Origin: Podarcis erhardii
Taxonomy: Eukaryota
Reading direction: 5' to 3' (one strand)
Length of the DNA stretch: 64,000 nucleotides
Assembly: GCA_964252035.1 (NCBI GenBank)
Contig: OZ176205.1
In this document: piece by piece, positions 1-64,000 of the stretch
How the letters are laid out: each line of letters starts with the position of its first letter
How positions within the stretch are numbered: position 1 is the first letter of the stretch
The notes under the pieces: generated by a model
Database searches by the model: none
What the model saw: the letters and a program-made list of their open reading frames with translations, nothing else
What the model was told of the DNA's origin: nothing
Translations under genes and position numbers: made by a program

Positions 1-115
1 TCCAACCCCCTGCAAAGCAGGAATCTGCAGCTGTCCCATATGGATCCCATACGGGGATCGAACCTGCAACCTTGGTGTTATCAGCACCATTCTCTAATGA
101 ACTGAGCTATCCAGG
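1..115 (-). mobile_element. tRNA-derived SINE with CR1-like tail (runs off the window edge)
   Basis: The minus strand reads GGATAGCTCAGTT..AGAGAATGGTGCTGATAACACCAAGGTTGCAGGTTCGATCCCC, a tRNA-like head with A and B boxes. It continues into GCAGGGGGTTGGA, similar to squamate CR1 3' ends. Confidence 0.6.
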
Positions 116-1379
116 CATCCTTCTTCAGATCCATTTCACCAGCATGATTCAGTAACATGAGGCAATTCAGATTTTTGGAATATTTATTTAATGCATCATA
201 AGTACTTCAAACCAGTAAGGATTATTATATAGCATAGATATGAATGATGTAGTGACTAATTCTATACATACACAGAAAGAGAGGGGGGGAGGGAGGGAGA
301 GAATACGAAGTAAGGGCAGATTAGTTGAATGCCATCTGTCCCAGCTAGATATTTCCTTTCTCCTGTTAGTATTCATATGACATTTACTGCTGCCCCCTTT
401 TTAAAATCCTGGGTGGAAAAACTGAATTATACATGCACATATATCTGTAGTAGAGAAAGCTAAAATGTACAATTTGCCTGGAGGGCCTGCAATTAGGGAT
501 TTGCCAAGTCAGCAACATGCTGTAGGGGAATCAAGGAAATCTCCATTAGAATTCCATTAGGACCTGCTGAGATTATCTGCTTTTCTCATTGTATACACAT
601 TCTATTACTATTGGAAATGTGTGGGGTTTTATTTTTTATTTTATTTGTTTTTTAAAAGAAACATTCCTACACTCACTCTTAATATTATCATTGGCCTTTG
701 TAGGTTTGTTTAGATGAGTGTAAATGCCCTTCATATATCCTCCTGAATGTTGCATTAGCTAGGCGGGCCTATGGGCCCACCAGCCTTTCCTTGGCCTGTT
801 GGACCTCTGCCAATGTTATCTAATAAACAGTTCATGCCGAACTGCTGAGGCAACCAACATTCAGTCGAACCTTGGGCTGACCCTTGGAAACAAATTCTCA
901 ACTAGTGTCATTGTGAATCTTCCTAAGTTGAGGAGGTAATCGTTGGAGGCTCTCCAAGTGCAACAGGTCAAATCTATACCATAAATGTAGAAATTTTTTA
1001 TTTATTTTTTGCTTTACGGTTGTACAGGTAGGCTTTAAAGTGCATAGCTTAGCTGGTGCTCGGTTGAGCAGCTGAACAAGATTTCCAGTGGCGGGCAGTG
1101 GGGCTTCCTTGCCTTGTAACACTCCTAGCAGAAGTAGAACTCGGATGAAGTAGATTCTAGTTCATGAATTCTTAATGTCACAAGAAAACGGTTCGTCTGT
1201 GAGGCACCCGTGTACCTTTTGCTGCCTTCCCTACAGCAATAGAGGGACCAAGGAAGCTGCTTCACCAGGAGACCACTGCTCTACCAAGACTTGGAAATCT
1301 CTCTCTCTCTCTCTGGAAATCTTGGAGAACTGCTGTCATGCTACTAATGGCTACTAGCCATGATGGTTATGCTTGACCT

Positions 1380-1550
1380 TTATGGTTGGAGCCAATAATG
1401 TTTCTAAATATCAGTTGCTGGAAACCACAGCAGGAGAGGAGTGCTCTCATGCTCAGGTCCTGCTCATGGGTTTGTCACAGGCAACTGTGTGGTCACTGTA
1501 AGAACAGGATTCTGGAATAGATGGGCCATTGGCCTGATCCAGCAGGAGTC
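1380..1550 (-). mobile_element. Degraded CR1-type 3' end / CR1-tailed repeat (approximate limits)
   Basis: The segment GATGGGCCATTGGCCTGATCCAGCAGG is the reverse of the CCTGCTGGATTAGGCCAATGGCCCATCTAGTCC motif at ~11876. Confidence 0.45.
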
Positions 1551-1567
1551 TAAAGGTGGCGGTTATA

Positions 1568-1602
1568 CAGTGGTACCTCGGGTTACGAATGCTCGGGTTA
1601 CG
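1568..1602. mobile_element. Truncated end of a Tc1/mariner (Tigger-like) MITE
   Basis: TA|CAGTGGTACCTCGGGTTAC is the same terminus as the copies at 18444, 46331 and 53542. The other end is missing. Confidence 0.6.
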
Positions 1603-3321
1603 TCATGTTCTCATGCTGCTCAGAATGGATGCTACTGGGCCAATGGTCTGATGGAATCAGGAAGCTTCCTATTTTCACATTTTGGTTGAAATGCTTTCAC
1701 CAATGCCCTCAGCCAATTACTTGATCGTTTACAAAAACACATAATTCCTAGGCCCTTGCTTATGAGATTTGAAAGCATCTACGGTTTAAGCAGCCAAACC
1801 TGCAACAATCATCACAAGACACAGAAAATATCAAAAGTGTCTTATCTTATGAAGGTAGCACCTTTCGACAGAAACAAGATGCAATTGCCTACCATCCTGG
1901 CAGATTGTGTTGAACAAGAGTTTAAAGCCATTGATCTTCTTGTTGTTGTTCAAAAATCCGGTTGCGGCCAATGATCTTGGTTCACCAGATGCAAAACAGA
2001 AAATTCAATTAGGACTGAATTGTAATTCTCTGCGAAGAAGAAGAAATGGGTGCATAATGGAAAGCCCGACAGACCCATAACTGTGGAAATGGTAGCAGGC
2101 GCCGCTGTGATGCAGAAGATCATCAGCCAACTTACCTTCCAATTCATGTCTGTTGCTAAGTGTTTAGTTACTGTAAATGCTTTGGATTTTGCATAATTTA
2201 TGTAAATTATTAAGCACCTGTTCTCTTCCCAGGAAACAAGGAGATGGAACTGTCTCCTTGGCTTAATTGATTCTTGGCGTGAGTTAGCATTGTTTTCTCA
2301 GCGACTACAGAGAAACTGTAGCTCCCTAACGGTCAAATTTTGTTGAGAAGACACAGATATGCCTACACTTTTGACTGTCCTATTTTTATTTTGCCAAAAG
2401 CATACATCTTGATATATTCTTTATACTGCCACCTGGATGACATCAGTGGCTCATGCTTTCCCCCCTCTTTTTACTCTTAACTAGGGAAGAGGAAGAAATT
2501 TGATTCATTTCACGTTGAAAGGGAATCTACCTGATTTGCTTTCCCCAAAACAACATAAAGCCCAGACACAATCACCCTTTGAAATTGACACTACTGGATG
2601 AATTTTGTGAGGCAGCTATCCAGCCAATGAATGTGTGCAAAATTGCATATACATACTAAGGTACAGTGTGTGTAAAAATGCATGTATTTAAAAATAACAT
2701 GCAGAAATGCATTATATAATAGGGGTAAATATTAATATTAAATAAATGTTCTTTACAAAAAATGTGCATATTGGGCAAAATTGCAAACAAAAATGTGTAT
2801 ATTGGGAGAATTTCACATCAAGATGCTGATGAATTTTCATGAGGTTTAAATAAATAATAATCACAAACTGATGTGAAAATGTTGAGAACTTAAGGTAGAA
2901 AAAAATGAGAAACTGAAAGACACCAAAATTGTTTACTAAGTTTCTTTTTAAAACAGGGCTCCTGTGTATAAGTTACCTGGAAGCAAACTCCATTGAGCTC
3001 AGTAGTATTCTGACCACATAGGTTCAACTTGCAGAACACACTGAGAATTAACAAAAGACATTCAGCCAGTTTAAATGTTTCCTTAAACTTTTGATTAAAA
3101 ACACAAAGATTCTTATAAAGAAGTGCTGCCATTTAAACAGCTAGCATGAAATGAAAACCTAATCAAAGGAGGAATCTGAAAGCCTTGTTACTACTTTATT
3201 CACTTGCCAGAGCAAGTAGAATCCATCAATTACTTTAGTGCTCCAGCAGTCAACATTCTGCTTGGAAAAAGGTCCCGTCTGCTCTATACATATAAAGGAC
3301 CATCATGCTACTTTAGAGAAT

Positions 3322-3420
3322 CATGACTTTTCCTAAAGGATCCTGGGAACTATAGTTTGTTAAGGGTGCTGAGAGTTGTTTGGAGACCCCTATTCCCCTC
3401 ACAGAGCTACAACCCCTAGG
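3322..3420. mobile_element. Partial copy related to the palindromic MITE at 14398-14574
   Basis: CATGACTTTTCCTAAAGGATCCTGGGAACTATAGTTT resembles the arm CATATGACTTTCACCAAAGAATTCTGGGAAATGTAGTTT. Confidence 0.4.
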
Positions 3421-3914
3421 GTGGACTCACAGTCAAATCGCCTTCCTGGAGATCTCAATGATTTATTTTTAAAAGAAAAAGAAGAAACATACAAATTGCT
3501 GCAGAAATGTGGAGAATGGAGTTGGAGGTTGGAAAAATGAGAAACAAAGAGAATCAAAATTCACAGAGCCATCCATCACTTACTTGGGGATTTGGCAGAA
3601 CTGAATCTTTTGGGGAGAAATAATGCACATGCCCTAGCAGCTTTCCCCTTTGTAAAGCTCTTGGACCATATCACCAAACTGCTTTCCGGAATAATGAATG
3701 TGGGAAGAGTTCCAGCTATATGTACTCACGTGTCAGGCACAGATATGTCAGGACTCCAGCATCTTCTTAGCATATCTTTGCCTGTCCCATGAGGAGACTC
3801 ACAAGGAGATAGTTTTGAAATGCTAATCACAAGTCCTACATACATAGGAGCCAAAAAGGCAGCAATTAGCCCATAAATGTGATAATACACCACTCAGCGA
3901 GACATATAATTTCT

Positions 3915-4010
3915 GTTTGTTTGTTTGTTTGTTTTCTATACTGCCCTTCATCAGAAGATCCCGGATGGTTTACAATATAAAAGCACAAAAAATATGTAGC
4001 ATAATAACAA
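3915..4010 (-). mobile_element. Degraded L2-type 3' tail
   Basis: (GTTT)n followed by CTATACTGCCCTTCATCAGAAGATCCC..TTTACAAT; a similar segment lies at ~48605-48710. Confidence 0.4.
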
Positions 4011-4185
4011 AGAAAACCAATAGCCCCTGCCCCACACAGCGCTCAGGGGTTGCATAAATAGGATGATTTTCCCAGTGAGTCTTTACATCATACCCTGCAA
4101 GAAGACAAATAATAATTCTTAGTTATTCTGTAATTTTTTTGTTCAGGGAAGTTTTTAATATGTGACATTTTAGTGTATTTTCATC

Positions 4186-4249
4186 TCTGTTGGAAGCCGC
4201 CCAGAGTGGCTGGGGAAACCCAGCCAGATGGGCGGGGTACAAATAATAA

Positions 4250-4300
<51 letters not shown>

Positions 4301-4301
4301 T
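4186..4301 (+). mobile_element. L2 LINE 3' terminus with (ATT)n tail
   Basis: GGAAGCCGCCCAGAGTGGCTGGGGAAACCCAGCCAGATGGGCGGGGTACAAATAATAAA followed by a long (ATT)n run, typical of the lizard L2 3' end. Confidence 0.7.
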
Positions 4302-4554
4302 GTTTTTTTCATGCTATTCTCCCTGTTGTGCATTACTGTATAACTGCAATTGATACATGATAAAAGGCTGTTTTTTAAAAAAAGTAAATCTGAAAATTGT
4401 TTTTCCATGAAGAATTTGGCACAAGCCCCTAGTTTCCATGTCCTACTGTAACTCAGCTGATAGCTAAGCCTAAGCATGCAAAACTGAAACCACTACATAT
4501 TGCTCTCTTGCTATGCCCTGTTGCCATGTTTTCAGACCCTCCGCTGCTTGCCCT

Positions 4555-4663
4555 GTGTGAAGTTTTAGACTGTAAGCTACTTGGGGCAGGGGGCCATCCT
4601 CTTGCAGTCTCTCAAGCACTGGTCATATTGATGGCTCTATAGGAATAATAATAATAATAATAA
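4555..4663 (+). mobile_element. Older L2/MIR-like 3' tail ending in (AAT)n
   Basis: TTTTAGACTGTAAGCTACTTGGGGCAGGG...ATAATAATAATAAT resembles the L2 terminal motif. Confidence 0.45.
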
Positions 4664-5737
4664 CAGATATAGCCTGAGGTTTGCAGTGTGTGAGTAAATT
4701 CAAAACAACAAATTACTTTTCTCTATAGGATTGTTGGGACAAACTCTCAGTACCCCAAGTGTGGAAAGGATGTGCTGTCAATGTGAAGTTGTGCGGCTGT
4801 ATTCTAGGGATGAGGCAGTAAATTATACTTCTGATCTCCTTTGAGGAATGTATCAAAGGGATGCTTCTAAATTCAAAACACCACAGAATTCTATAAGGAC
4901 ACACTTCACAGATTCACAGGGTTACTTAGTTTGTTATTTCATCTTGGTGATCCTCTTCAAGCCTCCGACCTGGCCTGGTGCACCATGGTGAAAGCTCTAA
5001 TCTCCTTTCTTAGCACAATATTCCATACAATATTGAGTTTCTTCCCCCCAATCCTTATGGCCTTATACCATCTTCTTTAGATGCTTGTTGGAGTGATCCA
5101 CAAGCATCCAGTGTTTGTCTTCTGAAGTAATAAGACTGTTGAATGAAAGATCTTTCCCCTGAGTCTTTGTCCAGTTAATAATGTGCTCTCTTCAGACCAA
5201 CTGCATCTCTTCAGTAAAAGGCATTTCAATTTTCACATTTCCCTTTCAGCCTTCCAGAGCAGATGTGAGGAGGGCATGGAAGGCTCATGGTTAGAGGAGA
5301 GGGAGGGGGAGTTCCCTTGCACAAACAAAAGTCCTTGCACCACTTTTTTATGCAACACAGTATTTCATCGTGTATATTTAAAAACAATATAAACCCAAAT
5401 GCCTGATAAAACAAAAAATGTCTGAGCAAAAAGCTTTTGTGTGTTCAGACCCAGAGATCTCCCCCCTAAATAAATTCACACTTGACTCAACTTTTAGTTT
5501 GGTTTTTGGCAGAATTTAGGCCACAACTTTATTGATTACAGAAAGTCAGTGGTTGCATAGGCTCTGGTTCGACAAGCTCCCTGCACCCTTGAAGGCAGCG
5601 TTGACCAAACCATTTGAGTCCCTGGATTCCTTTAATGGAATACCCTTCACATAGGGATGGCGAGACTGTTCTCCCATCCCTATCACCTAAACCAGTGTCT
5701 ATATGCCACACAAGCACCCGCACTTGCCGCCAACCAC

Positions 5738-6285
5738 TCACACCTGTAACCAATCCCTTAACCCCACTGTCACAGTGGTCAGCCACAAATCATTCCCATT
5801 TACAGATGAACCCCATCAAGCCTGTAAAGGGACACATCATGGAAGGTAATACCCAGGTGACGGATCACCTTCTTGGCCACTGTGCTCTCGACGCACCTCT
5901 TGGCCTTCTTAGTGGCAGCTGGGAACCGGCTACCATGCCACACGCATCGCTGCAAGAGCTGTGACAAAAAAAAACTTTGAGTCCAGGAAGAGCTGCCTTC
6001 AACTCTTCCAAGTCCTCCTGCATGCGGGTCAGCAGGCTCAAGCCGGGAGCTTCCAGCAAATCGTTCTCGCTCAGCTGCACCACCATCGCCGCAGGCGTGC
6101 CTTCCTCAGACACCTTTGCCCGCACCATTGGGAGAAGCTCCTCCCAACACATTCCTTGTATGGACACCCAGGAGACACACACGTGGTCGGGGAGTCTGAG
6201 CCTGTGTCCGAATCCAGATTCCGCCACCCTCCTGCTGGCCCAGTGGACAATGCTGTGACTATCCAGACGTGCAGAGTAGGCGGAC
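5738..6285 (-). pseudogene. SGNH/GDSL hydrolase-like ORF of the Ngaro-like element, frameshifted
   Basis: Reconstructed across frames: GPPTLHVWIV/HSIVHWASRR (block I), VVQLSENDL (block III), SQLLQRCVWHGSRFP...YRLDGVHL (block V DxxH), then GNDLWL...LRDWLQV*. Frameshifts occur near 6260, in the A-run near 5966-5974 and near 5800. Confidence 0.8.
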
Positions 6286-6320
6286 CTAGGAATGAACAAA
6301 ACAACATTAATAACTGCACC

Positions 6321-6575
6321 TCAGCGCAGCATCCGAACATAACCACTGTATGCTTCAGATTTCCAGCGGCTCAGATCCTTGATCCTGTCAATGGACAGGC
6401 CCCAATGCGCAGCAGTAGTAGCTGCCCCAATACGGAAGGAATGAGGTGCAAACTCACTGGCCAGCAGGCCCCATGCTGCAAGTGCCTTATGCATTACTAC
6501 AGCAAATTGATGCCTTTTTAACAGGGACCCATCCTCATGGACCAGGAAGAGACCATCCCCAGGTGGGCGAAGTGC
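6321..6575 (-). pseudogene. Tyrosine recombinase C-terminal catalytic fragment
   Basis: Translates as ALRPPGDGLFLVHEDGSLLKRHQFAVVMHKALAAWGLLASEFAPHSFRIGAATTAAHWGLSIDRIKDLSRWKSEAYSGYVRMLR*. This carries the H-x-x-R box, the W and the terminal Y motif of DIRS-type recombinases. It is absent from the ORF track because it lacks a start codon. Confidence 0.88.
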
Positions 6576-6977
6576 TCACTGAATCATAGCACCCATACTC
6601 CTAGGACGACCCCTAGGACTAGTTGGGACTGGGATCCTGGAAGGCTGGAATTGGGAGAGCAAGGCCCTAGAAGGGTCATAAGCCTCGCTACCTTTGCTCA
6701 CATCCGAAGGCCCATGGGCCTCAAAAACAGTGGAAGACGTGGAGGTGCCAGGCTGAGAGTCAGGCTGCCTCCCAAATTGCTGAGCCAGCGTCTCAAGCTC
6801 TGTATTAAACATTATCATGGCCACAGGGTCTGAACCAATATCAGCCATAATTGCACTCAAGCGATCCAGTGTATGCTGAGGAACTGTGGGGGCCAGCTCT
6901 GAACACAGGGACTGAGACGGGCCTCTAATCACCCGCTTAGAAGGGAGAGCAGGACTGGGATTCCTCTTAATAGGCAT
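6576..6977 (-). pseudogene. Probable gag-like ORF1 N-terminal fragment of the Ngaro-like element
   Basis: ATG at 6977 (MPIKRNPSPALPSKR...LDRLSAIMADIGSDP...) opens a Pro/Ser-rich frame directly upstream of, and in frame with, the YR fragment. The assignment rests on position. Confidence 0.5.
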
Positions 6978-8784
6978 CTCAATCCTTACCTTACTGGGTG
7001 GGGCAGGGTACTGAATCAATGTTCCCACAATAACAATGGCACTACACCAGTTAAAATGGCGCTTCCACCAAAACAAGATGGTGCTCCCGTGAAAACTAGA
7101 TGGGGCTGAACCTCCCCCAACTCAGAAGGGAACACAAAATGGCTGCCAGACTAAGGGGAGGGAGTTCCTGCCCTTAGGAAATTCCCAACTGGCCTTTAAG
7201 CAAAATGGGCAAAGAGAAATCACTGTCTTAACAGAGAAGGAACTCTCAATATATATAAAAAATGCAATTGGCTGGACAGAGCAGCCCAAACAGTGAAAAT
7301 TGCAAATCGACCCAATGCAATGTTAGGCTACAAGGCTCCGAAGCTGCAGCTGCAGCTGGAATTAACAATAGAAGCTGTTGTGAAAAGGCGCCCCATAGCC
7401 AAGAATTAAACAGGCAGCGGCAAGATCTGAAACAGGGAGTGCTCAGGGGCTGAAAGCCCTGTGGGGCAAAAGCCCTCCAGGGGAAAAAAGGGAAGGGAAA
7501 AGGATGGGGAAGGGATAAACTTATAAAGTGGGGAAACAATTAGGAAGGAATTAAGGGAAAAGAGGGGATAATGGAAAGAAATCACCAGGACATTCCATTG
7601 AAGGTAAATCTCTCGGCTGCACAGACGACATGCTGTTAGTTTGTTCCGAATGCTCGAGCCAAAAGAGGAAGTTCTGGGTCATGTGCATGGGTATATATAG
7701 GTCCCTCAATCCATTTGGACTGCGCCGCATTGGCCAGATTGAACCCAACATTGAGGGACCTACCAATCGGGTGTTATGGCTGACCAATTTTACCCACCCA
7801 CAACACAGGAGGTCGGTTTCCAGGTCTCACCGCAACACTATTTGAGGAAGGACATGATATAGTAAGGGGGCAGTCATATTTCTATGCCCCCACTTTTACC
7901 TATTTAAATATATGCAAGTATACTTGCATAAATATATGCAACTATATAAATGAACAAAGCAACTTAGCATGCTCTAAAGTCACAAGAAGTAGGATTGGTG
8001 TGCAGAGAATCAGCAACAGCAGTTATGCTGCAATAGTTCTCACATGATTCCATTTGGGCCTTTTGCTTCTTGAAAGCTATAAATAGTGTCTGTTTATCGA
8101 TTTGTAAACAAGACACCACCAATCTCTGCACATGAGTATGCTCATGTTCCCCCGGAAGCCAGTCCCCATTATGAGTGATGATGTGTCAAGAGCTGGAAAA
8201 AAGGAAGTTAAAATTCTATTTTTGCGGAGAAAATAGTGCATTTGATGGATCTATGTGTGAAATGTATTAAATCCTGGCTAGAATGGTATTTCTGTCTCCA
8301 TTAGCAACAAGCACCCATGAGGATGAACTAGATGACTTAAAAGAAAAGATTGTTTGCAGTGTGTGTGGCAATTTATAAGAGGGGAGCAAAAACAGATGGA
8401 TTCCATGAGTAGAAGGATTACACACAAGCACACACACACACACACACACACTTTCCAATGTTCAAAAGTGTTTGAAACCAATGGGGGCAAGGAGTGTTGG
8501 ACAGCCAGCTGAACACTCTGTTTAAAACCTGGAAGCCCAGTTTCCTGTAAGTGTTGTTTTTGATGCCCTTTAACAGATTATAGTCCTACTCAAAGCAGAC
8601 TCATTGAAATCAATGGACTCAAGCCCTCTGGATTCCATGGATCTACTTTAACCAACACATTAAATATCACCCACTTCTGTAGCCAGCCTTCCTTATTAGA
8701 TAGAAGCACCCCACATTTATAGGTGGGGCTTTTGTTGGGAAGGGAAAGGAGTATAGGGGCAGCAAATGTGGTGTAGTGGTTAAG

Positions 8785-9034
8785 CCAGTGTGGTGTAGTG
8801 GTTAAGAGCGGTAGTCTCGTAATCTGGGGAACCGGGTTCGCATCTCCGCTCCTCCACATGCAGCTGCTGGGTGACCTTGGGCCAGTCACACTTCTTTGAA
8901 GTCTCTCAGCCCCACTCACCTCACAGAGTGTTTGTTGTGGGGGAGGAAGGGAAAGGAGAATGTTAGCCGCTTTGAGACTCCTTAAAGGGAGTGAAAGGCG
9001 GGATATCAAATCCAAACTCTTCTTCTTCTTCTTC
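8785..9034 (+). mobile_element. Squam3-like (Ther1/MIR-related) tRNA-derived SINE, young copy
   Basis: Head GTGTGGTGTAGTGGTTAAGAGCG..GGTTCGC, MIR-core-like GGGTGACCTTGGGCCAGTCAC and a (CTT)n tail. It shows only 2 differences from the copy at 17001-17252. Confidence 0.85.
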
Positions 9035-9656
9035 AAATCCTGCCCACATACACATGGATGGAGAGGGAGTAAGGGCCAAGTCAGGGGAAGGGAAAGACAC
9101 TGACCTTCCTGCTTTCTTCTACTTCAGTTTTCATAATGGGCTATGCAAAGGTCAAGTTAATGGAAAATTTAGTATGAACACCAGGAATTAAATGACTGGT
9201 GTATTTTTGTTTGTTTGTTTCATAAAGGAAAACAAAGAGATAACAAAAGGTGTAAAAATAATACTTTATGCTATAATTAAGCAGCTAAAACCTAGTGTGG
9301 AACTTGTATTTTTTTGGGGGGGGGGTCACTTTTATATTGGAACAATTGTGAAAAATTTAAGGAGAATGGTGCTGAGGACAATATGTGTAACAAAACAAAC
9401 TTGTCCATACTATAAGATTAGTGAAGGGCAGAAACTAGAGTTGAAGTTAGCAAATCCTTCTTTTGTGACCAGGTAAAGTTTTTACCCCTGTAAGACCCTT
9501 TTCTGTACCATGGAGACCTATGAATATCTAAATATATTCTATATTATATGTGAAAGTAATACTGGCTGGAATTTAGTCAAAAGCCCTTTCATGAGCACAA
9601 GTGTAAATGCAAATCTATTAACAGAAGTGTTGGGGAGGTGCTTTTGATTGGTTTTC

Positions 9657-10333
9657 TTTTTTTATATAATAATTTTTATTCAGTTTTTAAAACACATAAT
9701 TAAAAAAAACAGACACATCACAGAATACAAACAAACATAAACAAATCAAACAAATCAAACATAAATAAATTCATAATCTTATTTTCTTGTAACTTCTTTC
9801 AATCGACTTCCCCTTACCTCGCTTTCGCTGCATCCCTATTTTAAAAATTTTTAGCAACCCTTTAGTCAATTTATCCATTTAGTTCCCTTCATTAAATTCC
9901 CATAAATTTGTTAATTACAGCTGTAGTTCTCTGCTTCTTACCCCTTGACATCTTAGCACTCCTCAATTTTACAACAGTTTTTAAGATATATTTTAAATTT
10001 CTTCCAGTCTTCTTCCACTGCCTCTTTCCCCTGGTCACGAATTCTGCCGGTCATCTCTGCCAATCCCATGAAGTCAATCACCTTTGTCTGCCATTCTTCA
10101 AGAGTAGGTAGTTCTTGCATCTTCCAATACTTTGCCAGAAGAATTCTTGCTGCAGTAGTAACATACATAAAGAAAGTCCTATCCTTCTTTGGCACCAATT
10201 GGCCAACCATGCCCAGGAGAAAAGCCTCTGGTTTCTTAGTAAATGTCCATTTAAGGACTTTCTTAATTTCATTATAGATCATTTCCCAGAATGCTTTCAC
10301 CCTCGGGCAGGTCCACCATAGGTGATAAAAGGT
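9657..10333 (-). mobile_element. 5'-truncated L1 (ORF2 C-terminus, 3' UTR and short A tail), part of an L1-7SK chimeric insertion
   Basis: Encodes TFYHLWWTCPRVKAFWEMIYNE...EEDWKKFKIYLKNCCKIEEC*, clearly homologous to the ORF2 end at 27762-28140. The whole insert is flanked by the 17-bp direct repeat GCTTTTGATTGGTTTTC (9640-9656 and 10392-10408). Confidence 0.92.
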
Positions 10334-10394
10334 ATGTGAGGGCGATCTGGCTGCGACATCTGTCACCCCATTGATCGCCAGGGTTGATTCAGCT
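10334..10394 (+). pseudogene. RN7SK: 7SK snRNA 5' fragment (about nt 3-63), retrocopy
   Basis: ATGTGAGGGCGATCTGGCTGCGACATCTGTCACCCCATTGATCGCCAGGGTTGATTCAGCT matches the vertebrate 7SK 5' end as I recall it (GGATGTGAGGGCGATCTGGCTGCGACATCTGTCACCCCATTGATCGCCAGGGTTGATTCGGCT), with one CpG-type G>A change. The upstream sequence is L1 rather than a Pol III promoter, so this is not a gene. Confidence 0.9.
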
Positions 10395-11866
10395 TTTGAT
10401 TGGTTTTCAATCCCCACCTCAGCTCCTGGGCATCCGGAAATCAGCACCAGAGTTGGGATACTTCCAAAACTGAGTGGAAGGTGGTATTTGGTGGAAATGG
10501 GAATCAGCAGGGGGGAAAGGAGAAAAAAGAATCAGTTCCTCTTCGATTCGGGTATATTTGCATGGTATCAAAAGTCCTTCTGGGGCATGAGTGTACCACT
10601 TGGATTCCACTGAGAGTCAGAAGAAGCCTGGATAATCCAAAGTGTTCTTTTCTAGCCATGTATCTAAATATTTACCTAGGTTGCTGGCCTTGTGAAATAC
10701 ATCATCGGGTAAAAAAAAATCACACTGAAGTGAAATCTCTTGTTTTTCACCAAGCAACACAACACAATATCCCAACAGGAGAATGGCAACACTTTCCAAC
10801 TTTTTTCAAGGAAGCCTAAAGGGGATTTGTCTGCCAGAGTTTAGGCTTCTATTTATTAGTTTTCTGTACGTCAACCAAGGGAAAGAAAATAAACTATTAA
10901 CATGTGTGCTGAGAACAAGGTCCGTCCTTTCGATGTAATAAATAATTATGACTTTTTCTAAGAGGTCAGAGAAATTTAGTCAAAAAGGGCACCACCAGAC
11001 TTTCTCTTGCTTGTAATTATGTGAACGGGCAATTTTTCATTTTAATACGGCACTGTCGGGCCATTGTTTCTCAGAAACACATATGCACATGTCATAAAAG
11101 AGCAATCCTTCACAATGCAAAGCTATTCCATTAAATATTAACACATTTACTTACAGAGATATATCCAGGTCCCATTCAAATGAATTCAGATCTCCTCCTG
11201 GAATTAGAACTGATGTCCTGTTACTGTGCCAAATGGTAATTATCTGTAAGATGCAGCATAGATAAACATTCATGCTTTTCTGGCATGAGACCTACTCCCC
11301 TCACCTGCACACACCTTAAGGGCTAGATGTACCGGTATAACTTTTCACCCCCTTGTGGCTAAACAAGGTTGGTAGATCTGTTGCCAGAAAACACCATGTG
11401 TGATTTATTCCTACTGTACATCAAGGTAACAATGCTACATGCGGGTTATTTAGATGCTGAAGAATTTACTCAGTGGGATCTTCACAACCACATTCTGTGG
11501 ATTGCAACAAAGATCGATTGCAGAAGAGGGCCTGATACCCAGAATACACTTTCCAACTGCTCACATAGGAAGCAGATGACTGTTTAAAAACAACCCAAAG
11601 GATCCCTACCACCAGGGATTATAGGCTAGAAGAATTTGAAGCAAGGTTTCTTGCCTTTCTTTCCCTCCCAAGAAGCATTAAACCCAGCAAACTCACAGCA
11701 ATAGTCCCCATGATGCCACTGCTGGGAGCGCGGTGGTGTGACACCAGCCCACCTTACAGACTGATCCCAGATCTGTCTCGATGTAAGGCAATTTCTCTCT
11801 GATACACAAGCATTGATGTTGTTGACTAAAATGGATACAGCAGTATTTATGTATCTGTTAAGGACA

Positions 11867-12120
11867 TAAGAAGTGCCTGCTGGATTAGGCCAATGGCCCA
11901 TCTAGTCCAGCATCCTGTACTCAGAGTGGCCAATCAGATGCTGATGGGAAGCCTGCTAGCAAGACATAAGCTTCTCCTCCTATGATTTCAAGCATCTGGT
12001 ATTCAAACTGTGGAGACAGAACATAGGTACCAGCCACTATGATTGTTGATAGCTTTAGCCAGCATGGATTTGTCTGGTCCTCTTTGGAAGTTATCCCCAG
12101 TTGGTGGCCATCACTGTTCT
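11867..12120 (+). mobile_element. CR1-type 3' end repeat, degraded (approximate limits)
   Basis: ACATAAGAAGTGCCTGCTGGATTAGGCCAATGGCCCATCTAGTCCAGCATCCTG... is a typical squamate CR1 3' motif. Confidence 0.5.
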
Positions 12121-13971
12121 TGATGATGACGACGTTAATGATGCATCTCCAAAAATGGCTGGCAAAGACCTCAGTCTGAAAGCCTGGAAAGTAGCTGTCA
12201 GTGTAGAGTGTGGGCAGTGCTGACCTACATGGACCAACAATCTGATCTGGTATAATTCTTCTTCCTGCATTACCAGTTATTCTATGCTAGAAGTATCCAA
12301 TGTATTTTGACATGTATAAAGTTCACAATTACAATAGCAGTTCTCTCAAGTTTCCCTCACTGTGAGGTATACATACCTTTGGAAAAGCCTTTAGTGGGCC
12401 TCCAAATCTTGAAGAGATGTGACCAGGCAAGACCCTGAAGGGAAGCAGAAAAGACTGAAATCAGGAATCCCCACAATAGGAGGTGATGAAGCCATGTGTC
12501 AGTCATTTGAATGTTACAGCTATCTATCACTTGAATCTATGAAATATCACCTGCCAGGCATACAGCATGACCTTGCTTTCCATTACACCGAATAGCATTT
12601 CACTTTGCATTTGAAATGAAAAGCACTTACACCCGAGTAAAAATTTGTAAATGAATGGCAATATCTCACGCAGCTGCCAGTGGAACTGCACCTGGGTAAT
12701 ACACTTAAAATTGAGAGGAGGAAGAAGCAAAAACTTTGAAGGAAAAGCAAGACGCCGAACATCAGAACAGGGACCTTTTTAAAATGAATATGTTGTAAAT
12801 AATCAACCCCATCCAGACTTGTGCTTGATATAAAACAAATTCAATTTCAGTACCTTGGTGGCATTTAATAAACCACTTTACTTTATTCTCCTGCTTTATG
12901 GGATCACCAGGATTCCTCCATGGAATTGCAAACCCTTTCAACTGCAAGGGGAAAAAATCATTAAGACAGTTTTTCAATATTTTGTTATTGTTTGACCTAC
13001 AGATTAATATGCCTCTCCAGAATTTACATCTCCCCAATTGTCTTAGAACAAATTACTGCACAATAAATGTTGTCAAAGTAGAAATAGCTCATGCCTTTTC
13101 CCCCCCTTTTTTGTCACTTGCAATATAGTTATGACTGACTCGCCTCAGCAGAAATGAAAGATAAAAAATAAAAAGTTTGCAGAGTTTGGGGACGGCAATG
13201 AAGTTGAATGTCAGATGGTGTTTTCTCATTCTGCTGTCGAAGAGTGATGCATCCGTCTTTTTAATAGCAAACTCACCTCATGAGTGTCACCAGGATTGTA
13301 GCCCAAAGCAGCCACTGATAACCAAGACAGCATGCTTGGGAGAACCTCAGTGTTTGCAGCAATAATAAAAAATAACAACAATAACAATAACAACCACCCA
13401 AGAGGCAACCACAAAAAACAACAACCCATTGAGTACCAAACATGCAGACTGGTCACAGCCTGCTGACTTCCTGCTGTAGAGAGAAATGAACATGCTGAAG
13501 GGCATGTGTGATGGACTGTTGTGGAAGAGAACAACTGGTTTAGCCATTCTGTCTGCCAGTATCTCTTGTGGCACCTGCAAAAGGTCTTAAGAAATATCCT
13601 TTTAGAAGAGCACAATGTGCAAGAGATGGTGTGCTCAGTTCCTGTTTGCACTAGTTTCATCTGTCCTTCATTGAACACACCTCTTTGAATAGACCCACAG
13701 TTCCTTGATTTCCAGGATCTGACACCCTCCTTCCCATCCTTTCTGAACAGAGGAGAGGTGCAAAGAGCTTCTCTCTGTGAGGAATCATGGTGGTGACTGA
13801 TGTATTTGTCTCTCCCCTCCCCATTAATGGGGTGGAGATGATTGAGGAAATATTTTTTTCTTTCAGTCCTTTCAGATGTGGTTGCCATTTTGTGTCACTT
13901 CCCACCCCCCTGTTCTGCCACAGTTATTATGTGAAGGGCACCCACAGTACTTTCTCAAAATTCCATATGTG

Positions 13972-14354
13972 CAGTGCCAGATTTACGTATAAGCTAAACA
14001 AGCTATACCTTAGGGCCCCCCAAAAAATTAAAGGGGGAAAAACTGGATGTACATTTCAAAATATAAGATAAAAAACAAATAAAATAAAACCTACATACAG
14101 TTAGAGCTTAATAATTATCTCAGTATTAATATACTTCTTCTTAATTGTATTTCAATTCAACAATTACTTTAATAAAATACATATTTTGTTATGTGCAAAT
14201 GGCTTTAGATACCTATTAGGACCATAAATTACCATATAGCATATATTCAACACAAAAAAGTGACAATTTGTTGTTGACAAAGGACAGCAAGACATATAAA
14301 GGGCCCCATTACCTTCAGCAACTTAGGGCCTCATCAAACCTAAATCCAGCCCTG
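13972..14354. mobile_element. Non-autonomous hAT MITE with 8-bp TSD
   Basis: Imperfect TIRs CAGTGCCAGATTTA ... TAAATCCAGCCCTG, flanked by CATATGTG at 13964-13971 and 14355-14362. Related copies lie at 20210 and 44302. Confidence 0.85.
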
Positions 14355-14397
14355 CATATGTGACCCCTGTTGTACTATTTGCTTCAACTATGAACAG

Positions 14398-14574
14398 ATC
14401 CACACCATACATTTAAAGCACAACTAATGCACATTTTAAGCATATGACTTTCACCAAAGAATTCTGGGAAATGTAGTTTGTGAAGTATGTTGGAAATTGG
14501 AGCTCAGTTGGGAGGAGCTATAGTTCCCGGAATTCTTTGGGGCAAGTCATATGCTTTACATGTGTGACATGGAT
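14398..14574. mobile_element. Palindromic (fold-back) MITE-like element
   Basis: Arm GCATATGACTTTCACCAAAGAATTCTGGGAA (14440-14470) is nearly the reverse complement of TTCCCGGAATTCTTTGGGGCAAGTCATATGC (14524-14554). Weaker outer arms ATCCAC..ACATTTAAAGCA / TGCTTTACATGT..ATGGAT are also present. Confidence 0.7.
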
Positions 14575-16725
14575 TGCATTGACTGCCCTGAATCATATTT
14601 GACATAGTCAAGCTCATTGCAAAGGAGACAATAGCTTTGATGAACATTTGGATTGTTGTGATGCTGACAGTTGCTACTTCTTCAACTCATTCATCTTCTG
14701 CCTCCCATGTCCTCTTTTACCATCATTGCCATGGACCACATTTGCCATCACTGCCATTTAATCACATTAAGCCATGGCAACTCACGTGATGGTATGGCTT
14801 TCAGAGGCACTATCAGCAAAATCACATTGCAAATTAAAGATTAAGCAGCATTGACAACAAATGAGCCTCAGAACAATGGAGGGAAGAAAGAGGAGAAGTA
14901 AAGAAAAAAGAAAAAAAGACATTGAGAAGTAGCAGCAGCCAAGGGAACGAATGAGCACCGAACAGCATTGAATTAACTTGAACATGCTCACCAGAAATAT
15001 CAAAATGAGAGATGCTTTTTGACACTCCAGAAAATGAGCAAAAACGCTAAAAAAGTAGTTGCAGCCCATTGAGATTCTGCTGAGCTCGAGATGGCAGAAT
15101 AAGACAATTCTCATTCATAGCTGTTTGGTTTGAAAAGAAGAAAATTTGTGGCGCATTCAACTTTTTGCAGGGTACTCACGTAAGGAGAGTGGCTGTGCTA
15201 TAATGACATGATCACTTTGCATGAGAGAGAACGAGCCACACACCTGGTGTTTTGCTTTTTTATGCTCTTCCTCCCAAGTAGATAAGCCACTGAGCAATTT
15301 AGAAAGCAGTTTGTTGCCTCGAGGACAGAAACTGCTCCTGCCCAAACAACAAACACAGCTCTAGTTGTCACATGCTTCTTCTTCTCATTGTTCCTGACCA
15401 TTGGCCCTGCTGTCTGGGGCTGATGGAACTTGTAGTCCAATAGCTTCCACACCCATGAGCTATAGCAAATGGTGCAAATATGTGTGCACTCACTCAACTG
15501 AGTGAAAATTTACTGTATTTCAAATGCTGCTTAATATCGGCTGAAAAACACTTATAGGGAGGTATTGGTCTCATGGCCCCGGTGTGGAATCCTGCACAAG
15601 TTCTGAGGTGCTCTCAAAACTCTTGCATGAGTAAGCTTCCCCATGGGATGGCAAACGAAGTGTTGTTAATGTGAAGCTTGCCTGGACATAACTGCCCCCT
15701 TTCCTGAGGCGTATTTCATATGTATGGAGAGCTGAAAAAATTCTGGAAGCTTTGCCAGATGTGTATCTCAGACTAACCTTTCATGGTTCATACATTGCAA
15801 AGATGCACCTCACACCTGCAGCCACATTCCCACATATGGGATTCTCACATATGAGATTTGATCAGTAACCTTGAAAATGAGCATTTTGCAGCCTAGTATA
15901 AAAAAATTGCCCTTGATGTCGAAATATGTTCTGGTCCCATTCCCATATTATCCGAGCGTGTTCTGAGGGTTTGACAAATGATCACACAACAGGAAGTGCA
16001 TGGCATCCCAGAGGGCATTTAAAGAAAAAAATGGTGTGGCGCGGATGTGAGGAAATGGTGCCAATCACCATATCACACATAAAAAATTAATAGGCTGATG
16101 ACATGCAACCAAAGTTCCCCCACAATAATCATAGCTGCAATTAATTTGCCATCTGGGTGAAGAATCTCACTTTAGCAGCTAAAAAAGATTACCGTCTGAG
16201 TGCTTCAGAAATCTGGTGTCTCTGCAACAGAAGTGCAGCCTTGAGGAAAAACACGAGGACTGTATGGAACAAACAAGACACAAATGCACACTTCTTCTGC
16301 AATAAACTGCCCATATGGAGTGTCCCTTTGGGTGTATCTATACTGCAGACTTTAAGTTGATTTAACCATTATTGCTTCTTTCCTGGGGAGCCAGGGAATA
16401 TTAGTTCTATGAAGTGGAAGCTAAGGATTTCTAAGAGACAATGCTCAACCCTTCACCAAAAAAAAGCTACAGGTTCCATTATTCTCTTTTGGTGAGGGTG
16501 GGGGAGAAGTATGACAGTTAGACTGATGTAAGCTGCTGCTAGAGCTACCCTATGACAGCCATGGAAGAAAAGCTAGAATGATCAAGACTGATACACAAAG
16601 GAAGCAACAGGAAGCTGGAACAGAATTATTTATTTACTCGTATCCCATCTGTCATTGTAAGATCCCAGGATAGGTCCCTAACAACATTACAATCAAACAA
16701 AGCCAATGAAATAAAACATATCCAG

Positions 16726-16726
<1 letters not shown>

Positions 16727-16770
<44 letters not shown>
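16727..16770. repeat. (AAT)n microsatellite
   Basis: Uninterrupted ATAATAATA run. Confidence 0.9.
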
Positions 16771-16771
<1 letters not shown>

Positions 16772-17000
16772 CCAGTTAAGAATAGATGACACAATCAGCA
16801 TACATACGTACCAGCAAAATCCAATCATACCCATTGCATCAGCTGTTTTCTGGATTCAAACAAGGCAACAAAGCACACCAGATCTGTTCTTAAAATAAAC
16901 AGGCTCTTCTAAGGATGAAGTAATAAAGAACAAAGCAGAAGAGCTTATGTACCTTCCAGTCAGGAACTTCTCTGAATGGTAGCAGACATGGCCCCTAGAG

Positions 17001-17252
17001 AGCCAGTGTGGTGTAGTGGTTAAGAGCGGTAGTCTCGTAATCTGGGTAACCGGGTTCGCGTCTCCGCTCCTCCACATGCAGCTGCTGGGTGACCTTGGGC
17101 CAGTCACACTTCTTTGAAGTCTCTCAGCCCCACTCACCTCACAGAGTGTTTGTTGTGGGGGAGGAAGGGAAAGGAGAATGTTAGCCGCTTTGAGACTCCT
17201 TAAAGGGAGTGAAAGGCGGGATATCAAATCCAAACTCTTCTTCTTCTTCTTC
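17001..17252 (+). mobile_element. Squam3-like SINE, young copy
   Basis: Nearly identical to 8785-9034; ends in (CTT)n. Confidence 0.85.
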
Positions 17253-17434
17253 TAGCAGCCAGTATGCCTCACCTTGCCAGCTCCAGGTCTGCATCCAACT
17301 TACAGAGGTGTTGTTGGGACTTAAAAACTCTTGAGGTTAAATAAATCACAATTGGGTTACTTGTGAATGGCTTTGACAATGTTAATACATTCTTGAAAGA
17401 CTGAAAGAGTCTTAGCATATGGCAAGCAGCCAGC

Positions 17435-18341
17435 ATATATAAAGGAAGCTAGCAGATGCTCCTCCTACCAGGTACTATTGTGTGACCCTGATAAGACTTA
17501 TTTAGATGCTAACATCAGTGTGTACCACTTAAAGGTGCCAGGACCCACAGGATATCCAGGAATTTAAGGGACATTGTTCTATGCCATCTAAAACTCCCCA
17601 AAATCTCTATGGTCCTCCCCCTTTTGCCAATACAGATAGCTGGCGGAGAAGAAAACACACACACACACAGCCACTCACTTCTACCTAACAAATCTTGTCA
17701 GAGGCAATGCCAACTTTATAATATAGGGATGAGGATCTGTAGCTTTCTAGCTTTCTAGATCACCATTTATGACCATTGGTCATGTTGACTTCAGTTGATG
17801 GGAGGCAGGAGGAGCCAGCAGGAAGGAGTTGTTCCACTAATGTTGCCTTCCTGCAGCACTGCCACTGCTCTGTGTACCAGGATAGTGAGGGGGGCAGGAC
17901 AACAGTGAGGTCAGGGTAGTTTGGGTACAAAAGCTGAGGTTTTCTCATCCCTGCTACAGGAGAAATAGCCACCTGTTAGCAGCACATTGAATGCTAGAGG
18001 AAGTGATTTCAGCCTGAAGTAGAAACCCATGTGTTAAAAAAGGATAACCTTGTTTCCTTTGATTATCAAGTATGGTGATTTGGACATTAGCTTCCTAAAC
18101 CTGATGACTGATCAATATATAAAGGAAGCTAGCAGATGCTCCTCCTACCAGGTGCTATTGTGTGACCCTGATAAGACTTATTTAGATGCTAACATTATCA
18201 GAGGGTACCATCTCAGTGTGTAGCTAACTGTGAAAGAATAGTCTATTTCACAGAAAAGCTAGATATAAACAGAAATTACCACTTAAAGGTGCCAGGACCC
18301 ACAGGATATCCAGGAATTTAAGGGACATTGTTCTATGCCAT
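17435..18341 (+). repeat. Local direct duplication: 17435-17587 versus 18115-18341
   Basis: The 153 shared bases differ by one substitution. The second copy has 18-bp and 56-bp segments missing from the first. Confidence 0.9.
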
Positions 18342-18443
18342 AGCATGGTGCCGCAGGCTATAATAGGATTTTGTCAGGACACCCACCAAAAATAAATAAA
18401 TCAAGAAACATTGTACAGGGATAAGGTTATATTTATCCAAATA

Positions 18444-18681
18444 CAGTGGTACCTCGGATTACATACACTTTAGGTTACATACACTTCAGGTTACAGACTC
18501 TGCTAACCCAGAAATAGTACCTCGGGTTAAGAACTTTGCTTCAGGATGAGAATAGAAATTGTGCTTCTGTGGCACGGCAGCAGCTAAAGTGATGCATTAG
18601 CTAAAGTGGTGCTTCAGGATAAGAACAGTTTCAGGTTAAGAACCGACCTCCGCAACGAATTAAGTACTTAACCCGAGGTAC
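18444..18681. mobile_element. Tc1/mariner (Tigger-like) MITE
   Basis: TA|CAGTGGTACCTCGG...TTAACCCGAGGTAC with the right terminus eroded. The internal sequence is shared with 46331-46536. Confidence 0.8.
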
Positions 18682-20209
18682 AACACAGAGGATCTGCAAA
18701 ATAATTCCAATAATTAAACCAAATAAAATTATAGTCTGGGTAGAAAATTCCCTATAGACGATGAAGAAAATCCTTCCTCCACCCCTGGGCATGTCTACAG
18801 ACCCGTCTTGAAGCCTCAAAGCAAAGGATTAGAAGAAAGCTCTCTCCTTGCCTCAAGAACCTTGGATATATGAACTCAACAAGTATGACATGGCCCTGTG
18901 GAATTCACCCTGTTGTGTGTTCCAAGCATGGAGGCCCCCAACCCAGGATGGCACTGGGAAACCAAAAGAGTGTCCTTAACCCAATAATGCCTCAGATTTT
19001 ACAAACTTATATTACATTTTACTATTAATGTCTGGACCAATTAAACCAATAAAAAACACCACTCCAACAGTATGGAGTAGGTGGGAAAAGTGGGTCTCAA
19101 AGGCCCTCCCCTAAAAGTCCTACTCAATCATTTAAACAGTCATCTAGAAAAACCCATGATGCAAAGGGAGGGTTTGAGGAGATGTCTGATTAAATAGCTT
19201 GCTGCCTCTCCATAGCAGATTGGCTCCACTCCTCACATCAATATTCTCCATCTCCTCCCCAGGGCTAAACCACTCTGTGTCTTCCTTGGAGGGGAGTTGG
19301 GGAACAGCAAAATTTTCCCTCATCAAATAGTGGCAGTTGCATTGCATAGGTTCAGATAAAATGCTCCCCCATGCTCATGTTTTGTTTGACAGCCTAGAGT
19401 AGAAGCTATTAGGGAACGGAGTGATAAGCAAAGTTTACTTTTATGGACTCAGAAAACTGTTGCTGCATCAGTGGGTGGCATAAGGCATGTGTTGAGTTCT
19501 CCATATCTCGTTTGTGTTAAACGTTGATATATGGCACCAATAAGCAGAAACACTGAAAAAAATAAGACAGAGGAGAGGAGGAAAGAACCCAAGGAAACAA
19601 AACATGTATGGATACACAGCAGTCATTTAACTACATGTGTTTAATGATCATCAGGATTTATTGCAGACTGCTTACTGCTACAGTCATGCTTGTGGGATGA
19701 ATTATTTTTGCAAAATAAAACAAGCTGTGGGGAAATTTTCTGAAACTGTTAACAGTAACAATAAAATAAGTAAAATTAAAAGATGAACCTTGATATATTA
19801 TTTAGGTTGACAGTCCATATGCAGCTATCTCTTATGCTGGGTATTGCTCAATTAAAATGCAATTACAAGCCCAGCATTTGCTCCATAATTCCTGACTGTT
19901 CACAGAATCTCACAGTGTATATAATACCAGAAGTTTATTCTTTTTAAACTAGAGCAGTGTGCTTCTTGGAAGACAATATGCATACATTGTAATGGAAATT
20001 CTACGAATAAGAAAAACAAGTACCCTTTTTAAAGAGCTGAGATAGCAATGCATTCCTCTTTCCAAAAGTATATAAATTCATTTGTAAGTAAAAACTTCTG
20101 CCTTAGCTTCTGTGTCACTCTTTCCCCTCATACACACCATGTGCCATCCCAGAATATGCTCTGAAGGGTTGGGGGAATCCCCGGAACATATTTGGGGGTG
20201 GGCGATGCA

Positions 20210-20664
20210 CAGGGCCCGATTTAGGTTTGATGAGGCCCTAAGCTACTGAAGGTAATGGGGCCCTTTATATGTCCAGCTGTCCTTTGTCAACAACAAATTG
20301 TTGCTATTTTTTGTGTTGAATATATGCTATATGGTAATTTATGGACCTAATAGGTATCTAAAGCCATTTGCACTTGTTGCCACGCAACCGGTCCATGCAG
20401 AATGTAGGCACCCTATATATAGAAATGAGCAAACCAGTGATATTTTAGGGAGCAGGCTAGCAGGCAGGGCCCAGTACTTATATCATAGGAGCCTACACAA
20501 CACAAAACACTGTTGCTGTATGTAGGTTTTATTTTATTTGTTTTTTATCTTATATTTTGGCAATGTACATCCAGGTTGTTTTTTCCTTTAATTTTTTTGG
20601 GGGCCCCCAAGAGAGTGGGGCCCTAAGCTATAGCTTGTTTAGCTTATATGTAAATCTGGCACTC
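20210..20664. mobile_element. hAT MITE, same family as 13972-14354, opposite orientation
   Basis: CAGGGCCCGATTTAGGTTTGATGAGG ... TAAATCTGGCACTC; the internal sequence is the reverse complement of the 14-kb copy plus an extra internal block. Confidence 0.8.
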
Positions 20665-21525
20665 TGGGTGCAAAGTACCAGTATATTCAATTGTGCAAGG
20701 AGAAATCCTTGTGCCGACAACATTCTCCTTACATTACATTGAATGCAACTCTTTATGCCCAAATAGGGTTAATATCATAACCATCTCTCACCACTGGAAA
20801 ACATACAAGCTAGAAAAATGTCATCGCATTAAAAGAGCACAGTGAGGTTTGGGGTTTTTTTGAAACAAAAACTTAATGAAAGGCACATCTCAGCAGCACA
20901 GTTGCATTTTTTAAAACGTATATGCCCCCAGGCAGATAAGTTTAAATGATGTTTTCCCATTCAACAAATAATTCTGGGAAACAACCAGGGGCGAGGTGGC
21001 AGCAGGGGGGACGACAACGACTACTACTTTTGTCTCTAAATGTTAACCTATTTAATCCAGTTAGCTTTAATTTGTTTTCTCTCTGAAATGTTGATAGTCT
21101 ATAACTCTCACCCAAGAGATTCTGCATTCCTAATTTTACATTGATAGGTCTAGTGATGTCCAAAATATTCACTCCAGGCAAATTGTGTGGATTTGTGAAA
21201 AATTCTATCTAAACAACTTGGATAGTAGGTAATTTTATTTATTTTCTGTCATGTTTTAATATGAGGTGGATGTGTTCTCCCTTCTTTTTTCTTTGTCACC
21301 CCCCTCCACACCCCCTCAAAAATACTTTGCTTTTTAAGTAACACTCATGGCTGCATTGTATTTCTGAAAAAGTTTGTCAGTGAGAACAATGCTGTGTCAG
21401 GACATAAATTAATTCTCAGGATAATCTTGGGTTCAAAAGTTTTCTACTCCCATTGTAGCCAAATACCACCCCACTCCCAGAATGTCACCCAATTGTCCTG
21501 TGAAGTAGGGGATATTCAGCATTCA

Positions 21526-21856
21526 TTGCTGACCGGAAGGTCAGTGGTTTGAATCCCCAGGATGGGATTAGCTCCCATTGCTCTGTCCCAGCTCCTGCCA
21601 ACCTAGCAGTTCGAAAGCATGCCAGTACATGTAGATAAATAGGTACTGCTGTGGCAGAAAGATAAATGGCATTTCCATGTGCTCCAGTTTCTGTCACGAT
21701 GTTCGATTGTGCCAGAAGTGGTTTAGTCATTCTGGTCACATGACTCGGAAAGCTGTCTGTGGACAAATGCAGGTTCCCTCGGCCTGAAAGCGAGATGAGC
21801 ACCACAACCTTTGACTGGACTTAACCATCCAGGGGTCCTTTACCTTTTTACCTTTA
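21526..21856 (+). mobile_element. Sauria SINE (Squam1), diverged with eroded 5' end
   Basis: CTCCTGCCAACCTAGCAGTTCGAAAGCATG core and AGGGGTCCTTTACCTTT tail. Confidence 0.8.
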
Positions 21857-23169
21857 CATACAAAACAGATTTGTGGTGGTCACAAAGAATGCCCACATTT
21901 TTATTTATTTAGTCTCATGACACCATAGCAAAGCTTACATCAGGCATAAGTCTGGATATGTTTAAAATACAAGTGGGGGAAAAATAGGAAAATAAGGTGA
22001 CTAACTGGTGAAAGAGGTAATATAGGCTCCTGAACCAAACATTCCTTAGTGAAAATAGGAAAATTTGGGTATCTAGGAAATAATGGGCCCACATATTTGG
22101 GGCTGCTTAGCCTGTTGCAGCGACAGAACTCTTCCAGTGATGGCCACTGTTTTCTTTCTAGAAGCTTCCTCAAAATGACACTGCTGTAGCATCATTCCCT
22201 TGGATATTTTCACAAAATACAGAATGATCACCTGTAGATGGCAGCCAAGAGGTGGCAGCAGGACAAAAAGAAGAACGAACTGTTGTCACCAGTTAAGTAT
22301 CCTGGAAACTTAGGGAAAATTCCTTTCACCTGTGCTCTCCCCTCCTCCCCTTCAACATTGCTCAGTTGCCTCTTTCCAGATGCAAAGGAGGTAGTGGATC
22401 TGGACAAAAGACACATTCTTGCCAGCATTAATTCATTTTGCTGGATGGAGAAAATCTACTCAGGATCTGCTTCTTGTATTGTTATGGATGGGGCTCTGGG
22501 CAGCCATCTTTCTCAGTAGGAGCTCTTTTTGTGTACAGGAGCCTGGAATGACAGAAGACAAGAAAGTGTGAGACAGTTATTGCTCTTATTTACAAATACA
22601 CTGCATATACAGACACGCACCGTAAGGTTATGGGTGCAGAGTGTTCTTGCACTGCTCCAAATAATAAGTGGCTTAGTCCTGTTGAACCTAGATAGTACTT
22701 GCTGGCCAGACTCAAGTCTTCTTCACGGGTTCTATTCACGTATGAAGTGAACACATGACAGGGAGAATAGGAACAAGCATGCTAGACACATCTCTCCTTG
22801 CTGTCCTGTCACCTTCTCTGAGCTGGAGGACAAACTGAAGTGGGTTTCCTTGAAAGGTGGAACCCTGGTCTTCCAGGTTTCAATCAGGGAAACCCCATGA
22901 GTACAGGAGTCTCCCCACTTCAGAGGTTTGCCTCCAACTGCTGGAAGATCATGAGGATGGCACCGGAGCAGCTGCAAGGCCACTGGACCAACTTCCAGAG
23001 ATTTCTGGGAATTTCCAAGGCTAAGTGGAACAGAGGAAATCACTCCATTGGCCCATCTAGCTCCCTGTTGTCTAGATTGGCAGCAGCTCTCCAGGGCATC
23101 AGACTGAAGGACTGCACTTCCAGATATAGAACTGGGAATTATCTGTATACAAAACAGATGTTCTGCCTT

Positions 23170-23975
23170 CCAACATAATAGGGGGAAAAGAGAGGGGGGA
23201 ACCAATTTAAAATACAGGTTAAAATGCAATTTAAAATGCAGCCTTATTTTGAAATAGCTGATAAATCAAGACCATAAGGGGAGGGAAACATAAGGGTCAG
23301 ACCGAGTCCAAACCAAAGGCCAGACGGAACAGCTCTGTCTTGCAGGCCCTGTGGAAAGATGTCAAGTCCCGCAGGACCCTAGTGTCTTGTGACAGAGCTT
23401 TCCACCATGTCGGGGCCAGTTCTGAAAAGGCCCCAACCCTAGTTGAAACCAATCTAACCTCCTCGAGGCTTGAGACCTCCAAAGTTTTGTTATTTGTGGA
23501 CTTTAAGGTTCTCCGTGGGTCATACCAGGAGAGGCGGTCCCGTAGGTACGTGGGTCCTAGGCTGCACAGGGCTTTAAAGATCAAAACCAGCACCTTAAAC
23601 CTGACCCTGTACTCCACCAGGAGCCAGTGCAGTTGGTAAAGCACTGGATGAATGTGATCCCGCGGCAAGGACCCCATAAGGAGCCTCGCTGCGGCATTCT
23701 GCACCCGCTGGAGTTTTTGGGTCAGCTTCAAGGGCAGCCCTGTGTAGAGCGAGTTACAATAATCAAGCATGGAGGTGACCGTCGCATGGATCACTGTGGC
23801 CAGATCAGGGTGTGAAAGGTAAGGGACCAACTGCTTAATACAGTGGAGATGGAAAAATGCCACCTTTGCTGTGGCTGCAACCTGTGCCTCCATGGAAAAG
23901 GAGGCGTCAAAGGTTACACCCAAGCTCTTGAGAGAAGGCACTGGCACTAATTGAGCCCCCACAAGAGATGGGAGT
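23170..23975 (-). mobile_element. L2-clade LINE 3' fragment (post-RT region and 3' UTR); limits approximate
   Basis: ORF 23297-24004 contains KSLGVTFD..SMEAQVAATAKVAFFHL..IKQLVPYL..LATVIHATVTSMLDYCNSLY.GLP....KLQRVQNAAARLL..HWL.VEYRVRFK, characteristic of the L2/CR1 C-terminal region. Confidence 0.85.
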
Positions 23976-25301
23976 TGCTTGGTACAGGTATAAATTACAT
24001 GCAAACTAATATTTATTTTAAGATGCTATGTTCCTTCCTATCTATTTATGTTTTAAACTCCAGTGGGTTTTAAACAAACAGCAAAATTAACTGAAGCTGG
24101 AAGGAAATGGCAATAGCAACTCACAATAGGGTTGTAGATCACACCGTGAATTCAGAACAATTTTGTCACAGCAAATTATTTATTTATCAAAATAATTAGA
24201 CTCTGCCATTCCATGTTGAAAAAGCCAGTAGTAACCATTTTAAAGGAACACCTTATGATGTGTCCCAGCCAATTGCACCTCAATAAATGTTGTCAGGATA
24301 CGCTGGAGAGCCTTCCCAGTAGAGCTTCATTTTGTGTCCATAAATGTCAACGAATGACTGACTGCAGCACAGTGTTCAGATATTACACTAGAGTCTTTTG
24401 GAAGCAGAGAGATTCTCCTGCGACACTGTGTAATATTATTATTATTGGCAATGGCTAACCTCTTCAAGACAATCACTGGTTGCCTCTCATGAATTTTTCA
24501 ACATCCTGCCTTTTTCTAACAGTTCTGATCCTTTCTTTGTCTTTGTTTCCATCATTATGCCATTTATATAATCCCACTGAGGCCTTCTCAAGTAGAATTA
24601 GAACAGCACTTAATTACTGGAATTAGAAATGACAAATATCACAGTTTTTATCCAGTTGATCTTATCTAAGCAGTTCAGTGGATGAACTTGAATAATTTGA
24701 AACTGTGACTTTTAACATTTTCCAAGGTTTTGGAGAGTTGGAGTTTAAAGATATATAGATAGATACAGATATATATATTTGTTCTTTTCAGAAAACAGAT
24801 TATTTTTCTCTGCCTTAATCCAACCAGTGTAGCTAGAGATAGAAATGAAAGAGTGAATCTGATAGATATATTCTTTTTCCTTTAGTCTTCCTCCTGTGAC
24901 TAAATCATTCAGCTACTTACTTTCTGATTAATATTGCCAACAGATGCCTTCCAAAATGAAGCAAGAACAATAGTAAATTGGTATTTCATATGAGCTCATT
25001 TGTTTCCATTAAAGTTACTATTTTTTAATGTATCTACACTGTATGCAGAATGGCTTGGATCCTAAAATAGAGAAGTTTTTTAAAGGAAATTTTCTTGCAG
25101 TGAAGTATGTAAGAATAGGAACTTCCTCCCACATCCATATTCATTGCAGGACCCAGCTCAGCTTTTCAGTTTGGGCAGTATTCTGTCCCATGTCAATCAT
25201 TGTTTTTATGCGGTATCAGTAGTTTTCAAACAAAAACATTGGCTGTAATTGTGGGAGGACTTCCTATAGGTTTGTTTAGTTGGGAAGTATTCTGAGAAAT
25301 A

Positions 25302-25651
25302 GGGATGCGGGTGGTGCTGTGGGTTAAACCACAGAGCCTAGGGCTTGCAGTTCAGAAGGTTGGCGGTTCGAATCCCCGTGACAGGGTGAGCTCCCATTTC
25401 TTGGTCCATGCTCCTGCCAACCTAGCAGTTCAAAAGCATGCAGTGCAAGTAGATAAAAAGGTACCGCTATGGCGGGAAGGTAAACAGCGTTTCTGTGCAC
25501 TGCTCTGGTTCGCCAGAAGCAGCTTGGTCATGCTGGCCACATGACCCAGAAGCTATATGCTGGCTCCTTTGGCCACTAAAGCAAGATGAGCGCCACAACC
25601 CCAGAGTCATCCGCGACTGGACCTAATGGCCAGGGATCCCTTTACCTTTAC
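25302..25651 (+). mobile_element. Full-length Sauria SINE with 14-bp TSD
   Basis: GGGATGCGGGTGGTGCTGTGGGTTAAACC head and CCCTTTACCTTTAC tail; TATTCTGAGAAATA at 25288-25301 and 25652-25665. Confidence 0.9.
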
Positions 25652-27761
25652 TATTCTGAGAAATATATGATCACTGAAAAACCTCTTGGCCTAACTTACC
25701 TAATGGGTTCATTGCTCCTTGTATCCTTACATCAGCTCCTTGAAGGAAAGGTAGATACAAACAGGGAAAATATAAAGAAAAAGGAAATATATCCCTGTTG
25801 ATAAGTTTAGTAAAGTCATGCACATTGCCTGAAAGTATAGTCTGTGCCAATCTTCTGCTACAATGTGCATCCCCAGATGTTGGCCACTGCACAGGAGTTG
25901 GGTAGAGAAATCGAATCCATCACCCAAGCCTAATCCAAACAGCTTTCCTGGCAAACTTATTTTCACATTATTTTGGGAATTGGTGCCTGTCTGCATTTAG
26001 TGGACATTACAGGCAGTGGATCAGCTATAAGACTGAGCTGGTATCTATTCTGTACCAGTGGAAGACATGTTTTAATATGGCTCATTATTAATCATTCAAT
26101 GTCAAGCTCAGAAAAAGATTACTATGAAGCATTATCCAATTATTCAAGATATAGGCAAACGAGAATAAAGATGTAAACATAACATAAAAAATGTATTGAT
26201 TCATAGATTAACTCACATCAATTTCTCCAGCTAGTGCTACAGATTTCCTATAATATATTACATAGGCAAGTTGGAACATTTCAAGGCCACCCTTTGTTTG
26301 GGGGAAGCACTTAATGGCTTTTAGTTCCTATGTTCCTGTTTTAAGAAATATTCCCTGTAATTCAATAAGATGAAGCAATAACTGGATCCAACAGGATCTC
26401 AAAAAGTCAAATGGAATGCCTATGAATTGGATTTTTCGAACAGAGTATTTTTTTTCTACCTGACACTCCCTACATATATGTTAAGCATTGTTTTGATGTT
26501 TCAGTCATATATTTGGACAAATATTATTTATTTGATTCACTATCTCCAGGAGTATACCACTGCATCATACTTTTGAGGCATTTCCCCCTTATACCAATAT
26601 TTAAAGAAATCCTATTATTGTGTCTTTTCCAACAACTTTTCCAGTGGGATATTCTTTTCAATACCTTGGACCATTTCATATTTGTTTGCTCATGTGTGTG
26701 TGAATCTGGAAGTCATTAGTCTGTCAATATTTAGTTAGCTCTAATATATCTATTTGTTATTTATCTTATTTGAAAATACAGGTAGAATGTATTCTGATTT
26801 CTGAATACACGGGCTATCCTGAATTATCAAAACTGCATATCTGGAAGAAGAATACAGTATTTCTTTCATACTTGCTGAAGCTTCTATCCATATCTAATAT
26901 CTAATATGGATTTCAATACTGAGATGTTTGAGTTTAAAAATCTCATATAACAATCCCATCTTTTTAACAAATTGGAGATTAAAATATTATCAACTATTTG
27001 CTTTGCTCTATTTTGTATTATCTCCCCATAATGACTTTGGGATTCATTGTTTGTTTATTGTAACTATGAGACACCTCATAAAATAAATTCTCTAGGTGTT
27101 GTAAAATATAAAAAGAACAAAATAAAGCAATATCCTACATGCCACAAATAGCAGTATAAGGCCGTTCCATCACAATTCCACACACAATTCCACCACAATT
27201 CCACAGTGGTACTGCCTGACAGGGTGTATTTTTAGCCTGTTGGCCATGAGAAACAACACACCAAGCAGCAGTGCACCTATTGCTGCATTCAAAAAGTGGC
27301 ACAAGTTTAGGGAGGGCAGGCTTTAGGGCCCTATATATGGGGCAGCCTCCTCCCCATCTGCCTCTACTCTGGAGGCCACACCCTGCCTCCCACCATCACT
27401 GTCTCCCAGCATGACATGCTGGTCACTACTAGAGGGCTGAATAGTAATTTTTCTCTATCTGCATTTTTTTTAAAATAAATATTTATTAAAGTTTTTGAAT
27501 ATAATACATAAATAATAAACAACATTACTTATATCATAACATAGTTTCATCACTTCTTTGGACTCCCTCACGTCTCCCACTCCCACTTACATCGTTATAA
27601 AATTTTTCAAGCAAATTATCATCTTGTTTAAAACCTTATATCCGCTCATTTAAATAAAATCTAGCAGTTCTCCAAAAAATTTATATTTTCCTTAATCTCA
27701 CTTATCGTCAAATTCAAATCTAATTCAGTGGTGGACAATTATTTATGATCTAGCATCCTTC

Positions 27762-30700
27762 TTAACATTCAACCAAATTACAATATTTTTGTAGATAAAT
27801 CTTAAATTTCTTCCAGTCTTCTTCAACCCTCTCTTCTCCCAGGTCTCGGATTCTGCCAGTCATCTCGGCCAATTGCATATAGTCCATCAGCTGCATCTGC
27901 CACTCTTCCAGTGTGGGTAGATCTTGAGTTTTCCAGTTCTTGGCGATGAGTATCCTTGCTGCCGTTGTTGCATACATAAAAAATGTTCGGTCCTTCTTTA
28001 ACACCTTCTGGCCGACCATACCCAGAAGGAAGGCTTCTGGTTTCTTAGTGAAGGTATATTTAAATACCTTTTTCAACTCATTATAAATCATTTCCCAGAA
28101 GGCCTTCACTTTAGGGCAGGTCCACCAAAGGTGAAAGAATGTTCCTTCGTTTTCTTTACATTTCCAACATTTATTATCAGACAAATGGTATATTTTGGCA
28201 AGTTTAACTGGGGTCATGTACCATCTGTATATCATTTTCATTACATTTTCCTTCAGAGCATTACATGCAGTGAAGTTCAGCCCAGTGGTCCACAACCTTT
28301 CCCAGTCCTCAAACATAATGTTATGCCCAATGTCCTGTGCCCACTTTATCATAGCCGATTTAACCATTTCGTCTTGTGTATTCCATTTTAACAGCAAGTT
28401 ATACATTCTTGATAATACCTTAGTCTTTGGTTCTAACAATTCTGTTTCCAACTTCGATTTCTCCACCTGGAACCCTAACTTTTTGTCATTTTTAAAAACT
28501 TCTTTAATCTGAGCGTAATATAACCAGTCTCGCACTTTATCCTTCATTTTCTCCAAACTCTGCAATTTCCAATTGTCTCCATCTTTTTCTAATATTTCCC
28601 AATATTTTGGCCATTTGGCCTCCATATTGGGTCTTTTTCGGGCCTTAGCTTCCAGAGGAGAAAGCCACCTTGGAGTTTTGTTTTCCAATAAGTCTTTATA
28701 TTTTGTCCAGACATTAAACACTGCTTTTCTGACAATATGGTTCTTAAAGGCCTTGTTGATCTTAACTTTGTCGTACCATAAGTATGCATGCCAACCAAAA
28801 GCGTTATTAAAACCTTCCAAATCCAGTACATCAGTGTCTTCAAGAAGTAGCCAATCTTTTAGCCAGCAGAAAGCTGCGGCCTCATAGTACAACTTTAAGT
28901 CTGGCAGGGCAAAGCCCCCTCTTTCTTTCGCATCAGTTAATATCTTAAACTTAATTCTGGGCTTTTTGCCCTGCCAGACAAACTTAGAAATATCTCTCTG
29001 CCACTTCCGGAAGCACTCCGTCTTATCCACAATCTGTAGTGTTTGAAACAAAAACAACATTTTTGGCAATACATTCATCTTAATAGCAGCAATTCGGCCT
29101 AACAAAGAAAGTTTCAGTTTTGTCCAACTGTCTAAGTCTCTCTTAATTTCTGACCAACATTTTTCATAGTTATCCTTAAATAGACTCAGATTTTTTGCTG
29201 TTATATTTACCCCTAGGTACTTTACTTTTTTAACCACATTCAATTCTGTCTCTTTCTGAAACCGTTCTGACTCTGTATCTGTCAAGTTTTTTCCCAACAC
29301 CTTGGTTTTCTGTTTGTTTAATTTAAATCCCGCCACCCGACCAAAGTCCTGAATCAATTGTAGTACTCTTTTCGTACTAGATTCTGGCTCCTGCAGAGTC
29401 AAAACTAGGTCATCTGCAAAAGCTTTAAGTTTATATTGTTTCGCTCCGACCTGAATTCCTTCCACCAACCGGTCCCCTCTAATAATATTCAGGAGCACCT
29501 CCAGAACCGAAATAAATAGCAAAGGGGAAATCGGGCAGCCTTGTCGTGTTCCTTTTTCGATTTTAAACTCTTCTGTAACCACATTGTTAACTATCAATTT
29601 AGCCTTTTGTTCTGAGTATATTGCATCAATCCCATTCTCAAAACCCCGTCCCACTCCCATTTCTTTTAGATTTCCCTTCATAAATTTCCAGGAAATATTG
29701 TCAAAGGCCTTCTCCGCATCTATAAAAATTAACACTGCTTTTGTATTTATGTCTGTTTGCAAAAGTTCCAAAATGTCAATAATGTTCCTTGTATTAGCAA
29801 ACAAATGTCTACCTGGGAGAAAGCCTGCCTGGTCCTTGTGAATTACTTCATTTAAAACTTTTTTAAATCTACTTGCCAAAATGTCTGCAAATATTTTGTA
29901 ATCCACATTTAAAAGAGAGATGTGACGATAGTTCTTAAGTTGTGTCTTTTCAGCTTCTGATTTTGGTATCAATGTGATAAAGGCTTCCTTCCACGATTCC
30001 GGCGCCCTCTTCCCCTCCATAATTTCATTGCTAACCTCCATCAGTGGTTGTATCAAATAATCTTTTAATGTCTTATAGTACTTGGAGGTCAGCCCATCTG
30101 GCCCTGGAGATTTGCCCAGTTGCATGTTCTGAATGGCTTGTTCAATCTCTTGTCGTGTTATTTTACTGTTCAGGAGTGATCTATTTTCTTGTGACAGTTT
30201 TTTAAGTCCATTTTTTCCCAAAAATTGTTTAATCTCAACCTCATCCTGCGGCCCTTGAGTGTATAATTTTTTGAAATATTTCTGAAAACATTTTCTAATC
30301 TCCGCGGGGTTCTGAATGTTTCTTCCTTCAATTTCCAAATTTGTAACTGCGTTTAATTTTTGTCTCTTCTTCAACTGCCACGCTAGCAGTTTCCCACATT
30401 TGTTTGCCGATTCAAAGGTTTTTTGTTTCATTAGTTTAATCTTCCACTCTATTTCCTGATTTATCAGTTTAGAATATTGTGCTTGATGAAGTTTGATTTC
30501 TCTCAGAATCGGCTGTGACTTCGGATTTAATCTTAACTTCTTCTCTAATTCTTTAATTTTCTCCAAAATCTTATCTTTCCTCTCGTTTTGTGTCCTTTTC
30601 TTTACAGCATTCTGTTGTATCAAGAACCCCCTCATCACGGCTTTGCTTGCATCCCAAATAGTTCTTTTTTCCACCGTAGTGTGCATGTTTATCTCAAAGT

Positions 30701-31502
30701 AGTCCTTCAAAGCTTTTTGGGCCTTCTTAATGATCTCCTGATCTGTAAACAAATTGTCATTCATCTTCCATCTAAAGGAACCGGTTGGTAATAGTGTCAT
30801 ATCCATTTTCAGTGCACTATGGTCGGAGCAGGTCTTTGGGCAAATTTCCACCTTTCTGACCTTGGGTGCCAGACCTCTAGTTATCCATATTTGGTCGATT
30901 CTTGTCCAGGTCAGCTGGGCTTCAGAGAAAAATGTTCCTTCTCTTCCCAAGGGGTTCTTCATTCTCCAGATATCAATCCAATCCATATTGTCTGTCATTT
31001 CAAAAAAGGTCTTTGGTAGTCTTCCGTCTTTTGTGACGTTTTGGCTTTGTGACTTATCCATGTTAGTTGAAACGACCCCATTCATATCTCCCATCATGAT
31101 GATGTTGTTGTAGTCCAGATAGTCCAGCATGATCTCATGCAACTTCTTGTAAAATTCCGATTTCCCTTCATTTGGGGCGTAAATTCCTAATATCAGGATT
31201 TTCTCTCCTTGGTGTTGTATTTCGATTGCCAAAATTCTTCCATGTTCATCTTTAAATAGAAATTTAGGTGAAAGGCTCTCTTTTGCATATATGACCACAC
31301 CTCTCTTCTTTACTATGTCCGAAGATATGAATTCCTGGCCAAGCCTTTTATTTATTAATACTTTTCTGTGGAGCCTAGTCACATGTGTTTCTTGTAAACA
31401 AATAATGTCCAATTGTTCCTTTTTTAATATGTGAAAAATTTTCCTCCTTTTTTCCGGGATGTTGCAGCCATTTATATTCCAGCTCAAAAGTTGCAGAGAC
31501 AT
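27762..31502 (-). CDS. L1 ORF2p: APE endonuclease, reverse transcriptase and C-terminal Cys/His motif (1246 aa, uninterrupted)
   Basis: SWNING, LQETH, MGDMN, TRIDQIW and SDHSAL (endonuclease); PGPDG, LLNVDYKI, DAEKAFD, GTRQGCPISPLLF, FADDL and YLG (RT); CWKC...HLWWTC at the C-terminus. Confidence 0.96.
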   Translation of the reverse strand: MSLQLLSWNINGCNIPEKRRKIFHILKKEQLDIICLQETHVTRLHRKVLINKRLGQEFISSDIVKKRGVVIYAKESLSPKFLFKDEHGRILAIEIQHQGEKILILGIYAPNEGKSEFYKKLHEIMLDYLDYNNIIMMGDMNGVVSTNMDKSQSQNVTKDGRLPKTFFEMTDNMDWIDIWRMKNPLGREGTFFSEAQLTWTRIDQIWITRGLAPKVRKVEICPKTCSDHSALKMDMTLLPTGSFRWKMNDNLFTDQEIIKKAQKALKDYFEINMHTTVEKRTIWDASKAVMRGFLIQQNAVKKRTQNERKDKILEKIKELEKKLRLNPKSQPILREIKLHQAQYSKLINQEIEWKIKLMKQKTFESANKCGKLLAWQLKKRQKLNAVTNLEIEGRNIQNPAEIRKCFQKYFKKLYTQGPQDEVEIKQFLGKNGLKKLSQENRSLLNSKITRQEIEQAIQNMQLGKSPGPDGLTSKYYKTLKDYLIQPLMEVSNEIMEGKRAPESWKEAFITLIPKSEAEKTQLKNYRHISLLNVDYKIFADILASRFKKVLNEVIHKDQAGFLPGRHLFANTRNIIDILELLQTDINTKAVLIFIDAEKAFDNISWKFMKGNLKEMGVGRGFENGIDAIYSEQKAKLIVNNVVTEEFKIEKGTRQGCPISPLLFISVLEVLLNIIRGDRLVEGIQVGAKQYKLKAFADDLVLTLQEPESSTKRVLQLIQDFGRVAGFKLNKQKTKVLGKNLTDTESERFQKETELNVVKKVKYLGVNITAKNLSLFKDNYEKCWSEIKRDLDSWTKLKLSLLGRIAAIKMNVLPKMLFLFQTLQIVDKTECFRKWQRDISKFVWQGKKPRIKFKILTDAKERGGFALPDLKLYYEAAAFCWLKDWLLLEDTDVLDLEGFNNAFGWHAYLWYDKVKINKAFKNHIVRKAVFNVWTKYKDLLENKTPRWLSPLEAKARKRPNMEAKWPKYWEILEKDGDNWKLQSLEKMKDKVRDWLYYAQIKEVFKNDKKLGFQVEKSKLETELLEPKTKVLSRMYNLLLKWNTQDEMVKSAMIKWAQDIGHNIMFEDWERLWTTGLNFTACNALKENVMKMIYRWYMTPVKLAKIYHLSDNKCWKCKENEGTFFHLWWTCPKVKAFWEMIYNELKKVFKYTFTKKPEAFLLGMVGQKVLKKDRTFFMYATTAARILIAKNWKTQDLPTLEEWQMQLMDYMQLAEMTGRIRDLGEERVEEDWKKFKIYLQKYCNLVEC

Positions 31503-31517
31503 CCTGAATAAATCTGG

Positions 31518-32552
31518 TTATTTTCCTTGGGGTGGTACTTTGTTCTCCGGGTCTTCAGGGTCCGAGGGTGCAGGTACCCCTGGTGGTTCAGGCCCCGAGG
31601 GTAGTTCAAGTCCTTTGTGAAGGTCCTCTCCGTATGCAGTCAGAAACTTATCTCTGTCTTCCAGTGCTCTAATTTTAATCTTCTTCCCTCTAAAAGTGAA
31701 AGATAATTCTTGGGGAAAATCCCACCTGAAGATGATTGAGTTGCTCCTCAACAATCTTACTAGCTCCAAATAATCAGATCTAAGGTCCAACAGTTGTTTA
31801 GGGATATCCTTGTAAATTTCAATTCTTTTGTCCAAAATGTCCAGTGACTTTCCGTAATGCAGGCCCAAAATCTTGTCCCTTTCCTCCTTTGATCTCAATG
31901 TTATCAAACAGTCTCTGGGCTTCTCTTTCTTTATAAGTCTTCCAAGCCTGAAAGCTGATACGATTTTAAAGTCTTTTTCCTCTAGATTCCAAAACTTGGA
32001 AAATTCTTTAGTCAGAAACTCAGCTAGGTTGCCTTCTTCCACTTCTGGTACCGACCTTATCCTTAAGTTGGTCTCCCTGTTCCGCAGTTCTATCATGGAA
32101 AGATAGGTCTGATGTTCACCTACTTGTTTACTGAGTGGTCTTACCTCTTATTCTAACTCTCCCAATCTTTGGCTGGTATCCTCAGCCAATTTCTGATTTT
32201 CACCTGCAGCCTCCTTCAGTTCTCCAATTGCTTGTGCATTCTGTGCAACTTGTCCAGTTAGTCTATTTAAACATTCTGTATTTTGATCAATTTTAGCTGT
32301 TTGCTGATCAACTTTTCTATCCAAAGACTCCAATTTTTCAAGAATTTTCTCTAAAATAGAGCCAGTTGCTCCTGAGGCCATATCTTCCAATTGTAATTCC
32401 TCAGTTTCTCCCTCCCCTGCCCGTGGCAGAGAAGTAGCTTCTTCCTCAGAAGGCAAAGTAGGCACAGATGATCTGCGTGCCTGTGAGGCTGCGGTTAAGG
32501 TTGTTAGAGTTGTTTGTCTGGTTTTTGGTCCCTTTCTTTTTGCGCCACTCAT
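31518..32552 (-). pseudogene. L1 ORF1p (344 codons) interrupted by one in-frame TAA at 32148-32150
   Basis: ORFs 32148-32552 and 31518-32096 are in the same frame, bridged by 17 open codons (EVRPLSKQVGEHQTYLS). Coiled-coil heptads are followed by the RRM-start motif RNRETNLRIRSVPE and a CTD; a 15-nt spacer precedes ORF2. Confidence 0.88.
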
Positions 32553-33279
32553 TCCAAAGTTATCTAAAAGTCAAGGTCAAGCTGAGTTGTTCCCATGAGA
32601 AAACAACGGCCCAGATGGTAACAGTCAAACAGGAGGCCAGGAAAATGAAAGTAAAACAATGTCACTGCTTTAAATCCCAAATCCTCTAGGGGGAGCTTAA
32701 AATGTCTTTAGGGAAGAGATCAATTCCAATAAAATTAATAAAGTCTAAATCAATGTCCAGGAACCTTCACTAAGATAGGTTTTAGCAGAGTTAGTATTTA
32801 AAAAGCCACAATGTTTCGGACAGTGCTTACTGGAATTCCAAAAGGTACTTCAAAGTAGCAAGTCCAAACTCCCTCAGATTGTTTCAAAGTTTAAGTTCAA
32901 AGTATCCAAATCTGCAGGCTGACTGCTCAGCTGCTCAGGCAGTTCCAGCTCCTGGGTTTCTTACTTAAATTGTAATCCAAATAGAAGAAAGGTATCACAG
33001 TTCCAATAGAAGTCATAACATCAATTACTTAGAGTCCTTAATCTGCTTAAAAGTAATTTCAGTGGGTGCCCAGCTCAGTTAGGTTGAAAGTTCGCTCTTT
33101 GCCTCCACTCCTCCGGCTCTTTACTTTGAGGTTCAGTGTCAGCGGAAGACGGACTTCCTGTTTTTCTTCACTCCACTTTCAGCCAAATTCGTTATTTTTA
33201 GATCTTAAATTTTTGTAAAGTCCTTATTACTCACGGGTTGTTTCTTTCCGAATCAGAGGTTTCAGGAAGAAAGGTCAGC

Positions 33280-33555
33280 GCTCACCGGCAGCAGCAACGC
33301 GGCTTCGCTCCGTTGATTGCGAAACGACCCACAGCGCCGCTACCCCCTCCGCGATCCGGAGCCCCTTACGGGGTCCCTTCAACGTTTCGGGGGCCGCTCC
33401 TGGCGCCCGCCGGGTCCCGAGACCACAAGCTTCTGCCGCCTGTGGTTTTTCAAAGTGGGTCTCCGCTTCGCCGCAGCGGACGACCCGTTCTCAGCGGAGC
33501 TTCCCTCTCCCGGTTAGAAGAGGGCAGCCATTGCCGTTCGCGCCGCCTCCGGAAG
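33280..33555 (-). promoter_or_regulatory. CpG-rich 5' end of the L1 5' UTR (probable internal promoter)
   Basis: Dense unmutated CpGs (CGCCGCAGCGGACGACCCG, CGCGCCGCCTCCGG) in an otherwise CpG-depleted window. The element begins (GA)CTTCCGG. Confidence 0.65.
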
Positions 33556-35062
33556 TCTATCTGCATTTTAAATCATGACCAAGGCTGTTTGGGTGCCAAA
33601 ACTAAGCGTAAACCCCAATAAAAATCATAAAATTGTAGAGTTGGAAGGGACCCAAAGGGTCAGAAATGGACTGAGAAAATCAGTCTCATTCAAGAGAACC
33701 TGGATCTGGTCACCACAGCTAAATCCTATTAAGCTCTTCCAGGTCCAATGAAAGCTTTATGGAGACTATGACTACTCCATCTCTGAAAAAGAAATTTGCC
33801 TTCTGGATGCAACCATTTGTCTTCTCCTTGCCAGATATAATCAGGCAACAGAAGCAAGGGTTGAACAAGCATGTGGTTGGCTCAACCTCACCAAACATCT
33901 CATCCCCATCCTTGGGCCCTGCCAACTCAAAATCACCTAGCAGCATCAGAGCAAATGGTGCTTTAGACACTACTACGGATTGTACATTGTACATCAAAAT
34001 TGTTGCATATGTGCCACAGCATGCCATGCATATTCAACTTGGTGATTTTGCTAGTTGTTCTGTGAAACAGGCCCTTTTTTATCTGATGTTCCACCACATT
34101 CAGGACAAAGTTGGTGATGGTTGTTATCACAGCAATCACTTCTTATGAAATCTGACAAGGTTCCACAGAAGATGAAGAGGAGCGTACACTTGAATAGAGC
34201 AAAGGGAGGTTGTCATGAAACAGTTCAAAGCGCTTTGGTGAATTTCCTGAAGTCGAGGGAAGTCATTTGCATTTGCAGCATGTCACCCCTCAAGCCCCAC
34301 CATAGCACTGTTTTGGCTGTTAAAATAACTATTTCCAGAGCCAATTTGTGAATCGAGGCAATTCACAAAGCGGCAGAGCTTCGTACCATAAAAATAGATG
34401 CCAGAGATAATTGGGCAAGGTGGTGTCATGTCACTTGTGTGCAGCTCATTAATTAACTGCTTGAAACTGCTATAAAATAATAGCCATGTCATCAAGAAGA
34501 AAGTACAGAAGTGGAAACTAAAACTGCTGTAAGGAAGAAAACAGAAGCAGCTGTTATTAAAATACCCTCAAGTTACCATTCATTTTTAATGGCTACCCTC
34601 TGGCCTTCCCACTGCCAAAATTGAACCTAGACATGTACCTAGCAGGCATTCAGCTTACCCTGTTCCTAGCATGGCTAGACTTTTTAGTGGTGATATCAAT
34701 TTAGTTTCCTCATTTTTTAATATGAAATGGATCACATCCCCAACCAGGCCAAGATTTACATTCAGCAGAACATAGCAAGAATGGAAGGGAAGTACTTTAG
34801 CATTTATTCATTTGGTTCACACAGGGAGCATATGAGTACTGAAGTATCCTTGGATGCAACCTATGTAGCCCCTGGCTCTAAGCCTCAAGTGAAACTTATT
34901 TCCATGGGAAGATACATAGGCAATGTAGTGAATGCTCCTAAGATGTATAAAACCATTCTTTGCTGTAAATTCAGAATCTACGGATCTGCTAAGGGTGAGA
35001 ACATTCCCAAGGGGTGGGATTCAGTGACACGCTATGTTGAATACTGTGTCGGCACAAGCATA

Positions 35063-35431
35063 GGTAAAAGGTAAAGGACCCCTAGACGGTTAAGTCCAGT
35101 CAAAGGCAACTATGGGATTGTGGCACTCATCTCACTTTCAGGCTAAAGGAGCCGGCGTTTGTCCACAGACAGCTTTTGGGGTCATGTGACCAGCATGACT
35201 AAACTGCTTCTGGCGCAATGGGACACCATGACGAGTGCCAGAGTGCATGGAAATGCTGTTTACCTTCCTGCCACAGCGGTACCTATTTATCTACTTGCAC
35301 TGGCATGCTTTTGAACTGCTAGGTTGGCAGGGGCTGGGACAGAGCAATGGGAGCTCACTCCGTCATGGGGATTCGAACCGGCAACCTTCTGATAGGCAAG
35401 CCCAAGAGGCTCAGTGGTTTAGACCACAGCG
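35063..35431 (-). mobile_element. Sauria SINE, slightly 5'-truncated, with 8-bp TSD
   Basis: Reverse-complement Sauria body with GGTAAAAGGTAAAGG tail; CAAGCATA at 35055-35062 and 35432-35439. Confidence 0.85.
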
Positions 35432-35892
35432 CAAGCATATCAGCTCGCCAGATGGCATGATTCCCCTCCCCTCCCCTCCCCTCCCCTCCTCTGTGCACTG
35501 TTATAGGGGTACTCCCAACCCCATCCAAGGCAATTTCCAGAGTCCTAGGGTGAAAAGAAGGGGGAAAGCCCTATTACACAAAAGAATCCCTTGACCACTC
35601 CCATTGATGGGTTTTGTTAGGTGAATATCACCGTAAGTCTAGGTGAAATTACTAATTGCTTATACTAATTTGAAAATAATATTTAGGCTATCCTTTTGTT
35701 TGCTGTATGATGCTATGTCCTGTATAGTGAATGAGATCCAGTTTACACAAACAAATAGTATTCATTTGACCAAGTGCACAAGCACAGAGAGAAAATATGG
35801 GCTGTGTGTTTGTTTGAAAGTGCTGGGATGGCTCATTTACACAGATAAACGCTCCCAAACATCACCAGCTATTGTCTGGAGACGTCTATAGA

Positions 35893-36138
35893 ATCGTGAA
35901 GCTGAGGCTCCAATAATTTGGCCACCTCATGAGAAGAGAAGACTGCCTGGAAAAGACCCTGATGCTGGGAAAGATTGTGGGCACAAGGAGAAGGGGACGA
36001 CAGAGGACGAGATGGTTGGATAGTGTTCTCGAAGCTACCAGCATGAGTCTCACCAAACTGCGGGAGACAGTGGAAGACAGGAGTGCCTGGCGAGCTCTGG
36101 TCCATGGGGTCACGAAGAGTCGGACACGACTAAATGAC

Positions 36139-36170
<32 letters not shown>
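35893..36170 (+). mobile_element. BovB (RTE-clade) LINE 3' fragment with (CAA)n tail
   Basis: Encodes FGHLMRREDCLEKTLMLGKIVGTRRRGRQRTRWLD..; ends GGGGTCACGAAGAGTCGGACACGACTAAATGACTAAACAACAAC. Confidence 0.92.
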
Positions 36171-39100
36171 CTACAGTAGGTCCTTAAAAATGTCATTGTG
36201 GTAAAGAAAATGATAGCAGGAATGTACTGGCCAGATTGCTGGGCCTCCAATATATGTCCTTGCTGCATAACCCCTTTACCCTCCTCTATTCCTCTTCTGA
36301 TGTGTCTACTGAAATATGAAAAGAACACCATAGGATTATGTGGGACAAATGAAAGAGAAGTTCAGATAAAATAAAATTAAATGTGGAGCATAACCTAAGT
36401 AGGTGTTGAAAACTTTCAAGTTAATTTTCAAGTGATGTTTGATCCTTTCATGATAATAATGGATACAATTGGATCATGGTACAATGATGAATTAACTGAA
36501 AATGTTGCACAGAGGGGGGTGGGCTAGAGAGCTTTTTGGCCAGGCTGATCATCTTTCAACTGCAGGTTTAGTTAAGGAGGATAATGCTGAAAGAGACTGC
36601 TCATCACACTTATCTCTGAATATTTGTGCAAAGTGTCTAAGCTTAATGGAATCCAAGACAGTGTCAGAGTCTCTTCACAAATTTAAACAGATGAAATATT
36701 TCTCTGAGTGCTTATTCTGCTTTTGACATTGCTCATATTTGATCAGTTAATGGTATTTCCTGCTTTGCTATTTCCAAAGGTCAAACGAAAAAATGTAGTT
36801 TAACAGCACACAATGATACATGCTTATTCAGAAGCAAGTCCCACTGTGTTCAGTGGGGTTTACTCTCAAGGAAGTGTGCACAGGATTACTGCCTAAGCAG
36901 TATAAATAAATGTGACTGCAATCCACTCTCTAGTGTTTCCATGATGTATCGTCATCCTGAAGCCAGGTACTCAGAAAGTCTTTTAATCTACTGCTAATGT
37001 TGCCACTGGGAATGTTTCTATCCTTAGAAGAAGTTCAACACTCTTTTGCAGGCATGGCATCAGATAAAAGAAAGGAAGCAATGACAGGCCTAGCCATATC
37101 TATTATCAGGCTATATCTGTTACCTTGGAGGACCAGAACTAGGGCATCTAAAACTATGTAGCTCTAAGAAATGTTCGGGTGATTAAGCTAGAAGAAAACA
37201 TATAGTCACATTCTCACACAATTTTTGGAAAAGCACTTATTGATAGTGAAACGGCAGTAGCTCATCACAGTTCCCATGTTCCTGTTGTCAACCCTTGTGA
37301 TTTCTAATCAAATCCTAATACGTTGGATCCTTCTGCAAACAGGAAAGCTCATTCTGTTCTTGGAAGGGCGTGAGATTCAGCAGAAACTCCTGCTGGTGAA
37401 AGCCAAGAGGAATTTTCATTGATTCTCCCCTGTGGCACCCTATGCCACCTGCCACATAGTTTGAGGGTCCTCCAGCTCTCCGAAGCAGCTTTTCGGCAGC
37501 TATCAACTCCCACTTCCTTTACCTCATGAGCAGAGTTCCACTCATTGGAATTCTAGATCCAATTTTATATCCATACTTTGAAAGCGTGACTTTAGAAATC
37601 CTTAGCATGATTCTGGTTAAACCAACAGAAGCATTATACTTTGCAAAGAATAATGGTTTGTATGGAATGCAGCTCTATGTTTAAGTTCCACCAGCCCAAT
37701 CTTTCCACACGCTACATCAGTTATGGGATTTCCCCAAACCCTCCAGAGATTATTTGAAGAAAGGGTGGGCTATACACAGGGGGAGAAGAGGGGGTAATTT
37801 CTGTTTCATTGCTTCTGCTAGTGCAATGGGTTAGTAGAATACAGTCCAAAATTTGTATACATGATTTACAAACATGAACACTGCTGGTTCCCAGCCTATT
37901 ACCAACACTGATAATACAATGCATCCCTCCCAAAAAAAATCATAAATAAAAAACATGCAAATATAACAGAAATTGAGAACACATTCTGCAAAGGGGCCTT
38001 TAAAGTGGAGATCAGAATTATGTGGCCAATATTATGTCTTGTGGCTTTCCTACACCACCATGGGATGTAGACATGGGGTTTATGGTATTAGTTTTCCTGG
38101 TTATAATTCGAGCACTTCTGGCCCACTTTCTAATAGTCCTTTCACACTGCTACAACCTGTTTGGTTATAGAAATGAGGCTTTTAGATCAATAGACCGCCA
38201 TGTCATGATAATGTCATTCACACCAATGGGTGTGGTGTGACCCAACAGCAGACACTTTCAGACATATTGCTCCCCACACCCTTTATCTGCATGTGTGCTT
38301 CTGTTCCCCTACGATTCACCCATAACAAACTGGAAAAGAACTGCAGTTTATGATACCACCCTGAATTTTGTCTTACAAACAGTTCTGTTCATAACTGAGC
38401 AGTATAAAATGTTTAACTGCAAAAGTAAGCAGATTGAATGGTAACATTTATTGTGCCACATGAGACATTGGGAGTTTGATTATATGTTGAATTTTCTTAT
38501 CTTGTGTAATGAAAGGGGGGGAAAAATACTTCTAGCATAAATTTTCTGGGGTGTGTGGAGAGCGTATTATTAACTATTCCAGATTCCTTGATGATTTACC
38601 ACTTTTATCTTCAGATACAGCCCTAGCAAAACACTTCACACTACCATGGATGAATCCAACTTACAGAGTGACTAATTAGGGCCTTCCTGAAGAAGCTCAG
38701 AAGGCCAACAACTACCTCTGCAAAGTTGGCCAATATTAATCAGAGATGTGATTTGCTAATTCATTGCTCTTAATTTAGAAGCCACACTTCCTGTTCTAGC
38801 CCTCCTCATAAATGCCGTGAGATGTGTTGACACGCAGTCAGATTTAGAACTATTTCTAGTGATCATCTTTGTAGCTTTAAATGCAAAGTTTCTAATTTCA
38901 GAAAAGCCTTAAACACAAATGAAAGGAAGAACTCATAATTAACTGAAGAAGCTTGAACGCAAAAGAAAACTTAATTAGCAAACCAAAAGACCAAACAAAA
39001 TAACTGTAGTTGTTTCACATAAGTGAGGAAATGAGAACTTGACATTTCCGTAACATGTCTTTAGCATATCAAGCTGAGAGGCTCATTTCAGATATCATCC

Positions 39101-39717
39101 CATATCATGGACTGCAGAAACTAGGGTTTAGGTCACAATAAAAATACAGGCAAGCCATGGTTTACAGTTTAATTTTTCATCTGTTCATCACTGTCATTTC
39201 TAAATGCAATGGTCTCCTGAGAAAGGAAAGCTATTAGGAGAGAGGTACATGACAGCCATTTGTAAGTTTGGAGGTATGAAAGTACAGCAAGAACAGCTTA
39301 AACTGAGTGTTCCTTAGAGGTTAGTTATGTTCATCAGTTATGTTCATCAGTTTCAATGGATCTGCTCTGAATAGCACCCCAAGTCTCTCATGCTGTTAGT
39401 TCACCAGAAGTTTAGCCTCCAAAAGCTTCTTCAGTAACCTGTTATTCCATGCCCTTCCTTCCTTCTAATCTGAAACAGATTAGATCCATGTGCTTTGTAT
39501 GTACACTTGAAGAAATATGAAATTATGTAGCAGAAGAGGATTACAATAGATGCTACTTAGTGAAAGTGGCTGTATCAAAGATAAGGAAACTGTAGCTTTC
39601 CATATGTTTTAGTACAACTCTCATCATTCCTGGCCATTAGCCAGAATAGGATTTGGAGTCCAATACATGGAAGATCATGTCTGTGCCTATGTAAGAAACA
39701 TATACGCTGTATGTGGC

Positions 39718-39744
39718 TTCTCTCTCTCTCTCTCTCTCTCTCTC
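39718..39744. repeat. (CT)n microsatellite
   Basis: Direct reading. Confidence 0.85.
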
Positions 39745-42001
39745 TTGGCGGAGGGTCTCCCCTCCCTATAACAATCAACGTATAAAAGTACTGCTTCAGT
39801 TTAGACCCAGAAAAAAGCCACCAGCTCACCAAATGCTACATGATGAAGCCACTGGTTTGGTTTTTTTATATAGCTTGCCTGGGATTATAAAACTGTGGCA
39901 ACCATAAAACATGACTCATGGCATCAGGTTTTTCAGGTCTGCCACAAGTGCTTTATTCTTTTTCAGCACTGTTTATTTACATTATTCTTTTCCTGAAGGA
40001 CTATCATCCATAAGCACCTTGATATCATATTGTCCTCAAAGCTCTATTTCTCAATAGACAGTATCTAGGAAAGGGTAGCTGAGCCTATCCCACTAGTCTT
40101 CTGGGCCTCCATCTCCTTTTCTTCTGCAGCTTCCTTGTTCCCATCTCCTGTTGTTCCCAGCTGGAATTACCCAGTGACTTCCTACTCTCCAGCCACCATG
40201 TGTCCATGGAAGCCACCACCTTTGTACACACATGGTAGGAGCAACTGTGCAAGGTTTTTATTATTAGGCCCTTCAGCTGTGCCAGATTCAAACTGAAGAC
40301 ATTCCCCTCATTGCTTTCCCCCCTTCCATTCTGGCCAACACAAGCAAATAGGGCTTGAGAATCTGTAGGTGCTCTACAACCTTCTGCTTCCCAGATTTAG
40401 GATTGCTCTGCAAAATTGCTAGTGAGGCAGGAGACCCGAACCACAAATCTCTTCTTTCCTTCATCTGTAGTACTTCACATAAAGGCTAGGCAGTGACTCA
40501 TAAAATCCCTTGCCAGTCATGTTCAGTCCAGATGTGATAGTGTTGTTATTCTTATTGTACTGTTTATATCTGTGAGCTGGTCTAAGCCTTCTGTCTCCAT
40601 CTCCTTTTCCTTTGCTCTTCCAGCTCTGCTCCAGACCAGAGGTCATTTCTCCCTTCAGCTGAAGTGTGTTGCATTGATTACCATAGCCCTACTTAAACTT
40701 TGCTTGAAGAGAAGGCCAGATTAAATCACAACTTGCTTTACTAGGCTGCTTGACATTAATTAGATGCTCATATGGAGTCCAATTTGGCATAAAGGCAAAA
40801 CGTACAGTTTTCCAACTGCAGGATTTGGAACCTATGCACAGTGGATGCAAACAGCCTAATTAGCAGCTTCTGCATTTCCACCTCCAAGACAAACGTTATT
40901 AGGTGCCCAGCCTCGTGTCTGAGATTCTCATTTGGCAGACCCTCTTATAGGCAATATAATAGCAAATGTTAAAAGATGCCATAAACTTCTGTAACATGCC
41001 TAGGATCCAGAGCTCAGCAAACTGCCATTTCTGACTACAGGGAATCTCAATCCAAAAGCCTTCCTCACTTTCACTTTCAGGGTTCACTTTAAATTAAAAG
41101 GAAGAGTGGTGAGTCTGAACTAAAACTTAACTCGCCAGTTTCAGTTTAAATAGTGCATGATAACGACTGTGCAAAGGACGGAATTGCTGCAAAGCAATTT
41201 CAGATAATTACTCTTTACATTAAAAACAAACCAGAAAGAACACAGCTAATTAGTTCGCAAAGAAAAAGGTGAGGCTGGCAGCTTAGTAAGTGCTCCTTAG
41301 AAATAACTTTCCTTTATATCGTTACTGGTTCACAACACCACTTGTTTCAGTTATCTTCCATTATCTTGAGTCTTGGGCTTTTGTTTTGGTTGGAGTTTTT
41401 TTCTAGAAAAAAGAAAAAGATGCTCTACAAAACATTTTTTTTTTTAAAGATCAAAAATTTCATTGATTGCCCAGCACAAATTGCAATGAAATTTCATTGC
41501 GCAATAAACACACACATATACATACCCAAGATCCAAGAGAACAACTTTGGGAATGGGGCTGGATTCATAGTATATCTCACCTGAGAAATCTCAAGCCATT
41601 TCAGTCTATTGAGAGATTGAGAGATTGTCTTGGTCAAATAGATTTCTGTATTTCTTTGTCCACATGAAGAAATATCCCTCACAGGATAAGCTGCTATCTC
41701 AGGGGGCATCAGAGTTAGACCTAGTAACAGCTTCCTCACAATGACATTATATCCTTAGAGAAATAAAAACTCTCCTTGCTGACTTGAAGATCGCAGTTTA
41801 TTCAGCACAAAATCATTCTGCATATGCACTGGACCCTGGACACAGTTTTATCATTTGAGGAAGTCAGATAACCACAAATGAAGAAGATGCTTGGAAGAAA
41901 CACAGTTACACATGCTATGATCCTGTCTAATTATTCTGGAGGGAAGTGGGGGACATATTGTATTATAGCTAATTAGGTTACAGTAGGCCCATTTAAATCA
42001 A

Positions 42002-42349
42002 GGGAGGTGCTGTGGTCTAAACCACAAAGCCTAGGGCTTGCTGATCAGAAGGTTGGCGGTTCGAATCCCCGTGATGGGGTGAGCTCCCGTTGCTCGGTCC
42101 CTGCTCCTGCCAACCTAGCAGTTCGAAAGCATGTCAAAATGCAAGTAGATAAATAGATACCACTCCGGTGGGAAGATAAATGGTGTTTTTGTGCACTGCT
42201 CTGGTTCACCAGAAGCAGCTTAGTCATGCTGGCCACATGACCCAGAAGCTGTACGTCAGCTCCCTCGGCCAGTAAAGCGAGATGAGCACCACAACCCCAG
42301 AGTCGTCTGCCACTGGACCTAACGGTCAGGGGTCCCTTTACCTTTACCT
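42002..42349 (+). mobile_element. Sauria SINE
   Basis: GTGCTGTGGTCTAAACCACAAAGCCTAGG head and GGGGTCCCTTTACCTTTACC tail; no clear TSD. Confidence 0.88.
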
Positions 42350-44301
42350 AATCTGGTTAAAACTTACCCATCTGACACAAACTCATTAACTTTATATTAT
42401 AGTTTTCTGTTTTTAATTTAATCACATGCAACTTTGGGTCTCCTCCTAGCCTCCTTTGACCCTTTTGTGTGATCAGTTCTATTTCTTCTCTTTCTTTCTT
42501 CTACACTCCTAAAATATGTGCTGTGTGTCTATAAGGTAATGTGTGGAGTACTAGGTTAAGTAATGTCACCGTATATGTGGGAGGAACTGAGTTGGTTGAC
42601 TGAGCAGAAAATGCACTAAATGTTAAGCGGAATATGCACTAAACTTTAATTAAAAGTTAAGTTTCTCCTTAACTTTGGTTGTTGATTCTGAAATCAAAGC
42701 TGCAGTGCAAGGGGCTGGATTCAACCAATGAGTCCTGCTGGCTGACATGCATGCAAGGGCTTTTGCTAGCACAACAAGCCTTCCTCATTTTCCTCCATTG
42801 ACTCTGGGGGAGTTGGGAGAAGCCCCAGAAGGGGAAATCATTCCATCAGGCAAGTAGCCATGGTTGAACTGGCTGAGTGATCTGCTTAGCACTATATTGA
42901 ATTTGTCCCCTTCTAATGGGTAAGTCTGATGAGTACCATGCTGGTGCAAAGGACAAACACCAACAGAACCGGTACATTAGTCATACAAAACTGGCAGCTG
43001 GTCTATTGCAGAATCTTGGAGAGCACCAAGAGGCAGCAGAAGCTCATCTGACAAAGTTCAACTAAACCAATGGCTGCACACATGGGCAAGAGGCAAGGTA
43101 TATGAAAAGCAACCTGGGCAGTTTAATGCTAATAAAGTTTCCATGGTTCATGGAACCGAAGGGTAATTTGAATTAAGCACTTGAATAGGGCGTAATGAGG
43201 GGAAACCTGGAAGGATGCTGTGACGACCTGGCATTTTCCGGAAAAGTCTGACAAGTATCATGCAATTCCAAGAGCATTTACAGACCAGTGTAAGAAAAGA
43301 GCTTTGTTGGTTCCATAGTTTGGAACTTTTTTAAAAGGGATGCTAGCCATATATTGAAAAGCTTGGCTCATGGTAACTCTTTTCTGCCCAAATGAGCTGA
43401 TGCATTCAATAATTGTGCATTAGGACTGGGCTGAAATTCTGCCTGGAATCAGGGTTTCAATTAAGCTTGAGAATTCAGTTGCTGAAGCACCACACTTATA
43501 TTTGGATTTGGAGGCAGTTTGAGTGTGTGGGTACCTGCTTATTTCAATTTAATTGCACACACACATATGAGCCATTTCAATATTATTCATTGAATGCACT
43601 GTTTAGCAAACAATGGCAAAATTAATTTGAATAATTCATATTTTTATAAAGTATTCAGCTTGGCTTTATTCATACATATGTTTATATAAAATGGTTGAGG
43701 ACTTTATAAGCAGCACATGAATTATTCAATTGATTTTACTGTTTGCTATATATAACTGTATATATAAGAACACTTTCTAAGTTGGCTCTAAAAATAGCCC
43801 CCAATGCTGTTTTGTCCATACATTGTGAAATTCAGGGACATGCTGAGTGCACCCCCCCCCCATCAGCTTATCTCTTGAGATGGAAGCAGACTATTAATGG
43901 CATCGCCTTTGAATCCATCTTTGTCATTGATCATTTCTATGAGCACCCTATTTAATATTGCTCAGGATGTTTCCCTTACTGCACCGTGTATAATTTAGGT
44001 AATCAACACTAAATAAAATCACATAAACTTCAATCATATGACTCATTGGCAATGGGCAGACTGTATTCCAGGTTTTTGTGGTTTTTTTGAGCAGTTTATT
44101 GAATATTAAATCATATGAATCAACTACTAGCTTCAGGGGTTTTGAAAAAAATGATTTTATTTATGAGCAGAAATAACTATAACTATATATAACTATAAAA
44201 CTATCTACCTACTTATCTGTCTGTCAATATAACTCACATAAAGTGTGAACTGATGATTATAGGATCAGTACATATAATGACCATCTTTCATGTGCCAGAA
44301 G

Positions 44302-44507
44302 CAGGGCTGGATTTAGGTTTGATGAGGTCCTAAGCTACTGAAGTTAATGGGGCCCTTTATATGTCCAACTGTCCTTTGTCAACAACAAATTGTAACTGTG
44401 TTTTGTGTTGAATATGTGTTATATGGTAATTTATGGACCTAATAGGCATCTTAAACCATTTGCACATGCAGAATGTAGGCACCCTATATATAGAAATGAG
44501 CAAACCA
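44302..44507. mobile_element. Truncated hAT MITE of the same family as 13972 and 20210
   Basis: CAGGGCTGGATTTAGGTTTGATGAGG terminus with shared internal sequence; the second terminus is absent. Confidence 0.75.
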
Positions 44508-44903
44508 ATTTTGCGCTTGGAGAAACCATCCCTGTGCTCTCCCTATGCCACTGCTTACTTCTGAGTAGACATGTATAGGGTTGTGGTGTCACCAAACAAT
44601 TGCCTCTCCAAGGGCTTCTGCAACATATCACCATGTTGTAAGCCACCCTGGATACTTTGAGAAGAAGGGTGGTATTGCCTCTGCTGAGACCCTCGCTGCC
44701 ACCTGCTACCTCGCCACCTTAGTTTTGAAAAAGCACTTTGAATGCATTATAACACTGTGATACCAGATGGCACTGTAGAGTTCCATTTTTGGCAACGTGA
44801 TTTCCCATTATGAGGTTTACGATGCGTTTCCCTGAAATGTTTTTTTTTATGTGTCTAGATCCAGCCTCAGCTTTTGGGAGCTAATAGAAACGCAGGCAGC
44901 AGA

Positions 44904-45060
44904 CCATTGCTCCATCTAGTTCAGCACTGTCCACCATGATTAGCTGTGGGTTTTCAGTGCTTTGGACAGATGTCTTTCCCCGTTCTGTCTTAAGATCCTT
45001 GGGATCGAGCCTGGGACCTTCTGCATGCAAAGCAGATTCTCTGCCACTGTGCTATGGCCC
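44904..45060 (-). mobile_element. tRNA-derived SINE with CR1-like tail, degraded
   Basis: The minus strand reads GGGCCATAGCACAGTGGCAGAGAATCTGCTTTGCATGCAGAAGGTCCCAGGCTCGATCCC, a tRNA-like head with A and B boxes. Confidence 0.65.
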
Positions 45061-46330
45061 TTCCCCTGTCAAGTCAGATGCATGCTGCTCCCCCATTTCG
45101 CTGCTGGCTACTGCATGCAAATAAATCACCATTATTGCTGTTGGTGTTGCTTCTCTATTACTATTTGTTCGTAGGGGGACAGTTGTATACATGTGCTCCT
45201 TTGCACATATCAAGCTGTCACTTCCACTGAGGTCAGCTTCTGTGCCAAAGAACTGCATGAGTAAGTATATCAGACAGCATTTATGGGTCTGTATATTGAT
45301 GTGCACCAAGTGTTCCTATCTCTGTTTCCAAATATACTATGAGAAATACCCTAGAAAAGAAAGTTAACCTATTAGTTCCACCCACTTAAAAAAATATCCC
45401 TTCTTTTGTTTTACTCACAGAGAATCTCTTGTGGTTCATAACATTGTTATTGAACGCGTCTAATGATTTGCTGAGGACCTCATCTAGCTGCATTAGCAAG
45501 CAACATGAGATTAGAACTATATAGTGATATAGGTACTCTTGAAATGAATGAAAATATTCCGCTACCAAGGAGGGTCTCCAGAGATCAAATTAGGAGCTAG
45601 CTGTGAAGGGAGATGTTTAGGCATGTGCTGGAATTATTTATCAGCATTTTCTGCTTATGCGGGAAATAAGCAGACATTAAGTTTAAATTAAGGAAGGAGG
45701 AAAGAATCAAGTTTGTTTTAAAGTGATTTGACTGCTAATGATATTTCTGAATTATGCTCAGTTTAATAGCTTAAAGTAATTTGCAGTGATAATAATTGTC
45801 CCTGCCAGGATCTAATGTTGAACATTCCTTCCATAGAATCATCAATGACAAATGGACAATGCTATTGTATATTTATCATGGGCTTTGTTCGTTTTAAAAT
45901 TTGTTTTCCGCTTGAAATATAACATTGTTTTGTGGCACTCATCCACATTTTTTTTAAAAAGAAACTGACTGAAAGTCCATTTAAAAATAATAAATGGGAC
46001 TTTATGTTTCATTTATTTGTCTTTATTTAAATGAGCTGCTGCAGAGGGTGAAAGCAGTATAATTATTAGTTTTGAACATGAAGGTGTTTCACACACACAC
46101 ACACATTCACGATAAATGTGTTTAAAATTATTCCAGCCCAGCGTGAAATTGTTATCTTAATTTTATTGTTCCAGCAGTGCCTTCTTTTAAAATATGCAGA
46201 AATGGAAAAAAGGTGTTTATACTTAGCACACCTGATGCAATAGTTATCCAACTAATGCTTTCTGCTGCAGATGGATGGATGGATGGATGACTTGTTGGTA
46301 ATAGTGCATCTGATTGTAAAGACCTAGATA

Positions 46331-46536
46331 CAGTGGTACCTCAGGTTACAGATGCTTCAGATTACAGACTCCGCTAACCCAGAAATAGTACTTTGGGTTA
46401 AGAACTTTGCTTCAGGATGAGAACAGAAATTGCATGGTGGTGGCAGCGGGGGGGGGGGGGGCATTAGCTAAAGTGGTACTTCAGGTTAAGAACGGACCTC
46501 CAGAACAAATTAAGTTCTTAACCCGAGGTACCTCTG
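46331..46536. mobile_element. Tc1/mariner (Tigger-like) MITE with TA duplication
   Basis: TA|CAGTGGTACCTC ... GAGGTACCTCTG|TA. Confidence 0.85.
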
Positions 46537-46949
46537 TATGTGAATATCTCAGTGAACCAAAGCAGGAAGAGGTCCAATAATGTAATAAAAGAGCCATAGT
46601 GTAGGTTTATGTGTGTGCATGTGTGCACATGGGGTGCCTGCTGAAGGAGAGCACTAAAACACTGTCAATGAATATTAACTGAGAAGGAGGTTTGGCTCCT
46701 AGTCCTTCATGGCAGATATCTGTAGAAGTTAGTGCAGCAGAAATGTGTTTGCTTCCCTGAGTGGAAGAACAGTGAGAGAGATGAGGACACTGTATCTGTG
46801 TGTGTATGTTCTAGTGAATACTAATTCCAGACCCACATACTGGCTATGCAAAGCACCTGCGGTGACTTTCAACCATTTGAATAAAACTTGCCCCAAACCA
46901 ACAGGCTACTATTCTAAGCACTTGTGCACCAACACTGGATGCTGATGAA

Positions 46950-47690
46950 GACATTAAAGAAAAAAATTATTCTCAGCTCGATGCCATCCTATCAGAGACT
47001 CCTGGGTGATTTTAATGTAAGAGTTGGGCGAGATTTTGACCTGTGGCCTGGAACTATTGGGAAAGAAGGAATGGGCAACAGCAACCAGAAAGGAATCTGA
47101 CTTTTGACAATATGTGCAGCGCACAACCTTGCTATTACCAACACACTCTTTTGACAAAATAAAATAATGTAAAACATCATGAAGCCTCAGTCGAACCACT
47201 GGCACCTCTTAGACTATGTAACTGTATGAGCTGAAGATGATCGTGAAGTGCTCCTTACCAGGTGATGAGTGCCGACAACTACTGGACAGATCACTGATTA
47301 CTATGTTCTACTATGGCTATCAAGATTATACCTCAACATAGGCTTCAAGGAAGGAAACCAAGGCGCAAAATGAACACCCAAGCCCTTCAAGATCCTATTA
47401 AGTGGGATTGCTTCCAAACAACTCTTAAGGACCACCTGCCTTCAGAGTTCCCTGATGACATTGAGGAACACTGGACCAAGCTAAGAACATCCATTATTGC
47501 AGCCTGTGAGCAATCTATTGGATACCAAACCAAGAAACACCAGGACTGGTTTGATAAGAATGACAGTGAGACTGAACACATTATTGACAAGAAAAGGAAG
47601 GCCTTTAAGATCTGACAAAGAGATAGAAACTGCACCACTAAGAAAAGACCTGATGCCAACGCTAAGGCTGAGATTAAAAGGAGAACCAGA
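46950..47690 (+). mobile_element. Old RTE-clade LINE, endonuclease-region fragment, decayed
   Basis: Across stops it reads LLGDFNVRVGRDFDLWPGTIGKEGMGNSNQKGI*LLTICAAHNLAITNTLF..HWHLLDYV, then IEEHWTKLRTSIIAACEQSIGY..KKHQDWFD. These are RTE endonuclease and linker motifs. Confidence 0.8.
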
Positions 47691-50600
47691 GAACTATTAT
47701 TTTTTAAAAAAAACAAACAAACCATGCTATATGGACTGACAGACAGATGTACATTCATTAGCATATATAATGGCAATCTCATGGTACTGTCTTTACAGTA
47801 CTAAATCAGAGTGAGAGGATTCCATGCACATGCAAAAGATCATTCAATGTAACATCTAGAAACTCTATACTAGGCATGGGGAACCATTCCCAGCTGGTCT
47901 ACACAAGAAGCTACACAGGAACAGTTCCATACACACTTCAGGGTAGGCAAAAGTATCAGTCGAGGATGCAGAACCTCCTCTCTCAGCAGCTCTGCTTTTG
48001 ATTCAAGTGGGGAAGGTGAAGGTGCTCCAGGGTTAAACAACTTTCCTCCACTTTTGAGGCGGACCTTCTGAACCTGTGGAGTTTGCTTTGAATCAGGTTC
48101 AAATGACCTGCAGCATCACCAATGATTTCTGTACTTAAAATTCCTCCCCAATGGATCTTTCCATTGCAAATATATTCTGTTTCCAGTAATATAAAGGCTC
48201 ATTTACCATTTTGACATAATAACATGATTTTCAACTTGTTGTTCCTGTATAGGTAACAATGGTCTATGACTACAATCTGTTTTATAGGGGGGGGGGGGTT
48301 GGTATATTTTAAGTATATTTGTAAATCTGAGAACAGATAAAGTTGCTTTGGAAAGAATTTCATTATTGTAATTAATTCATCCTATGATGCTTCTCCAATA
48401 AGCCACATAGACTAGCAGTCAGTTTGTGATTTGCCTATAATGGCATAAAATTTGATCAGAACTACTGCACCAGATTACCCCATATCAGGTTATTGTCTCA
48501 AAAAATATTGTCTCAACAAATCATGGATAACAAGTGGGGATTCCAAATGGAGACATAAATCCACAGCTGATTCAATAGAACATAGTGATGGGAATGAACA
48601 CCAGATTATTATTATTTGTTAGATTTGTATACCGTCCTTCATCTGAAGATCCCATGGCAGTTCACGACAGAAAAATGCAAAATGAGAATGCAAAATACAT
48701 AATAAAACAATTTCTTTTGCATGCCTTAGGCTGCTTTCTCAGTAGATCTTCCTCGCAGGATTAGGAATGGGGCATATATGTGCATACTTAATGACTGGAA
48801 TACTTGTAGTATAATGCTGTGCATATTTACCCTGAAGCAAATCTCACTGTGTTTATTGGGGGTTACTCCCTAAGCAAAGTCCATCTTAAGGAACCTAATT
48901 AAAACTTATGTTCTTAATGAGAACCCTGTTGTTCAGGCCAAAGTTCTAATATCCTGTTTCCCACAATGGCCAGCCAAATGCCTATAAAAAGCTCAAAAGC
49001 AGGATATGAGGACCACAGTCAGCGGCATTTGATAGCATGTTCCTTTTGAGCCCGGGGACAGCATGCAGCTCCTCTGACTGGTAGCCACTGCTAGCATTAT
49101 CCACCATGTTTTCATCCATTTTTAAATGGGCTAGCCATCAGCTTCACCACTGAACAGCAGCCTGAAGGGGGAGAAGGCAGAGTGACTCCACCTGCAGCTG
49201 ATCAGCCATCAAGGACACAGAGGAGAAGGCACTGATGAGAACCAGCTGGGCTCAGCCTTCCTAAGCAGAACTTCCAGAAGCTGGTAGCAATGTTTGTAGT
49301 TCCTGGCTCTACCTTGCTGCTTCTTGCTGGTCTTGACCTTGAGCCCATGATCAATGGATTCCCTGACCTGTCTGCCCACGAGGATGGCTTTTTGCGCAAC
49401 CCTAGGACTGGACCTGATTTTGGATGTTGAGTCTGCCTCCAGGTAAGTGCATCTCAAAGACTCTTCTGGTTGGCTGGCCTCCTACTCTACTGAGCTCTGC
49501 ATGTTGTTGTTCAGAAATGAGACTACAACGTTTAGGTTTATGGCTGTCACCACTTCACATGGCAGCAAAGTTCATAGTTTGCCTATATTTAATTACAGCT
49601 CTAAGCCCATGTTCATTGTCTATTGATGCTATGATGCAAACTTAAGGAACAGGAAATTCTTTCATTCCTTTCTAAAGGTGCTGAAGGAAAATTAAAATCC
49701 TGCATAATATTTGTTCCTTTGTTTTTTCTATTACTGGCATGCTGCAAAATTATATTTTAAAATGAAAGATCCTTACACTTTAAGTATATTATGTGAAATA
49801 TAAAGTTTGATTTGGAACATATTAATTGGAACATCTGGCTTCTTCAAAATGCTCAGTGGATAGAGGGAACCATATCTCAGTAGGAGGGGAAATTCTCCGT
49901 ATGCAGAAACTACAAGAGTAAATGTTTGGCTAAAATGATCTCTGATTTAACTGGCTGGCGGAGGCAGGGAGAAAGAATAGTTGTCGTTGTTGTTTTGTTA
50001 AGTACAGTAAAATAAAGTATATACTGCAATAATAGTAACAAAAAAACCCCCACCCATAATAACTATCAGTACATACATCTTAAGTCAAACACATAAGATA
50101 ATGTCAGCACTTCAAAAGTTCAGCTAGTTGGCCATATAAACTTGACATCTATATGAAACATGTTCAAATATAGTCAGGGCCATGAGGTCCTCACACCATT
50201 GTGTAGTAGACAGAGGGTATTTATCCTTCCAGTCTCAAAGTACAAGCTATGAAATCTATAAATATTTTAAAAAATATATTAAATGAATATCAGGGAAATA
50301 TCAGGTCAGTACATCATATGTTGGCATCATATGTTCATTACATGATTCTACAATTTACCTAAGATGTTTCAGACTTTTCAATGAGTTGTTTGTTTCAGTG
50401 CCCTGTTAGATTAAAATCAATTTATCACTAGACTTGTAATTAGGCGTGTCATGAAAGTTTGTTTAACTTTGGCTCAGAAATGAACTGCTAAGGCTTTTAA
50501 AAGTTTCAGTGAAAGGAAAGGCACAGAAGGATCCCTCACTTGATCCACAGTGAACCCTGCCATGCCTTTTTTTACTTACCTTACATACGTATTAATTAAT

Positions 50601-52511
50601 ACAAGTGAACACTGTTAAATAGATACACTGGTGGACAATTAGCTAATTTTCCATACATTGATTAGGCTAAATCCTGTCATGGGTCTTTCTGTGTTCTTAA
50701 GTTTACCTGAATGGTAGCATTCTTGGGCTCATTTTCAATGTAAAGGTTAATTACTTTCATTTTTTAAGAAAAACCATTGGGATGAATTTTCTGTGCACAA
50801 TGGATTATAAAAGGCACATGCCACAACGATAAAGAATTGAAATAAGCATTTTTCCCATGAGTGGTACGTCCTTGCTCAGTGCTGATAGCTGATAATAAAA
50901 GGAATGGGTTAGTGACTTGACTTATTGCTGTTGTCCATGACCCTTTGTGTGGAATGAGTCTTCACTTTTAATAAAGATGTTGTCACCATTCTTTGCAAAG
51001 CAGATATTACATTCCAGTTCAAGTGAGAGCTAGACATGTTAAACACCCAATTGTTATTCTTGGCTAGTTCAATGCCACACTGAGACAAAGATGAAAAATT
51101 ACACTGCAGAATTGTAGAATATCTCTCAGACCCATACAAGGGGGTGGGGGGAACCCTGCAATTAATTAAGGGTCTAGGCTAACTGTATCATGGAAATGTA
51201 AAGCCAGTAATAAAATGTTTCTCGCTTTATCTCTTCTTGTTGAGTCACAGCATTGCAAAGTTGCCTTGCAGTATAATACATGTACCACAGCGCTGTGAAA
51301 TGTCTACAAATGTCTTGGCATAAGAAGTTGATTTAACGCAAGCCAACTGGGCTAGGTTTCAGGTTTATTCTTTGAATTAGCTGTGTTAGAATCGCTAGAG
51401 AAAGAGAAAACGTGGAAAAACAGAGAAGATTTTGAAGTGGCATTTTATGGGACAAATTATTGTTATGAAAAACACGCTGGTTTGAATGTGTTCTGAATCT
51501 CGTTCTGCTTAAGCATGGGATTGCCTTATAGAAAAGCTGGGCGTCAACCTAATTTAAATAGCAACAGGTGACAATGCAGAGATGGACTATGGTAACATGA
51601 CGCCCTGTGCAAGGCCAAAACTGAAAAGCCACCTCCCTGCCCTTGCGGTGCCTTCCTTTGGGAAGGAGGCACAAGGGTTTGGCAAGGTCCTAGAGCCTCC
51701 AACCTCCTTGCGAAAGCTGGGCAAGCACTAACTGGGCTTGGGTGCAGGGGCAGTGCACCTGGGGTAGTCACACTGCCCTAAATCCACCTCTGGAGACTGG
51801 CACTCCCACCCCTGAGTGGGGATGCATCGGCCACACTCTGATTCTGCTATGAAGATGACTCAGGTTGATTTATCCCAGGAATTGGGGCTAGGCATATGGT
51901 GGCCAGCTGTCCATTGAAGAAGGGCCAGGAACCTGGATTTATACGATGGCTCCACCTCAAATTCTCCACTTGTCTTTGTAGCGACAACTCTCCCTTTGCC
52001 GTGTGGTCTTTGCTAGTTGCTTATTTGGGGGCTAAGCAAGATTTTATTTAGGGGAAGCCTGTAATTGGTGTGCTGACTCTTCTTCTTATATCCACTTCAC
52101 ACTACTTAAGTTTTTGTTTGTTTTGAGAGGTGTTTTTGCTGGTTGGTTTAATTGGCTTTTAGTCCAGGCAGGAGAGGTGGTCTTAAAGAACAAGTTGGGT
52201 AAATACCTGAGGCATGATTCGGTTAAGGGCACTCTTGGGTCACCTTCTACTGCCTTGGTTTTTGGTGTCCTTGAGGGGGCACCTTTAGGCTTGACATATG
52301 CATCAAAGTGAACTCTGGCCAGTAGGACCACAGTGTGCTTGTGCCCTATACCCAAAGTTTTTGTAGCAAAGAGTAAGAGGTTCCTTCTATTCATTTGCTG
52401 TGAGGCAATTGGTTAATTGGTTTTTCAGGTCCTCTATGTTATTATACTTTAATAATTATAACCTTTTCCCCTCCACAATTATGTAACCCCCCCCCCAAGT
52501 TTAACCAAGGT

Positions 52512-52988
52512 TTGTTGTTGTTGTTTAGTAGTTTAGTCGTGTCTGACTCTTCGTGACCCCATGGACCAGAGCACGCCAGGCACTCCTGTCTTCCACTGCC
52601 TCCCGCAGTTTGGTCAAACTCATGTTTGTAGCTTCGAGAACACTGTCCAACCATCTTGTCCTCTCTCGTCCCCTTCTCCTTGTGCCCTCCATCTTTCCCA
52701 ACATCAGGGTCTTTTCCAGGGAGTCTTCTCTTCTCATGAGGTGGCCAAAGTATTGGAGCCTCAGCTTCACAATCTGTCCTTCCAGTGAGCACTCCGGGCT
52801 GATTTCCTTAAGAATGTATAGGTTTGATCTTCTTGCAGTCCATGGGACTCTCAAGAGTCTCCTCCAGCACCATAATTCAAAAGCATCAATTCTTCGGCGA
52901 TCAGCCTTCTTGATGGTCCAACTCTCACTTCCATACATTACTACTGGGAAAACCATGGCTTTAACTATACGGACCTTTGTTGGCAAGG
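52512..52988 (-). mobile_element. BovB LINE 3' fragment with 11-bp TSD
   Basis: ORF 52525-52986 (KVRIVKAMVFPVVMYGSESWT..RWLD..GVTKSQTRL) with a CAA tail; TTAACCAAGGT at 52501-52511 and 52989-52999. Confidence 0.93.
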
Positions 52989-53541
52989 TTAACCAAGGTA
53001 CTTACTGGTAATCATAGGGGTTGGGGGGTTGGGAAGAGAACCTGAGGGAATGTAAACCACTGGAAGAGGAGGGCAGCAAGATTCCTCAACTATGTGTCTC
53101 TTTAGCTATAAAAAATTATCCCAGCCTCACTTCCATATGATTGGTGCACCTTTGTCTTTAAATGTAGCAAGTTGCCAGTGTGCTGTGTTTTTTGATGTGT
53201 GAGCATACACTGTATGCCCAGAGTTCAACCATTGCTTGTTAAATATAATGGTGTAGTTAACACTGAAATGAGAATGTCTAAGTGTGTATCGGTGAAACGG
53301 TTTAACATGAGGGCGTTCCATGAGGCTATATTGAAAGCAATAAGAGCTCTCTCTGAGCTGTAACTAGTTAATGATTACCTGTTGGTTGTTTTGCTACTCT
53401 GTGCCGAGCATGAACCTTTGATCCTGTGATACTGAGTTGCAAATTCGCCATCTTGAAAGGGTGGTGGCTGTTAGTCTCTCTGAATGCATAGCCTAAGGCC
53501 AATGGAGGCTGGAATGCAGGCTGGAATGGTGGAGAGAAATA

Positions 53542-53774
53542 CAGTGGTTACGTACCACCTCCCTTACGAATGCTTCGGGTTACGCTTTCCACTAACCCGG
53601 AAGTAGATGCCCCTTGTTGCAAACTTTGCCCCAGGATGCGAGCAGAAGTCGTGCTCCAGCGGCGCAACAGCAGCGAGAGGCACCATTAGCGAACGTGCAC
53701 CTTGTGTTATGAGTGGTTTCCGGTTATGGACAGACCTCCGGAACAGATTAAGTTCGTAACCAGAGGCACCACTG
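53542..53774. mobile_element. Tc1/mariner (Tigger-like) MITE, related subfamily, with TA duplication
   Basis: TA|CAGTGGT...GAGGCACCACTG|TA; internal CTAACCCGGAAGTA and ATTAAGTTCGTAACC are shared with the other copies. Confidence 0.8.
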
Positions 53775-55799
53775 TAGTCTGGATTTTTGGAATCGTTTAA
53801 TTTAAACAAGATGCTGAGCCTGTGCTGGATAGCACAATGCAATGTATGGATATTTTGGCTGCATTGTTGACGCTTATGTTCTGTTTTTGAAGAGCTCTGC
53901 AAGTAAAAATTTGAATAATATATTTGATGGACCTGGACAATGACTTCTTCCAAAAGGATTTAGTTCTTACACTTCCAGTCACTTCACACTGCACAATATT
54001 AACATCTGCAACATGCAGCAAGTCGCCATTGTGCTGTTTTTAGAAACAATAGCCTACACTTTATGCATTGCTGAAGCACCGCTTCCCAGGAGATGCAATC
54101 AAGGAGCAATGGAGACAGATGCGATGGGAGATGGTTGTACATGTTTTGTTTCTAATAATAAACAGTTTAGACTTAACCTGTGGCTTAGTTGCAAGAAACC
54201 ACAGTGCTGCCTAATCTAGTGCTAGTGCTACCACTGCTTCTGGAGAGTATATGCCCCTGAATATCAGTGGCCAGGAATCATGACTAGGAAGAGTGCTGTT
54301 GCACTGAGGTCCTTTTTGAGGTTTTCCCATGGGGATCAAGTTGGCCACTCTGAGAACATGGATGGGTCATTGACTTGATCCAGCAGGATCTTATGATGTC
54401 CTCTTTTTCCAGGACACCTCCTCTTTCTCATGGGCAGTCACCATAGCAATCCACAGTTAAAAACAGAAGTTGGCATGTGTCTTCTTTTTTGCTCTTCAAA
54501 ATATGGCAACCCTACTTTAACCAATGCATACCCTTTGAACTTTGTCAAAGCTCAATATCTGCTATATGATTTAGCTTGTGAGCAGGTTCTCCTTGCTGGT
54601 TTAATTTGCTTTGATATCAATTTCTGGTCTTTTATTTGATGCACCTTAAATTATTTTTCCCCGCCTTACTCTTTTCTATTTAGCCAGACATGGTAGAGTT
54701 TCTTCTCTTTCCACTTTTCTACAGGTTCTCTAAAGAAGTTCTGAAAGAGGCAGAGATGTTTGTGATATCTTTTCAAATAATGAAAAATAGGATTTCACTT
54801 CATGAAATTTCAGGACTGAAAAAAGCAGCCGCACCATCATTACGGCTGGTGCTAAAAGAAACCTGGTTTAGGAATGAGACACAAAGCATGAAACTGCATA
54901 CTTCTGTTTGAAGGTTGCCTCAAACATCTGAGTCTGATTGTGGACAAACACATGAAAGATTTGTGGGGAAGAAAGCATCCTGATTTATCAGTTGCTGCCC
55001 TTCCCATGCAGACTTGGTTTCTGACTGATTCAATAGAAACTGTTAATTGCAATTTGTGGCTGGGGGGGGGGTGAATCATCAAAACGATCCATCTGTAGAA
55101 ATATGCATAACTTGGAAAAAGCTGGTCTTCTGTGGCTTATCCACGCACTCCAAACTGGAGATAGATGATGAAACTGTTTTCTGGAGTGCTCTGGTGGGTT
55201 TTGCAGGCAGGGAAATCAAATGTCAGTTTGTGGATGCGATGCCATGTGCTGGAGGAGCGTCTGTGTCAATAAGACATAGCGATGTGTGCCCAAACGAGCA
55301 ACTGTTTCAAAACAGCATCAGAGCCATCGCTTGGCATCACCTACACGTTGGTGGATGAACCATGTGGTAATTAATCAATAAGCATTTGATTGAATTAATT
55401 TCCCCAAACATGCAAGCTATTAAGCTACGATGTAAAAGCATTTAGAACATAATTTGGTAATAATGAATGGAAAATGTGCTGCTATTTTTTATTTTTTTGA
55501 AGAATTATTATTTTTTTATAATCAGATGGAGGAAATATTTCAAAACATTTTGCTGAAAATTCACTAGGGACAAACCATATATCTGCTGTACTGGAGGAGT
55601 GCTTATTATTTGTTTGCTTACTCATTACGGGAACAAGGTGTTGAGCAAGCTCTTTATTTCTATTAAATTACAATGAGGAAAAGACGGTGCAAAGTTACTA
55701 ATCTGCAAGCTGGAGAGAGAAAACCTAAATTTAAATTGAGCCCCCAAAGCTGCTATATGCTACAAGGGTGGGGAGAAATATACCAGCACCATACAATGA

Positions 55800-56358
55800 A
55801 TGAATGAATGAATTTATTAATACGGCCGCAAATATGAACTAACACCTACTGTATCTCATTTACAGTCTATATGAAAATACACGGGTCCGGGTAAGGTGTG
55901 ACCGACAGGGCCACCTATCCAAGGAAATCCAAATCCATCGGGGGTTAGGCAAAGATGTGTCCTTGCGCCTACCTTATTTAACTTCTATATCAACTCGCTA
56001 GTAGGAAATATGGAGAAAGAAAGTGTCCACCCCCCCAAATTGGCTGGTACGCCCCTCCCAGTCCTTTTATATGCGGATGACACAGTTTGAATTTCTTTTT
56101 CTTGTGTTGGACTAAGAAAACTTTTGAGATCTTTTACCAAATACTGCAGCATTGAACAACTAACAATTAACTACAACAAATCCAAAGTCATGGTGTTCTC
56201 TAAAAAAAGGAGGAGGCACAAATGGAGAATTGACAATCGCCCAATAGAACAGGTAGCAACCTTTAAATACCTGGGTGTAACCTTCCAGGAAAGGGGCTCC
56301 TGGCGTTTTCAGATTAATAATACTATTGCAAATGCAGAAAGATCTACCAAAGCGACAG
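55800..56358. mobile_element. 5'-inverted non-LTR retroelement insertion (RTE/RTEX-like RT; clade tentative) with 15-bp TSD
   Basis: The plus-strand RT fragment reads LIYSLYENTRVRVR..HRG/VRQRCVLAPTLFNFYIN..LLYADDTV*IS..GLRKLL..INYNKSKVMVF..FKYLG. A minus-strand tail AATAAA(TTCA)n occupies ~55800-55830. AGCACCATACAATGA occurs at 55785-55799 and 56359-56373. Confidence 0.85.
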
Positions 56359-56725
56359 AGCACCATACAATGATTATTATAGAATGGAACATGCATCTCC
56401 TAAGGTATTTATTTTGGTAGACCCTTCAGAGCCAAAGCAAATTGTGTAATGTGGTCCCATTTATATCATTGTGTCTGAAGTTGATTTGATCATTTTGGGT
56501 GTCCCATAAGATCAGAAACTACTGCTAAATCTAGAAGAAATAGTGGAGAAGAGTTAACCACCTCATACGATGAGGATTCTTCAGAAGGACCACTCCCCCC
56601 AGTATCAACCATCTCAGACCCTACAACCAGTAGGGGAGGCCTTGTTGGTGATGCCACCTCTAATGTCTCCTGTTTGATGTTGATTCATGACTGGACCACC
56701 TCAGTGGTGGTTCTCCATTTGTGGG

Positions 56726-56727
<2 letters not shown>

Positions 56728-56785
<58 letters not shown>
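56728..56785. repeat. Compound (CT)n(CA)n microsatellite
   Basis: Direct reading. Confidence 0.85.
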
Positions 56786-56786
<1 letters not shown>

Positions 56787-58635
56787 CCCAGGTGAGCTGT
56801 GTCTGTCTGTTCACAGAAATTTAAAGATATTTCCATTTAGTCAGCATTTGATGGTTGTGAGTTTCTGGCCATGGTCACTAAAGTAATAACTGTGAGGATA
56901 TTTAGATGTTTTATATGGTTTATGTTTGTTTTTTAAAAAATGCTTTGCATTTATTTTTTTTAATCTCAAATTGCAGTGTTTTAACATCTTGATGTTTGCT
57001 GCTCTGGGCTCCTTTGGGAGAAATAAATAATAGTGATCTATTTCCATATCCAAGCTGAAAGCAAGATGGCATGAGTTAAGATAGTGCATTTCATTCTGGA
57101 AAGTACAAAACTGGCCTGCCACCACAGACCCAATTTACTTCCCTAGATTTGGATCCTAACACTCTACTCAGAGATGTCAAGGTTTTCAGCTATTCTGATG
57201 ATTCTTAGAAAGGGGAAGATGACTTAGAGCTACTGTATAAATGCCAAGTTAACCACCCATTCTAGAAGTCATGGGCATCAGTCATTGGCCAAATAAGATA
57301 ACGCCAACATTAGATAATTCTCAAGACCAGTGGTGAGATATGTACGACCATACTAGAAATGATATGTAAAAATATCTGACATTCTAAGGCTCCATCTCTC
57401 CAGTGTGAGCCAATGGCCATGACCATTTTAATAGATGGACCATATTATTATTATTTTTAAAAAAAACATTTTGAGAGAAAAAGCATGGCATTAGATTCCC
57501 TTCTGTTAAACTCATATAGGGAAATCAGTGCATCTTTATGCCTTGTGCTTTTGTTGCAACACAATATTTTTCAGTGTGCCTTTGTGTGATTGAATCAAGG
57601 GAATAGATTTCTAATGGCATAATAGCCAATCTTACAAAATTAGCCCATTCCTTCTGATACCTAGTTACTCCAATAATCCTTCCCCCCACCCTGCATATTA
57701 TGAAATAGAATATGAGGATAAAGTGTAAGTCATGCCAGACTTCTGCATGATAACAGAAAATGCTAGCATCAATATAAATTCTGCACATAATTTGCATAAT
57801 GGAGCATCTGTCATTCTGAATGTTTAGATAAATGGATGGTTAAAAGATTTGTCACACATACTACTTTTGCTTTGTATGTGTAACATATTCCTATTCAACA
57901 TAAATTGCTGTATGGCATTGATGTCAGCAATAAATGGTGCAAAAAACAACAACAACAAAAACATGTAGAGAGCACAGAAATTAGAACATCCAGCAATAAA
58001 CAATATGAAAGAACTTTGTTATTTATCTCCAACATTAGGACCATTAAAAATTGAAGAAGTGCTGTGATTTAATTTGTCTTTTCTCTAGAATATTGATCCT
58101 CATTTTCCACTAAGTAGACCTTTTGGTCTGCAGCTCTACACGGAAAATTAATCTGCATAATGTTTTTCATATATATAAGCTTGCTTGCTGAAGAGTGAAT
58201 GTCTGTTTGGTAACATTATGGCCTTCTCCATGTCTCTATACCTCAGTATGGTAAGGTATGATGTAAATTATAATTGGAACAAGGTGGCACAAATGTGCAG
58301 ACCAGTATGGCTTTGCAAGATAAATTAATGTCAGCAATGATCCAAGAAAACATTTAAAATTGTACCTCATCTACACGTACCAATGCAAATTACAGTATTA
58401 TTAAGTTCAGAGTACAAATATGCTACAAAAGAAAATGAAAGCATAACTTTCAGCTCAGAACTTTCTGTGCCATATTACAGTCATTCTGGTCACTGATCAT
58501 TTCTTGATTTTTGTCAGGCAAAAAGGGGCAAAATGGTGGAAGCAGTCGGGAAGGACAATCACAGCAAAGAGAATGTTAACGTCTGCATATCCTTTTTCCC
58601 CATTTCACTTTTAATTTGTATACTACCTTTCTATA

Positions 58636-58988
58636 GGGACATGGGTGGCGCTGTGGGTTAAACCACAGAGCCTAGGGTTTGCCGATTAGAAGGTCGGTGG
58701 TTCGAATCCCCGCGATGGGGTAAGCTCCCGTTGCTCGGTCCCTGCTCCTGCCAACCTAGCAGTTTGAAAGCATGAAGTACAAGTATATAAATAGGTACCT
58801 CTCCGACGGGAAGGTAAACGGTGTTTCCATGCACTGCTCTGGTTCTCCAGAAGCGGCTTAGTCATGCTGGCCACATGACCCAGAAGCTGTATGCCGGCTC
58901 CCTTGGCCATTAAAATGAGTTGAGCGCCGCAACCCCAGAATTGTCCTCTACTGGACCTAATGGTCAGGGGTCCCTTTACCCTTTACCG
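58636..58988 (+). mobile_element. Full-length Sauria SINE with 12-bp TSD
   Basis: GGGACATGGGTGGCGCTGTGGGTTAAACC head; TACCTTTCTATA at 58624-58635 and 58989-59000. Confidence 0.9.
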
Positions 58989-59317
58989 TACCTTTCTATA
59001 TTACTATACAGTAGGCTGTTTACAGCAACAAAATACACAACAAAGAACACACACCTTATAATCTGATCCAATTTAGAAAGTCATAATAAACCATTATAAT
59101 GCATGGGCACAGACAGATACATGCATATTAATTTAGCTTTAGCATGGATATCCTCTTTAACTTAAGAACTTGGTTTTGCATTGCTTGAAGCACCCCTCAC
59201 TAAAACTATCTGGTTATTAAAGAAAGAAAACATTTCTTTTTTCCAAAAACACTTGTGTTCTGCCCATGGATTTGCAGCCTTATTTGTGACCACACATAAA
59301 GGCAAGACACAAAAGGT

Positions 59318-59446
59318 NNNNNNNNNNNNNNNNNNNNNNNNNNNNNNNNNNNNNNNNNNNNNNNNNNNNNNNNNNNNNNNNNNNNNNNNNNNNNNNNNNN
59401 NNNNNNNNNNNNNNNNNNNNNNNNNNNNNNNNNNNNNNNNNNNNNN
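59318..59446. other. Assembly gap (129 N)
   Basis: Run of N. Confidence 1.
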
Positions 59447-60119
59447 TAAAGTGTGGGATCTAACTAATAACCAAGCAGTGGTCCAGGAGTTGGCCTTCCT
59501 CTGCCCCATTCCTTAAGCACCACCCAATCAGGTGAGTAGGGAGGCCTTCCTGCCACACCCCCTCCCAGGTCCCCACAACTCCATACAGATGTTGCAGGTT
59601 GGCACCAAAGGTGCTCTTTAACCATGCTAGTAAGCTCTGAAGGCAGGTCTTGGGTCTACACCTTCAAAGATGCTTACGGGTGTTCACCAAAACTTAATTA
59701 TATCCTAAGTTCCCACACCTACCTGTCACTGTGGCCAATTAACCAATTTAAGCACAACCCCTGCTAAATCTACTCACCAGTGGAGGACTTTGGGGTCTCA
59801 AATTTCAGGGGCACCCTGTGTGATGCCAAGATTTGTGCCCAGTGCAACAGGCCACACTCCTCTAAATCCGATTCTTCGATCACCACTATGCCAATACAGA
59901 GCGGGAGGGGGGCAGTAAAGCCAATAAGCTGGCAAGCAAAACTTCCTACTTGGCCTCACTCCACGCCAACCAGCCATTGCCTATACTACCAGCAGCATTG
60001 GTAGCCCAACAAATCTTTTTATTTCTCTCCTGTTTGTTCTGCTTCTAAAATGAATAATAGAATATCATCAGCATGCAATTGTATTGATGCTTGCAATAAC
60101 TGAAATTGGTCCCCCCTAC

Positions 60120-60136
60120 AGACACACAGACACACA

Positions 60137-60171
<35 letters not shown>
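60120..60171. repeat. (CA)n / (CAGA) microsatellite
   Basis: Direct reading. Confidence 0.85.
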
Positions 60172-60172
<1 letters not shown>

Positions 60173-62213
60173 AGAGAAGCTGTATCTTCCACTTGAATCT
60201 TCTGCGTAATTTTCAGTAGCCATAGCAATAAGGCCAAAAGAAAGGTGGCAATCCTGTTTAGTTCCCTGATGTAATTAAATTGGTTTCAAAATGTCCCACT
60301 TCCTGCACATTCTAGCTACTAATCTGGTGTATAACTGCACACACTCAAGCTCCTGAGGGCTAAATTTAATTTAAGAGAAGCTCCTATAGAATCTAATACC
60401 GAGAAGGAAGGAAATAGCACTTCTTGCTGACGCTATTACTTGGAAAATCTTCTACCATTATTACTTTTAAAGGCGGTCTGTATTTAAAATCAAATCCTAC
60501 AAAATCAGATCATGTCTTGTATACACATGCAATCATTTTATTGTCTAATTTATTATTTATTATTTTTTGTGTATCTTGTCAAGCCTTTGAGGTTTTCACA
60601 AAATAAATCCATATAATCACACACTATTTTTCAAAAACTAGTTGCTCCCCCTCCCTCTCAAATTTCTGCAAAACGTTGTTCATCCATAATTAAGCCCAGA
60701 TATGTTCCATTTCTGATTCTCAACACTTAGATGATTTTACATTTTTTGCCATAAATATATATAGAATACTATTAAAATGAGCCTTACAATTGTAATAAGT
60801 AGACTGTTTAGAATGAATGCCCAGGTTCACCGTCTGCTTGATATTCCTCATGTACTTTGAGTGCCCATAGGGTTATCTGGAAATATAATCTGCAGTATAC
60901 ATTTAATCATGCTCTCAAGGAAAACTGAATTAGATAGGGTCACTTCTTCCCAGTCTTCTTCCAAATAATCTTATGTCATTTCCCCTGAAGAACTGTTTTA
61001 AATCTTCTTAATGTTCACAGCATCCCGGAGACAGTGTATTTTAAGCCACACTTTTTCTCATGAAAGGGTTTGAAATTCATCTCTGAAATATATACATCTT
61101 CATCCTTTCATTCCTTAGACTCTCACTCAGGTTTTGATGCTATTCTCTCTTTTAATACCATTATTTCCTCAGAGAATCTCATTTGTTTATACCGTATTTT
61201 TCATTACCTTTGCAAGCAGCTGACTCCAAATCATTAAACTCATTTCGGCATGATTCAGTACAGAGCATTAACATTTTGTGGGATTGTCCTACCGATATAC
61301 CTTCCTGGATTCACTGAGGCTGAAACAGTTCAAATGTTCATCAAAGAAATTTAAAGAGCCAACCTACTCTTCAGGTGTAGTTGCAAATTCAGTTGTTGGC
61401 TCAGAATTATTTTCCAAATGGAAGACAAAGGACTTGTCGACACTGCAACTTATTGAAGCTAACACTGAAAGAGTGCTGATTTGTCTTGCAGATTCTGGAG
61501 CTTGGCTGGGGAAACTTTTGATAGAGAAACCCTAAAAAGAATGTCAGTCTTAAAACCATAGACCTAAAGCAGTTTATTGCAGTGAAAATATGAATAGTTT
61601 CGATTCATGGGTTTGATATTTGGTGGTTACCAGAAATAAAGCTGGAAGTCGATGGTACACAGTGCTGAAGCACCAGTACAAGTTGAGCTGGTGGGCTCCT
61701 GATACTGGAGTGATTTCTTCCTAGTTAGTCTGACCCAGTCTCTTGTTGACAGAAACACCTATAAAGGGTCCTTTGAATGTTGGGACTCTGTCTGGGCACT
61801 GTTCATTTTTCCTGGTTTAGACACTTGGCTTGCTTGCTGGTTCTAACTCCATGGGTGTGATTCCTGGCTTGAACTCTTGGTTCCTGGCTCCCCACTCCAT
61901 AGCTCAGCTCATGGTGAAGCTGTTGATAGGGAAACTACACTTGATTATGCCTTTAGATTGCAGGAGTTACCAAGCATATTGAGCCAGTGGGCACATTTGG
62001 CATTTTGAGAAAGTGTCATGTGCACCAGTCATAACAGGGCTGCCGCTGGGGTGTGTGTGAGAGAGAACAAAATGACTGCCACATCTAAAAGAGCAGAGCA
62101 AGAGAGAAGGCCACAAAATGGCACAGACACTCCTCTCTCATCAGCTACCACCCACCATCAATGGAAACAAAAGGCTCTACATAGGTGCACTCACAGAGAG
62201 AAGCCTTTGTACC

Positions 62214-62459
62214 AGCCAGCGTGGTGTAGTGGTTAAGAGTGGTGGACTCATAATCTGGCAAACCGAGTGCCTACACATGCAGCTACTGGGTGACCTTGGG
62301 CTAATCACACTTTTCTGAAGTCTCTCAGCCTCACTCACCTCATAGAGTGTTTGTTGTGGGGGAGGAAGGGAAAGGAGATTGTTAGCCACTTTGAGACTCC
62401 TTAAGGGGTGTGAAAGGCAGGATATCAAGTCCAAACTCCTCTTCCTCCTCCTCTTCTTC
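62214..62459 (+). mobile_element. Squam3-like SINE, older diverged copy
   Basis: Collinear with 8785-9034 but with many substitutions and an internal deletion. Confidence 0.82.
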
Positions 62460-62503
62460 AGGGTGGATGTCCAGTCCTGGCATCCGCTGAAATGTGGACA
62501 CGC

Positions 62504-62884
62504 CCAAAAATGGCCCCAAAATGGAAACAAGAAGAATTACCAACAATGGAAGAATGGAGAATGAAATTAATGGACTACGTGGAACTTGACAAATTGACAG
62601 GAAGGATCCAAAACCGGCGGGATCAGAAGTTCACCAAGGACTGGAGTAAATTTACAGACTATTTGAAAAGTATTTGTGACAATCAGACAACGTTTGTAGG
62701 TTTGCAAGAAGCTCTGTGAAGAATTAATATTAGAAATATTGTAAAAATGAAAAAGAAGTTAGGATATGTTATAAATATAAGACAATATTAAGTTAGGAAA
62801 TGCGTAAGAAGTGATTAAGACGGAGGATTATGAGAGGGGCTGATGGAAGTCCAATAAGAATGTATTTATGATGAATTGTGTGGT

Positions 62885-62940
<56 letters not shown>
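62504..62940 (+). mobile_element. 5'-truncated L1 from a more diverged subfamily, with 16-bp TSD and (TA)n end
   Basis: Encodes PKWKQEELPTMEEWRMKLMDYVELDKLTGRI..DWSKFTDYLKS, homologous to the ORF2 end. TGAAATGTGGACACGC occurs at 62488-62503 and 62941-62956. Confidence 0.85.
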
Positions 62941-64000
62941 TGAAATGTGGACACGCTTAAGGAGGTGTGATCAGTGATCAGAGAAGCCAAACCAGTGTTA
63001 GGTAAGAACCAAGCAAGAAGGACAAACAACCTCTCACACATCATGAAGTTTTGAGGGGATATGTACTGTGCTCTTATGTGGGCCTCATGCGCTGGGTATT
63101 GATAGGTACACTGGGACCTGAGGGAGCCATATTGGTGGCCCCCACTTTAGAAACTAACTGCAGCATTATAGAAGCTGCCTGCTTCACCATCTACAGACAG
63201 TACACAAATTGTCTAAACCTCTTCAGATATTCAGTGGCTTGTTCTTCTATTTTTGCCAGCAGTTGTTATGGTTCTGGGGTGGTACAAAAATATTTCTGTA
63301 ATCATAATATATGAAACGCTTTCCTGTGGTGATATTGTGTAAGCAAAATCTAATTCTTAAAATAGACTTGACTCCTGTACAGGGGAGGCAGGGGGAATCC
63401 CAGAACTCCATTAACTTTTTAATGAGTCAATGAATTTGGGCAGGAGAATTAATTTATTTCATCTGCAAAAAGAAACATAGAAAATATGTGCATTTTAATG
63501 GCCATGACTTCCAAGGAATATGTTAGACTTCAAAGAAGCCAATGAGCTGATATCACCATCTTTCTAGCTAACATTTTGCAAGGCTTGTCCTACGATAATA
63601 TTTGAAATAATTATACCTAGTTGACTCCAGACTCCATGTAAGCAAGTGCAATTCTATTAACTTGAAAAGAATTAATCAGGTGTGAATTCAGTTTGTTAAA
63701 TTAAATTAAAATCCAATATATACTAATGTTATGGGACCAAAAGCTGCCCTAAGAAGGAGGAGGCTGCCAAAATGTCTGCCAACATTAACTCTGAAAAAGC
63801 TACAAACTTATATGAAGTTCCTTAGGACAGCTTGCAGCCTGGCTATACTGTCATTTCTCAATAATGAAATGCAAAATGAACAACATAAGTTGTTTCAGGG
63901 GTTTTTTTAAAAATTCAAAGCGCTTAAAGGGAAATGCAGAATTTATTAAACCTGAAATGACCTTAGAACCTTTCTCCCAGATCGTTAGAGCTTGGAAAAA

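What the first reader, a model, noticed from the sequence alone, without database searches (positions are those of the whole stretch)
9640..10408. L1-7SK snRNA head-to-head chimera inside one TSD: apparent twin priming on two different RNAs
Seen in the sequence: one insertion bounded by a perfect 17-bp TSD (GCTTTTGATTGGTTTTC) holds an L1 3' end on the minus strand (9657-10333) joined directly to 7SK nt ~3-63 on the plus strand (10334-10394). The last three 7SK bases (GCT) are also the first three bases of the right TSD. The fragment keeps the GAUC motifs at about nt 13-16 and 42-45 and stops just before the next GAUC of the HEXIM-binding 5' hairpin. Established: the well-known small-RNA/L1 chimeras such as U6-L1 are co-oriented, classic twin priming inverts part of the same L1 RNA, and tailless retrocopies arise by internal microhomology priming. 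Inference: the first nick primed on the L1 A-tail, while the second-strand 3' end (...AAAAGC-3') primed on a separate RNA, 7SK, at GCU and copied toward its 5' end; the two cDNAs were then joined. That would be trans twin priming in a non-mammalian L1 and would imply 7SK associates with lizard L1 particles. I do not recall this configuration being described, but I cannot check the literature.
Basis: partly seen in the sequence, partly recalled or inferred. Interest (0 to 1): 0.85.

Follow-up and report, generated by a model that had tools for sequence, protein, structure and literature searches.

The report
Lizard L1–7SK head-to-head retro-insertion
A young L1 retrotransposon fragment in a lacertid lizard genome was inserted together with a backwards-facing 58-61 nt piece of 7SK RNA inside one target-site duplication; it is a clean example of an already described kind of event (twin priming on two different RNAs), not a new mechanism.

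Summary
A perfect 17-bp direct repeat (9640-9656 and 10392-10408) encloses two pieces. One is a 5'-truncated L1 3' end on the minus strand (9657-10333), with 126 open ORF2 codons, a 3' UTR, AATAAA and an A7 tail. The other, abutting it head-to-head, is 7SK nt 3-63 on the plus strand (10334-10394). Its last three bases, GCT, are also the first three bases of the right repeat.

Neither piece has a repeat of its own. An L1-endonuclease-like nick site (TTTTC/AA) exists only in the L1 orientation.

The novelty premise is wrong. Doucet et al. 2015 described inverted, 3'-truncated U1/U2/U5/U6-L1 chimeras and proposed exactly this model. Law & Burns 2026 list four human 7SK/L1 chimeras, three of them antisense and head-to-head. 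Mendez-Dorantes et al. 2024 recovered opposite-orientation two-RNA insertions de novo.

What is new is only the host, a Podarcis-like lizard, and the cleanness of the example. Other unchecked notes of this scan suggest 7SK/L1 chimeras recur in this genome. The empty-site test could not be run with these tools.

The parts
9640..9656 (.). Left copy of the 17-bp target-site duplication (GCTTTTGATTGGTTTTC). Its 3' end (TTTTC) is the inferred first-strand primer.
   Evidence: Exact repeat found only twice in the window. It is the only direct repeat of 6 bp or more bracketing the insertion.
9657..9663 (-). L1 poly(A) tail, 7 A (T7 on the plus strand)
   Evidence: Read directly. It lies 11 nt downstream of AATAAA (9675-9680, minus strand). 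The full-length L1 at 27468-33555 has a similarly short tail.
9664..9952 (-). L1 3' UTR, including the polyadenylation signal AATAAA at 9675-9680
   Evidence: Sequence between the ORF2 stop codon and the A-tail
9953..10333 (-). L1 ORF2 C-terminal 126 codons plus the stop codon (9953-9955). The 5' truncation point lies inside the CCHC motif (…EG|TFYHLWWTCP…).
   Evidence: Translation is open to the natural stop. It is 90.7% identical in protein to Podarcis muralis ORF2 P0012 and 76.5% identical in DNA to the second L1 in the window, with homology ending at 10333.
10334..10391 (+). 7SK RNA nt 3-60, antisense to the L1 piece; the 7SK 5' end abuts the L1 truncation point
   Evidence: Rfam RF00100 positions 6-63, E=4.5e-6. 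It is the only Rfam hit in the window. Nt 3-5 were assigned from the published 7SK 5' end.
10392..10394 (+). GCT: 3-nt microhomology, both 7SK nt 61-63 and the first 3 bases of the right TSD. This is the inferred annealing site of the second-strand 3' end ...AAAAGC.
   Evidence: Rfam consensus positions 61-63 are GCU; junction printed
10392..10408 (.). Right copy of the 17-bp target-site duplication, followed by AATCCCC. The inferred plus-strand nick site is TTTTC/AATC.

Best explanation
This is a single L1 target-primed reverse transcription event that used two RNA templates. (1) The L1 endonuclease nicked the plus strand at 5'-GGTTTTC/AATC. (2) That 3' end primed on the poly(A) tail of an L1 mRNA, and about 677 nt were copied, stopping inside the ORF2 CCHC motif. 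(3) The minus strand was cut 17 nt away, leaving a 3' end ...CAAAAGC-3'. (4) Instead of annealing to the same L1 RNA, as in classical twin priming, this end paired with G61-C62-U63 of a 7SK RNA. These bases lie on the 3' shoulder of the apical loop of stem-loop 1. A reverse transcriptase then copied nt 60 down to nt 3, essentially to the 5' end. (5) The two cDNA ends were joined without evident microhomology, and gap filling produced the 17-bp TSD. The anatomy is shown by the sequence. Every mechanistic step is inferred from it. [quoted passage not shown] 2015, here with 7SK in a lacertid lizard.
For: One perfect 17-bp TSD encloses both pieces, and neither piece has a flanking repeat of 6 bp or more of its own. 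The pieces abut directly and are in opposite orientation, with the 7SK 5' end at the inner junction and its 3' break at the TSD. This is exactly the geometry expected if the second-strand 3' OH primed internally and RT ran toward the RNA 5' end. An EN-like site is present in the L1 orientation (TTTTC/AA) but not in the 7SK orientation (AAAAGC/AC). The full-length L1 at 27468-33555 in the same window has a 14-bp TSD at TTTT/AAAT, so this lizard's L1 endonuclease appears to use the classical site. There is a 3-nt microhomology at the 7SK/TSD junction, with chance about 1/64. The flank itself is not 7SK-like. The L1 piece has AATAAA and an A-tail and is young, with an open frame and a perfect TSD. 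The same architecture and criteria have been published for U1/U2/U5/U6-L1 (PMC4476161), for human 7SK/L1, 5S/L1 and tRNA/L1 (PMC13174262), and for de novo insertions in cultured cells (PMC11702581).
Against: No empty orthologous site could be examined, so arrival of both pieces at the same time is inferred only from the shared TSD. A scan for the empty site in metagenome contigs found nothing, and the exact-protein look-up found nothing. Three nucleotides of microhomology are weak support for annealing-primed synthesis and equally fit microhomology-mediated end joining of a pre-made cDNA. G61 and C62 are base-paired in the Rfam consensus structure, so the priming site is not plainly single-stranded. 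The nick site has a C between TTTT and AA, so it is near the consensus rather than a perfect match. This is one locus only.
Confidence: 0.7

Rival explanations
1. This is a single event, but the 7SK piece was not primed by the target DNA end. Either a free 7SK cDNA made elsewhere, or a cDNA of a pre-cleaved 7SK 5' fragment (about nt 1-63), was captured as filler between the L1 cDNA and the reciprocal DNA end by end joining (NHEJ or MMEJ).
For: The inner junction shows no microhomology, and the outer junction shows only 3 nt, which MMEJ would also give. Law & Burns favour pre-processed fragments such as tRNA halves and 5S loop breaks as substrates for antisense chimeras. The break lies next to the apical loop of stem-loop 1. 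Mendez-Dorantes et al. report that RT-extended ends can take up additional cDNA products.
Against: The TSD is intact at full length (17 bp), which in de novo data goes with protection of the reciprocal end by secondary RT rather than with end processing. The orientation and the run to the RNA 5' end are what target priming predicts. Random capture predicts either orientation.
Confidence: 0.15
2. There were two independent events. First, a tailless 7SK 5' retrocopy (nt 1-63) inserted with the 17-bp TSD. Later, an L1 inserted exactly at the boundary between the left TSD and the 7SK piece, with no TSD of its own and loss of 7SK nt 1-2.
For: Tailless 3'-truncated 7SK retrocopies exist in primates (Kojima 2010, PMC2912911). 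An unchecked scan note reports an 84-nt 7SK 5' retrocopy elsewhere in this genome. The left TSD ends in TTTTC, which would itself offer an EN-like site for a later L1. The two missing 7SK bases could be a small target deletion.
Against: This needs an L1 to land within about 2 bp of a specific boundary and also to be of the rare TSD-less type. No second repeat exists. The first event would have required a nick at AAAAGC/AC, which is not an EN-like site. Both pieces look equally young.
Confidence: 0.07
3. This is a retrocopy or duplicate of a chimera that already existed elsewhere, for example a transcript running through an older inverted 7SK/L1 locus. The chimera would then not have formed at this site.
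For: Other 7SK/L1 chimeras are noted in the same genome (unchecked).
Against: The 5' end of such a transcript would have to coincide with 7SK nt 63 and with the GCT microhomology. The other notes describe different architectures (a polyadenylated 7SK; a 928-letter element), not copies of this one. This explanation only moves the origin of the chimera one step back.
Confidence: 0.04
4. This is an assembly or sequencing artefact that joins unrelated reads.
For: None specific. The window does contain one gap of 129 N at 59318-59446, far from the locus.
Against: An artefact would not produce a perfect TSD, an EN-like site, an A-tail, and a 58-nt small-RNA fragment ending in microhomology with the TSD.
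Confidence: 0.02

Closest known systems
Inverted snRNA/L1 chimeras formed by twin priming (Doucet et al. 2015, Mol Biol Evol, PMC4476161; 'Group IV, twin' type: U1, U2, U5 and one U6)
   Same: The small RNA is 3'-truncated, lies in the opposite orientation to a 5'-truncated L1, and shares one TSD with it. The L1 EN consensus is seen only in the L1 orientation. The small RNA and the insertion site are complementary at the outer junction. The truncation lies in or next to a loop. The proposed mechanism is the same.
   Different: The RNA is 7SK rather than a spliceosomal snRNA. The host is a lacertid lizard rather than a mammal. In lizards that paper reported only co-oriented U6 chimeras (with L1, L2, RTE and AnolisSINE2) and 3'-truncated U6 copies in Anolis.
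Human 7SK/LINE-1 chimeric insertions (Law & Burns 2026, Cell Genomics, PMC13174262, Table S3)
   Same: The partner RNA is the same. Three of the four human loci are antisense to the L1, with the 7SK 5' part directly abutting the L1 5' end inside a shared TSD. The authors attribute antisense chimeras to twin priming.
   Different: The human pieces are longer (7SK nt 10/12/15 to 235/238) and older (L1PA7, L1MA3), have short TSDs (7-9 bp), and only one of the three sits at an EN motif. Here the piece is nt 3-63, the TSD is a perfect 17 bp, and the site is EN-like, so the junctions can be read without ambiguity.
Classical (cis) twin priming / 5'-inverted L1 (Ostertag & Kazazian 2001, as summarised in PMC2912911 and PMC11702581)
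   Same: Two RT reactions start from the two ends of one staggered break, the outer 5' junction shows microhomology, and a TSD of discrete length is preserved.
   Different: In the classical case both cDNAs come from one L1 RNA, and the inversion breakpoints are close together on that RNA. Here the second template is a different RNA.
U6/L1 chimeras by template switching or RtcB RNA ligation (Buzdin 2002-2003; Garcia-Perez 2007; Moldovan 2019, PMC6789731)
   Same: A small nuclear RNA is fused to a 5'-truncated L1 inside one TSD.
   Different: In those chimeras the U6 is full-length and co-oriented with the L1. Neither mechanism can give an inverted small RNA whose 3' break abuts the TSD.
Tailless retropseudogenes (Schmitz et al. 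2004; 7SK examples in Kojima 2010, PMC2912911)
   Same: The small RNA copy is 3'-truncated and has no A-tail, and internal priming through microhomology with the target has been proposed.
   Different: Those stand alone within their own TSD. Here the 7SK piece has no TSD of its own and shares one with an L1.

Membership tests
Inverted small-RNA/L1 chimera (twin priming on two RNAs; Doucet 2015, Law & Burns 2026) | Small RNA and 5'-truncated L1 directly abutted, in opposite transcriptional orientation | tested here: met
   L1 on the minus strand to 10333 and 7SK on the plus strand from 10334
Inverted small-RNA/L1 chimera (twin priming on two RNAs; Doucet 2015, Law & Burns 2026) | One TSD flanks both pieces, with none around either piece alone | tested here: met
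   Perfect 17-bp repeat; no other flanking repeat of 6 bp or more
Inverted small-RNA/L1 chimera (twin priming on two RNAs; Doucet 2015, Law & Burns 2026) | Small RNA is 3'-truncated, with its 5' end at the L1 junction and its 3' break at the TSD | tested here: met
   7SK nt 3 lies at the inner junction and nt 63 at the TSD
Inverted small-RNA/L1 chimera (twin priming on two RNAs; Doucet 2015, Law & Burns 2026) | L1 EN cleavage consensus seen in the L1 orientation and not in the small-RNA orientation | tested here: met
   TTTTC/AATC versus AAAAGC/ACCT. The reference L1 in the window sits at TTTT/AAAT. The match is near-consensus, with one extra C.
Inverted small-RNA/L1 chimera (twin priming on two RNAs; Doucet 2015, Law & Burns 2026) | Complementarity (microhomology) between the small RNA and the target at the outer junction | tested here: met
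   GCT is shared, 3 nt. There is no extended pairing beyond it.
Inverted small-RNA/L1 chimera (twin priming on two RNAs; Doucet 2015, Law & Burns 2026) | Truncation point in a single-stranded region of the small RNA | tested here: inconclusive
   In the Rfam consensus structure nt 49-59 form the apical loop, G60-C62 are paired and U63 is a bulge. The break is therefore at the loop's 3' shoulder, not inside the loop.
Inverted small-RNA/L1 chimera (twin priming on two RNAs; Doucet 2015, Law & Burns 2026) | Both pieces arrive at the same time (the empty orthologous site lacks both) | not testable with these tools
   No lizard genome collection is available. The empty-site pattern gave 0 hits in metagenome contigs, and the exact-protein look-up found nothing.
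L1-clade LINE | APE endonuclease plus RT plus C-terminal CCHC ORF2, poly(A) tail, TSD at a TTTT/A-type site | tested here: met
   The fragment keeps the end of the CCHC motif, the stop codon, AATAAA and A7. It is 90.7% identical to a Podarcis ORF2. The related full-length ORF2 in the window carries Exo_endo_phos and RVT_1 and aligns over its full length with Anolis and mammalian L1 ORF2 proteins.
7SK RNA (Rfam RF00100) | Score at or above the family gathering threshold (35 bits); full 331-nt architecture | tested here: not met
   The score is 31.4 bits, and only model positions 6-63 are truly matched. This is a fragment copied from 7SK, not a 7SK gene. E=4.5e-6 locally and 1.4e-4 for the whole window.
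U6/L1-type chimera (template switch or RNA ligation) | Small RNA co-oriented with the L1 and located at its 5' end | tested here: not met
   The orientation is opposite.
Classical cis twin priming (5'-inverted L1) | The inverted segment derives from the same L1 RNA | tested here: not met
   The inverted segment is 7SK. L1 homology ends at 10333.

The most novel reading that the evidence does not exclude
7SK is a recurrent, favoured second-strand template during L1 integration in lacertid lizards. At least two further inverted 7SK/L1 chimeras and a short 7SK 5' retrocopy are noted elsewhere in this genome, all unchecked. Together with the human cases, this would mean that 7SK's access to L1 integration complexes is an ancient amniote-wide property. 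Young, clean lizard insertions could then be used to read out the priming rules of the secondary RT reaction: preferred break sites in stem-loop 1, and the microhomology length required.
Probability: 0.3. Interest if true: 0.45.

Novelty: new member of a known kind. Interest (0 to 1): 0.3.

Why it matters
The locus is an unusually legible natural example of secondary reverse transcription on a second RNA during L1 integration. It has a perfect 17-bp TSD, an EN-like site, unambiguous junctions and a 3-nt priming microhomology. It extends a phenomenon documented in mammals (snRNA, 5S, tRNA and 7SK with L1) to a squamate L1 lineage that is only about 30% identical in ORF2 to mammalian L1. This suggests the ability is a general property of L1-clade TPRT rather than a mammalian peculiarity. 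It opens no new question by itself. Its value would come from a genome-wide census in lizards, whose many young L1 families preserve junction detail that is eroded in most mammalian examples.

Tried and rejected
1. I tested whether the target site itself is an old 7SK pseudogene, because cmscan stretched its alignment into the flank (10395-10421). The flank searched alone gives no 7SK hit, so this was rejected.

2. I looked for separate TSDs around the L1 piece or the 7SK piece. There is none of 6 bp or more.

3. I asked whether 10334 onward could be L1 sequence. It is not. The second L1 and the closest Podarcis ORF2 continue with a Gly codon and ...CWKCNETEG, and the window does not.

4. I considered a 7SK-derived SINE or repeat family. 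There is no second copy in the window, and no body or tail follows nt 63.

5. I scanned JGI metagenome contigs for the empty-site sequence and found 0 hits, as expected for a lizard locus.

6. I ran an exact-protein look-up of the 164-aa ORF that runs from the flank through antisense 7SK into L1 (9953-10447, minus strand). It is not on record. This ORF is an accident of the junction, not a gene.

7. Pfam on the 118-aa L1 fragment gave no family. Identity was established by homology instead.

8. I searched the whole window for other small-RNA fragments: Rfam at E up to 0.05, and ARAGORN. Nothing was found besides this 7SK piece.

9. A single-strand fold of the 61-nt fragment is not more stable than shuffles (z = -0.39) and says nothing either way.
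Full report
**Observation**

The 17-mer GCTTTTGATTGGTTTTC occurs at 9640-9656 and 10392-10408 and nowhere else in the window, even allowing two mismatches. About 0.03 matches are expected by chance.

Between the two copies lie two pieces:
- **Tail and 3' UTR.** The plus strand starts with T7 (9657-9663). On the minus strand this is an A7 tail, 11 nt downstream of AATAAA (9675-9680).
- **L1 coding part.** The minus strand of 9956-10333 translates as 126 open codons from TFYHLWWTCP to the natural stop.
- **Match to Podarcis L1.** These residues are 90.7% identical over 118 aa to a Podarcis muralis ORF2-type protein. That protein continues upstream as ...CWKCNETEG, so the L1 piece is truncated inside the C-terminal CCHC motif.
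- **Where L1 homology ends.** A second, 76.5%-identical L1 in the window aligns up to 10333 and then continues with its own Gly codon, while the insertion switches to unrelated sequence.
- **7SK piece.** From 10337 to 10394 the plus strand matches Rfam 7SK (RF00100) positions 6-63. E is 4.5e-6 in a 2-kb search and 1.4e-4 for the whole window, and this is the only Rfam hit in 64 kb.
- **Score below threshold.** The 31.4 bits are below the gathering score of 35, because only about one sixth of the RNA is present.
- **Assignment of nt 3-5.** The three preceding bases (ATG) fit nt 3-5 of the published 5' end GGATGTGAGGG.
- **Differences from the consensus.** Positions 28 and 30 are variable consensus positions. 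Position 60 is G to A in a CpG, either decay after insertion or a lizard variant.
- **Microhomology and GAUC motifs.** GCT (nt 61-63) doubles as the first three bases of the right repeat.

**What it is**

I tested the obvious ways the picture could mislead.
- cmscan extended its alignment into the right flank, which raised the possibility that the target was an old 7SK pseudogene. The flank searched alone gives no 7SK hit.
- Neither piece has a flanking direct repeat of 6 bp or more of its own.
- In the L1 orientation the inferred nick is TTTTC/AATC. In the 7SK orientation it would be AAAAGC/ACCT.
- The full-length L1 at 27468-33555 has a 14-bp TSD at TTTT/AAAT. This suggests that L1 in this lizard uses the classical endonuclease site, so the L1 side of the chimera is the primary TPRT side.
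- The host is a lacertid lizard. The full-length ORF2 in the window has best hits at up to about 93-94% identity in Podarcis muralis, about 40-45% in Anolis, and about 30-34% in mammalian L1 ORF2. It carries Exo_endo_phos and RVT_1 domains.

**Mechanism**

The geometry is what twin priming predicts if the second template is a different RNA.
- After the first-strand cDNA was primed on the L1 A-tail, the minus strand was cut 17 nt away and ends ...CAAAAGC-3'.
- Its last three bases pair with G61-C62-U63 of 7SK.
- Extension toward the RNA 5' end gives antisense 7SK nt 60 to 3 on the minus strand. This reads as sense 7SK followed by the TSD on the plus strand, as observed.
- The inner junction (L1 ...AAAAGGT | ATGTGAGG... 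7SK) shows no microhomology and fits end joining.

All of these steps are inferences from anatomy. I give this reading 0.7.

The main rival, at 0.15, is capture of a ready-made 7SK cDNA, or of the cDNA of a pre-cleaved 5' fragment, by end joining. A two-step history is possible but needs several coincidences and a non-EN first nick (0.07). It would be a tailless 7SK retrocopy followed by a TSD-less L1 insertion exactly at its boundary, with loss of 2 nt. Re-copying of an older chimera (0.04) and an assembly artefact (0.02) are unlikely.

**Comparison with what is known**

It is not.
- **Doucet et al. 2015 (PMC4476161)** found U1/L1, U2/L1, U5/L1 and one U6/L1 chimeras in which the snRNA is 3'-truncated and inverted relative to L1. 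[quoted passage not shown] The U5 breaks fall in a loop. [quoted passage not shown] In Anolis they reported only co-oriented U6 chimeras and 3'-truncated U6 copies.
- **Law & Burns 2026 (PMC13174262)** catalogued human chimeras. 5S, U5 and tRNA pieces are mostly antisense, start at the RNA 5' end at the L1 junction, and are attributed to twin priming. Their Table S3 lists four 7SK/L1 loci. Three are antisense, with 7SK nt 10/12/15 to 235/238 abutting the L1 5' end inside TSDs of 7-9 bp. They also note that 7SK is among the RNAs reported to interact with ORF1p.
- **Mendez-Dorantes et al. 2024 (PMC11702581)** recovered de novo insertions containing two RNAs in opposite orientation. [quoted passage not shown]

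Full-text searches for twin priming together with lizard, and for Anolis together with LINE-1, chimeric, snRNA and pseudogene, found no report of an inverted small-RNA/L1 chimera in a lizard. The squamate host may therefore be new, but the kind of event is not.

**Recurrence**

Three other first-stage notes on this genome mention 7SK: two inverted 7SK/L1 chimeras within one TSD and an 84-nt 7SK 5' retrocopy. They are unchecked AI notes, and I could not read those sequences. If they hold and have independent breakpoints, 7SK would be a recurrent second template in this lizard. That is the most interesting reading still open.

**Limits**

No lizard genome collection is available here, so the decisive empty-site test could not be run. 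A pattern scan of metagenome contigs and an exact-protein look-up both found nothing. The claim of a single event rests on the shared perfect TSD, the one-sided EN site and the microhomology.

**Verdict**

The mechanistic reading is supported as the best explanation. The novelty claim is not supported. This is a new member (7SK, lacertid lizard L1) of a known kind (inverted small-RNA/L1 chimeras by twin priming on two RNAs). Interest is modest.

Noticed in passing
window 27468-33555 (minus strand): Full-length L1 of about 6.1 kb. It has an intact 1246-aa ORF2 (27762-31502; Exo_endo_phos + RVT_1), a 14-bp TSD TCTATCTGCATTTT (27454-27467 and 33556-33569), an insertion site of TTTT/AAAT, and a short A-tail after AATAAA. 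The region where ORF1 is expected reads as two ORFs (31518-32096, 192 aa; 32148-32552, 134 aa) with no Pfam hit. It may be a split or very divergent ORF1.
   Followed up: partly
window 9953-10447 (minus strand): A 164-aa ORF runs from the right flank through antisense 7SK into the L1 ORF2 C-terminus. It is an accident of the junction, and no identical product is on record. Gene callers could mis-annotate it.
   Followed up: yes
window 10395-10421: cmscan stretches the 7SK alignment into the TSD and flank (…UCCCCA…CCUCA). The flank alone has no 7SK signal, so the reported hit end (10421) overstates the 7SK piece by 27 nt.
   Followed up: yes
window 59318-59446: Run of 129 N (an assembly gap or masked stretch). 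It was left untouched.
   Followed up: no
window 10391: The only difference from 7SK at a mostly conserved position is G60 to A within a CpG. The other three CpGs of the fragment are intact. It is either CpG decay after insertion or a lizard 7SK variant.
   Followed up: no
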